Positions 1 to 64,000 of a stretch of DNA of 64,000 nucleotides are shown here, in pieces. The DNA is taken from contig CANIBL010000004.1 in the NCBI GenBank assembly GCA_947466225.1, forward strand, positions 2,408 to 66,407. Direction: 5' to 3'. A program made the position numbers and the translations under genes. Origin of the DNA: Deltaproteobacteria bacterium. Its GTDB lineage: Bacteria > Bdellovibrionota_B > Oligoflexia > Oligoflexales > Bog-1112. Every line of letters starts with the position of its first letter. The first letter of the stretch is position 1. The notes beneath the pieces are model-generated. The model made no database searches and was not told the origin of the DNA. It worked only from the letters and a program-made list of their open reading frames with translations.

Positions 1-872
1 AAAGTGATATGGGTTTGCCGGGAAACTTCTCCGTCGGCTTCCACCCAAAATGGGGTTTCGCTGTGAACGTAAAATGTGGTCCCCCGGCATTGATGGAGCT
101 TGGAACCAAAGAAGCGCCCGCGGAGAAATTCCCGCAAGGTGCGAAGACTTTCCCACTTGGAAAGGTTGTCACATAAATAAATGTGAAAATGTCCTGAATC
201 GGGTGTTTCCCCTGTCGGGTAGGCAAAATCTCCTGAGAAATGTTGATTTCGCACAATTGCGAGATTGGTAATATTTCGGTTGCCGTAGAGACAGAGACGA
301 AGGGAGAGATTGCGGTAAAGAAATAAGGTGCGCAAGGCAGCCCAAAAAATGGCGAGTGGGGTTGAAATGCGTTTAACCGTATGCAGATGATGATTGAAAT
401 ACCCATTGGCCTCTGCGGTGAGGCCCAGACTGGCATTGAGGAGAAAGTAGGTACGAGGGCCATCCGTTGGAGCCCACCAACAAAGATCTGTGAGTAAAGT
501 GGATTCAAAATTCATACGACAAGGAAAACCTGCGACACGGGTAGAAATCGGTTTGTGAAAATCGTTGGAAGACCCTGTGCCGATTGCACCGAAAATGAGT
601 TCCGAGGAGGGAATGTTGCAAGCTGCGCTGGCACGCAAGAGGCCATTCACCATTGCATTACATGTGCCATCTCCTCCCACTGCAACAAAGTGCCGTTTAC
701 CTTTCTGGAGCTGCACCTGCAACGCGCGATCGAGGGCCATGGAATCGAAGGGGGCAGATATATCCAGTACTGTTGCTGGGAAAGGCAGGGCTGATTGGAG
801 TTTTCGCCATCTAGCCGCGCCTTTTCCTCCACAGGCTGTGGGATTCACCAAAAGAACAGGGGGAGATTTCAT
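1..872 (-). CDS. Diacylglycerol/sphingosine kinase family lipid kinase (DAGK_cat, YegS/BmrU-like), 3' end runs off window
   Basis: Not in the ORF track. Manual translation from ATG at 872 gives MKSPPVLLVNPTACGGKG...FVAVGGDGTCNAMVNG...GAIGTGSSNDF, i.e. the NP-x-A-x-GG, GGDGT and GT/SxNDF motifs. ATGA overlap with the upstream stop. Confidence 0.88.
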   Translation of the reverse strand, partial: MKSPPVLLVNPTACGGKGAARWRKLQSALPFPATVLDISAPFDSMALDRALQVQLQKGKRHFVAVGGDGTCNAMVNGLLRASAACNIPSSELIFGAIGTGSSNDFHKPISTRVAGFPCRMNFESTLLTDLCWWAPTDGPRTYFLLNASLGLTAEANGYFNHHLHTVKRISTPLAIFWAALRTLFLYRNLSLRLCLYGNRNITNLAIVRNQHFSGDFAYPTGETPDSGHFHIYLCDNLSKWESLRTLREFLRGRFFGSKLHQCRGTTFYVHSETPFWVEADGEVSRQTHIT

Positions 873-1537
873 CGATTGTGTCGCCTCTTGGTTTGGATCC
901 AGCTCGAGAGGAATTGGAAGAGTTCTTGATGCAAGGTTAGGATATCGGCATCTGCATGGATGGGGATCCATTGTGGGTTGGCATCGCACATGCGCATCAG
1001 CTCTCCGTTCAGCTTTTGCTGAAAGCGTTGAAATTGCAGTTGCGGGGATTTTCCTTGAGACTCTGGTCCCAGTTCATAAGGGGTAAAAGTGGTTTTGCGT
1101 TTAAGCAGACAAGCCGGGTCGGCTTGTAGATAAAAGACCAAATCAGCTTGGGGTAAAAGAGAAAAAGGCAGATCAGCTTCTTCCGGAGGCACGCCTCGAG
1201 CTCGTTCATTGGCAGCATATTTAAACCAGTATCCATCGATCAACAGAATCTCCAAGTGAGGATGCGCTGCATGGAGCAACTCCAATCCACGCGAAAAACA
1301 AAAAAGCAAGAGGCTCATGCGGGATCGAGAAGAGAGAGAGGTCGCAAAAGAGAGCGCATCTTTAGATACCGTACATATCTCCCCTTTCTGTACATACTCC
1401 CATAGAGAGAAGAGGGCTACCTTTTCTACTCCGAACTTTGCCTGCAGTTCTTGTAGCAAGAGAGAACATAAAGTGGACTTGCCTACCCCATCGCTACCGG
1501 TGAGTACAAGGTATTGGACAGAGGGAGCGTGTTGCAT
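869..1537 (-). CDS. Thymidylate-kinase-like P-loop kinase
   Basis: P-loop GSDGVGKST; DGYWFKYAA in place of the TMK DRY motif; PQADLVFYL. Start set at ATG 1537 (ORF track extends to 1597). Confidence 0.75.
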   Translation of the reverse strand: MQHAPSVQYLVLTGSDGVGKSTLCSLLLQELQAKFGVEKVALFSLWEYVQKGEICTVSKDALSFATSLSSRSRMSLLLFCFSRGLELLHAAHPHLEILLIDGYWFKYAANERARGVPPEEADLPFSLLPQADLVFYLQADPACLLKRKTTFTPYELGPESQGKSPQLQFQRFQQKLNGELMRMCDANPQWIPIHADADILTLHQELFQFLSSWIQTKRRHNR

Positions 1538-3666
1538 GGGGTTCCTTTCTGAGATAACCGTTGGATCGTGCCGTGGGTACCGTTGATTTCGATCCACTCA
1601 CCCGGGGTAAATGTAGAAAGAGCGGTAGCACCACAGATCACCGCAGGTAGGTGATATTCACGCGCCAATACCAATCCATGAGACAAAAGTCCGCCAGAGC
1701 CCACGATCATGCCTTTCAATCGGGGAAAGAGCAGTGCTAGTTCTGGCTGTGGTGCAGGGGTTTGTAAGATCCAGGCTTCCCCTGGGTGAGGGCGATGTTG
1801 CTGCAGTTCTTCGAGGGTGCAGAGTTGGCCTTGGGCCACACCTGGACTAGCGCCGATCCAAGATGTGGAGTGGGGAATTGATGTTTCACGGATGGGGAGG
1901 TCGCAGTGGGTCGGTTCTGTGGGCCATCTAGAAAATGTGCCTTTACGCTGATCACTGATCCAGGCAAGGGAGTAGGGCGTCTTATGCAAGAGCTCTGACT
2001 TGGTAAGAAAATAGATATGCTGGGACGACGGAAGTTCTCCGCTTTGGTGGAGAACTTCCCCAAAGCGGCGTAGTATTTTTTTTGAAGCCAAGAGGTAGTA
2101 CCCTGCATATTCATGCATGGCGTCATCCAGCTCACACAACCGGAGTAGCATGGCATAGAGAGCGCGCACGGTATCTGGAAAGCGGGATAGATCGTGGGTT
2201 GTCGTTCGGATTTTTGGTGAAAGAACAGGCCACGTTTGGTTCGGAAAGGCTTCTTCGAGAGTCGAATCTGCTACATCCCAGGAGAGATGAAGATGGGCAT
2301 GACTGGTTCGGGGTAGTGACAGAGCGCTTTCTGTGTCGTTCTCCATCCACTGCAGTAAGGTCATGGGGGAAACCCCTTGGGCTTCAAAGTAGGCTTCCAG
2401 TACCTTGTGGGCCAACTTTTTGAGAAAAAAAATCGAAAAATCGTGGGTGAAGAAATCCTTCGCTGCTGTATCAATGCGAAGTATAGGTGCCAAAAAATCG
2501 GCTCGCTGTTTCCATGGTGTGGCATCGATACTTGCAATTTCCTGCTGAAGAGGCACGAGAGACTGGGCCAAGGTATGGGCCCAGTGGGTTTCGATTTGGA
2601 CCAAGGCCGGTTGTATCCAATCGTGTACCAATGTGATTTTTGCCAAAACACGAGAAGAGGGTCTTGCGAATGAGAAAAGGGTGCGCCAGTGAGTGCGTAT
2701 AAACTGTAGGCTTTTCCACAGGGAGAGACGAAGAGCTTGTTTGCTGGGGGTTCTCCCGTAGATAAAACCATGGTGGTAGATAAAATGCTGATGAGGGTCT
2801 CGGGTGCTGATACCGAGGAGAGCATACATGGATGTGAAGTTGTGAGGGATATGATCTGCCAGCAACGACCATCCCAATAAGGTCATCTTGGTAGGGAACC
2901 GCTCTCGAGTTTCCCGCAAATCCCAGTGGTAGCCTTGTTGCAAAGGCCGAAATAGCAGCGCTTCTGGTGTTGCAATGGCTCGTACCTGCAATACCCAAAA
3001 GTGCTCTCCATCCCAGGTCCACTCCATGTCGATGGGGCATTTCCATAGGCGCTCTGCTAGATCAGTATATCGACGCAAGGCAGAAAAAAATGGCTGCAGT
3101 TCACAGGGAATGGCACCCCCAAAGATACAAGATTGAGGTGTTATGTTTCCTTCTACCAGAGCACGGCATGGTCCTTCGACCCATTCGATGCGCCCTCGCT
3201 TTGGGGCTTTTTTATGAATCTCAGAGGCTTGTAGCAATTTTTGGGGGTGGCGAGAAAAGGCCACACCGGAGTAGAGTCCTGTGATTTTCCGTTGGATCAA
3301 AACCGGTTCTTCTCGTGGGGCGGTACCGGCACGATAGGGCGCATAAGAGTGAAGTACCGTTTGTATACAGTCCCATAGGGCAGAGGCGGTGGATGTTTCA
3401 AGCTCGACGGAAGCAAATACACCAGCCAAGGAACTTGTGCCCGTATCTTCTCCTAAAAACGTGGAACGCACGATGAGGGCATGGCCCAGTTGAGAAAAAA
3501 TTTCTTCCGCGCGTATCGACCACTCTCGTGGCATGTGTCGTTGTTCTTTTACTTGCAACACGCCAAAAGAGGGAATGGGTACTTTTTTTTGTTGCAGTAC
3601 AAAAAGACCGTCGGCTTTTTGCCCATACGGTTCTGATTCTCGGGTGCGATGAAAGTGTAGCTTCAT
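1483..3666 (-). CDS. PEP-utilizing/ATP-grasp phosphotransferase, RPH/PigC-like domain order
   Basis: N-terminal PPDK_N motifs (IVRST..GEDT...SLAGVF, SGVAFS, PIDMEWT, LQVRAI) and C-terminal swivel His domain (GGLLSHGLVLAREYHLPAV). ATG 3666 overlaps the upstream stop (ATGA). Confidence 0.85.
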   Translation of the reverse strand: MKLHFHRTRESEPYGQKADGLFVLQQKKVPIPSFGVLQVKEQRHMPREWSIRAEEIFSQLGHALIVRSTFLGEDTGTSSLAGVFASVELETSTASALWDCIQTVLHSYAPYRAGTAPREEPVLIQRKITGLYSGVAFSRHPQKLLQASEIHKKAPKRGRIEWVEGPCRALVEGNITPQSCIFGGAIPCELQPFFSALRRYTDLAERLWKCPIDMEWTWDGEHFWVLQVRAIATPEALLFRPLQQGYHWDLRETRERFPTKMTLLGWSLLADHIPHNFTSMYALLGISTRDPHQHFIYHHGFIYGRTPSKQALRLSLWKSLQFIRTHWRTLFSFARPSSRVLAKITLVHDWIQPALVQIETHWAHTLAQSLVPLQQEIASIDATPWKQRADFLAPILRIDTAAKDFFTHDFSIFFLKKLAHKVLEAYFEAQGVSPMTLLQWMENDTESALSLPRTSHAHLHLSWDVADSTLEEAFPNQTWPVLSPKIRTTTHDLSRFPDTVRALYAMLLRLCELDDAMHEYAGYYLLASKKILRRFGEVLHQSGELPSSQHIYFLTKSELLHKTPYSLAWISDQRKGTFSRWPTEPTHCDLPIRETSIPHSTSWIGASPGVAQGQLCTLEELQQHRPHPGEAWILQTPAPQPELALLFPRLKGMIVGSGGLLSHGLVLAREYHLPAVICGATALSTFTPGEWIEINGTHGTIQRLSQKGTPCNTLPLSNTLYSPVAMG

Positions 3667-5051
3667 TCCAGTTGGCTCACCAATTGACGAAATCGATCTT
3701 GTTGCGGATTTCTGGAAGTGGATTCTGTCTGGAGCAGACAAGCGCCACCTTCTTTTAGGTTGTCCCAGGTGAGCTGCAGAAGAGATAAGTGTCCATGGTC
3801 ACGGGCCATGGCACGCCATAGAAGAACGGGTACAGCCGCTCGTTTGAGTGGATCGGGCAGCCAAGAAAACGGTACAAGGCGCTCTCGTTCTGCTAAATTG
3901 GCATGAAGGGTGTGCTGCCATTGCAAGGCAAGAAAGTGAAGTTTGTCCCATTTGTTTGAGGTTAGCTTAAACTGGGCAAAGGCACGTTCTACTTTGGCAA
4001 TGTGTACAGATCGGGTTGTGAGCAAGGAATGGGACAGTCGGGTTCTTGTATCGAGACGTGTCAAGGGAGAGGCGTGTCGCGCTAGCTCTTGCAACACGAA
4101 GGGGGGAGAGAAAGACCCATAAAGACCCTCGGTGAATGCCAGTACACGATAGCAGGGATCTTGCACACGCCAGAGGGCGGCGCGGGTGAGAAAAGCCTGC
4201 CAATCAAAGGCCTCGCGATTTTTAGCCCACAGATTGTAGACATCAGCTAGCTCTCGAAGACCGGTTTTGTAGAAGGGAAGATGTAAGCACAAATGGAGCA
4301 AGTTGTCTTCTGCGGATAACTGAAAACAGGTAGCCCCATTGGATAGGGTCAGAGATTTTTTTCGCTGCCACAGTTCTTTTCTCTCTGGTTTCCATGGGGA
4401 TGTGGAGGCGCATAACCCCCAGTGGGGGCTTACGAGACAAGTTCCATCAGGACTGAGAAAAGGGGGCAAATGATGAGAAGCGGATGTTTCCGCTGGAGGA
4501 CAAAGAGAGGCAAAGCCCAGGTCTTGCAGAATGGTGCAAAATCGTTTGCCCCCTCGAGGGCGCACCAGTACATCCACATCGTTCATTTTTTTGTAGATCG
4601 CTGTCGGGTAGAGTGTTTCTCCAAATAGTGCCCCTTTGAGAAGGATCAATTCGATGTTATTCGCTTCGCAAGCTGCTGCAATCTGTAGCATCCACTTTCT
4701 GCGTAAGATGCCTTTTTCGATTTGTTGGTCGAGGCTTTGTAGCTTGTCTTTAGAAGCAAAGTTAGCTATCTGTGCAGGTGCATGACGTCGCAGTTGATCC
4801 AACACCAGGAGATCCACCTGATTGAATCTGGATAAGTAGGAAAATCGGTCCCAATCTAATTTGATCGTACTTGAGAGTAGATGCTGTCTCTTTCGGTGGG
4901 GATCCCCGACGGCCGAGGCGGCCTGGGGATGACGGAGTTTCTCTTCTTGGTGGGGATCCCCGACGGCCGAGGCGGCCTGGGGATGACGGTGTTGCTCATC
5001 GTAAATATCTGCATCACAGCGTGTCAATTGGATGAGAAGTGCTTCTTCCAT
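3663..5051 (-). CDS. Nucleotidyltransferase family protein (NTP_transf_5-like) with an N-terminal REP-derived tandem peptide
   Basis: LILLKGALFGETLYP..KKMNDVDVLV motif, PHW, LLHLCLH, LADV; RHPQAASAVGDPH occurs twice near the N-terminus. Confidence 0.8.
   Translation of the reverse strand: MEEALLIQLTRCDADIYDEQHRHPQAASAVGDPHQEEKLRHPQAASAVGDPHRKRQHLLSSTIKLDWDRFSYLSRFNQVDLLVLDQLRRHAPAQIANFASKDKLQSLDQQIEKGILRRKWMLQIAAACEANNIELILLKGALFGETLYPTAIYKKMNDVDVLVRPRGGKRFCTILQDLGFASLCPPAETSASHHLPPFLSPDGTCLVSPHWGLCASTSPWKPERKELWQRKKSLTLSNGATCFQLSAEDNLLHLCLHLPFYKTGLRELADVYNLWAKNREAFDWQAFLTRAALWRVQDPCYRVLAFTEGLYGSFSPPFVLQELARHASPLTRLDTRTRLSHSLLTTRSVHIAKVERAFAQFKLTSNKWDKLHFLALQWQHTLHANLAERERLVPFSWLPDPLKRAAVPVLLWRAMARDHGHLSLLQLTWDNLKEGGACLLQTESTSRNPQQDRFRQLVSQLE
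4895..4989 (-). repeat. Two direct copies (41 bp, 54-bp period) of a CGTC-tagged REP-like palindrome inside the CDS
   Basis: GGTGGGGATCCCCGACGGCCGAGGCGGCCTGGGGATGACGG at 4895-4935 and 4949-4989; related to the intergenic pair at 19277-19363. Confidence 0.88.
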
Positions 5052-5057
5052 AGTGTC

Positions 5058-5711
5058 CTACCCTTTTCTGCCTTCAAATAAGAGGACATCTCCCATACGA
5101 AGTTTCGATGTAAGGGTAAATCCTGCTTGATGCAACCAAGAGACAAAAGCCTCGAGGTGAATCACTTCACTTTGATACCCTTTTTCAATCCAAGCGTGAA
5201 TTTTTCGTTGTTTCCATGGTGCTTTGGGTAGAAGCAAGACAGAGCCTCGTACGTATCCACCGGGTTGCAAGACACGATACATTTCTTGGAGCGCTCCTTC
5301 AGCACTTGGGAAAGAGTTGCACCCTCCAAAGCAGGTAACCAAGGGTTGTGAGTTTGCCTCAAAGGGGAGATTCATCACATCCCCTTGAATTACCGTCGTG
5401 TCAGATGGGAGCTTGGAAATGGCTTTTCGCAGCATATCAGGGGAAATATCCAGTACGGTCAGGTGCGGTTTTGGATAGGTTTTCTGTTTCAATAGCGCAG
5501 CACGGGTTAAGGTGCCATCCCCGGTGGCCAAATCGAGTACGTGGAGATTGCATTGTAAACTATCGCGAAAGAACCGAATTTGTTTGAAGATATTGCCACG
5601 CCAAATCCACGTATAGGCCAGCAGCGCAATGGGTGCGTAGAAGATGGAGTAAAAGCGATAGGCTTCGAGGGTTTTTTTCATCGTAGGCTCCACAAAAATG
5701 GTTACTGACAC
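5058..5711 (-). CDS. Class I SAM-dependent methyltransferase (UbiE-like)
   Basis: VLDLATGDG, LDISPDML, GDVMNLPF, EMYRVLQPGG. Confidence 0.9.
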   Translation of the reverse strand: MSVTIFVEPTMKKTLEAYRFYSIFYAPIALLAYTWIWRGNIFKQIRFFRDSLQCNLHVLDLATGDGTLTRAALLKQKTYPKPHLTVLDISPDMLRKAISKLPSDTTVIQGDVMNLPFEANSQPLVTCFGGCNSFPSAEGALQEMYRVLQPGGYVRGSVLLLPKAPWKQRKIHAWIEKGYQSEVIHLEAFVSWLHQAGFTLTSKLRMGDVLLFEGRKG

Positions 5712-6994
5712 AAGCCAAACGAACGAAATACGTCAGAAAAAATCTCCACCGCCTTCTCCAGCATTTCGTAGGTATGGTGTACCATCAAACTTACCCGAAG
5801 TTTTTGTGCTTCTTGGGCTACAGCTGGGTATTCGATGCTGTTTACAAATAGACCTCGATCATGAAGGGCGCAGTTGAGTTTTCGAATATTTATGGTAGCT
5901 GGGATGGGAATGGGCACGATCGGAGAGTGAGAGTGAATCTTGATTCCGACTTCCTGCATGCGATGGCAGAAATAGGCGATTTTTTGGCGAAGTTGAAGGC
6001 GCATCTCTGGTTGCAGGGTAATTTTCTTCACTCCAGCCAAAATGGCAGCAGTGGAGGTTAAAGGCAAATGTGCAGAAAAGAGGTAGGGACGAGAAAAATA
6101 CCGCAAATACTGGCATATATTATGGCTGCTAGCCACAAATCCACCTGTAAGAGCGAATGTTTTGCTGAAGGATCCCATCAGCAAGGGAATTTGTCCGGTG
6201 AGATGAAAGAAGTCACAAACGCCGCCTCCATGGTCCCCTAATATACCGGTGCTGTGGGCATCATCTACAATCAAGAAGGCACCATATTCTTTGCACAGAG
6301 AGCTGATCTCTGGCAACGGAGCCATATCCCCTTCCATAGAATAAAGCCCCTCTACACAAACAAAAATTTGCCGACGGATTTCACCTCTTCGTAGTTCTTG
6401 CAACAGGAGGTGCAGGTGATTACAATCGTTATGAGAAAATTTTCTGGTAGTGATTTTGGCTCGAGAGCGCTTAAGCGATAAGCCATCGATGACGCTAGCG
6501 TGGCAATAGGCATCGTAGAGTACGGCATCCCCGCTGTGTACCAATCCATCGATCCATCCCAAATTGGCTTGGTATCCACTGGGAAAGAGAATGCAATCTT
6601 CGCAGCCTTTTAGTTTTGCAATTTCTCTCTCGAGTTTTCGATGTAAGGCATGGGTTCCATTGAGAAGGGAGGGGCCTGCTACACCAGCGCCATAGGCCTC
6701 CATGGCGTTGGTGACTGCAGATAGGATGTCGGGGTCATTGGCAAAGCCCAAGTAGTTGTTGGACCCCAACATGAGCATCTCTTTTCCCTGGGGATATTCT
6801 GCGGTTTTGATTTGCACCACAGGTCCCATGGCAGAGAGAATTTCTCGTTGATAGGAGACAGATCCAGATTGTTTTTCGGTTTCATAGTAGGCCAAAAAAG
6901 GCCGGATGCGATCTTCTACGCTGTCACAAGCGCGAGAAGGGAAAAAATCAGAAAGAGAGAAGTTTTCGCCACCAGAAACCGTTGGGTGGATCAT
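5702..6994 (-). CDS. PLP-dependent alpha-oxoamine synthase (serine palmitoyltransferase/BioF/KBL family)
   Basis: GSNNYLG, LLNGT, SGYQANLG, HASV, FSHND, EGLYSMEGD, DDAHSTG, GSFSK (PLP Lys), SRPYLFSA. Confidence 0.9.
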   Translation of the reverse strand: MIHPTVSGGENFSLSDFFPSRACDSVEDRIRPFLAYYETEKQSGSVSYQREILSAMGPVVQIKTAEYPQGKEMLMLGSNNYLGFANDPDILSAVTNAMEAYGAGVAGPSLLNGTHALHRKLEREIAKLKGCEDCILFPSGYQANLGWIDGLVHSGDAVLYDAYCHASVIDGLSLKRSRAKITTRKFSHNDCNHLHLLLQELRRGEIRRQIFVCVEGLYSMEGDMAPLPEISSLCKEYGAFLIVDDAHSTGILGDHGGGVCDFFHLTGQIPLLMGSFSKTFALTGGFVASSHNICQYLRYFSRPYLFSAHLPLTSTAAILAGVKKITLQPEMRLQLRQKIAYFCHRMQEVGIKIHSHSPIVPIPIPATINIRKLNCALHDRGLFVNSIEYPAVAQEAQKLRVSLMVHHTYEMLEKAVEIFSDVFRSFGLCQ

Positions 6995-7009
6995 GTGATA
7001 TCGCCTTCT

Positions 7010-7678
7010 TTACTGCATCGGCCTTCGGAGGAGGTCCCTACATTGGGTAAGGGCACGCCATGAACTTTTGTTGATAACGGTATCTGGGTCAATGCCAAGT
7101 CGTCGAAACTGCTTGCGTAAGCTTCGATTATATAATGCATATTTCCCCATATGAATATCCAGTCGAAAGAGCCATAGGAATGCACTCAACCAAACTCGAT
7201 GGATTCTGTCTGTGGAGTATTGCTGAATGAAAGTCTTCATAGATTCGATGTGACGAAATTCATCTTTTTCGATTTGTCTAAACAAGGACTCCAATTCGAC
7301 CAACTTTTGTTTCTCGGCTTTTTTTCGCAATTGTGCATAAAGCTGTACGGAAAAGAGCTCGTAAAAATACAGCAAAGAAAATCCCAAAAGAGGTCTTTTT
7401 TTAACCAAAAATCGAATCGAAGGCAGCAGCACGTGGTAAAAAATTTGATCACTTTTCGTGGGTTTCATTTTCGTAAACGACAGGCTTTCTCGTAGATATC
7501 CGGTCAGTAAGCCTGCGTGTCGTTGTTCATCTGCAGAATGTTGTGTCAAGACGCGAACAGCCTCGTGATGGGAGGAATATGAAAGCAAGAGCGGTTGCAA
7601 CACATGGTGCTCCATGCTTTCGGATGTGGCGATCGCGCTCAATACACGTCGCCAAGCTGCTGCATCTGGGTGGGGCAT
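7010..7678 (-). CDS. Ferritin-like diiron-carboxylate protein
   Basis: Paired E...ExxH pattern: SESME, DEQRH, YELFS, DEFRH. Confidence 0.75.
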   Translation of the reverse strand: MPHPDAAAWRRVLSAIATSESMEHHVLQPLLLSYSSHHEAVRVLTQHSADEQRHAGLLTGYLRESLSFTKMKPTKSDQIFYHVLLPSIRFLVKKRPLLGFSLLYFYELFSVQLYAQLRKKAEKQKLVELESLFRQIEKDEFRHIESMKTFIQQYSTDRIHRVWLSAFLWLFRLDIHMGKYALYNRSLRKQFRRLGIDPDTVINKSSWRALTQCRDLLRRPMQ

Positions 7679-7690
7679 TCTGGTTCCTGC

Positions 7691-8293
7691 TTATTCTTCG
7701 CTACCAAGTACTTCAATATATTTCATCACATGATAAGTGGAGGAAATAACGGATTGCAAACAAACCAAATACTTCCGTTTTTCTTCTTGCCCGCCTGTTG
7801 CCTCGATCTTGGCGATTTGTGCCGTGTAAACCTCAGGTAATGGCAAAGGTTTTTCTTCAAACATGGCATCTTTAATTTGAATCAGCATGTCAGAGAGAGC
7901 CTCTTTTTCCCTTGGCATTGCGGTGTAGGTGTCTTTGAAGCTGGCAACAATGATCTGTTGGGTTTCCGGTTTCATCTTGGACCAAGTTTCAAGTCCGTTG
8001 AAAAAATCGGTGGAGAAGGCCTTGTTATCCGCTTGGGTTCTGATGTGAAACAAGGTTTTTGCCATGTGTTCTGGCGTAAAGTGTGCATCAAATTTTTCTT
8101 TGAAAATAGGGGCTACGTATTGCCATAGAGAGTCATGGTAAATCTGCCACATTCTTTTATGTGCTTCGTGAGATTTTACTTCGCGGGCCTCTTGCTCAAT
8201 CTTCTGCAAAACCCTCGGTGGCATTCGATCTAAGGCGAGAAGAGTGGTACTCGATCCAATGATCACAGCGGCTGCCAGTAGAAATTTTTTCAT
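7691..8293 (-). CDS. Hypothetical exported helical protein
   Basis: GGAG RBS, then MKKFLLAAAVIIGSSTTLLA signal peptide. The longer ORF-track start overlaps the divergent gene. Confidence 0.7.
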   Translation of the reverse strand: MKKFLLAAAVIIGSSTTLLALDRMPPRVLQKIEQEAREVKSHEAHKRMWQIYHDSLWQYVAPIFKEKFDAHFTPEHMAKTLFHIRTQADNKAFSTDFFNGLETWSKMKPETQQIIVASFKDTYTAMPREKEALSDMLIQIKDAMFEEKPLPLPEVYTAQIAKIEATGGQEEKRKYLVCLQSVISSTYHVMKYIEVLGSEE

Positions 8294-8370
8294 TTGTATC
8301 TCCATTGAAAAATATTGTGAGAAGCTGTACACCTGGGGTCGATGGGAACGGTACAAGAAGGAATTTTGAG

Positions 8371-9456
8371 ATGCAACCTCTTCATGCAGCAAAATCGGTG
8401 TGGCTAGAAAATTCCCAACGAGAAAAATATGTGATGATATATTCCGGTGTATTTTGTCTGGTGATGATCCTGCCGTATTTTTCTCACGGGGAAGCAAGTG
8501 TGATACCTGTCTACAATTTTTATTTGCTGCTATTTGGGATGCCACACAATTATCTTACATGGGCGAGCATTTTTTCTGGTGGCGGCACCCCTCTTTTGAC
8601 TTCTCGGGCATTTTGGATTCCCATTGGCGTGGCATTTTTAGCTGTAGTGGGCTTGATGGGCTTTCCCAATGGAACAGTTGAGGTCGCCATTCTCAATCTC
8701 ATCACCTACGTGTCTCTGTGGCATGCATATCGACAGCATCATGGCATCTGCAAGGTATATGATGCTGTGCAAGCTCAGAGAATGGGGGATTCTTCGATTT
8801 TTTCCGATCGGAAAATTCTCAATGTATTTTTGTTGTTTTCTCTATTCTCCGTATTGATATGGGCCTTTACTCAAGAGGAGGTTCGATTTTTACTATCAGC
8901 TGATGCCCAATACAACCTTTGGTATCCTCGGTTGCCCCATAGATTCTTTGTTTTGTGGGTTGTGGTAACCGCAGTTTTGGGAATTTGGGGCGTAAAGCGA
9001 GCCTATTGGGATCGATGGCGGCAGGGAAAATATTTGCCGATCCCCCAAGGGGCAACTATGTTGGTGGCAACGTTGACGTATGTGGTGCCATATTTCTATT
9101 TGCCTTTATCGGCATTGCCGATTTCCATCGCCATTGGGACCATGTATCACAATATTCAATATTTTGGATTTGTATGGCTGTACGAAAAAAATTACGCCCA
9201 TGTACGACAAGCAGAAGGCGGGGATTTATCCCACTTGCAAACGATCTCCTACCAGGGTGATTGGAAGCGCTATTTTTCCTACGCATTTTTGTATTCTCTG
9301 TCTATTTTTCTATTGTACGGTCTCTTGCCTCACCACTGGATGTTGCCGGTGATTTATTTCTTGGCTTTCTCTCATTACTTGGTGGATGGGGTGATGTGGC
9401 AGAAGAAACACAACGGAAATTTGTCTCCGGTCCTGCGTCGGTTGGCCGATGCCTGA
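8371..9456 (+). CDS. Polytopic membrane protein with conserved histidines (putative non-heme-iron oxygenase/hydroxylase)
   Basis: Many TM segments; PHNY, WHAYRQHHG, YHNIQY, SHYLVDG motifs; AGAAGGA RBS before ATG 8371. Confidence 0.65.
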   Translation: MQPLHAAKSVWLENSQREKYVMIYSGVFCLVMILPYFSHGEASVIPVYNFYLLLFGMPHNYLTWASIFSGGGTPLLTSRAFWIPIGVAFLAVVGLMGFPNGTVEVAILNLITYVSLWHAYRQHHGICKVYDAVQAQRMGDSSIFSDRKILNVFLLFSLFSVLIWAFTQEEVRFLLSADAQYNLWYPRLPHRFFVLWVVVTAVLGIWGVKRAYWDRWRQGKYLPIPQGATMLVATLTYVVPYFYLPLSALPISIAIGTMYHNIQYFGFVWLYEKNYAHVRQAEGGDLSHLQTISYQGDWKRYFSYAFLYSLSIFLLYGLLPHHWMLPVIYFLAFSHYLVDGVMWQKKHNGNLSPVLRRLADA

Positions 9457-17421: not shown

Positions 17422-19251
17422 TTATTCTGCGCCTTGCAGAAGTCGACATTCTTCTCGTTGCATTGGATATTCTTGCCAAAGCAACAAGAAGGCACCCACA
17501 AGGTAGTCCTGTAGCCATGTAGGATCTTGGCTTATCTCAGAAAATACTACCGCTTCACTCTGGCGAGTAATCTCTATATCAAGTTTACTTTCGAGCTTTT
17601 TTCTCCACGCTTGTGCCGAGATCCCAGCATCTTGCTCCTTTTTAAAGCGTTGTAGTGTCCCTTCAATAAAAGAATACGTTGTTTGCGGTGTTGAAAATAG
17701 CGCTATCGCTGTAGATATATTTGGGATGTTCAGTATATAAGACTGGAATAGTTTGGTGTGATGCGCTGCTATAAAGACCTGCAGGGCGTGAGAATCCCAT
17801 GTGAGGTTTTCTGATATCAGTGGGAGTATATTCCATGCGATTTGCAATGCCATCATTTCTATATTCGGTATTGTGTCATCCGATTCTACCTCTGATAGAA
17901 CAGGAGAAGGAGTACCTTTAACCAAGGTCATGATTTTAAATGTTCCAGCGGTTTGTGTATAAAATGCACCAAAGGAGTTTATGCCTTTCGTTCCTGTAAA
18001 TGCCGCAAATGGCATGATGGCCCATTGAGGGCGACAAGTGGCTGTAAGTCCAAGAGATTTTGCTAATTCTCTCATCAAGGGTTTACAAGCGGGCACAGAA
18101 ATATCTACCGCAGGAGCCGGGATGTTAAAGTTGGCGTCGCTCAGATTCAAAGCGCCATTATGTCCCGTTTTCCAATTTAAAAAGCGAGCATCAAACGGGA
18201 GATATGAACGCCAATAATCACTGAATAATACGGTGGCGTCATCCTGTAAGACAGAGTGAACGTTGTGAAGTAGTACCTCTTGATCCGGGGACACCAGGAC
18301 TTGACACTGTTGTTTGATATGCTTGGCTAAAAAAGTTTGATGCCGTTTTGTCCATTCTTTCAAGTTTGGATAAAAATCCAGTGGCATTTGGTACGACTGA
18401 TGGGTGGAAATGCCTGGCGTTCTTACTGGAACGGGGATGAGATTTTTTTCTGTTAGTGCCTGTACTGTTATTTCCAACCGGCTGCGAGAAAAAGCATAGC
18501 TGGGATCTGTAGAGTCGAGCGCCTGTTGCATTTCTTGAATCCATTTCCTGGATTCTTGTTGGATGCTGTGTGATACCTTGCTCAATGGTGCACATTCAAG
18601 TTCTACACAGACGTAGTAATGGCCTTCATTGCAAACCATTACAATATGATTTAACTGATCCAAAATTTCATGCCCCGCTACGAAGTGATATTTGCGCTCT
18701 AGGCAAGAAAAAGCCGCAGCGTCCGTTACATTTCCTTGTAACGCCCTGAAATGACTGCGTTCGTAGCTATGGCAGGTTGCCGCAATATCCAGTTTTTTGT
18801 TTTGAGAGGTTACAAAGCTCTCGGATAAATCCATAGTATCTGCATGCCAACTGGCTTTAAATGCCGCCCAGTCTGCATTTTTTTCTGCTTTTGCTGTGAT
18901 GGTTCTCATCATATTGGAGAGCAAGTCCAACTTTCCTGGTGCTAACTCCAAATAGAAATAGGGCGATGGCCGATCTCTCTTTTGCCAATCTAGAAAGAGA
19001 ACTAGTGCCATTTGTGAGGCAAATTCTGGATATTGAGAAAAGGTGGCGTATGTGCTAAGAGAAAAAATTTCGTGGGGATTCCCAGCATATACAGCAGCTG
19101 TGCTCTTCTCCATAAATTCTGAAAAATCGATAAAATAGTTTCGCACAGTAGAAAAGCGATCTTTTGGTTCTTCCATTTTATGGGCTGAAATTGCAGGTAG
19201 GGTTTGCAACAGACATAGCCATAGGGCTGTCAATATTGGTAGAGATCGCAT
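17422..19251 (-). CDS. Exported MidA/NDUFAF7-like SAM-dependent methyltransferase (divergent)
   Basis: Signal peptide MRSLPILTALWLCLLQTLPAISA. DFSEFME, YLELAPG, VAGHEILDQL, FSDYW and VDIS follow the MidA motif order. Confidence 0.55.
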   Translation of the reverse strand: MRSLPILTALWLCLLQTLPAISAHKMEEPKDRFSTVRNYFIDFSEFMEKSTAAVYAGNPHEIFSLSTYATFSQYPEFASQMALVLFLDWQKRDRPSPYFYLELAPGKLDLLSNMMRTITAKAEKNADWAAFKASWHADTMDLSESFVTSQNKKLDIAATCHSYERSHFRALQGNVTDAAAFSCLERKYHFVAGHEILDQLNHIVMVCNEGHYYVCVELECAPLSKVSHSIQQESRKWIQEMQQALDSTDPSYAFSRSRLEITVQALTEKNLIPVPVRTPGISTHQSYQMPLDFYPNLKEWTKRHQTFLAKHIKQQCQVLVSPDQEVLLHNVHSVLQDDATVLFSDYWRSYLPFDARFLNWKTGHNGALNLSDANFNIPAPAVDISVPACKPLMRELAKSLGLTATCRPQWAIMPFAAFTGTKGINSFGAFYTQTAGTFKIMTLVKGTPSPVLSEVESDDTIPNIEMMALQIAWNILPLISENLTWDSHALQVFIAAHHTKLFQSYILNIPNISTAIALFSTPQTTYSFIEGTLQRFKKEQDAGISAQAWRKKLESKLDIEITRQSEAVVFSEISQDPTWLQDYLVGAFLLLWQEYPMQREECRLLQGAE

Positions 19252-19276
19252 TTTTTTCCTTCGATTGCTGTTTACT

Positions 19277-19363
19277 CCGTCATGCCCAGGCCGAAGGCCG
19301 TATGGGCATCTCCCATAATCGAGGGGGATCCCCGACGCGACCATCGGTCGCCGGGGATGACGG
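19277..19363. repeat. Inverted pair of CGTC-tagged REP-like palindromes (REPIN/BIME-like)
   Basis: CCGTCATGCCCAGGCCGAAGGCCGTATGGGCATCTCCC followed by GGGGATCCCCGACGCGACCATCGGTCGCCGGGGATGACGG. Confidence 0.8.
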
Positions 19364-19450
19364 AAAATTTCCTTCGTTCCGAGTGGAACCTACGCGGCTG
19401 GTTCCGAAAAAGAAACCAGACATATACAAATAAAAAAGAGAGAAAGACAA

Positions 19451-20446
19451 TCAATATGTCTCAGCACCCCATAAATACTTTCCTTTCCGGTGAAAAGGCA
19501 GCACAGAATCCAGGGATTTTTCCCCGAGTAACAAGGTCAACCAGCGGTCAACCCCCAGGGCATTGCCACAGCAGGAAGGGATACCAGATTCTAAAGCGGT
19601 AAAAAACTCAGGGTCGTCTCCTAAGATTTCTTTGCCCAGGATCTTGCGTTGTCGGTTGATCTCGGAAAACCGGGTGCGATTTTCTTGTGCATCGGTGAGC
19701 TCAAAAAATCCATTACACAATTCCACACCGGAAACATAGAGCTCAAACCGTTTGGCAGCGGTACCTTCAACTTGGGCCAATGCGGCTTGAGAGGGTGGGT
19801 AATCGTAGAGTACCACGCGCTCCATGGCTGCAAATTTGGGTTCAATTCTCTCCAAGAGAACTTTGAAAAAAGCGGTTTCGAAATCATCTCCCGGTTGAAT
19901 GGATATGATCCCTTGAGCCTTGGCTTTGGCGCCCAAATCTGGATCTTGGTCGATCAACTCAAGGCCTGCGAGTTGGGAAAACGCTTCTTCGAGTGTAAGC
20001 CAGGTGAACGCTTTCTTTGATTCTGCCCAAGGAGATACCATCTGCTCTGCGGTGTAGGTGAGCAGATCGATGGTTTCTTCGATCAACCCCCGAAAGGGCA
20101 AACCCTTTTGGTACCACTCCAACATCATGAATTCGGGGTGATGCCACGGACTGCATTCTCCTCCGTTGCGAAAGCATTTTGCCAGTTCAAACACCCGATC
20201 GATATCAGGCACAGCCAGTAGCTTCTTGATATGAAGCTCTGGGCTGGACCGTAACCAAGCTGGGTGTTGACGGTTGTGGTAGTCTTTCCACTGGGTGGAA
20301 AAGTACTCGAGATGGACTTCGGCCCCAGGGCAGGGGACTACCACCGGGGTTTCGACCTCGAGGTATCCACGATTGTGAAAAAAGGTGCGAATGCACCGGT
20401 AGAGATCACGCCTTTTTTCGAGGCTTTTTCTTGTCTGCGACAACAT
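19451..20446 (-). CDS. epmA: EF-P lysine aminoacylase GenX/EpmA
   Basis: LEVETP, LRSSPELHIKKLL, CFRNGG..HHPEFMMLEWY, RFELY, ELCNGF, GNALGVDR; no anticodon-binding domain. Confidence 0.93.
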   Translation of the reverse strand: MLSQTRKSLEKRRDLYRCIRTFFHNRGYLEVETPVVVPCPGAEVHLEYFSTQWKDYHNRQHPAWLRSSPELHIKKLLAVPDIDRVFELAKCFRNGGECSPWHHPEFMMLEWYQKGLPFRGLIEETIDLLTYTAEQMVSPWAESKKAFTWLTLEEAFSQLAGLELIDQDPDLGAKAKAQGIISIQPGDDFETAFFKVLLERIEPKFAAMERVVLYDYPPSQAALAQVEGTAAKRFELYVSGVELCNGFFELTDAQENRTRFSEINRQRKILGKEILGDDPEFFTALESGIPSCCGNALGVDRWLTLLLGEKSLDSVLPFHRKGKYLWGAETY

Positions 20447-22934
20447 GCTGGACTTCCGTATGTTCTTTTACTTCTTCTTCGTGGATGGCTGCCAATTTCT
20501 TGCGAATTTTTTCCAGGGCAGAGTCGGGGGTAAATTTCCGATCTTGGACCGAGGTAGCACCAAATTCCACACCGGTGGCCAAATAGAAGGCTTGCCAGAA
20601 ATACTGTACAGGATGCACCACAAGGGATTTTTCTCGCACAGCGCGCCGGGTTTCTTCGTTTAGCATCAAGTTGGTGACATTCTGATGGGGCATAATCACA
20701 TGGTACGTTTTTTTGCGACCGATGCGCTTGCAGGTCTGAAAAAACCCTTCGATTTTTTCATTGATCCCACCTACGGGTTGTACATCCCCAAATTGGTTTA
20801 AGCTACCAGTCACCGCAATATTTTGTAGAATGGGGATCTCTGCGATAGCGCTGACGACTGCAATCAACTCTGCGATGGTGGCACTGTCTCCATCGACGGG
20901 TCCGTAAGATTGTTCAAAGCAAATGCTGGCTGAATAGGACAGGGCATATTTTTGCGCCAAGAGAGCTGTGAGAAATCCGGTGAGGATCAAAACCCCTTTA
21001 TCATGGATATTTCCGGATAACTTAGTGGCACGGTCGATATGAAACACACCTCCCTCTTGGATTCCGGACGTACAAGTAATACGACATACCTTCCCAAAGG
21101 AATGATCTCCCATATCATAGACGGTAAGACCATTGATTTGGCCGATGCGAGATCCTTCGACAGAAAGCAGCAAGTCTTTCGCTTGTACCATCTCCAGCAG
21201 GTGATCTTGGTAGAGACTGACACGGTCGAATTTGTGTTGCAGCGCAGATTCTACGTGGTGCCGCTTGATGGTCTTGCTGCGCTCTTGTTGGGCAATGAGG
21301 TTGGCTTCGATGGTGAGGTCTTTGAGCTCCCCAAATTGCGTAGATAACGCTTTTTGGTCTTCAACCAAGCGAGAACCGTATTCGATGATGGCGGCAACAC
21401 CGCTTCGTTCAAAGTGGAGCAAGCCTTCTTTGTGACTGCGTGTGGCAATAAAGGCAATATAGGAGGCGATGTTGTCCCGGTTGCGGGGCATTTTATAGTC
21501 GAAATCAGCTTTTACCTTAAAGATTTTGGCAAATTCTTCGTCCATATCATGGAGGAGGTGGTAGATTTCGTCGGTACCGATCAAGATTACTTTTACATCC
21601 AGAGGAATGGGCTCTGGGCGCAATCCGGATGTCGGCAGCATGGAGTATTGTTCTCCCATGTCTTCAATAAAGCCTTTTCGGTTGCGCAATACGCGCTTCA
21701 GGGTATCCCATACCGATGGCATCTTGAGTACATCAGAGGCTTCCAGTACCAGATAGCCTCCATTGGCATGGTGGATGGCGCCGGCTTTGATCATAGTGAA
21801 ATCTGTGAGGAACATGCCGTTCTCCACGTTTTTCTCTACCTTACCAAACATATTGTAATACGTAGGGTTGGATTCAATTACCACCGGTGCTTTGGTTTGG
21901 TTGCGATTGTCGATGAAGAGGTTGACTCGATATTTCTTACACTTATCCCGATCTTCATCGGAGATATTAAAGAGGGCGAAGGGACTGTCTTCCTCGCGAG
22001 AAGGTGACTCTTCCTCGATGAAATCAAGCAAGTTGTCGAGGATATGAGTGCCCACTTCTTGCAGATATTCTGAAATCGCTGCATGATGTTTATGCTTGTC
22101 TCGCAAGGGCCCCATGATGTCATCGATGACTTTTTTGCCGATCTCTCGTTGCAAATTGTTGACGAATTCTTTGGCGTCGGATTCCAATGAACGTACCGTA
22201 CGGGCAAACTTGAGTACGCGAGGCTCGACTTGAGCGCGCACTTTTTCCACCTTGGTGCGCTCTCGGTCTGCGAGCTTGTTGTACTCTTTTTCTGTGATGG
22301 GACGCCCATCGATGATGGGGATGGTTTCGATGCCAAATTTTGTGGACTTAATTTGGAAGCTAAGCTCACGGGCAAACTTTTCCAATTGGGCAAAATGTTT
22401 GGCTTGGGCGTCATTGGTTTGAGACAAATGCAAGTTTACCGCATTCTCATAGGCCTCGCTTTGTAAGGCTTTGGGAATGTCTTTGCGCAGTTCATGGATG
22501 CTTTTTTCCATGAGCTTTTTAAAGAAGAATCCTTCTCCCGGTGGCAGGGAAATGGCGCGGGGCATTTCCTTTTGCGTAAAATTATATACGTAGATCCAGT
22601 CATTGGGGGCACTGGACTGGAAGGACCAGCGCTCGAGAAAACTGCGGATCACGCTGTTTTTTCCCGTACCCTGATACCCTGCTACATAGATGTTGTAGCC
22701 CGGTTGTCGAATGCTGAGTCCCATGTCGATGGCACGCACTGCCCGCTTTTGCGAGATGATTTCGTGGGAAGGCGTGATTTCATGGGTTGAACGAAATGAC
22801 AATTTTAGATCGGAGCAAGCGTGGAACACTTGATCCACAGAGAGTGCTGGCAAGAGAGCCGGCCCTTTTCCTTTACCCGTGGCGGTTTTTTTCGCACGGG
22901 TAACAGGTGATTTTATCGGTTTTTTTGTCGTCAC
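20406..22934 (-). CDS. Lon-like ATP-dependent protease (LonB/LonC, AAA_32 plus S16 protease domain)
   Basis: Walker A GYQGTGK, AGAIHHANGGYL, DGDSAT (Ser), VGGINEKIEGF (Lys). Probable GTG start at 22934 after GAGG. Confidence 0.9.
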   Translation of the reverse strand: MTTKKPIKSPVTRAKKTATGKGKGPALLPALSVDQVFHACSDLKLSFRSTHEITPSHEIISQKRAVRAIDMGLSIRQPGYNIYVAGYQGTGKNSVIRSFLERWSFQSSAPNDWIYVYNFTQKEMPRAISLPPGEGFFFKKLMEKSIHELRKDIPKALQSEAYENAVNLHLSQTNDAQAKHFAQLEKFARELSFQIKSTKFGIETIPIIDGRPITEKEYNKLADRERTKVEKVRAQVEPRVLKFARTVRSLESDAKEFVNNLQREIGKKVIDDIMGPLRDKHKHHAAISEYLQEVGTHILDNLLDFIEEESPSREEDSPFALFNISDEDRDKCKKYRVNLFIDNRNQTKAPVVIESNPTYYNMFGKVEKNVENGMFLTDFTMIKAGAIHHANGGYLVLEASDVLKMPSVWDTLKRVLRNRKGFIEDMGEQYSMLPTSGLRPEPIPLDVKVILIGTDEIYHLLHDMDEEFAKIFKVKADFDYKMPRNRDNIASYIAFIATRSHKEGLLHFERSGVAAIIEYGSRLVEDQKALSTQFGELKDLTIEANLIAQQERSKTIKRHHVESALQHKFDRVSLYQDHLLEMVQAKDLLLSVEGSRIGQINGLTVYDMGDHSFGKVCRITCTSGIQEGGVFHIDRATKLSGNIHDKGVLILTGFLTALLAQKYALSYSASICFEQSYGPVDGDSATIAELIAVVSAIAEIPILQNIAVTGSLNQFGDVQPVGGINEKIEGFFQTCKRIGRKKTYHVIMPHQNVTNLMLNEETRRAVREKSLVVHPVQYFWQAFYLATGVEFGATSVQDRKFTPDSALEKIRKKLAAIHEEEVKEHTEVQHVVADKKKPRKKA

Positions 22935-23037
22935 AGACGGATACCTCGTGGGGGATGACAGGATAGCAGATGAAGTCGGCCGGGAACCGAACTGCATCTC
23001 ACATACAAACCAACTAGCAGGCTATATCTGTGGCGTT

Positions 23038-23736
23038 TTACAGAGGATACAGCCGATCCACAAGCTTTTTGTAGGTCTCCCATAGCTCAAAGCGAGCTGC
23101 GGGCTCCTCTATAACGGCAAGGATGTTACCGAGAAGGAGAGGGCCTCGACCGGTATTTTCTTGAAAGAAAAACTCTCCATATGCATCCACCAAATCCAAC
23201 GCGTCTTCTACTCCTTGCCGACTGTGGGTGCCCATGGCATATCCCACGGCTTTTTGCAGCAATTGGCCAAGCTCTTGAATATTGGTTTGGGCTTTGATAC
23301 CGCAACGAATGGCTTCGCTCAGGGTGGTAACGAGCAGCTCCACCGGCAAATCTTTTTCATATTGACCGGCTAAATAATGGAGAGAGCGATACGCGCCATG
23401 CCAATTTTTCGCGGATTGCATGTGCAGGGATTTCTCCATGCTGCGCTCAAAGCAGGCGGTGGCGTAGGCTCGACGCTGGGCCATCAGCCGTTCGCGTTCT
23501 TCCATGAGGGGGCGATTGGACAGGGATAACGCCTCTAGCACCCGTTGTGCCTCTTCACTGGTGATGCTCTGATTGAGCTCTACATCTTTTCCCAGTCCTT
23601 CGCTGAGATACTGGATGACATGGGGAATGGCCGTTGAGGTGGCCCGTGCAATCTCTTCCACGGTGAACGCGCTCTTTTCCGTTAATACGGGGAGTTGTTC
23701 ATGGAGATTGTAGATGAAATCAATCATTGGGCGCAC
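23038..23736 (-). CDS. Hypothetical protein, possible N-terminal helix-turn-helix
   Basis: 232-aa ORF with AGGGG RBS; FTVEEIARATSTAIPHVIQYL is HTH-like. Confidence 0.7.
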   Translation of the reverse strand: MRPMIDFIYNLHEQLPVLTEKSAFTVEEIARATSTAIPHVIQYLSEGLGKDVELNQSITSEEAQRVLEALSLSNRPLMEERERLMAQRRAYATACFERSMEKSLHMQSAKNWHGAYRSLHYLAGQYEKDLPVELLVTTLSEAIRCGIKAQTNIQELGQLLQKAVGYAMGTHSRQGVEDALDLVDAYGEFFFQENTGRGPLLLGNILAVIEEPAARFELWETYKKLVDRLYPL

Positions 23737-23932
23737 CCCCTGCGGTTGTGAATGGTCAAATCTGCAACTATTTAATGGAAATATGAAACTTCAACCGATT
23801 TTACATGGCCACGCCGCGGAATTCTAGAACTCTGAATGGCTATGTGGGGGCGCGAGTCAACAGACCGATGGCATGAAAATTGAGAATTTAGAATAATGGG
23901 ATGATTTTTTGTAGAAATTTGGGCGGGTACAA

Positions 23933-23957
23933 GGGGCCCCCCATAAAGGGGAGCCCC
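23933..23957 (-). terminator. GC-rich hairpin, probable terminator of the small basic ORF
   Basis: GGGGCTCCCC-TTTAT-GGGGGGCCCC on the minus strand, 11 nt after the stop at 23969. Confidence 0.6.
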
Positions 23958-23968
23958 AGAACCAGAGA

Positions 23969-24076
23969 TTAGTTTCCAGTCCGCAACGTTCTGCGCTTGC
24001 GCATCATACGTCGTTTCTTTTGACCAATCTTCCGTCTGCCCTTGGGATGCTTTCTGCGGTGTCGAGAGCCGTGCAC
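23969..24076 (-). CDS. 35-aa Arg/Lys-rich small protein MHGSRHRRKHPKGRRKIGQKKRRMMRKRRTLRTGN
   Basis: GGAGA RBS 6 nt before GTG 24076; intergenic position; downstream hairpin. Confidence 0.7.
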   Translation of the reverse strand: MHGSRHRRKHPKGRRKIGQKKRRMMRKRRTLRTGN

Positions 24077-24233
24077 GTGAATTCTCCAAAATCTAAAGGC
24101 GGTTACATAAAAAATTCCAAAATAGGAGGGTATTCTACGCGGGGTGACAGGAAAAAGCAAACGAAAGCAGCGTTGTGCTTTAGAAAAACCCAAATCTGCC
24201 GATCCCTCCTGGAGAAACAAAAGGAGATCCGCA

Positions 24234-24734
24234 ATGGGTGCCATGCATACGAAACATAAGAAAAAACGCAGTTTACGTAGCCTCTTGATTGAGCCTTTTC
24301 AGCAAATGAAGTTTGGACTGTACATGCTGGCGGTGTTTGTCCTATTTGTTTGTATCACCGGTTTTTTAATTTTTAAGACGTTCTTGGAGCAATATCGCAA
24401 TGTGATGGAGGTCTTTCACGTTGTGGATCCTCAGCAGCAGTGGGAGCTGGTAACCAACAATGTGTTTTATACCAATGCCTTGATGTTAGGGGGCTTTTTT
24501 CTGATCTCTCTCGTGGCCATTTTGGTGATTGTCATCCGGTTGACCCATCGCTATTATGGCCCCATCGTTGCCATTGAACGCTTTGTGGACGCTCTGATTC
24601 GGGGCAACTATGAGGCCAAAGTGGTGCTACGAAATAAAGATGAACTGCAAGAGTTGGCAGCCAAATTGAATGAGTTGGCGGTGGCCTTGCGTCAGAGACA
24701 CCCTCATAGCGTAGAGGGAGACCCAAGAAAGTAG
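24234..24734 (+). CDS. Two-TM HAMP-domain membrane protein
   Basis: AGGAG RBS; two TM helices, then THRYYGPIVAIERF..LRNKDELQELAAKLN. Confidence 0.8.
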   Translation: MGAMHTKHKKKRSLRSLLIEPFQQMKFGLYMLAVFVLFVCITGFLIFKTFLEQYRNVMEVFHVVDPQQQWELVTNNVFYTNALMLGGFFLISLVAILVIVIRLTHRYYGPIVAIERFVDALIRGNYEAKVVLRNKDELQELAAKLNELAVALRQRHPHSVEGDPRK

Positions 24735-24737
24735 ACT

Positions 24738-25817
24738 GTGAATTTCTTCTCCTGTACCCGTGCTGAGTTAGCCCTTCTTCTCCAGCAGGCTGACATCCCC
24801 TCGATACATTGCGAAGCCCTTTATAAGAATGCCTATCGGCATGGCGTACTTTCTACGCCGTGGAGCGGACCGCATTCGACGTCGAAAGATCTCGACGCGT
24901 TTTTTTCTGCGCCTTCTCCCTCTGGCGACGCTTGGAGCTTTGCGTTGCCAGTATTTGAGTCTCCCTTGGAATCTACCGAGGATTATGCCCTGAAGTTTGG
25001 CGTACGGTTGGCAGACGGACTTTTGGTGGAGTCGGTACTGATGCCGGAGAAAACCCGTCTTACGTTATGCGTATCGACCCAGGCGGGTTGTCGGCAGGCC
25101 TGTTCTTTTTGCCATACGGGGCGAATGGGCTTTACGCGAAATCTATCTGCAGCGGAAATTGTAGGGCAGGTGCTACAAGCCGAGCGTTGGGCTGCGGAGC
25201 ATCCAGAGTGGCTCCTGCGAGCTGGGTTGCCGGTAACGCAACGGGTGACCAACCTGGTCTTTATGGGGATGGGAGAGCCTCTGGATAACTTGGAGGCTTT
25301 GCGGTCGGTGCTCGAGATTGTGCTAGACCCCTTTGGGCTCCAGCTAGCGCCTCGAAAAGTGACGGTTTCTACTGCAGGGCACTTGGAGGGGTTACGGGAA
25401 TTTGTAGACTGGAAGACTGGCGTGCAGATTGCACTAAGCTTGCATGCGGTGGATCCAGCGTTACGCCGCAAGATTATGCCCATTGAAGGGCGTTTTCCCG
25501 TGGCACAGGTGCTGGCATTTTTTAAAGAGGGACTTGCATCTGGGATGCTTAAACCTCCGCTGGTACAGTATACAATGATTGCAGGGGTTAATGATGGACT
25601 TGAGATTGCCCATCAATTGGTCGCGTTGGTACGAGAGGTAAAGCCCAAGGTGAACCTCATCCCCTTCAATGCGTTTCCCGGTAGTGCTTTTCGAGCGCCT
25701 ACACGGGAACAGCTCTTTGCGTTTCAAGCGATTTTAAAAGAAGCGGGGATTCCCACTTCGACCCGATTTAGCAAGGGCAAAGATATTCAAGGGGCTTGTG
25801 GGCAATTGCATATTTAG
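24738..25817 (+). CDS. rlmN: 23S rRNA m2A2503 radical-SAM methyltransferase RlmN
   Basis: CVSTQAGCRQACSFCHTG, FMGMGEPLDN, SLHA, VNLIPFN, GACGQL. Confidence 0.93.
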   Translation: MNFFSCTRAELALLLQQADIPSIHCEALYKNAYRHGVLSTPWSGPHSTSKDLDAFFSAPSPSGDAWSFALPVFESPLESTEDYALKFGVRLADGLLVESVLMPEKTRLTLCVSTQAGCRQACSFCHTGRMGFTRNLSAAEIVGQVLQAERWAAEHPEWLLRAGLPVTQRVTNLVFMGMGEPLDNLEALRSVLEIVLDPFGLQLAPRKVTVSTAGHLEGLREFVDWKTGVQIALSLHAVDPALRRKIMPIEGRFPVAQVLAFFKEGLASGMLKPPLVQYTMIAGVNDGLEIAHQLVALVREVKPKVNLIPFNAFPGSAFRAPTREQLFAFQAILKEAGIPTSTRFSKGKDIQGACGQLHI

Positions 25818-25822
25818 GTTTT

Positions 25823-25860
25823 TGCGGGAACCAGCTGCGCAGTTTCCGCACCTCCTTGCA
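25823..25860. repeat. Solo copy of the family-B terminal hairpin
   Basis: GGGAACCAGCTGCGCAGTTTCC...CCTCCTTGC matches the ends of the elements at 46471 and 53274; lies between convergent genes. Confidence 0.75.
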
Positions 25861-25873
25861 GGGGAGGGGGAAG

Positions 25874-27658
25874 CTACTGCATCCACTGATCCAAGAAAGC
25901 CTCTGGGGAAAGCCCTTTTATTGTGGTGTGGTTCCAGAAGGCCTCATCATTGTGATAGATGCCAGCATCCACGTCATCCGTACTTTTTGTAAGCGCAGGT
26001 GTTACTGCAATCCCAGGCAAAGCAGCAAAGAATGCGAATTCAGGTGGTAAGATCGCTCCAGCTTTTTGTTTGGCTTGTAAGTCTTCTCTGATTTTGTCTG
26101 TTTCAGCGAAGGTATATAAGGCGCCATCTACTTGTGTGCTGGGAATGATTTTGTCTTGCTTGCTGTGTAGAAGTAGCAGTTTCCCTTGTCCCATTTTGGT
26201 TGGGTCAAATCCGGCTACCAATAAATCGTTCCAGTTCAGCAGTCCTACATAGAGGTAGCGGTACAAAAAGTGCATATCCCGTCGGAAGATCAACAACGCA
26301 ACATCATCCAGTTCTTTTTGATCATTATCACTCTTTGCTTCTGTGTACAGCGCAAAGTCAGGTAGCATGTGTCGAACCCCAGGTAAATCGGCTTTGAGCG
26401 GGTTGTGAATTTTTTTCACAATTTGTTCCACCAAAACCCGAAAGCTACTCGCCATCAAGCTAAAGGGACCTGCGTTATCTACAAGTGAGCTGAACATCGG
26501 GGGATATTGCAAAATAGTCTTACTGTAGGTAGGGCAATTTTCGCTAGTAAATAGTTTTTTAGCGCCCACATTCACTGCTTTAAGCAACTCACTTTCTGGC
26601 TGTGTCAGCTTAGCCTCCAAGAACATGGGATAGTATGCTTCCCATTCAATACCGGCCCATGCGGCAACTAAAAAACCGACCAAGGCGCCACGAGAGGTCC
26701 CGAAAATATGGGAAAGAGGGGCTTGGAGCATGGCATTGACCGAGCGAAGATTTTTTGCTGTAGAAGGTGCAATCATTGCAACCTGAAGCCCTCGACTTTG
26801 GAGTTCCGTACGAAGCAGTGTTTCTTGCGTGTCAAAAGAAGCAGGAGCCCCTGTTTCTGGATTCATGCGGCTTTCTGGTGTTGAAACCGCTTCCACTACG
26901 CAGTTATGCGCTGCCATGGAGCTATAGACATCTTCTTCCCATGGCTTATCTTGCTGAGGTTGCGTCGGCTTTACGAGATGGTTCTCGATTCCACATCGAG
27001 TGACTCCGGCTACGGCTTCACAAATCCCCATGTTGTAGTCTGGGGCAATTACGATGTGTTTCGCAAGCATAGGCGCTGTGAAATCAGTAATTGTCTTTTC
27101 CTGCGGCATCAATCCTGTATCCCCGCCTACCAAGTGGAGAAGGAGGGGTAGAGGTTGTGTGCTGCTTTGAGGCAAAAGTACAAGGGCATTGCGATCTACC
27201 GTGGTGTTTTGATCCCGGTAGACCATGTGGAATACGTCAGACTCATGGAGTTTCATCTCCACTTTGGCCGCATCTTGAAGCCGAGTAAAGGATTGGATAC
27301 CTCCACAGCGCATTCTTCCGCGATTCTTGGTCAGATCATCCTTCAAACCCTTTAAAAGCTTATCATACTGTGCATTACCCGGTTCTAGGAGCTTAGAGGG
27401 CTGGGAAATGATGGAGATTAGCTCTTTTTGGCTCTTCACGCCTTTGGCTTCAAATCCGAGGGCACCCAGTAAACGCACCCATTTGTCTTCCAATCGGAGC
27501 TCTTCTGTTTCATCATAATGCGGTGTTTTGGTTGCATCCGATGCTTTGCTTTGATGCCCAATAACTTTGCTCTTGAGAGAGCGATAGTTCCCGCAAGCGC
27601 CGCTGAACAAACTTAGAGCCAATACAGTATATAAAGAACGGTTCATGGTAATTCTCAT
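25874..27658 (-). CDS. Lipoprotein with alpha/beta-hydrolase fold
   Basis: Lipobox LFSGAC; PLLLHLVGG, IAPDY, GTSRG nucleophile elbow, LLLHSKQDKIIP, late His (IYHN). Confidence 0.65.
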   Translation of the reverse strand: MRITMNRSLYTVLALSLFSGACGNYRSLKSKVIGHQSKASDATKTPHYDETEELRLEDKWVRLLGALGFEAKGVKSQKELISIISQPSKLLEPGNAQYDKLLKGLKDDLTKNRGRMRCGGIQSFTRLQDAAKVEMKLHESDVFHMVYRDQNTTVDRNALVLLPQSSTQPLPLLLHLVGGDTGLMPQEKTITDFTAPMLAKHIVIAPDYNMGICEAVAGVTRCGIENHLVKPTQPQQDKPWEEDVYSSMAAHNCVVEAVSTPESRMNPETGAPASFDTQETLLRTELQSRGLQVAMIAPSTAKNLRSVNAMLQAPLSHIFGTSRGALVGFLVAAWAGIEWEAYYPMFLEAKLTQPESELLKAVNVGAKKLFTSENCPTYSKTILQYPPMFSSLVDNAGPFSLMASSFRVLVEQIVKKIHNPLKADLPGVRHMLPDFALYTEAKSDNDQKELDDVALLIFRRDMHFLYRYLYVGLLNWNDLLVAGFDPTKMGQGKLLLLHSKQDKIIPSTQVDGALYTFAETDKIREDLQAKQKAGAILPPEFAFFAALPGIAVTPALTKSTDDVDAGIYHNDEAFWNHTTIKGLSPEAFLDQWMQ

Positions 27659-27676
27659 GGTAAATCCCTTTCTTGC

Positions 27677-28921
27677 CTAAAATTTGGCATATAGGTAGAG
27701 GGTCATGGTCAACTCATTGTTTGCCACAGCATTGGTTCCGGCAAACGGAGAGAAGTAATCCACATCGAAAGCCAGGGGCAGGCCATAGCCCAATCCGCTG
27801 GCAGAGGCGCCGCCACCGACCCCTTGCAAAGAGCTCGCAGATTGGGACTCAGAGCCGTCGATGTAGGTCGAGCGTCGTGCGTGATATTGGTAGTAGGTAT
27901 TGACGGCAAGGGCTTTCAATACAGGGGTCAAGGCACCCAATCCATAGTTGGCCTTGAGCATTTCTTTGCTATCCATGCCGCGTTTTTCATACTTCTGGGT
28001 ATTGTCCCCATCGAGTGGGGTTGCTTCATTGAGAAGGTATGGATTTACGCGACTGGCACGTTGTTGTGTGGCAGAGGTAAGGGCATATTCATGCTGACTT
28101 TGGGCAGAGAGCCATAGGCCGAATACCGGGCTGTAGTCAAAGTTGAATCGAAGGCCCCCATCGTAAATTCCACCGCCTACAGAACGTCGAATGGAGCTGT
28201 CGTCAAAGTCTCCGGTTGGGGTACGCAGGCCAAGACCGGAGGAGACCAACATAGAGTCGGTGCGATAGAAGTTATAGAGTAAGCCTACTTCCACATCCCC
28301 AAGGCCCAAATGGCCGTTGGTAGGGGTGGCGCCGCGTAGCACGGTATGATGCAAGTGACTTTGGATGGAACGGTTGGAAGGCAAGACTTCTCCTGTATCC
28401 AAGGGGAATCCGGTGGGGGCATTGCCGTGAGACCGGATATAGTTGATATAGTCTGCTTTTGTAGCCTTCGGCGCCATTTGTTTAAACTGGCTATAGCCTT
28501 TTTCCACCACTTTGTCGAAGGCGCTGTTGTAGGCATCTTGGTACTTTTTAGAATCCGCAAATTGGGCCAAATCCATAGTGGCTTCGTTGTGCACCACGGT
28601 GGGCACCAACATACGAAAGCTCAATCGATCGGTAATCCCATATTCTGCTACAAAGGCGTTGATTTGTACGTTGGTGCGCAAGCCGATGTCTTCTCGTTTC
28701 CCATCAGCACCGTAGTAGTCGCCACCGAATAGGAATTTATCGACAACCCGTACTCGCAATACTTTTTGGGGCAAGGTGTTGCCTTCGGGTACCGCTGCAT
28801 GGGCAAACCGACTTGGTGCTGCTGCTTGAGGCGCTGTGGTGGAGACAACATCGCTGGGCCATGCCATAGCGGGCATATACGTGGTGAAGAATCCCCATAA
28901 GAGGAGTCGCGTGGTTTTCAT
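27677..28921 (-). CDS. Putative outer-membrane beta-barrel protein
   Basis: Signal peptide; AEYGITDRLS, GLGDVEVG, GLRTPTG; amphipathic strands ending in terminal Phe (LYLYAKF). Confidence 0.7.
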   Translation of the reverse strand: MKTTRLLLWGFFTTYMPAMAWPSDVVSTTAPQAAAPSRFAHAAVPEGNTLPQKVLRVRVVDKFLFGGDYYGADGKREDIGLRTNVQINAFVAEYGITDRLSFRMLVPTVVHNEATMDLAQFADSKKYQDAYNSAFDKVVEKGYSQFKQMAPKATKADYINYIRSHGNAPTGFPLDTGEVLPSNRSIQSHLHHTVLRGATPTNGHLGLGDVEVGLLYNFYRTDSMLVSSGLGLRTPTGDFDDSSIRRSVGGGIYDGGLRFNFDYSPVFGLWLSAQSQHEYALTSATQQRASRVNPYLLNEATPLDGDNTQKYEKRGMDSKEMLKANYGLGALTPVLKALAVNTYYQYHARRSTYIDGSESQSASSLQGVGGGASASGLGYGLPLAFDVDYFSPFAGTNAVANNELTMTLYLYAKF

Positions 28922-28997
28922 AAAAAACCCCCTTTTTCAAATCAAAATTGGTTGATACTGCTTCTCGAACCGAAAACGCCAATCTGGGTCCTGTTGC

Positions 28998-29148
28998 TTT
29001 CCGTTGTTTGACACCGCATACAGAAGATGCGGCTAAGCGACATAAGGTGGGAGGTCGCTTGCAGACGGGGTGGCGTCTGAAATTCACAACGGAAACGGTC
29101 ATCGTATCCCGGAGACGGACGATGCAGATGCATAAGCCCCTGTAGGGC
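28998..29148 (-). promoter_or_regulatory. Highly structured leader (four-way junction plus flanking hairpins); candidate cis-regulatory RNA
   Basis: Closing stem TTTCCGTTGT/ACAACGGAAA encloses three perfect hairpins, about 75-175 nt upstream of ATG 28921. Strand is assumed from the downstream gene. Confidence 0.5.
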
Positions 29149-29339
29149 GAATATCAGCTGCTGAGGAGGAGTATAGCTGGGTAGTCCCAAAAATCCAGGG
29201 GAAAGTCATATCCACCTGTAGGTACGAGGCTTTTTGCCAGGAAAAGCGGAGAAATATCAACTGGTTTCTTTTTTCCATTTCATTCAAGGCAATGTTTCTT
29301 TATGGTGGGGGGACTTTCTGCCTTATAAAGGACCTGTGT

Positions 29340-29972
29340 ATGTTGCTTTCTCATCTTTCTGATTACAAAAATATTATCTGGGATTGGAATGGAACGTTAT
29401 TGGATGATGTCCTGGTTACCCTCGACTGTCTCAATACCCAGCTAGGGGTCTCCGGGTTACCTATCTTAGATCTCGATACGATGCGACGCAAATTTCATTT
29501 TCCCGTGGAGTCCTTTTACCGGTCGTTGGATTTTCCGAAGCAAGAGGGGTCTTATGATTATCTGCATCAGGTCTACCATGCCATGTATAAGGATAAACTC
29601 CATGGTGTGTCGCTCTTTGAAGGGCGGCATACGTTGTTGGCTTCTCTGCAAGGGAAAGGCATTACGCAGTATGTCCTCTCTGCTGCCCCACAGGCTCCGT
29701 TAGAGGCATTGTTAGAGCAGTTTGAGATTGCCCCTTTCTTTAGCGCAATTTACGGACTGTCTCATAGTCGGGCGGATAGCAAAGTAGAAAACGGACGTCG
29801 CTTATTGGCTGCGCATCAATTGGTGCCGCAGGATACCATTATGGTGGGAGATACAGACCACGATTTAGAAGTGGGAAAAGCATTGGGGGTGGATGTGCTG
29901 TTACTTGGAGATGGTCACCAGCATCCTGAGCATTTGCAGCGGATTCATCCTCATGTGATGGTTGGGGTTTGA
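29340..29972 (+). CDS. HAD-family hydrolase (phosphoglycolate-phosphatase-like)
   Basis: WDWNGTLLDD, VLSA, SK, MVGDTDHD. Confidence 0.9.
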   Translation: MLLSHLSDYKNIIWDWNGTLLDDVLVTLDCLNTQLGVSGLPILDLDTMRRKFHFPVESFYRSLDFPKQEGSYDYLHQVYHAMYKDKLHGVSLFEGRHTLLASLQGKGITQYVLSAAPQAPLEALLEQFEIAPFFSAIYGLSHSRADSKVENGRRLLAAHQLVPQDTIMVGDTDHDLEVGKALGVDVLLLGDGHQHPEHLQRIHPHVMVGV

Positions 29973-29982
29973 GTTTATTTTT

Positions 29983-30018
29983 CTATATATAGGAGGGCTT
30001 CCCCCCTCCTATATATAG
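29983..30018. terminator. Perfect hairpin between convergent genes; family-A terminal motif
   Basis: CTATATATAGGAGGG-CTTCCC-CCCTCCTATATATAG; the core matches AGGAGGGCGTTCCCCCCTCCT at 36850. Confidence 0.7.
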
Positions 30019-30026
30019 AGTAAAAA

Positions 30027-30233
30027 TTACTCTTCTACATACGGTACATACGGCGCCGATAAGTCGATTCCTTGGGTAGAAATACCCAACAGCTGTAGCC
30101 CGCGCAAAATAGAATCGGGGTCATCTTGCTCGAGACCTCGAAGGAGATCGGGAGAAAAATTTTGGTAAATAAATTCCCGTGTCTTTTTCTCTTCCACGCC
30201 TTTTTTCTGCTTGACGATTTCAGTAAATCGCAT
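30027..30233 (-). CDS. Small hypothetical protein
   Basis: GGAGAGG RBS before ATG 30233; 68 aa. Confidence 0.6.
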   Translation of the reverse strand: MRFTEIVKQKKGVEEKKTREFIYQNFSPDLLRGLEQDDPDSILRGLQLLGISTQGIDLSAPYVPYVEE

Positions 30234-30327
30234 ATCGATCCTCTCCATTGGCCCTGAACATCCAGTCCCTCTTCTTTATGATACGTCAACTCGTATGAAG
30301 GGAGGGCTGGGAAAATTTTTCCGCTTC

Positions 30328-31065
30328 TTAGTACACCCAAAAGTCTGTGAGCAACCCCCCTGCTACCAGTGCGAGTAAGATCCCCCATGTAGAAAGGGGC
30401 TCTCGTCGTAGCACCTGGAAACCAGAGCGACGCAATTGCCCGGCTACCAGCCCCAACGCAAAAAGTACACCGGCTAAAAGTCCCACACCGTGGATACTAT
30501 TGGCAACATGGAGAATTTTTGCTGCACTGAGTAGCCAGCAAGCCATATACCAGAGAAGGAAAAACTGCAAGGTCCCAGGATCAAATTCTTGCGATTCACG
30601 GGGAGAAAATTTTTGATAGGCCCACAAGAATCCCACCATTCCGTAAATAACCCCAGACATTCCAACAAAGTGAGGGCCGATCCATAAGTAGAAGCCCACA
30701 TTGGACAGCACGCTGATCCACAGGAGAGAGAGGAGATATGGTTTGCCTCCAATTTTGTGTTCCACCACATGGCCCAATTGATGCAGCCAGTACATGTTAA
30801 ACAGCAAATGTAGGGGGCCTGCATGGAGAAAGATAGGCGACACTACACGCCAAATTTGTCCGGTGCGAATCTCGGAAAATGCCCCGGCAACAGCCAAAAA
30901 TTGTCGTGGCACATTGGAAAAAGTAAGCCAAGCATATACTGTACCGGTGCTGTCAAAAAGGGGCACCAAGAAGCACAGAACGCAAAGAGCGATCACTTTG
31001 TGCGTCCAGCTTTGTAACCAAGATGCCTCTCCATTGAATGAGGGTAATCGACTGATTCTTTTCAA
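30328..31065 (-). CDS. Rhomboid-family intramembrane serine protease (GlpG-like)
   Basis: WR, FLHAGPLHLLFN, GMSG, ANSIHGVG. Confidence 0.9.
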   Translation of the reverse strand: MKRISRLPSFNGEASWLQSWTHKVIALCVLCFLVPLFDSTGTVYAWLTFSNVPRQFLAVAGAFSEIRTGQIWRVVSPIFLHAGPLHLLFNMYWLHQLGHVVEHKIGGKPYLLSLLWISVLSNVGFYLWIGPHFVGMSGVIYGMVGFLWAYQKFSPRESQEFDPGTLQFFLLWYMACWLLSAAKILHVANSIHGVGLLAGVLFALGLVAGQLRRSGFQVLRREPLSTWGILLALVAGGLLTDFWVY

Positions 31066-31181
31066 GAAAAATTCTCTCCCTGTGGCGACTTGCTCATTTT
31101 CTTCCAGTGCGAACTTCGGTATACTGAGAACATGGATTGCGCGAGTCTTTCCTCTCTATACTTTCTATCTGGTTATACGCA

Positions 31182-32294
31182 ATGAAAAAACAAGATAGCG
31201 CCCACGCTTATTTGAACCTCTCCTATCCTCTCACAGGTCGATTTGTGGGGCAAACTGTATTGGGATTTTTACTGATTCATATGGCAATATGGGGCTTTTT
31301 TGCCTATGTGCATCCCATGGAGTGGAAGATCCTTTTGAATCATTGGGATTCTCGTTGGTACAGTAAGATCATAGAGGGTGGATATACAATTAAAAGTGTT
31401 GCCTTTTATCCCTTATATCCAATGCTGATCAAAGGTCTGTATTGGATGACGAGTGGAGTAGTGCCGCTTTCAATTCTGGGAACCTTGGTTTCGACTTTGC
31501 TCTTTTTGGTTTTTTGCTACAGCATGATCGCATCTCCTGCAGCGGTACCCCTTCGACCTGAGACGCGCTTGGGGTGGTTGTTTTTCTTGTGTTGGCCTGG
31601 TTCTATGATTTTTCATTCTCATCACACGGAATCTCTTTTTTTATGCCTCGCATTTTGGACGTTTCTTTTTGTGCAGCGGAAGAGATGGGTGTGGGCATCT
31701 GTCCTAGCAGGGATCTGTGCACTGACGCGTCCTCATGGGGTTTTGGTTGGCATTGTGGTGGGGTGTTCGGTTGCCATGGATATCCCTGCAGCCTATTATG
31801 GACAGCGCTTGCGTCGGCTCGTGATATCAGGTTGCATCAGCGGCAGTCTGTTTGCCCTATTCCCCTTGTATCAATACATTCAGCTTGGAAATCCATGGCT
31901 ATTTCTCAAGGCCCAATCGTATTGGGCTCATAGCCAGAGCTGGATGGAGTATGTGGCAACCTTTTTCTTTTTAAGCCGCAGGTGTTTTTTTACCTATATG
32001 CAGGTGACACATTACCTTTTTTTCCTTGGCCTTTGGGCTTGGGTTGTGTACTTTTGGAGGAAATATCCTTTTTTGGCACTTTATGTATTTTTGGTTCTCA
32101 TTCTCATACCGGCTCAGTGTGAGGTGATCAACACCTTCCGATTTGGAGCTGTATTGTTTCCGATCTTATTTGTGGCAGGAGATTGGGTTGCGCGACTGCC
32201 TCAACGGGGGATTGGTTTTCTTTTATTGGGGTACTTTGCTGTTCATAACCTGATCATTACGATCAACTATGCGATGGGCAGATGGAGCTACTAA
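31182..32294 (+). CDS. GT-C mannosyltransferase (PIG-V/Mannosyl_trans2-like)
   Basis: WDSRWY..I, AFYPLYP, HTESLF, LTRPHG, AQSYW; many TM segments. Confidence 0.8.
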   Translation: MKKQDSAHAYLNLSYPLTGRFVGQTVLGFLLIHMAIWGFFAYVHPMEWKILLNHWDSRWYSKIIEGGYTIKSVAFYPLYPMLIKGLYWMTSGVVPLSILGTLVSTLLFLVFCYSMIASPAAVPLRPETRLGWLFFLCWPGSMIFHSHHTESLFLCLAFWTFLFVQRKRWVWASVLAGICALTRPHGVLVGIVVGCSVAMDIPAAYYGQRLRRLVISGCISGSLFALFPLYQYIQLGNPWLFLKAQSYWAHSQSWMEYVATFFFLSRRCFFTYMQVTHYLFFLGLWAWVVYFWRKYPFLALYVFLVLILIPAQCEVINTFRFGAVLFPILFVAGDWVARLPQRGIGFLLLGYFAVHNLIITINYAMGRWSY

Positions 32295-32297
32295 GGC

Positions 32298-33452
32298 ATG
32301 GATTTTTCCCATACTGAATTTGCCTTTTCTCGTCTCTCTCCTTTTCAAATGCGCAGGTATGCGCTTCTCTTTCAGCTCTTACAGTATCGAGCCTGGGTAC
32401 AAATTGGCGTTGCTTTTTTGTTGCAGGCGCATAAGTGGAAGCTGCCGATTCATAGGCTGGTAAAACGAAATTTGTTTCAGTATTTTTGTGGGGGCGAAAC
32501 CTTACAAGAGTGTATTTCGGTGCTGGAGACCCTTCGCAGTAAAGGTGTGGGTGCTATTTTGGATTATGCTGCAGAGGCCCAGTCTGGAGAGGTGGCACAT
32601 GCACGTACCTTTTCTCTGTTGCAGCAAACGCTTGCCTTTTGCTCCACCTCTATGGGTCCGGGTTTTTTTGGGGTTTTGAAGTTGAGTGCCCTTTCTGAGA
32701 TGCAAGAGCTGGAGAATTTTGATAGCTGGAAATCGACGCCTGCTTGTGAAACCCTACGGGGGCGACTGCGGCAGCTGGCAACTCAAGCCGAGGCGGGACA
32801 AGGGTCTTTGCTGGTAGATGCAGAGGAGAGTTGGGTTCAAGGGGGGATCGATGCACTGACCCTTGAATTGATGGAAGCATACAATGAGACCCGTGCGGTG
32901 GTGTACATTACTTTACAGATGTATCGGCACGATCGCATGGCGCTGTTGCAGCAGCTGGTGCGACAAGCAACAGAAAAAAACCGATATATCGGCATCAAAT
33001 TGGTGCGTGGCGCGTATATGGAAAAAGAACGCGCACGGGCTGACGCCCAAGGATCCCCTTCACCGATACATGCTACAAAAGCCGATACAGATGCTGCGTA
33101 TGAGGCAGCGTTGGATTTTTGCCTGGCCCATCGAGATCGGGTTTCGGTATTGGTGGCAACACACAATGAGATTTCCACGCAACGGTTTGTCCACCAACTT
33201 TTGGCAGAGGGGATTTCGCCTCAGGACTCTCGATATACCTTTAGCCAGCTATATGGGATGAGCGACCCGATCAGCTTTACCTTGGCGCAGGCTGGATTTC
33301 GGGTGTTCAAGTACATGCCGTATGGGCCTGTGGCGGATGCCTTGCCTTACTTAACGCGGCGGGCGTTAGAAAATTCCGCCATGCGTGGTTCCGCCAATCG
33401 GGAATACCAATGGATCCGGGCCGAAATGGCCCGTAGAAGGAGAGCGAGATGA
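32298..33452 (+). CDS. Monofunctional proline dehydrogenase
   Basis: FCGGE, DAEE, TLQMY, KLVRGAY, ATHN, QLYGMSD, YLTRRALEN. Confidence 0.92.
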   Translation: MDFSHTEFAFSRLSPFQMRRYALLFQLLQYRAWVQIGVAFLLQAHKWKLPIHRLVKRNLFQYFCGGETLQECISVLETLRSKGVGAILDYAAEAQSGEVAHARTFSLLQQTLAFCSTSMGPGFFGVLKLSALSEMQELENFDSWKSTPACETLRGRLRQLATQAEAGQGSLLVDAEESWVQGGIDALTLELMEAYNETRAVVYITLQMYRHDRMALLQQLVRQATEKNRYIGIKLVRGAYMEKERARADAQGSPSPIHATKADTDAAYEAALDFCLAHRDRVSVLVATHNEISTQRFVHQLLAEGISPQDSRYTFSQLYGMSDPISFTLAQAGFRVFKYMPYGPVADALPYLTRRALENSAMRGSANREYQWIRAEMARRRRAR

Positions 33453-34399
33453 GAAGGGGTTGGCTCTGGATCCTAGCGGCAGCGCTATTTTCTTGTGGAT
33501 CTGGCTACGCTAAAGGAAAGGTTTACTTGATCAGTGCGGTCTTTTGGGAGGGGGAACCGCTTGAGGCGGAGAACTGGAGGGCCCTGGCTACATTTCGGTC
33601 CCAGTTTCCGGAAGTGCCCTTGGTGCACTTCTTTACTCCTGTCTATTTCACGCGTCCCGGGGGTACCAGTCTGGAGCTGGCAGAGAAATGGCAAAAGATG
33701 CTGCAGCAATTTCAGATGGATACCCCAGGTATTCAGCTGAGTGGGTGGAAATCGTTGGTAGAAGGGGCTGGGGTTTCTTTTCTTTCAGAGCCGACCTTTT
33801 GGGGTGCTCCCCTGCGTTGTAATCCGGATTGTGGGCATGAGGTTCCCGTTAGCGCCTATAAAGAAGCGGATGGAAAAAAACTCCTGCAATATAGCGTGGG
33901 TGTATTGAAAAACCACGGTATTACCCCCAAAGCCTTTTTGACAGGCGGGCACATGAGTACCGAGGCGCTGACCCAATCTTTACCTGAATTTGGGATTTAT
34001 TCGGATTTTTCTGCCATTGATCCAGAGGTATTGGCCTCTGCTTTTCATCCTTACCCCTGGTATCAAATGGTGCACAATCGATGGGGGGGCGTCTCGCTTT
34101 TTTCTCAACCAAAAAAAATTTCCACTTCAAATGGAGATGTTACGCAGTTTTATCAGACACTTGGACCTATTGATGCTCTGTCCCTTGCCAGCTTTCAGCA
34201 GAGATATAAGGACTTGGCTCTCTCTGACAAGGAGGGGCCTAAGATTCTTTTCTGGGGGTTCCACTTCGAAACCATTGGAAAAAATTTGAATAAGGTGCTA
34301 GAAGCGATGGCTTTCGTTCGGAAGTTTCACCAGGAGACTGGTCTTTCGTGGAAGTCCTTTCAGGCATTGTTGGAGGATGCGGCAGCATTTCCATACTGA
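33449..34399 (+). CDS. Exported polysaccharide-deacetylase-like protein
   Basis: Signal/lipobox LFSC; VFWEG, HFF, AFLTGG and GFHFE resemble a degenerate NodB barrel. Confidence 0.45.
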   Translation: MRRGWLWILAAALFSCGSGYAKGKVYLISAVFWEGEPLEAENWRALATFRSQFPEVPLVHFFTPVYFTRPGGTSLELAEKWQKMLQQFQMDTPGIQLSGWKSLVEGAGVSFLSEPTFWGAPLRCNPDCGHEVPVSAYKEADGKKLLQYSVGVLKNHGITPKAFLTGGHMSTEALTQSLPEFGIYSDFSAIDPEVLASAFHPYPWYQMVHNRWGGVSLFSQPKKISTSNGDVTQFYQTLGPIDALSLASFQQRYKDLALSDKEGPKILFWGFHFETIGKNLNKVLEAMAFVRKFHQETGLSWKSFQALLEDAAAFPY

Positions 34400-34416
34400 T
34401 TGTAGGTGAGGCAGTC

Positions 34417-35223
34417 ATGCACAGTGCGTACGTAGATGTTCATTGTCATTTAACAGAATCTGCGTACGAGTTGGACCTGGCAGCGGTGATCGAGCGTGCG
34501 GCAAGTCGCGGGGTGACCCAGCTGGTGGTCAACGGAGTGGACCCTGCATCCAACCGGAAAATCTTGGAGATGCAACAGCAGTACCCAACGGTACGAGCTG
34601 CTGTGGGGATTTATCCCATTCAAGCGGTGAGTCGGCATCTATCGGAGTTGCCCATGCCCATCGAGGTGTTACAAGACCCTGATGCGGAGATTCGGTTTAT
34701 TGCCGAACAAGCACAAGCGGGTACAATTGTAGCCGTGGGTGAGTGTGGGTTGGATGCCCATTGGTTGGGGCCTGAGACCTTTGCCGAGCAGGAGCGGGTC
34801 TTTCTTGCATTGGTCGATATTGCCAAGCAACAGGATCTGCCGGTGATTGTACACTCTCGGAAGTTAGAGATGCGTACGTATGAGTTGCTGCGACAAGCAA
34901 ATCCTGCGCGTGTGGTGTTTCACTGTTGGGGTGGTCGAGTAAAACAAGCGATAGAAATCGCGCAACTACATCCAGGATGGGCCTTTTCCATTCCTGCGAA
35001 TGCCCGACGAAATGGGGCATTTGAGAAAATGTTGCGTGAGTTGCCGGAGACGTCACTCTTGACGGAAACGGACTCGCCTTATTTGTCTCCGCAGCCTGCG
35101 ACTAGAAATGAACCACAGAATGTGGTAGATACGATTGAATTCCTCGCAGCATTACGTAACTGGAAGGTCGAGACCGCAAAAGACCTGGTGTGGCGTAATT
35201 TTTGCCGTATTTTTGCAACATGA
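34417..35223 (+). CDS. tatD: TatD-family hydrolase
   Basis: DVHCH, VGECGLD, VHSR, FHC, ETDSPY. Confidence 0.9.
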   Translation: MHSAYVDVHCHLTESAYELDLAAVIERAASRGVTQLVVNGVDPASNRKILEMQQQYPTVRAAVGIYPIQAVSRHLSELPMPIEVLQDPDAEIRFIAEQAQAGTIVAVGECGLDAHWLGPETFAEQERVFLALVDIAKQQDLPVIVHSRKLEMRTYELLRQANPARVVFHCWGGRVKQAIEIAQLHPGWAFSIPANARRNGAFEKMLRELPETSLLTETDSPYLSPQPATRNEPQNVVDTIEFLAALRNWKVETAKDLVWRNFCRIFAT

Positions 35224-35280
35224 GATCCATAGCCCCGGCAATTTCGTCTGGCGGGTCCCTTTAACGGAGGTGATGAGAGA

Positions 35281-35730
35281 GTGAAACAGAACATTGGGAT
35301 GCCTGAGCACGCGTTTCAAGGGGTGCATATTTTTGGTGAGTGCTATGGCATTCGTGCTGACTTGCTGAACGATATGGAGAAGCTAAGTTTATGGCTTTCC
35401 AAGGGTATCGAGCGTAGCGGTGCTACGCTGTGCAGTCTGCAACAGAAGCAGTTTTCCCCCTCTGGAGTTACTTTATTGGCGTTGCTGTCAGAATCCCATG
35501 CTTCGATTCACACGTATCCGGAAGAAGGGGCTTTCTTTTTTGATGCCTTTACTTGTGGCCCCATTTGTCGGCCTCAGGAAATTGCCCATTTTTTGATTGA
35601 GCAGTTACAGCCTACCTCCCACCATCTGCAAACAGTGCATCGGGGGCAATTCTCTTCCAGTACTTGGATGGGATCTTCTCCCTTAGTACCAGCAGATCCA
35701 GCTCATTACCCAGCTACAACACTTTCATAA
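35281..35730 (+). CDS. speD: S-adenosylmethionine decarboxylase proenzyme
   Basis: FSPSGVT, LLSESHASIHTYPE, DAFTCG. Confidence 0.92.
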   Translation: MKQNIGMPEHAFQGVHIFGECYGIRADLLNDMEKLSLWLSKGIERSGATLCSLQQKQFSPSGVTLLALLSESHASIHTYPEEGAFFFDAFTCGPICRPQEIAHFLIEQLQPTSHHLQTVHRGQFSSSTWMGSSPLVPADPAHYPATTLS

Positions 35731-35753
35731 AAACCTGAATCCAAAGGTGACCC

Positions 35754-36836
35754 ATGGTGCAGGCAGCAGCTTCTGATGTATTTGCTGTGATTTTGGCAGG
35801 AGGGAGTGGAACTCGGTTTTGGCCTCGCTCTCGTCATCATACCCCAAAGCAACTATGCCGCATCGGGTCAGCCGATCGTACTTTGGTTGAAGGGACATTG
35901 CAGCGGTTAGAGGGATGGATTCCTCCGGAACGCCGCATTTTGGTTACCCATCAGGATCAGCTTGCACAGACGCAAGAAATCTGTGGGGATCGAGTGGGGA
36001 CCTACCTACCTGAACCTAAAGCCTGCAATACGGCCTGCGCTCTTACGTTGGCTGCATTAGAAATTCAAAAAAAGAACCCAACTGGGGTGATGGTTTCGCT
36101 GCATGCCGATCATGTTATCCAGAATCAGGCTGCTTTTCACGCTACATTGGATCGTGCGGTAGAAACTGCGCGTCAATCCTTTCTTACCCTTGTGGGAATC
36201 GTGCCCCAATATCCTGAAACAGGGTATGGCTATATCGAACAAGGCAATCCGCTGTCTGAACATTCCCATGGATTTCATGTGGCCAGTTTTCGGGAGAAAC
36301 CGGATGTGGTCACCGCGACTACCTATGTAGAGAGCGGGCGATTCGTATGGAATTCGGGTATTTTTGTTTGGACCATTTCCACATTTTTAGAAGAGGCACG
36401 TGCCTATATTGGAGAGGTGGTAGCACCGTTAGAAGCAGTGGGAGCACTATTTAATACGGTACCTTTTTCTGCTTGGGAAACTGCGTACAGTCGAACACCT
36501 GCAATTTCTATCGATCACGGGGTCTTAGAAAAGAGCCACCGAATTGCTGTGATACCTGCAACTTTTGATTGGTTGGATGTGGGCAGCTGGGGAGCTATGA
36601 ATCGGGTTACCCCTGGGGATGCAGAGGGGAATCTTCTTTTTGGGGATGGCGTCTTGCTCGATTGTCGCAATACCACCCTCGATACCGATGGGCCGTTTAT
36701 TGCAGGGGTTGGGGTAGAGGATTTGGTTATCGTTGCCTCAAAAGGAGCTATATTGGTGTGCCGCAAGGAGAGGGATCAAGATGTGAAGAAGGTGGTGGAG
36801 TATTTGAAGACCCAGCATCGAAACGAGCTTTTGTAG
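35754..36836 (+). CDS. manC: Mannose-1-phosphate guanylyltransferase
   Basis: ILAGGSGTRFWPRSR..PKQ, ADH, ETGYGYI, FREKP, WNSGIF, WLDVGSW. Confidence 0.92.
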   Translation: MVQAAASDVFAVILAGGSGTRFWPRSRHHTPKQLCRIGSADRTLVEGTLQRLEGWIPPERRILVTHQDQLAQTQEICGDRVGTYLPEPKACNTACALTLAALEIQKKNPTGVMVSLHADHVIQNQAAFHATLDRAVETARQSFLTLVGIVPQYPETGYGYIEQGNPLSEHSHGFHVASFREKPDVVTATTYVESGRFVWNSGIFVWTISTFLEEARAYIGEVVAPLEAVGALFNTVPFSAWETAYSRTPAISIDHGVLEKSHRIAVIPATFDWLDVGSWGAMNRVTPGDAEGNLLFGDGVLLDCRNTTLDTDGPFIAGVGVEDLVIVASKGAILVCRKERDQDVKKVVEYLKTQHRNELL

Positions 36837-36847
36837 TGTTTTTTTAT

Positions 36848-37359
36848 AAAGGAGGGCGTTCCCCCCTCCTTTAGATCCTCCCCCCATTTGTTTGCTGAGT
36901 AAAAGAGAGGGAGAGTTTTTCTCGAGTCAAAGACAAGGCCGGCGCGACGCTTGGCACTCCCCCCCTCTCTCGCAGATAGACCAAAATTACTTTGATTGTA
37001 CATCGGTTTCGCTCGACCCGGGTGGGTCCTCCAAGCTGCTGCCCTTGTCTTTGACTCGAGAAAAACTCTCCCTCTCTTTCAATCTCTGCCTTACGCTAGA
37101 GCCTAGTGCTTTCGAAGCGAGAGACAGGAGAATGCGAGCTCCAGTGAAGGGCAGCAGCTTGGAGGGACCCGACGGGTCGCAAATCGCAGGCCTCGAGATT
37201 GCGGTCCATGACGAGAGCAATATCTGCGATTTCGAGAGTGGGGAGGATCCGACCGTCGCGCCGGCCTTCGCTGGAGCTCGCATTCTCCTGTCTCTTACTT
37301 TGAGGCAGTGGCAAGCAAATGGGGGGAGGATCTAAAGGAGGGGGGGAACGCCCTCCTTT
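36848..37359. mobile_element. Non-autonomous MITE/REPIN-like element A (about 512 bp) with two inverted core modules
   Basis: About 48-bp terminal inverted repeats (36848-36895 / 37311-37359); internal stems 36902-36938/37043-37079 (perfect) and 37121-37150/37265-37294 (one G-T pair). Confidence 0.8.
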
Positions 37360-37376
37360 GGAAAAAGAAAAAACCA

Positions 37377-46447: not shown

Positions 46448-47974
46448 TTGCGTACGCGATCGGTTTTTTTACTGTGGAACCAGCTGCGCAGTTTCCCCAG
46501 ACCCCTCCTTGCTGGGTGGAGAAAGAGCCGGATCTTCTCGCAATCCGGCTCTTTTCTGCACAGGGGAGAAGCAACGAGAGCATGGGAAAGGAGCCAAGAT
46601 CAGACACGGGCAGCCAGACAGAAGGGGCCCAACGGGTCACAAATCGCAATCGAGAGTGGAGGGTCCTTGACGAGAGCTCTGCCTGCGATTTTGAGAGGTG
46701 GGAAGATTCTGTCTGAGCGCCGGCCGTGTCTCCTTATGGGCTTCTTTCCCATGCTCTCATTGCTATTCCATTTTATTGCAAGGAGGGGTCTGGGGAAACT
46801 GCGCAGCTGGTTCCCCAGTGCGCTATTTCTCTCTCTCAGCTCTTGCGCCACGTTTGACCATGGGTCTCAAACAGCCCGTACAGTGGAGCCAGGTAAAACC
46901 CTCTATAGTGCGAGTTATCACATTACCCTCGATCATCTGGAGAGCCCGCTTGACAAGCGGTTGAAGGGAGACTTCCACTCGGACTTCAACTCCACCCAGC
47001 TGAGTTCGAGTGTGAGTGCCGGAATGCGCTATGGGCTTTCCTCTCATATCGATACTGGCCTGCGGTTGAACTTGGATCATGCGTTGGTGGATGTGAAACT
47101 AGGGTCTTTTGGGGGGACCAGGTGGCGAGTGGGAGTGGGTGCCTCTGCTTCGCTGCCCACTTTAAGTGTTTTGTCACCGGAAACCTACTATGGAGGCCTT
47201 GCAGCCTATGCATCTTATGACCTTGCCTCCAATGCCATTGCTTATCTGGATCCCTTGTACGTGTACGTGCCCCAATTTCACGGTCATCAAGATGTATGGG
47301 GGCTTTCGACTGGGCTTATCGTAGGCAAAAAAACCGGACTCCTTCTGGGCTATGACTACTACCATACTCCTGCGCTGGAAGCAGGGTACGAACAATATAA
47401 GATCGGAGTGGTGCAAGGTATTGATTATTTACAAGGGAAGTCAGCTGTACCAGAGGTTTCCTGGCTTTCCATTCTACTAGAGGCTGGATTTGTACAGGTT
47501 CCCTATCCTTCTCTCGGCGTTACCGCCCAGTTTCCCACTGGAATGAGATGGACGCCCGAATTTTCTGTCGCAATGGGTGCTGGCTGGGCACCAGCTGTAT
47601 TGGAGGAGAAAGAAGGCTGGATTTTACCCTCGTTGGTCTCTCTTGGGGGTGTGTACGATGTTACCCCGGTCTATGGTATTGGGGCTGCGCTGGCGCGCCG
47701 TCAGGTGTTTTTTACTGCCAATGGGCCCACGGGATGGGTACGAGGCGCTGCATACAGTCATGGGATTCAGGCCTCCTTTCGCCAGACTTGGACTACCTCG
47801 AGCCTAGAGTGGATTGGGGTATATATCCCGCTTCCATTCTTACCCCAGGGCCGCAGTCTTTCAGCTCGTGAGGGGGAGGCCTGGGAGAACCCAACGGAAC
47901 AATATCAAGACCTTGCGCGTCGATTGGAGCGGTTGCCGTCGGTGCAATTTTTGCGGTATCGGATGCTTTTGTAA
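46448..47974 (+). CDS. Putative outer-membrane lipoprotein whose 5' part is occupied in-frame by element B
   Basis: Continuous 508-aa ORF; lipobox LSSC right after the element; beta-barrel-like remainder (TARTVEPG, MRYGLS..IDTG). Confidence 0.65.
   Translation: MRTRSVFLLWNQLRSFPRPLLAGWRKSRIFSQSGSFLHRGEATRAWERSQDQTRAARQKGPNGSQIAIESGGSLTRALPAILRGGKILSERRPCLLMGFFPMLSLLFHFIARRGLGKLRSWFPSALFLSLSSCATFDHGSQTARTVEPGKTLYSASYHITLDHLESPLDKRLKGDFHSDFNSTQLSSSVSAGMRYGLSSHIDTGLRLNLDHALVDVKLGSFGGTRWRVGVGASASLPTLSVLSPETYYGGLAAYASYDLASNAIAYLDPLYVYVPQFHGHQDVWGLSTGLIVGKKTGLLLGYDYYHTPALEAGYEQYKIGVVQGIDYLQGKSAVPEVSWLSILLEAGFVQVPYPSLGVTAQFPTGMRWTPEFSVAMGAGWAPAVLEEKEGWILPSLVSLGGVYDVTPVYGIGAALARRQVFFTANGPTGWVRGAAYSHGIQASFRQTWTTSSLEWIGVYIPLPFLPQGRSLSAREGEAWENPTEQYQDLARRLERLPSVQFLRYRMLL
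46471..46819. mobile_element. Non-autonomous MITE/REPIN-like element B (349 bp)
   Basis: About 41-bp TIRs ACTG(T/G)GGAACCAGCTGCGCAGTTTCCCCAGACCCCTCCTTGC; conserved core at 46608-46725 inside a long stem. Confidence 0.85.
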
Positions 47975-48070
47975 AAGGGGGGGCTTGCTTTTTCCCCATT
48001 CGGTCTTATGCTGAGACGTATGATACGATCGGATAGATCGCGACGATATTGATAGAAAGAGGAGGATCGA

Positions 48071-48859
48071 ATGATGCAGATGCAAACTTCAAACCCCGCC
48101 TTGCGGACTGACGTGTTTCAGCAAGCTCGGGGGAGGACCCAGTACAGTAGCGGTGTGATGACCGTGCAAGGTACGGTGAATAAGGCCTTGATTTTACTTG
48201 GATTGCTCTTAATTTCCGCTGCGTGGATGTGGAGTTTGGCGTACCGAACCACCGGATATGGCGAAGTTGCCATTATGACACATCCGGGGATTTTGATGCC
48301 ATGGATGATGGGAGGATTGATCGGGGGATTGGTCTGTGCTGTGATCTTGATTTTTAAACAAGAATGGGCTCCGACCCTAGCGCCGGCCTATGCTGTGGCA
48401 GAGGGTTTGTTTTTAGGCGGGCTTTCGACCACCTTGGAGCTTCGCTACCCTGGATTGCCAACCCAAGCAGCTGCTTTGACCTTTGGCGTCTTGGGCGCCA
48501 TGCTCTTTGCCTATAAGGCCAACCTCATTCGCCCTACAGAGAAGTTTCGTACGGGTATGATGGCTGCCATGGGTGGATTGATGATCGTTTATTTGGCTTC
48601 CATGGTGATGAGCTTTTTCGGCGGTGGATTTTCCTTCCTCGCGAGCAGCAGTCCTTTGGGAATCGGCTTTAGCTTGGTAGTGGTGGTGATTGCCGCGCTG
48701 AGTTTGGTCTTGGATTTTGATTTTATCCAACAAGGCTCTCGCATGGGCGCGCCGAAGTATATGGAATGGTACGGGGCATTTAGCCTTATGGTAACGCTGG
48801 TTTGGCTCTATATGGAGATTTTGCGTCTCCTTATGAAGTTGAACGATCGCCGTGACTAA
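48071..48859 (+). CDS. Bax inhibitor-1/YccA family membrane protein
   Basis: SNPAL, MTVQGTVNK, LDFDFI, EWYGAFSLMVTLVWLYMEILRLL. Confidence 0.9.
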   Translation: MMQMQTSNPALRTDVFQQARGRTQYSSGVMTVQGTVNKALILLGLLLISAAWMWSLAYRTTGYGEVAIMTHPGILMPWMMGGLIGGLVCAVILIFKQEWAPTLAPAYAVAEGLFLGGLSTTLELRYPGLPTQAAALTFGVLGAMLFAYKANLIRPTEKFRTGMMAAMGGLMIVYLASMVMSFFGGGFSFLASSSPLGIGFSLVVVVIAALSLVLDFDFIQQGSRMGAPKYMEWYGAFSLMVTLVWLYMEILRLLMKLNDRRD

Positions 48860-48936
48860 AGAATCGCCTTTTTTATTTCTCCCAAATCGGTATAGTAGCG
48901 GCATCGACCATTCACTGAATATAAGAGCCGCTATCT

Positions 48937-49218
48937 ATGCCAAAAGTTCATATTACCACCGACAACTTGACCTTGGATGTTGAAAAAGGCTACCCCTTGA
49001 TCGACATGTGTGATGAGTACGATACCTCCATTCTCTTTGGGTGCCGAGATGGCGCCTGTGGTGCTTGTATGGTACGGGTACTCGAGGGAGCCGAGAATCT
49101 CTCGAAGATGGATGAAAACGAACGAGACTTTCTGGAGACCATGGCCGCACAAGAAAACGAGCGCCTGGCTTGTCAATGTCGCGTATTTGACGATGTCACC
49201 CTTGAAGTCTCCGAGTAG
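48937..49218 (+). CDS. 2Fe-2S ferredoxin
   Basis: CRDGACGAC...RLACQC. Confidence 0.92.
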   Translation: MPKVHITTDNLTLDVEKGYPLIDMCDEYDTSILFGCRDGACGACMVRVLEGAENLSKMDENERDFLETMAAQENERLACQCRVFDDVTLEVSE

Positions 49219-49861
49219 TCGTCTCCTCTCTCAACGAAAAAAGCGACTGGTAGAAGCCATCGCCCGTTGGGAGGCAGCAGAGCCAGATCCTCGCTGTGAG
49301 CTGTACTATGAAACCCCGTACCAGCTCCTGGTCTCTGTTTTACTTTCTGCTCAAACCACAGACAAAATGGTGAATCGCTGTATGGAGCCTCTCTATCGGG
49401 CAGGATTTTCTCCCGCTACGGTATTGGAGTGGGGCGAAGAGCGTCTGTTGTCGCACATTCGGTCGATCGGATTGGCGCCTACGAAGACGCGCCATGTGTT
49501 GGCCATGACTCGATTGTTGCTGGAGCGACACAATGGGATCGTACCCGAGAGTCAGCAAGCGCTAGAGGCATTGCCAGGCGTGGGGCGCAAGACGGCCAAT
49601 GTGATTCGGGGGGAATTGTTCCGTCAACCCACACTTGCGGTAGATACCCATGTACTGCGCGTTTCGGCTCGATTGGGATTGCATGAGGCTTCGAACCCGT
49701 TGCAGGCAGAAAAAGCGGTCTTGCAGCTTGCGCCCCCGGGTTCTTTGCCTCGACTGCATCACTGGTTGGTGTTGCATGGACGATATGTATGCAAGGCTGC
49801 ACGGCCTGCCTGTGGGAGCTGTTTATTGGCGGAGATTTGTCCAAAGGTTGGAGTTAGTTGA
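49193..49861 (+). CDS. nth: Endonuclease III
   Basis: LLSAQTTD, LPGVGRKTAN, VDTHV, C-x6-C-x2-C-x5-C; start approximate. Confidence 0.93.
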   Translation: MSPLKSPSSRLLSQRKKRLVEAIARWEAAEPDPRCELYYETPYQLLVSVLLSAQTTDKMVNRCMEPLYRAGFSPATVLEWGEERLLSHIRSIGLAPTKTRHVLAMTRLLLERHNGIVPESQQALEALPGVGRKTANVIRGELFRQPTLAVDTHVLRVSARLGLHEASNPLQAEKAVLQLAPPGSLPRLHHWLVLHGRYVCKAARPACGSCLLAEICPKVGVS

Positions 49862-49868
49862 TTTTTCT

Positions 49869-49915
49869 TTTTTATCCTCAAAGGAGTGCGCTCCCCCCTC
49901 CTTTGAGGATAAAAA
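49869..49915. terminator. Perfect hairpin between convergent genes; family-A terminal motif
   Basis: TTTTTATCCTCAAAGGAG-TGCGCTCCCCC-CTCCTTTGAGGATAAAAA. Confidence 0.7.
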
Positions 49916-49917
49916 TA

Positions 49918-51339
49918 TCAAGCGGCAGATTCCGTCGTCCTGGGGGACTTCTCTGCTTCTGGCAAATAGGGGGATCCCAAAATGCGGGCCAGCATATCCC
50001 CTACTTCTCTTCGATACAGAAACTGAAAATGGGTCATGTTATGCATCGGCACAGCAATGACATTGGGTTGAGGCGGGGAAATGTGGAAAATCCCATTATC
50101 CCCTTGTGCCACCCTATCCCGGTCGGAGTAAATGGTATAAATCTGCACATCTGAGGGAACTTTACTCGCATGCAGCTCTTGTAGAAATTGACTCCCGGGT
50201 CGCATCTGCCACATATCGCGGAAAATAAATCCCAACGGGGTTACCAAGGCAATCCATGTGAGCATGCTACCGCGAAAGGGTGTGCCCAATGTAACGAGGG
50301 TTTTGCAGTGTCGATGTCCCCCCATGCGCAGTAGCCACCACAGTGCTACCAGGCCTCCTTTGGAGTGCGCGACGATGTGAATGTGTGAAATCTGGTGACG
50401 TTCAAATTGTCGCTTGAGCTTTTTGTCGATAAATTCTGCAGTCTCCGTGATGCTACGGGTAAAGAACACTTCGAGAAGTCCCCCTAAGTTAAAGCTAATC
50501 AGCTGATAGCCTCGCTCAGAGAGAATTTTCTCGAGTACCAAAAGCGAACGACGAGAAGAAAAAAATCCGTACAGGAGTAGGACCGGGATTTTCTTGGGAT
50601 CATGCACCTGACGTTTCACAATGTCATTGTTGCGGCGCAACTCATGATAAATCTCATACATCATGGCCTTGAACCGCCACCACATGCCGGTGCCATTTTT
50701 GCGCGCATAGAATTCAATAATCAAACCTGGCAAGAGGAGTACGCTTATCACGGATACTGTCGTGAGAGAGGCTTGAAAGAACGTTGCCTTGGGATCTGCG
50801 AGCGCAGCAAAGACATAAATCTCGGGTAAAGAGCCCAAAAAGGTAAACAGCATGACGTAGCGAAAGCGCAGGTCCAAGAGTCCGTAGCCCAGCGTCAAGA
50901 GGTCAAAGGGGAAAAAGGGAATAAGCCGTGTGGCAAGTACCACCTTCCAGTCTTGGGACCGAAGAAATCGCACTGTTTGAGGCAGGTTATTGGAAAGCCA
51001 CGGACCGATGAGAAGCTTACCGGCTTGTTTGGCGATGAGGTACACCACCAGGCACGCACACAGCCCTCCGATGGAAGAGACAAACGTGCCCAAGGCTGGT
51101 CCAAAGGTATGACCTGCCATCAGGGTAAGAAGATTAAGGGGGGTAAGTACAAAGGGACGTAGGGTGGCAAAAAGGAGGAAGTTTCCTATGGTAAGGGGCT
51201 TGCCTTGTAGGCATGAAATAAAGGATTGGGTGCATACCTCGCTCCAAAACAGAACGATGCCCAGTATCAAGAGAACGGCAATGGTGGCCTCGATCAGGAG
51301 TACGGTTTGGATCTGTTTGCGATACTGGCGAATATCCAT
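49918..51339 (-). CDS. Fusion of a VTT/DedA (TVP38/TMEM64) domain and an alpha/beta lipase domain
   Basis: N-half AGHTFG, RLIPFFPF, TFLGSLP; C-half PVLLLYGF, AHSKGG, LGTPFRGS, DRV, THF. Confidence 0.85.
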   Translation of the reverse strand: MDIRQYRKQIQTVLLIEATIAVLLILGIVLFWSEVCTQSFISCLQGKPLTIGNFLLFATLRPFVLTPLNLLTLMAGHTFGPALGTFVSSIGGLCACLVVYLIAKQAGKLLIGPWLSNNLPQTVRFLRSQDWKVVLATRLIPFFPFDLLTLGYGLLDLRFRYVMLFTFLGSLPEIYVFAALADPKATFFQASLTTVSVISVLLLPGLIIEFYARKNGTGMWWRFKAMMYEIYHELRRNNDIVKRQVHDPKKIPVLLLYGFFSSRRSLLVLEKILSERGYQLISFNLGGLLEVFFTRSITETAEFIDKKLKRQFERHQISHIHIVAHSKGGLVALWWLLRMGGHRHCKTLVTLGTPFRGSMLTWIALVTPLGFIFRDMWQMRPGSQFLQELHASKVPSDVQIYTIYSDRDRVAQGDNGIFHISPPQPNVIAVPMHNMTHFQFLYRREVGDMLARILGSPYLPEAEKSPRTTESAA

Positions 51340-51482
51340 CGGAGCCGACTTTCACGAGAGGAGGAAACCCTCTTCTTTCATTATACGGGAGGAGATAAAA
51401 TCTCTTGCCTTTTCTCCCCTATCTCCGTACGGTGACTCCGATGAAAAATTGAGGCAATTCTGTGGATATTGAAGGTGTAACA

Positions 51483-52580
51483 ATGAAATTTTATTGGAAA
51501 TTACTTCTCATTTTGGGATTTTTTTGGAGCTCTGCTTGGGGCATGACCCAAGACTTTACCCCATTTTTTGGAAAGCTGACGCAGGCGGAATATCAAACTC
51601 GGTTGGAAGGGTGGATGGTAGCGGATGGGAAGAACTGTGATCCTGATGGTCGGGTAAACGCATTGGCCTACCTAAAACGTCATTTTGTGGAAAGCGCAGA
51701 AGGTCTTCAGGTGTATGCTGACACCGAGAGGAGTTTGCTTCTTACCTCGATCCCGTGGAAAACAATTGATACAGCAGAGGCAGAGGAATCAGCGCCTTAC
51801 ACCCTGATTCTAGATCCGGGGAAAGAACGTGATGTGATCAACTTTACAGGATTGGGAACGGGTACATTCAATTATAAAGAGGCCATGGCATCTGCTGCAC
51901 TTTTGGTGCAGGAAAAATTTCACACCACACACCACCCTCGCTTGGCAAAAGTTTTGTCAACTTCCGATGCACGCCCGATGCCTACCACATTAATAGAAGG
52001 CGTAGCTGCGGCACAAAAATTGATTCAAGGAGCTGACAGCCCTGTTTTGCTGATCACCGTGCATATGAATGTCAATCCTGCACCACAAGCTGGAAGCGTG
52101 CCTATTTCTTCTGAGTTTCCTTACATTGTGAGTTTTGTACCGGGTGGATACATGGACGGGGAATTGAGGGGGGAATCAAGACGGATTTACTCCTTTTTAC
52201 AACATCTATTTTCTGAACAGATCCCTACTTCCATTGCCTTGGCCCAGCGAATAAATGAAGAAATTCAGCAAGCATTTCCTACTACTACATTATTAGATGC
52301 TGCAACCGCCCGAAGGATCAACGCGTTTGACTTGCATACTTGCTCACTGACCAATATCCCTGGCGTACAGGGCCGTAATTTGGCCATAACAGCACTGCCT
52401 GCTGCTTGTGTTTACACGTTTGGTCCCTGTTTTAACCACCCCGATGTTGTAGAGGCTTGTTTGGAATCAGATACCGGCGTGCTGTCCATTTCGCGCATAC
52501 TCGCAGACGCCATTTACAACGGTATCATCGGATTTTTGGATGGACCGGCTGCCCCTGCCCACGCTACAGTACCAGAGTAG
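51483..52580 (+). CDS. Exported amidase_3-like protein with degenerate zinc site
   Basis: Signal peptide; LILDPGKE (canonical DPGH), ITVHMN, SIALA, GVQGRNLAI, LADAIYNGI. Confidence 0.55.
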   Translation: MKFYWKLLLILGFFWSSAWGMTQDFTPFFGKLTQAEYQTRLEGWMVADGKNCDPDGRVNALAYLKRHFVESAEGLQVYADTERSLLLTSIPWKTIDTAEAEESAPYTLILDPGKERDVINFTGLGTGTFNYKEAMASAALLVQEKFHTTHHPRLAKVLSTSDARPMPTTLIEGVAAAQKLIQGADSPVLLITVHMNVNPAPQAGSVPISSEFPYIVSFVPGGYMDGELRGESRRIYSFLQHLFSEQIPTSIALAQRINEEIQQAFPTTTLLDAATARRINAFDLHTCSLTNIPGVQGRNLAITALPAACVYTFGPCFNHPDVVEACLESDTGVLSISRILADAIYNGIIGFLDGPAAPAHATVPE

Positions 52581-52598
52581 TTCACGATACCATCACAT

Positions 52599-53261
52599 AT
52601 GGGGGTTCCGACCTTGAAGCCTCTCCTAGGAATCGGAAAATGCGTTGCTGTGTTGGCCGATTTGGTCGGCGCTTGTCTTCTCTTGCTTTATGCTGTGGTC
52701 ATGGGCCCCTTGGGGGTGCTGAGAGGTCCCCTGGTGTGGGAGCGTACCCTTTGGTACCTCTCCGTCTTTGCGCCGATGCAGATGCTCATGCGATTTGCGC
52801 GCATGGTGATCGATTGGCGCCTGGGCCACTTTGACCTTGCTATTGCACAAGGGGAAGCTTTGTTGCGTGCAGTGGAGCAGATCTATGCTACCAAGAAAGC
52901 CGACGCGCGGTATCATCGTGTTTTGCTAGATCTTTATGTTCTGCTAAGCCGAGCCTATCTCCACTCTGGCAATATCGATGCTGCCATGCAAATGGTGCTG
53001 CGTGCCAATCGCATCCTGAGTATAGATAAACTGCCGGGACTTGGCCAACTCGATGCCAAAACGTGCCACCTGGTGCGCGCCGGTCTTGCGGCGGGGCGCT
53101 TGCTGGAGGGCGGAGGGCTGACCACTCTCTTTGTGCGTACCCAGGCTAAGGCGGCTGCGCCGGCAGCTGCTGCCATGACAGACTTGCCCCCAGAGCCGGC
53201 AAAGGCCCCCACTGGCGGCGCCAAGGTGATCCCCTTTCCATCAGGGGCAAAGCCGGGGTAG
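52599..53261 (+). CDS. Hypothetical protein with a TPR-like helical region
   Basis: 220-aa ORF; LSRAYLHSGNIDAA; C-terminal KVIPFP. Confidence 0.65.
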   Translation: MGVPTLKPLLGIGKCVAVLADLVGACLLLLYAVVMGPLGVLRGPLVWERTLWYLSVFAPMQMLMRFARMVIDWRLGHFDLAIAQGEALLRAVEQIYATKKADARYHRVLLDLYVLLSRAYLHSGNIDAAMQMVLRANRILSIDKLPGLGQLDAKTCHLVRAGLAAGRLLEGGGLTTLFVRTQAKAAAPAAAAMTDLPPEPAKAPTGGAKVIPFPSGAKPG

Positions 53262-53273
53262 GTAGTTTTATAT

Positions 53274-53560
53274 ACTGGGGAACCAGCTGCGCAGTTTCCC
53301 CATACCCCTCCTTGCCTGGAGCTGGGAGAGACACGGTCTCTCAAAATCGCAGATTATACTCACGTCACGGACACTTCATTCTGTGACTGCGATTTGTGAC
53401 CCGTTGGGCCCCTTCTGTCTGGCTGCCCATGTCTTATCTCGGATTCTTTCCCACGCTTTCGTGTTCTTCTCCTCTTCGCAGGGAAGAATCCTCTTGCCAT
53501 CCCGATCTTCCAAGCCAGGCAAGGAGGGGTCAGGGGAACCTTCGCAGATGGTTCCCCTGT
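53274..53560. mobile_element. Element C, second family-B copy (287 bp; core on minus strand, truncated)
   Basis: TIRs as in element B; GGGCAGCCAGACAGAAGGGGCCCAACGGGTCACAAATCGCA is identical to 46608-46648, in reverse orientation. Confidence 0.85.
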
Positions 53561-53646
53561 AATATACAGTAGGCAAAAATTTCCGATCCGTTCCTCGCAC
53601 CACTTTGTCGATGGAAAAGAACATCATCGCACAAGTGGGGTTTCTC

Positions 53647-53913
53647 ATGTCCGTAAAAATATCCGAAGGGTGCAGCTACCTGCTCTATAGCAAATCCAAA
53701 CTTATCGCGTTCACATTCCTACTGTTGGGGACCTTTGCGGTATTGGTCTTTTTGCTCGGTACCCATTTTCTGAGTAAAGGCCATTGGATGGGGTTGGTGG
53801 CGCCCATTTTATTGGTGGCAACGCCGTTGATGCGCTTTCCTCTGACAGAAACGTGGGCCTATGCACCTTGGCAGGCAAAGCCGTGTAAGTATGAATATCA
53901 TCATATAGAATGA
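53647..53913 (+). CDS. Small two-TM hypothetical protein
   Basis: Two hydrophobic segments, then PLTETWAYAPWQ. Confidence 0.6.
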   Translation: MSVKISEGCSYLLYSKSKLIAFTFLLLGTFAVLVFLLGTHFLSKGHWMGLVAPILLVATPLMRFPLTETWAYAPWQAKPCKYEYHHIE

Positions 53914-54785
53914 GGGAGAGGTTGCGCAGGCTTTTGTTGTGATAGGAGTGCCGATGCGATCATGATTAACACAGCGCCGGCAATCTGGACTGGCCCCAAA
54001 GATTCTTGAAACAACCATACGCCCACAAGTACAGCAAAGATCGGTTCGCTCATACAGAGCAGAGATGTAGCCGCTGCACCGATGCGTTGCATGGAGGCAA
54101 AGATTGCGACCATGGGAAATAGTGTGGCAAACAAGGCAAGTCCTACCATCATGCTAAAGAGGGAGATTGTGGGGGCTGGAAAGTGCGGTGCCCAGAAGCA
54201 TGCGAGCAAGCTGCTACCGATAGCAGCCCCCACGGCAACAGCCCACGAGGTAATCCAGATGGTACATCCTCGACTCACATGATGGCTGATGGATAGATAG
54301 AATGAGTAAAGAACGGCAGAGAGCAGCGCTGCTACAGCCCCGATCCAAGTACCATGTATGGTTTGGGTGCCCACCACCAAATATGACCCTACCCAGCTAA
54401 GGGCGATGAGGCCCACTTGCTGCGAGCGAATGGGACGTTGAAAAAGTATTCGCTCCCAGAGCAAGACCAAGGATGGATATACATAGATTAAAATTGCAGC
54501 AGTACCGGGTCCCAAATCCTGTACTGCCACAATGTAGCATGCGACTTGAATGGTGATGACCAGCATGCCCAATAGAAGGAGTTTCCTTACGCTAGACCAT
54601 GCCAGGGTATGTCGAGATTGGATGGCAACCGGACCCAATAACAAGGCAATGATCCAATAGCGACCCATCAGCATGCCAGAGGGGGTGATACCTTGAGAGG
54701 AGAAGAAATGAATGAAGATTCCGGAGCTCCCATAGCCACAAGCTGCGAATGTGGCCAATAGAAATGCCTGTCCAAATCGTCCCAT
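53901..54785 (-). CDS. EamA/DMT family transporter
   Basis: About ten TM segments; AAILIYVYP, IGAAATSLLCMSEPIFA. Confidence 0.9.
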   Translation of the reverse strand: MGRFGQAFLLATFAACGYGSSGIFIHFFSSQGITPSGMLMGRYWIIALLLGPVAIQSRHTLAWSSVRKLLLLGMLVITIQVACYIVAVQDLGPGTAAILIYVYPSLVLLWERILFQRPIRSQQVGLIALSWVGSYLVVGTQTIHGTWIGAVAALLSAVLYSFYLSISHHVSRGCTIWITSWAVAVGAAIGSSLLACFWAPHFPAPTISLFSMMVGLALFATLFPMVAIFASMQRIGAAATSLLCMSEPIFAVLVGVWLFQESLGPVQIAGAVLIMIASALLSQQKPAQPLPHSI

Positions 54786-54860
54786 GGGTCACCCTCTTGA
54801 TACTCGTGGTGTGAATATAAAAGAGTGTATAAAATACAGATGGTTCATGATATGCGAAAG

Positions 54861-55778
54861 TCAATGTAGCCTCGTTGCGATTTTCTCGGAAAGCTCCCAT
54901 AGTTTTTTTGCGATGGTAGGATTTTCAGCATCTGCGCGTGGAGCCGTCCGGTTGCTGTGAGAAAAATACATGCCAGAGACTGTGGCAAGGGCAGGGCTTG
55001 TGGCAACATAAACTTGGGTAGCGGCCCCTTGATGCGCATTTTTGAAGAGGAGGGGGCCAGCGGCAGCATATAGCAAGTGACCAAGTCGGTTGTATCGAGC
55101 CAGATTGGTTGCGACAACACCCGGATGAACTGCGTTGGCGGTTCGTTGGGTGCCGCGAAAGCGCCGCGAAAGCTCTTTGGCAAACAGGATATTTGCAAAT
55201 TTGGATTGGCTGTAGGCCCGCCATGGACCGTAGCCCTTGTTACCATCGAGATTGTCAAACTCGATGCCACCTTTGGGGGCGCGTGTGTGGGCAGCACTGC
55301 TGACCACGACCACACGACCGGTCAGGGTAAGTTGGTTGAGTAGCTCCGTCACGAGAATAAAATGACCGATATGGTTGGTGAAGAATTGCATTTCATAGCC
55401 GTACGCAAGCTCTATCTTTGGCAACGCCATGATGCCGGCATTGCAGATGATCGCATCGAGTTGGATCCCTTTTGCTACGATAGATGCCACACAAGCGCGT
55501 ACACTAGTAGGGTCAGAGAGCTCGCATGCGAGTGGCACAGTGAGGCCTGCCACAGTCTCGCAAGCTGCACGTGCCTTCTCGAGAGTGCGTGCCGTGCCAA
55601 CTACACATGCGCCGCGTAAGGCCAGCACGCGCATGGTCTCCAGCCCAAGTCCGGAATTACAGCCGGTAACGAGTATGTTTTTGCCGGCGAGGGAGAGGCC
55701 AGCTGTGACTTCCTCCGCTGTGGATGTATACCCAAAACCACTCAGACCTTTTGATCTGAATGCTTGGCAGAGTGGCAT
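54861..55778 (-). CDS. SDR oxidoreductase (retinol-dehydrogenase/WWOX-like)
   Basis: TGCNSGLG, CNAGIM, NHIGHF, VSS, YSQSK, VHPG. Confidence 0.9.
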   Translation of the reverse strand: MPLCQAFRSKGLSGFGYTSTAEEVTAGLSLAGKNILVTGCNSGLGLETMRVLALRGACVVGTARTLEKARAACETVAGLTVPLACELSDPTSVRACVASIVAKGIQLDAIICNAGIMALPKIELAYGYEMQFFTNHIGHFILVTELLNQLTLTGRVVVVSSAAHTRAPKGGIEFDNLDGNKGYGPWRAYSQSKFANILFAKELSRRFRGTQRTANAVHPGVVATNLARYNRLGHLLYAAAGPLLFKNAHQGAATQVYVATSPALATVSGMYFSHSNRTAPRADAENPTIAKKLWELSEKIATRLH

Positions 55779-55819
55779 AGATTTTTCCTTATGACATTTT
55801 TTACTGGGAACTCTCCTAT

Positions 55820-55850
55820 ACTGGGGAAACTGCACAGCTGCTTCCCCAGT
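55820..55850. repeat. Solo family-B hairpin
   Basis: ACTGGGGAAACTGCACAGCTGCTTCCCCAGT. Confidence 0.7.
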
Positions 55851-55860
55851 AAAAGAAAGA

Positions 55861-57456
55861 TCAGCTTAGCCGAAGTAACGTCTGCAGTACAGCCTGTCCT
55901 ACACGAACTCCATCGAGAGCGGCGCTGACGATACCACCGGCAAAACCAGCCCCTTCTCCACAGGGGAAAATTCCCGGATGGCTCACAGATTGGAGGTCGC
56001 CACCACGCATCATCACGATAGGCGCCGAGGTCTTGGTTTCAACGCCTACGACGAGGGCTTCGTCGGTGAGAAAGCCTCGCATTTTTTGGTTGTACTGAGA
56101 GAGAGCCGCTCGCAAACTTTCCACAATAAACCCAGGTAAAATTTGATCCAATCGACCGGGTTCGATGCCCGGTTTATAGGTAGATCGCATATCTCCTTTG
56201 CTTAATTTTCCTTTGAGAAAATCTGTTAACCGTTGTGCGGGAGCGCGATAAGAACCGCCCCCAGCAGCAAAGGCTTTTTGTTCGATGGCTTGTTGAAAGC
56301 GCATACCATCTAGCGGATGTCCTTGGTAGAAGTCTTCTCGCAGCACATTCACCACCACAGCCGCATTGGCAAACCCGCTATTTCGATTGTGGTAGCTCAT
56401 GCCGTTGATGGCAAGGTGACCTTCTTGAGCGCCAGTGGGCAAGAGGTAGCCTCCCGGACACATGCAAAAAGTCCAAATCCCACGATTGCCCACATGAGCC
56501 GCGAGCTTGTACTCGGCTGCGGGTAGGATGTCACAGCTGCCGTACTGGATGTCGTTGATGAGGGATTGCGGATGTTCGAAACGAGCCCCCATGGCAAAAG
56601 GCTTAGGGGTAATCGCAAGTCCTTTTTGTAAGAGCTGTTCATAGGTATCTCGTGCAGAATGTCCAACAGCCAGGATCAAGTGATCGGTGGGAATCCATTG
56701 TCCATCCGACAGTTGTACTTCATAGCGCGCTTGTGTGCCACCGGATCTAAAATCTTGAAAAATTCGTTCGAAGAGAAATTTGGTTCCCACCTGGGTTTCC
56801 AACTTGCTCCTCATGCGCACTGCGATCTGCATAAGATAGTCGGTGCCGATGTGAGGATGCGCTTCATAGAGGATAGAATCCGGGGCGCCATAGGCCACGA
56901 GTTGTTGAAAAACAAACCGGATCAAAGGGTGATTGCGACCACAAGTGAGCTTACCGTCAGAGAACGTACCGGCACCCCCTTCTCCAAAGCAGTAGTTGCT
57001 TTCTGCAGAGAAAGTCCCTCGTCGACGCAGTTGGTTCATACGACGAAAACGGGCTTGCACGGGCTCTCCGCGTTCCACTACGATGCACCCGATTCCAGCT
57101 TCAGCCAAGGTAAGAGCAGTAAAAATCCCACTGGGACCGGAACCAATGATGATGGGAGGATGTCGCAAGCGACTGGGGTCGATGGCAATGTTTTCTACTG
57201 GGTTGCCTGTGGGTGCTTCGGTCCACTCTTCCAACTCCGGACAGGTGCGCAACAAGGCTGCCTCATCGGAGCAGGTAAAGCTGATTTGGTATCGGTAAAA
57301 AGGGCGTCCTTTTTTCCGGGCGTCTAGAGATTTTTTGTGGATGGTAACATCTTGAATTGCCTCAGGTTCAATGCCCAAATGGCGTGCCAACGCCTCTGGT
57401 AATGGTTCTCCAGCCGCTGAGGCAGGACGCGAAAAGTCTCGAATGCGTAGTGTCAT
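55861..57456 (-). CDS. FAD-dependent oxidoreductase (COG2509-type)
   Basis: IIGSGPSG, FGEGGAGTFSDGKL, FCMCPGG, GEGAGFAGGIVSAA. Confidence 0.9.
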   Translation of the reverse strand: MTLRIRDFSRPASAAGEPLPEALARHLGIEPEAIQDVTIHKKSLDARKKGRPFYRYQISFTCSDEAALLRTCPELEEWTEAPTGNPVENIAIDPSRLRHPPIIIGSGPSGIFTALTLAEAGIGCIVVERGEPVQARFRRMNQLRRRGTFSAESNYCFGEGGAGTFSDGKLTCGRNHPLIRFVFQQLVAYGAPDSILYEAHPHIGTDYLMQIAVRMRSKLETQVGTKFLFERIFQDFRSGGTQARYEVQLSDGQWIPTDHLILAVGHSARDTYEQLLQKGLAITPKPFAMGARFEHPQSLINDIQYGSCDILPAAEYKLAAHVGNRGIWTFCMCPGGYLLPTGAQEGHLAINGMSYHNRNSGFANAAVVVNVLREDFYQGHPLDGMRFQQAIEQKAFAAGGGSYRAPAQRLTDFLKGKLSKGDMRSTYKPGIEPGRLDQILPGFIVESLRAALSQYNQKMRGFLTDEALVVGVETKTSAPIVMMRGGDLQSVSHPGIFPCGEGAGFAGGIVSAALDGVRVGQAVLQTLLRLS

Positions 57457-57566
57457 GGTATCTCATCATACAAAGGGAAAAGAGGATCCCCCTTCTTACC
57501 TGGCAGGGGATGGAATCTCAACGGTTTTCCGTAACTATCTAATAAAAAAGATGAAGATGGGGTGAC

Positions 57567-57595
57567 TTGACAAAGTCTTACGTACCAAGCATTCT
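57567..57595 (+). promoter_or_regulatory. Putative sigma70 promoter for the bZIP gene
   Basis: TTGACA-17 nt-CATTCT, 44 nt before ATG 57639. Confidence 0.45.
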
Positions 57596-57638
57596 CTAGC
57601 TGTATTACCACTTATGTAGCGAAAAAAGAGAATCAAAC

Positions 57639-58232
57639 ATGAAGAAATTGGCATTTTTTGTATTTTGTTTTGCGCATGTTCCGGCGTTATTTTGTGATGA
57701 ATGGTGGGTTCATCATATAGAATCAGATGGTCTGGGGATTACAGAGGCTGAGATAGAAAATATACTTTCTTTAGAGGACAATGCGGCCTTTCCTTTTGAG
57801 GCGGAATTTGAAGCCATGATAAGGGAAGGTCACCAGCGAGACAGCGGTTTCTCCTCACCTCCTGAATCTGAGAAAGGGCTGCAAGTTGTCACAGAGTCAT
57901 ATAAACAGAATACACCACGGAAAGCGACGCGGAGTCGTCGTGCATCGAAGCGATTTACACCTGTCGCCTTGAGTACCATTGCCGAGTCACGCGATGAGGC
58001 AGATGTTCCGCTTACGAAAATTACGAAAAATGAAAAAAATCGAGTGGCAGCAAAGCGACATCGGGACATAAAAAGAGCCAAAAAGAAAGAAGCTGAAAAT
58101 CACCTTACAGCACTTCATGCACGAAATGTAGAGCTAAAAGCCTTTCTAGCAGTACAAATGCGAGCGGTAGAAGAAATAAAAAAACAGGTGCGGCAGTTGA
58201 TCGAACTTCAGCAAACTGAAGACCCGATATAA
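57639..58232 (+). CDS. Signal-peptide-bearing bZIP-domain protein
   Basis: MKKLAFFVFCFAHVPALFC; acidic region; DSGFSS; basic region KNRVAAKRHR followed by heptads including LHARNVELK. Confidence 0.75.
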   Translation: MKKLAFFVFCFAHVPALFCDEWWVHHIESDGLGITEAEIENILSLEDNAAFPFEAEFEAMIREGHQRDSGFSSPPESEKGLQVVTESYKQNTPRKATRSRRASKRFTPVALSTIAESRDEADVPLTKITKNEKNRVAAKRHRDIKRAKKKEAENHLTALHARNVELKAFLAVQMRAVEEIKKQVRQLIELQQTEDPI

Positions 58233-58234
58233 AT

Positions 58235-61200
58235 CTACAAGGACCTTCGGTACTCACCCCCCACTTCAAAAAGAGTCTCGGTAATTTCTCCCAATGAGCA
58301 ATGCCGCACTGTATATAATAACTCTTCAAAAATATTGTGATTTTGAATCACCGCTAGTCGAAGACGTTGTAAGGCGTTGTCTCGCTCCCCCTCGTGTCTC
58401 TTTTTAAATGCGATCAAGTTCTGTCGCTGTTCTTCTTTCTCTGCATACGAACTGCGAATCAAGCTGGTGGTCTGTCGTAGAGCGCCACTTTGTCCTTGAG
58501 CTGGATCTAAATACGTATTGACGCCGATGAGGGGCAATGCACCTGAGTGCTTTAGCTCCTCGTAGTACAAGCTTTCCTCCTGAATTTTATTGCGTTGGTA
58601 CTGGGTTTCCATGGCACCAAGGACGCCACCTCGAGTGGAAATTTTTTCAAATTCTTGCAGTACCGCTTCTTCCACAAATTCGGTTAGATGCTCGATAAAG
58701 AAGGAGCCTTGGTTTACATTTTCGCATTGATTGAGACCAAACTCTCGATTGATGATGAGTTGGATCGCCATGGCCCGTCGCACACTCTCTTCGGTGGGTG
58801 TCGTAAGCGCTTCGTCATAGGCGTTGGTGTGCAAGGAGTTGCAGTTGTCATACAGTGCCATAAGGGCCTGTAACGTAGTGCGAATGTCGTTGAATGCCAT
58901 CTCTTGGGCATGAAGTGACCGCCCGGAGGTTTGAATGTGGTACTTCAGTTTCTGGGAACGCTCTTGGCCCTTATACAGATCCCGCATAGCGATGGCCCAA
59001 ATGCGACGGGCGACGCGGCCCAATACGGCATATTCTGCATCGATTCCATTGGAAAAAAAGAAAGCCAAATTGGGTGCAAATGCGTCGATGGGCAACCCGC
59101 GTGCAAGGTAATACTCCACATAAGTGAACCCATTTGCCAAGGTGAAAGCCAACTGGGTAATGGGATTGGCACCAGCTTCGGCAATGTGATACCCGGAAAT
59201 CGACACGGAGTAATAATTGCGAATCTTGTGATCCACAAAATAGGCTTGCATGTCCCCCATCATTTTAAGCGCAAATTCAGTGGAAAAAATACACGTGTTC
59301 TGTGCCTGGTCTTCTTTTAGGATATCGGCTTGTACGGTGCCCCGTACCACTTGTACCGTTTTTTCTTTGATTTCGGAAAACTCTTCTTGCGTAGGAACTC
59401 GATTCTCTGCAGATACGAACGCATCCACTTGTTGATCGATGGCAACTGAAAAAAACATAGCCAGCAAAATCGGGGCCGGTCCGTTGATGGTCATACTCAC
59501 GCTGGTTTTAGGGTCACATAAGTCAAACCCTTGATATAAGCGCTTCATATCGTCCAAATGGGCGATAGATACCCCGGCTTCGCCTACTTTACCGAAAATA
59601 TCCGGCCGCTGGTGCGGCTCCGCTCCATAGAGGGTCACGCTATCAAAGGCTGTACTCAGGCGTTTGGCTGCCTCATCTTGGCATAAAAAATGAAACCGTT
59701 TGTTGGTGCGAGCGGGGCCGCCTTCTCCTGCAAATTGCCGTTTTGGGTCTTCTTCGTTACGGCGAAAGGGAAAAATCCCCGCTGCAAAAGGAAAGGAGCC
59801 GGCCAGATTTTCTGTCAATAGAAAGCGAGCGATTTCACTTTTTCGTTGATAGGTAGGTGGCATCACCTTGGGAAAAGTCGATTTAGAGAGGGTTTCAAAG
59901 GTACTGGGTACGCGAATTTCTTTGCCTCGTACCCAGAAGGGAAATGTAGATTCGAAGTAAGTAGCTTTGAGAGTAGCCCAGTTTTCGAGAGTTGTAAGAA
60001 GCATTGGGTCAATCTGGGCGTGCAACGATTCGATCTTTGTGTCGAGTTCGGTGCATAGATCCTCTTCTTTTAGTAAGCCGCGCGCTTCTTGTAAACTCTC
60101 CAGTTGAGAAATCAAGGTAACTTGTTCGAGGCTTTTTTTCTTATAGCTTCGTACTGCATCTGTAATTTGAGAGAGATAGTGAGCTCGATGATAGGGAATC
60201 AAGGCTTCGCGCTGTGTCGAGGCCGGGGCACTGGCACGAGAGAAAGCCGGAGGTTGTTTCCAAACAGCACCGTAGCGTTGTAAGTGAGCCACCATGGATA
60301 AATAGAGACCATTGGTCCCATCATCGTTGAAACGACTGGCGATAGTACCGAATACAGGGTAGGTAGCTTGGGCTTGTCCGTGGAAGCGACTGCGGCGAAG
60401 GGTGGTTTGCACGGCAAGCAGTGCATCCTCCCCTTGGGGCCGCTCGTACTTGTTCACCGCAATCCAGTCAGCAAAATCCAGCATGTCGATTTTTTCCAAC
60501 TGGGTAGAGGCCCCATATTCGGGGGTCATGACGTAGAGACTGCAATCGGAGAGATCCAAAATGCCCGTGTCTGCTTGGCCGATTCCGCTTGTTTCCAGGA
60601 CGATGAGATCAAAAGGCTGGGTGCGAAGGTAGGCTACCGCAGCAGCGCAGGTACGAGAGATCTCTTTGCCCGATCCCCGACTGGCAAAGCTCCGCAAAAA
60701 GATGCGTTCGTTGCGAGCGGCATTGACGCGCATACGATCGCCGAGGAGGGCGCCACCGGTTTTTTTCTTCGTGGGGTCTACGCAGCAGACGGCAATGCGC
60801 GCGGTTGGGAAGTCTTGGAGAAAGCGCAGGAGAAGTTCGTCTACAAGAGAACTTTTTCCCGCACCGCCAGTACCCGTAATACCTAGAATGGGGGGGGCGG
60901 AAGCTGAGGGCGCAGCATGAGGATCCAATGGTGGTACTGCACCGCTCTCTAGCAAGGTTAGATGCCGGGCCAATTGGGCCTCCGCTGGCACTTCTTGGCT
61001 ATGGGGGGCTGTATAGGCGAAGTCGGATAGAGACAGGATATGCCCGATAATCCCTTGTAGCCCCATTTGCTGACCTTCTTCGGGGGTATAGATCCAGGCG
61101 ATTTTCTCCCGTTCGAGGTATTCTTTTTCTTCTAGAGAGATGACACCTCCGCCGCCGGCAAAGATGCCGATGCGCTCTCCACCGTGAGTATTGAGCAGCT

Positions 61201-61453
61201 TGCGCACATAGGAGAAGTACTCCATGTGTCCCCCTTGGTAACTCGAGAGGGCCACTGCTTGCACATCTTCTTGGATGGCTGCCAGGGCCACTTCCTTCGC
61301 GGTGCGGTTGTGTCCAAGGTGGATCACTTCGGCTCCGCGGGCTTGTAACAGGCGGCGCATAATATTGATACTGGCATCATGGCCATCGAAGAGGGATGTG
61401 GCGGTGAGAATCCGAATTTTATGATGGGGCTGATACTCGCTATAGGATGTCAT
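58235..61453 (-). CDS. icmF: Fused isobutyryl-CoA mutase/MeaI GTPase
   Basis: B12-binding FDGHDASINIMRR, GTGGAGKSS, RQFAGEG, RLSTAFDSVTLYG, HIQTSGRSLH, SLHTNAYDEA. Confidence 0.95.
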   Translation of the reverse strand: MTSYSEYQPHHKIRILTATSLFDGHDASINIMRRLLQARGAEVIHLGHNRTAKEVALAAIQEDVQAVALSSYQGGHMEYFSYVRKLLNTHGGERIGIFAGGGGVISLEEKEYLEREKIAWIYTPEEGQQMGLQGIIGHILSLSDFAYTAPHSQEVPAEAQLARHLTLLESGAVPPLDPHAAPSASAPPILGITGTGGAGKSSLVDELLLRFLQDFPTARIAVCCVDPTKKKTGGALLGDRMRVNAARNERIFLRSFASRGSGKEISRTCAAAVAYLRTQPFDLIVLETSGIGQADTGILDLSDCSLYVMTPEYGASTQLEKIDMLDFADWIAVNKYERPQGEDALLAVQTTLRRSRFHGQAQATYPVFGTIASRFNDDGTNGLYLSMVAHLQRYGAVWKQPPAFSRASAPASTQREALIPYHRAHYLSQITDAVRSYKKKSLEQVTLISQLESLQEARGLLKEEDLCTELDTKIESLHAQIDPMLLTTLENWATLKATYFESTFPFWVRGKEIRVPSTFETLSKSTFPKVMPPTYQRKSEIARFLLTENLAGSFPFAAGIFPFRRNEEDPKRQFAGEGGPARTNKRFHFLCQDEAAKRLSTAFDSVTLYGAEPHQRPDIFGKVGEAGVSIAHLDDMKRLYQGFDLCDPKTSVSMTINGPAPILLAMFFSVAIDQQVDAFVSAENRVPTQEEFSEIKEKTVQVVRGTVQADILKEDQAQNTCIFSTEFALKMMGDMQAYFVDHKIRNYYSVSISGYHIAEAGANPITQLAFTLANGFTYVEYYLARGLPIDAFAPNLAFFFSNGIDAEYAVLGRVARRIWAIAMRDLYKGQERSQKLKYHIQTSGRSLHAQEMAFNDIRTTLQALMALYDNCNSLHTNAYDEALTTPTEESVRRAMAIQLIINREFGLNQCENVNQGSFFIEHLTEFVEEAVLQEFEKISTRGGVLGAMETQYQRNKIQEESLYYEELKHSGALPLIGVNTYLDPAQGQSGALRQTTSLIRSSYAEKEEQRQNLIAFKKRHEGERDNALQRLRLAVIQNHNIFEELLYTVRHCSLGEITETLFEVGGEYRRSL

Positions 61454-61540
61454 GGGCTACCTTTCGAAGAGCGTATATGAAAAGGGAGCTCATTGTACCA
61501 CGGCATCCCCAGTAACCGAAGGGCGCGTATAAAGGCGATT

Positions 61541-62626
61541 CTACTGGGATATTTTGGCTAAAATGACGGAAACATCATCTCGTGTCCCGCACCAATCGTT
61601 GCTTGCATTTGATGGTGCCATTTCTGCTAGGGCCTTTGACACTTCCGACATTTTTGGGTTTTGCTCATATTGAGTTAAGACAAGGCTTCTTATCTGATTA
61701 TTTGTAAGGTGCTCCACATGGAGCCTCGCTTGATCCTGCTCTTCTGCAGACGGGTGTTCTACTTCGTCATCTGAATCTACAGGTTGAGGGCATGGGCGTA
61801 GGACTATATTATATTTTTTTGCAATGCCCTCAAACAATCCATCCGAAGCGGCCAAAAGGAAAACAGGGCCGGCAATATCGGCAATATCCACAACGGCAAT
61901 GGTTGGTTCAGCGTAGGATTGGAAAAGCCTTTCCTCATAGCGTTCCTCAGTAGAATGGTTTGTTGAAGAAGACAGAACAGAGTGAATTACTTCCCGATCC
62001 CCAATGGAGCGGGACATTGCAAGTGAAGCACCAAATCTCCAGCCACCACGATAGTGGAATATAATAGCTGATGAAAATTTACCACTAGGAAAACCCATGG
62101 CTGCATCCAGTCGAGCTTTTTCTACAAGTGAACATGCCGTATGATCACTTGTTTCATAGAGGCTTTGGTTTTCCGGGGTAAAAACCAATATCCGGGAGTC
62201 TCCCGCATGGGCCACTATGATTTTTCGTTGTTTTTTCATGTAATATGCAACCGCAGCAGTAGAACCCTGTTTTGGGTACTTTTCTGATTTTGCATGAAAC
62301 CAAAAGAAAGCCTGTTGTAGAGCTGTCTGTATTTTTGCTTCAGAGGCTGTCTCTCCAGATAGTATTGCTTCAAGCTGTTGCATAAAGCCATTCGCCAGCA
62401 TATCGGATACCTGCTCCCCCCCATGACCATCAAAAACGGCAAATACTGAATCCTCTCCGATGTCGCCCAGTAGGAGCCGATCTTCATTGTGATTTAGTGT
62501 GGGATCTGGTTTTTTGGTATTTATAATTGTATGGGTAGCGGCCTCTATCAGCTTCTCTGCTGTTGCAGCATGGAGCGTTGTAGATAGGTGGAACATAGTT
62601 GAAAGGCACCAAAATATACGCTTCAT
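61541..62626 (-). CDS. PP2C/PPM Ser/Thr phosphatase with signal peptide (eukaryote-like motifs)
   Basis: NEDR, VFDGHGG, GSTA, AHAGDSR, DH...EKAR, LAMSRSIGD, AASDGLF, RDDVSV; N-terminal MKRIFWCLSTMFHLSTTLHA. Confidence 0.88.
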   Translation of the reverse strand: MKRIFWCLSTMFHLSTTLHAATAEKLIEAATHTIINTKKPDPTLNHNEDRLLLGDIGEDSVFAVFDGHGGEQVSDMLANGFMQQLEAILSGETASEAKIQTALQQAFFWFHAKSEKYPKQGSTAAVAYYMKKQRKIIVAHAGDSRILVFTPENQSLYETSDHTACSLVEKARLDAAMGFPSGKFSSAIIFHYRGGWRFGASLAMSRSIGDREVIHSVLSSSTNHSTEERYEERLFQSYAEPTIAVVDIADIAGPVFLLAASDGLFEGIAKKYNIVLRPCPQPVDSDDEVEHPSAEEQDQARLHVEHLTNNQIRSLVLTQYEQNPKMSEVSKALAEMAPSNASNDWCGTRDDVSVILAKISQ

Positions 62627-62683
62627 AACTTCCTCTACTATGGAAACAATATTTTGCCTTGTAGTTCATTTTATTGAGGAAGT

Positions 62684-64000
62684 CTAGAAATGATGCAGAT
62701 GCTTTCGTAGAAAAATTCTTACTGTGGGAAATCGTACATAAGCTGCGGATATAAATACGGCTCCGATGGCAATCGCTTGTGTAGAAAGCAAAAGACCGAC
62801 TCGTATTTTCTCGCGCGGAACCCAGGCAGTAATTTGCGCATCTCCATAGCAATGGAGAGCATATTGCGCCCCCAAACAAACGCAGGTAGTTAGCGCCAGG
62901 CTACCCGCTCTACCCCATGCCTTCGAGGAAAAACGAGCACCTTGCCACCAAGCTCCGAGGGCTAGTACAGCTGCATTAAGCGAGAGTACGATGGCCATAG
63001 TCGCAGCAATCCCTACATGTCCATAGCGTTGGGCTAAGAAATAGTTGCTGCCAAAATTCAAGGCAATGCTACCCACACCGACCCACATGGGGAACGTGGT
63101 CTTTTCGATGACATAGTAAAATGGTGTCAAAACTTTGATGAGGCTGTAACCCAGTAAACTAAAATTGTATGCATAGAGAGCCAAGGCAGTTTGATCTACA
63201 GCATAAGAAGAAAATTTTCCGTAGTGAAAGAGAAGCTCCACAATGAAGCGGCTGTTACATGCGGTAAAACAAAAGCAAGGCAGAATGAACCAGGTAAGGA
63301 GTTCTGTGGAGGATTGCAGTTCTTCCGATAAGCGGGAACGTCGTGTCTCAGGAGTGCCGCCCGTATAAGCACGACTCATACGAGGCAAGCATACGGAGCC
63401 CACGGCTACGGCAAAAATTCCAATGGGTAGTTGCAACACACGGAAGCTAAAGGTGAGCCAAGAGACAGCCCCTTCTTCGAGTTGCGTGGCAAAGTTGGTG
63501 TTGATGAGTACGTTAATTTGTCCCGAGCTGGCAGCCAAAAGCATGGGCCCCATCAAGAGAAAGATTTTTTTAAGATCAGGGGTGAGTTCGAACTTGGGAC
63601 GGGGTAGCTGCAAGGTGCGCCACCGCCTTCGGACGATGGCAAGATGCAACCAAAATTGTCCCAACCCTCCGAGTAAAACACCAACCGAGAGGCCAAAAAT
63701 GCCGCGATGCACGGTCGGAAAGGGGAACCAGTCAGCCGGTAATGCACTGCATCCGGCTGCGAGTAAGGTTGCGCCTGCGATGTAGCCCAGGTTAAGCACC
63801 ATGGGAGAAATCGAGGGCAGAAAAAAGCGCTCTTCTTGGTACAAGGCTCCGGCTAGGATCGCAGTGAGTGCCATGAACCAGATAAAGGGAAAGAGCACGC
63901 GCGTTAGGATGATAGATTGGTCTCGTAGCAGCTGTTTTTCTGGTGTGTGTCCGGCAAATAAGGTCAGCAAATCCACCAGCTCTGGGGCAAACCAAATGCC
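62684..64000 (-). CDS. murJ: Lipid II flippase MurJ (5' end outside window)
   Basis: LFPFI, FFLPSISP, QINVLINTNFA, RVLQLPIGIF, PFYY. Confidence 0.92.
   Translation of the reverse strand, partial: GIWFAPELVDLLTLFAGHTPEKQLLRDQSIILTRVLFPFIWFMALTAILAGALYQEERFFLPSISPMVLNLGYIAGATLLAAGCSALPADWFPFPTVHRGIFGLSVGVLLGGLGQFWLHLAIVRRRWRTLQLPRPKFELTPDLKKIFLLMGPMLLAASSGQINVLINTNFATQLEEGAVSWLTFSFRVLQLPIGIFAVAVGSVCLPRMSRAYTGGTPETRRSRLSEELQSSTELLTWFILPCFCFTACNSRFIVELLFHYGKFSSYAVDQTALALYAYNFSLLGYSLIKVLTPFYYVIEKTTFPMWVGVGSIALNFGSNYFLAQRYGHVGIAATMAIVLSLNAAVLALGAWWQGARFSSKAWGRAGSLALTTCVCLGAQYALHCYGDAQITAWVPREKIRVGLLLSTQAIAIGAVFISAAYVRFPTVRIFLRKHLHHF

Follow-up and report, generated by a model that had tools for sequence, protein, structure and literature searches.

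A candidate exported bZIP-like protein from an Oligoflexales-like bacterium with apparent dependence on eukaryotic cells

We found that the window (the whole stretch of 64,000 nucleotides analysed here) encodes a protein of 197 amino acids that pairs a signal-peptide-like N-terminus with a bZIP-type domain, which very probably makes up its C-terminal 70 residues. To our knowledge, bZIP domains are regarded as an invention of eukaryotes and viruses. The protein belongs to a small, fast-diverging, narrow and expanded family found in one bacterial genus only. Judging from its gene content, the bacterium appears to live off eukaryotic cells, and an exported bZIP-like protein in an apparently host-dependent bacterium is a candidate for an effector that manipulates host genes. 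Our results are best explained by a Sec-exported, host-directed bZIP mimic or effector, a reading to which we give a probability of roughly 0.5.

The gene, its family and the bZIP-type domain

The gene (57639..58232, + strand) starts with ATG, ends with a TAA stop and encodes the putatively secreted bZIP-like protein. Its C-terminal part contains both halves of a bZIP domain. The basic region (residues 129-151; 58023..58091, +; net charge +8), aligned with those of NFIL3 and C/EBPbeta, carries the signature NRVAAKRHR from N134 to R142, with the small residues AA at +3 and +4. Counting from R142, which places the first d position at R142+10, the leucine zipper (residues 152-190; 58092..58208, +) has A, L, L, Q, I and L at its d positions and K, L, N, L, V and V at its a positions. 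This register is the same as in the aligned chains of NFIL3, C/EBPbeta and Jun, and alignments pair the a-position Asn (N163, at R+21) with the Asn in the zippers of NFIL3 and C/EBPbeta. A preliminary description of this DNA had listed the N-x7-R signature, the string of d residues and the Asn at an a position, and we found all three as described. The zipper has weak points, namely Ala at the first d position and Gln at a later one.

Modeling with AlphaFold2 from a 10-sequence alignment predicted a single, uninterrupted alpha-helix over residues 123-193 (58005..58217, +), which covers the basic region and the zipper in what is a monomer model only. Block-mean pLDDT was 94-98 over residues 131-180 and 92 over residues 181-190. 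A Foldseek search of the PDB with this model gave a single, uninformative match (E 6.5), as expected for a lone helix accompanied by disorder.

Relatives of the protein were few. Two close orthologues, P0002 and P0003, are 83% and 82% identical to it, and a homologue, P0004, is 43% identical. A search for paralogues turned up a second copy in the same genome (P0009, at G000:C8), a protein of 168 amino acids that aligns over residues 6-175 with 26% identity (E 8e-8) and has a 78% identical orthologue, P0010. The source genome, G000, has two copies, and its sister species, G001, has four in tandem; synteny with the window locus was not seen in G001. A synteny check in a distant relative (L017) gave a different neighborhood, which is uninformative. 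Divergent members of the family are only 20-25% identical. A search with a profile of the family detected no copy in the bacterial family's other 14 genomes, and searches of genome-contig and metagenome-contig collections returned no relatives of the window protein. No close eukaryotic donor was found either: among 1.84 billion representatives there were two matches, both from the bZIP-like family itself.

Matches to Pfam bZIP models were weak for the window protein and strong for its paralogue clade. The window protein matched bZIP_1 (E 0.0028), bZIP_2 (E 0.011) and bZIP_Maf (E 0.049) and had no better match otherwise, and its scores lay below the gathering cut-offs for bZIP_1 (PF00170; 18.2 versus 27.6 bits) and bZIP_2 (PF07716; 16.2 versus 22.3 bits). 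In contrast, P0009 exceeded both cut-offs, with 33.3 bits for bZIP_1 and 28.2 bits for bZIP_2, and P0010 scored 47.2 bits (E 2.5e-12) for bZIP_1 and 28.5 bits for bZIP_2. In the profile search that the preliminary description had proposed, these two relatives thus passed the bZIP_1 cut-off and the window protein, at 18.2 bits, did not. At E <= 0.1, bZIP_2 was matched by four of eight family members and bZIP_1 by two of the eight; P0004 and the fourth G001 copy matched no Pfam family at E <= 0.01.

Comparison with known structures pointed the same way. A profile of eight family members gave 46 PDB matches at E <= 1, 39 of which were bZIP chains; the first 17 were bZIPs without exception, led by C/EBPbeta (6mg3; E 4.7e-6). 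With P0010 as the query, all 13 PDB matches at E <= 0.01 were bZIP chains. Protein language-model look-alikes were eukaryotic bZIP_2 clusters with similarities of only 0.89-0.90, values also obtained with 4-10 of every 100 shuffled proteins. Six-frame searches of genomes with bZIP_2 at E <= 1e-4 gave matches in 1/95 genomes of the order, and with bZIP_1 at E <= 1e-5 in 1/131 genomes of the phylum; neither search gave a match in any of the 14 control genomes. Loose bZIP_1 matches are unspecific, as all 14 control genomes had six-frame matches at E <= 1 and one of them had a match over the cut-off. Taken on these sequence comparisons, the bZIP part of the window protein is more than chance would give.

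Conservation within the family was uneven. In an alignment of the 10 known members, a thin basis for such statistics, R142 was invariant and N134, R135, A138 and L166 were at least 90% conserved. When the three close orthologues were compared, the basic region ranked among the least conserved parts (11/23 positions invariant), which could reflect relaxed constraint rather than diversification. One of the tandem copies in G001 has an acidic "basic region" and could be a natural dominant negative.

Putative export and dependence on a host

The N-terminus of the window protein (residues 1-19; 57639..57695, +) consists of MKK followed by a 16-residue hydrophobic stretch that ends in ALFC, with C19 as its last residue. 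The highest Kyte-Doolittle mean over 12 residues was 2.06. A hydrophobic segment preceded by Lys or Arg was present in 9/9 family members examined, and 18 of the 19 positions were invariant in the three close orthologues. This agrees with the signal peptide proposed in the preliminary description, although our call rests on a crude rule rather than a dedicated predictor and the same rule flags 366 of the 1826 open reading frames (ORFs) of the genome. A lipoprotein signal was rejected: Phe precedes Cys19, and Phe before Cys does not make a lipobox. From its N-terminus, we consider it likely that the protein is exported from the cytoplasm. Four other proteins encoded in the window have similar N-termini, namely a USP deubiquitinase, a dermatopontin-domain protein, a GH85 enzyme and a protein kinase.

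Sec carries a protein to the periplasm only. The genome has four secretins and GspF/PilC-type genes, and one such pair adjoins two of the secretins. We found no VirB4-type type IV system in the genome, and the only FHIPEP gene is associated with six flagellin genes.

The source genome is 2.1 Mb, Oligoflexales-like, and encodes three full-length TLC (ATP/ADP) translocases. TLC translocases were present in 16/16 genomes of the bacterial family and in 0/79 genomes of other families in the order; for USP proteases the corresponding counts were 12/16 and 1/79. The genus is flagellated and has small genomes, nucleotide translocases and secreted ubiquitin-specific proteases. Together, the three TLC translocases and the secreted USP deubiquitinases point to dependence on a eukaryotic host.

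Between the N-terminus and the bZIP-type domain are two further segments. The first (residues 20-66; 57696..57836, +) is acidic and rich in aromatic residues, has a net charge of -12 and resembles an acidic activation domain in composition, which bears out the activation-like segment noted earlier. AlphaFold2 placed short, low-confidence helices at residues 36-48 and 52-64, and the segment can be aligned in part with the paralogue. The second (residues 67-118; 57837..57992, +) is predicted to be disordered and is the best conserved of all segments, with 48/52 positions invariant in the three close orthologues. It includes the basic run PRKATRSRRASKRF (residues 93-106) and a TP motif; K/R-[FY]-TP is common to the window protein and the paralogue. 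The basic, NLS-like runs of the preliminary description correspond to residues 93-106 and to residues 129-151 (net +8), and by their composition both clusters could serve as nuclear localization signals.

Export need not lead to a host nucleus. The signal-peptide-like N-terminus predicts an extracytoplasmic location and would equally suit an exported coiled coil that binds DNA or polyanions elsewhere, for example extracellular or released host DNA, the bacterial surface or the lumen of a vacuole, with the bZIP-like helix acting merely as a basic dimeric clamp. Such a role would also fit the failure to identify an injection system (no VirB4, and an FHIPEP gene that goes with flagellins) and the variability of the basic region among close orthologues. 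We think it unlikely, because the base-contact positions N134, A138 and R142, none of which a non-specific binder needs, are conserved across members that are 20-25% identical. In addition, an acidic segment (-12) in front of the domain suits the layout of a transcription factor better than that of a surface coat, and other secreted proteins of this bacterium, the USP deubiquitinase among them, must be able to reach the host cytosol.

A regulator of the bacterium's own genes, in which the hydrophobic segment is an uncleaved membrane anchor or goes unused and the helix binds the bacterial chromosome, is improbable. DNA-binding regions termed bZIP-like have been reported in bacterial cytoplasmic proteins, and the term occurs once in a preprint on Myxococcus FrzCD. 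In the window protein, two Lys residues precede the hydrophobic core and Asp/Glu residues follow it. By the positive-inside rule, an established principle of membrane topology, this arrangement places the C-terminal part outside the cytoplasm. It would also be unusual for a housekeeping regulator to be missing from the other 14 genomes of the bacterial family and to differ within the genus in number of copies and in location, and bZIP matches occurred in no other genome of the 131 in the phylum.

The DSGFSS motif and the locus

The preliminary description had drawn attention to a motif, DSGFSS, and proposed that it is a beta-TrCP-type degron in an ATF4/Jun-like protein. The motif is exactly where it was placed (residues 68-73; 57840..57857, +), and it falls within a low-confidence stretch of the AlphaFold2 model (residues 63-91, pLDDT <50) that is predicted to be disordered. 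A DSGxxS sequence was present in 3/3 close orthologues (at least 82% identical), as DSGFSS, DSGISS and DSGVSS. This retention carries little information, because the three orthologues are 82-84% identical overall and 48/52 of the surrounding residues are invariant.

Outside the close orthologues, DSG was replaced by DSA or had no counterpart. The 43% identical homologue P0004 has DSALSM, P0009 and P0010 of the paralogue clade have DSASEK, and none of the four copies in G001 has a counterpart of DSGxxS. The Gly of DSG is critical for binding of beta-TrCP. Because DSGxxS does not persist beyond the orthologues with at least 82% identity, a check of its conservation goes against the degron, and the beta-TrCP/ATF4 reading is not supported. 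The motif was found in 0.067% of 200,000 shuffles of the mature protein; it was also picked after the fact and occurs in 12 of the 1826 crude ORFs of the genome. It is not convincingly above chance, as the preliminary description had itself allowed for six residues. Regulation of the window protein by a beta-TrCP degron is, from these sequence data, very doubtful.

The likeness to ATF4 is one of layout: ATF4 is a bZIP protein with a DSG phosphodegron upstream, and the window protein has a DSG-type motif approximately 60 residues upstream of its C-terminal bZIP-type domain. A mimic of ATF4 or Jun with a host lifetime governed by DSGFSS phosphorylation and SCF-beta-TrCP recognition would draw support from the disordered setting of the motif, its low frequency in shuffles, its presence in close orthologues and the genome's engagement of the host ubiquitin system through USP proteases. 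Set against this are the change from Gly to Ala in P0004, P0009 and P0010, the missing counterpart in G001 and the 12 ORFs with DSGxxS. The match to ATF4 is also weak (E 1.2 in the single-sequence search, 0.0053 in the profile search) and ranks 24th among the 46 PDB matches; judged by sequence, C/EBPbeta and NFIL3 are the nearest proteins of known structure. We regard this version of the mimic as very unlikely.

The gene is bacterial in its surroundings. Its neighbors are bacterial genes at distances of 182 bp and 2 bp on a contig of >66 kb, which answers the question, raised earlier, of whether the contig is a chimera. An identical copy of the window protein is recorded on three contigs. Third-position GC content (GC3) of the family gene or genes is 35-36%, at the 4th-5th percentile among 1826 crude genes. 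This low GC3, the differing copy numbers in G000 and G001, the failure to find copies elsewhere in the bacterial family and the missing synteny in G001 resemble the way effectors evolve. A promoter scan found a single promoter-like site, which lies within the bZIP-like ORF. A terminator scan found six terminator-like sites versus an average of 1.3 in shuffles, none of them at the 3' end of the bZIP-like gene, and no direct repeats were found on either side of the gene.

An artefact, be it a coiled coil that resembles a bZIP by chance or a misassembled eukaryotic fragment, is largely refuted. The window protein alone is below the Pfam cut-offs and loose bZIP_1 matches are common in six-frame translations, but we rejected both a chance coiled coil and contig chimerism. 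Against them stand the Pfam scores of P0009 and P0010, a family profile that matches bZIP chains almost exclusively, the bacterial flanks and the identical or near-identical protein on several independent contigs; two genomes of the genus also contain a second locus and a tandem array.

Known systems and a proposed mode of action

The closest known proteins are eukaryotic bZIPs of the C/EBP and PAR/NFIL3 group. These share with the window protein N-x2-AA-x3-R followed by heptad Leu residues and an a-position Asn in one helix of approximately 70 residues, as well as an acidic segment N-terminal of the domain, and the matches are in the same register. In contrast to them, the present protein is bacterial, has a signal-peptide-like segment and Ala at the first d position, and scores below the Pfam cut-offs. 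The position before the invariant Arg is His, Tyr or Asn in the bacterial family and Ser in the aligned C/EBPbeta, NFIL3 and Jun; other bZIPs have Cys there.

Parasites of eukaryotic cells that rewire host transcription with a bZIP domain are known among viruses, such as EBV with Zta/BZLF1. Zta chains were among the PDB matches of the family profile (E 0.21-0.73). MDV Meq, HTLV-1 HBZ and KSHV K-bZIP are further viral bZIP proteins, and viral bZIPs often form heterodimers with host bZIPs. Viral bZIPs are synthesized in the host cell itself and do not require a signal for export, whereas the bacterial family would have to pass through the membranes of both bacterium and host.

Bacterial effectors known to target host transcription rely on other modules, including TAL repeats, SET domains and ankyrin repeats. 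TAL effectors combine 34-residue repeats with type III injection, in contrast to the bZIP module and Sec-type export signal of the present protein. The proposed logic of nuclear entry, DNA binding and activation of host genes is alike in TAL effectors (Xanthomonas, Ralstonia) and in HsvG/HsvB (Pantoea), which enter the host nucleus, bind DNA and activate host genes, according to a review of nucleomodulins (PMC7819608). The terms "bzip" and "leucine zipper" have 0 occurrences in that review. No report of a bacterial bZIP effector was found in the literature searched, a scope that lies outside subscription journals and supplements, and within the same literature no paper on a leucine-zipper nucleomodulin was found, as judged by title.

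A host-directed bZIP mimic could work as follows. The mature protein of approximately 175 residues, comprising the acidic segment, the conserved, basic, disordered linker and the C-terminal bZIP-type domain, would exit the bacterium through Sec together with vesicles or a type II-like pathway and arrive in a eukaryotic host cell, where its basic clusters would direct import into the nucleus. There, the zipper would mediate dimerization with itself or with host bZIP proteins that have the same a-position Asn. The protein would then alter host transcription, either by binding to DNA sites of the bZIP type or by titrating host bZIPs. We infer each of these steps, that is, export across both membranes, delivery, nuclear import, dimerization, DNA binding and an effect on the host. 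That the window protein acts on host nuclear transcription seems to us about an even bet. More tentatively, we suggest that an energy-parasitic, flagellated genus may have acquired or evolved diversifying, Sec-secreted bZIP mimics that enter the nucleus, pair with each other or with host bZIPs and reprogram transcription.

If true, these diversifying proteins would be the first bacterial family of bZIP effectors, and an exported family of bacterial bZIPs would represent a new class of mimics directed at host transcription. A 175-residue bZIP mimic would be a compact and testable example of molecular mimicry, for which DNA-binding and reporter assays are easy. The Oligoflexales-like family to which the bacterium belongs is little studied; we note separately that its gene content takes in TLC translocases (16/16 genomes), secreted USP proteases, a dermatopontin-domain protein and a GH85 enzyme. 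The finding would mark this family out as a clade living at the expense of eukaryotic cells.

The bZIP gene and the layout of its product

The gene at 57639-58232 (+) is the sole long frame at its site, with an ATG start, 197 residues and a TAA stop. Reading the translation, we found every sequence feature that a preliminary description had placed in this interval. The protein begins with MKK and a hydrophobic core that runs to C19 (residues 1-19). An acidic, aromatic-rich segment (residues 20-66, net charge -12) is followed by DSGFSS (residues 68-73; 57840-57857) and by basic runs at residues 93-106 and 129-151. The bZIP basic-region motif is N134-x7-R142 (NRVAAKRHR), and the zipper heptads carry A, L, L, Q, I and L at their d positions, with Asn163 at an a position.

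Residues 93-107 (57915-57959) are almost invariant and read PRKATRSRRASKRFTP. Its RRxS and TP motifs resemble eukaryotic basophilic-kinase and proline-directed kinase sites. K/R-[FY]-TP is common to the window protein and P0009, its paralogue in the same genome (G000).

Both neighbours are ordinary bacterial genes, and the contig is >66 kb long. A divergent FAD-dependent oxidoreductase gene lies at 182 bp; the closest named relatives of its product (60-64% identity) are from MAGs labelled Oligoflexales, Oligoflexus sp., Pseudobdellovibrionaceae or proteobacteria. The convergent neighbour encodes an IcmF-type methylmalonyl-CoA mutase fusion (1072 aa). Its stop codon (58235-58237) and that of the bZIP gene (58230-58232) are 2 bp apart, so there is no space for a terminator between them. 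GC3 of both G000 bZIP genes is 35-36%, which puts them at the 4th-5th percentile of 1826 crude genes (median 48.5%).

Evidence for a bZIP-type domain

The window protein alone gave three Pfam matches, all to bZIP models and all below threshold: bZIP_1 (E 0.0028, 18.2 bits; cut-off 27.6), bZIP_2 (E 0.011) and bZIP_Maf (E 0.049). Its top PDB sequence match was NFIL3 (E 0.08). In contrast, P0009 (G000:C8, 168 aa), which aligns to residues 6-175 of the window protein, nearly its full length (26% identity, E 8e-8), exceeded the Pfam curated cut-offs with 33.3 bits for bZIP_1 and 28.2 bits for bZIP_2. P0010, a 78% orthologue of P0009, scored 47.2 bits against bZIP_1 (E 2.5e-12), and all of its PDB matches at E <= 0.01 (13/13) were bZIP chains (Jun, JunD, C/EBPalpha, C/EBPbeta, Pap1, CREB). 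Judged by these two Pfam models, the assignment fails for the window protein itself and holds for its relatives P0009 and P0010.

Searching the PDB with a profile built from eight family members returned 46 matches at E <= 1, of which 39, including the top 17, were bZIP domains. The best was C/EBPbeta (E 4.7e-6); others were NFIL3, Jun, CREB, ATF2, Fos/FosB, ATF4, C/EBPalpha, GCN4, Zta and Pap1. The seven non-bZIP matches were 6iak, 7lv8, 11lx, 36za, 5gwm, 5x9x and 1jk0. Language-model look-alikes of both G000 proteins were eukaryotic bZIP_2 and bZIP_1 clusters (scores 0.89-0.90), which we regard as leads only. In six-frame searches with bZIP_1 at E <= 1, matches appeared in 14/14 control genomes, one of them above the cut-off, and loose matches therefore call for caution. 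At E <= 1e-5, bZIP_1 matched 1/131 genomes of the phylum and 0/14 controls; bZIP_2 at E <= 1e-4 matched 1/95 genomes of the order and 0/14 controls.

In a 10-member alignment, in which identity to the window protein is 20-25% outside its own clade, R142 is invariant and F7, L125, E132, N134, R135, A138 and L166 are at least 90% conserved. What the family conserves at its core is thus the base-contact signature of bZIPs together with one d position of the zipper. AlphaFold2, run with this alignment, predicted a single unbroken helix at residues 123-193, with block-mean pLDDT of 94-98 at 131-180 and 92 at 181-190, and below about 55 N-terminal of the helix. The window copy diverges at the first d position (Ala) and the fourth (Gln), and its His takes the place of a Ser found in the aligned C/EBPbeta, NFIL3 and Jun chains.

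We conclude that the domain is of bZIP type and that the window copy is a divergent, sub-threshold member. Membership rests on signature, register, predicted helix and the scores of relatives. The earlier claim of a bZIP signature and zipper is borne out by relatives over the Pfam cut-offs, by the PDB matches of the profile and by conserved N134, A138 and R142.

A narrow and fast-changing family

We searched 5.8 billion proteins and 1.84 billion cluster representatives. The family members found were the window protein, its orthologues P0002 (83%) and P0003 (82%), the homologue P0004 (43%) and two proteins of a sister species, and there were no others in these collections. The family profile matched 2/16 genomes of the bacterial family, both of one genus, and had no match in the other 14. 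G000 has exactly two members. The paralogue search proposed earlier thus yielded one paralogue in G000, and four copies in the sister species (G001), where they form a tandem array (L100, C19:2418-5185; 184, 222, 207 and 144 aa), each with an N-terminal hydrophobic segment. The fourth copy keeps N-x7-R with acidic residues replacing basic ones (…EDNAADAIDKR), and could be a natural dimerising inhibitor.

The G001 orthologue of the FAD gene product is 91% identical to that of the window, and two paralogous proteins are encoded upstream of it where the window has the bZIP gene. At this locus (L101, G001:C67 60-1440) there is no bZIP gene, and neither protein has a Pfam match. One of the two is complete (288 aa), and in its longest ORF a hydrophobic stretch resembling a signal peptide begins near residue 45. 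From these sequences, the position seems to be a variable one, taken up by genes for secreted proteins.

Across the three close orthologues, 48/52 positions of the middle region (67-118) are invariant; most change is in the linker (119-128, 2/10 invariant) and the basic region (11/23 invariant). The residue preceding the invariant Arg is not fixed in the family (H, Y, N, R, S, H, N, H), which would fit diversification of target sites. This is a narrow family of only ten members that has expanded, moved within the genome and changed fast. Such a pattern is typical of host-interaction genes; relaxed constraint may also produce it.

The preliminary description read DSGFSS as a beta-TrCP-type degron and the protein as an ATF4/Jun-like mimic. 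DSGxxS, present in 12/1826 G000 ORFs, persists in the three close orthologues (82-84% identical), with almost invariant surroundings. Its counterpart is DSALSM in P0004 and DSASEK in the paralogue clade, and in the alignment the G001 copies have nothing comparable. The conserved element is Asp-Ser in an acidic context rather than a beta-TrCP site. ATF4 does not stand out among the PDB matches of the profile. Sequence comparison does not support the ATF4/beta-TrCP reading, though for the window clade it retains a small probability.

Probable host-dependence genes and a possible route to the host nucleus

G000 (2.12 Mb, 70 contigs, 48% GC, estimated completeness 93%) encodes three full-length TLC-type nucleotide (ATP/ADP) translocases (C10:36990-38432, C12:849-2279, C21:22729-24162), a type tied to obligate intracellular bacteria and plastids. 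TLC genes were found in 16/16 genomes of the bacterial family versus 0/79 in the order's other families, and USP-type ubiquitin hydrolases in 12/16 versus 1/79. G000 also encodes six flagellins, one FHIPEP protein and one ankyrin protein. TLC translocases together with flagellins suggest that the clade is motile and takes up nucleotides from eukaryotic cells.

The window encodes a USP/UCH ubiquitin hydrolase (38184-39380, -; 399 aa; full domain PF00443, E 7.7e-44); a second USP is on C46. Adjoining the USP gene is that of a dermatopontin-domain protein (37380-38123, -; 248 aa; PF14704, E 2.5e-16); in animals this domain occurs in proteins of the extracellular matrix. A GH85 protein of endo-beta-N-acetylglucosaminidase type (13750-15789, +; 680 aa; E 2.7e-34) belongs to an enzyme class that cuts N-glycans of eukaryotic glycoproteins. 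All three have signal-peptide-like N-termini. There is also a protein kinase (41730-43016, +; Pkinase E 3.6e-20) with a lipoprotein- or secretion-signal-like N-terminus (…LVGC…), and a PP2C phosphatase (61544-62626, -). The G001 tandem array is also flanked by a kinase and a PP2C.

We propose that the window protein would be exported by Sec, cleaved near C19, released through a type II-like system or vesicles, and would enter a eukaryotic host cell. G000 has four secretins, two of them adjoined by GspF/PilC-type genes; a search for VirB4 in G000 found none. A Sec-type signal on a USP is meaningful only where Sec-exported proteins of this bacterium gain access to the host cytosol; this supports a shared route for the bZIP proteins but does not prove it. 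The basic clusters might then direct nuclear import, the zipper dimerisation, and the dimer binding of bZIP-type half-sites. Two outcomes are conceivable: the acidic segment might activate transcription, or the protein might interfere by forming heterodimers with host bZIPs. Asn163 lines up with an Asn in both NFIL3 and C/EBPbeta, and Asn at this zipper a position favours partners with Asn at the matching site.

In the main texts of open-access papers, our search found no bZIP effector described from a bacterium. The nearest functional precedents are viral bZIPs, of which Zta is among the profile's PDB matches, and DNA-binding bacterial nucleomodulins such as the TAL effectors, described in PMC7819608. 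The nucleomodulin interpretation keeps the bZIP-type domain, the signal-peptide-like N-terminus and the genomic hints of host dependence, and loses its ATF4/beta-TrCP part. The observation is confirmed and the preliminary interpretation partly supported; the window protein is a candidate for an effector of eukaryote-like type with a bZIP module as its base.
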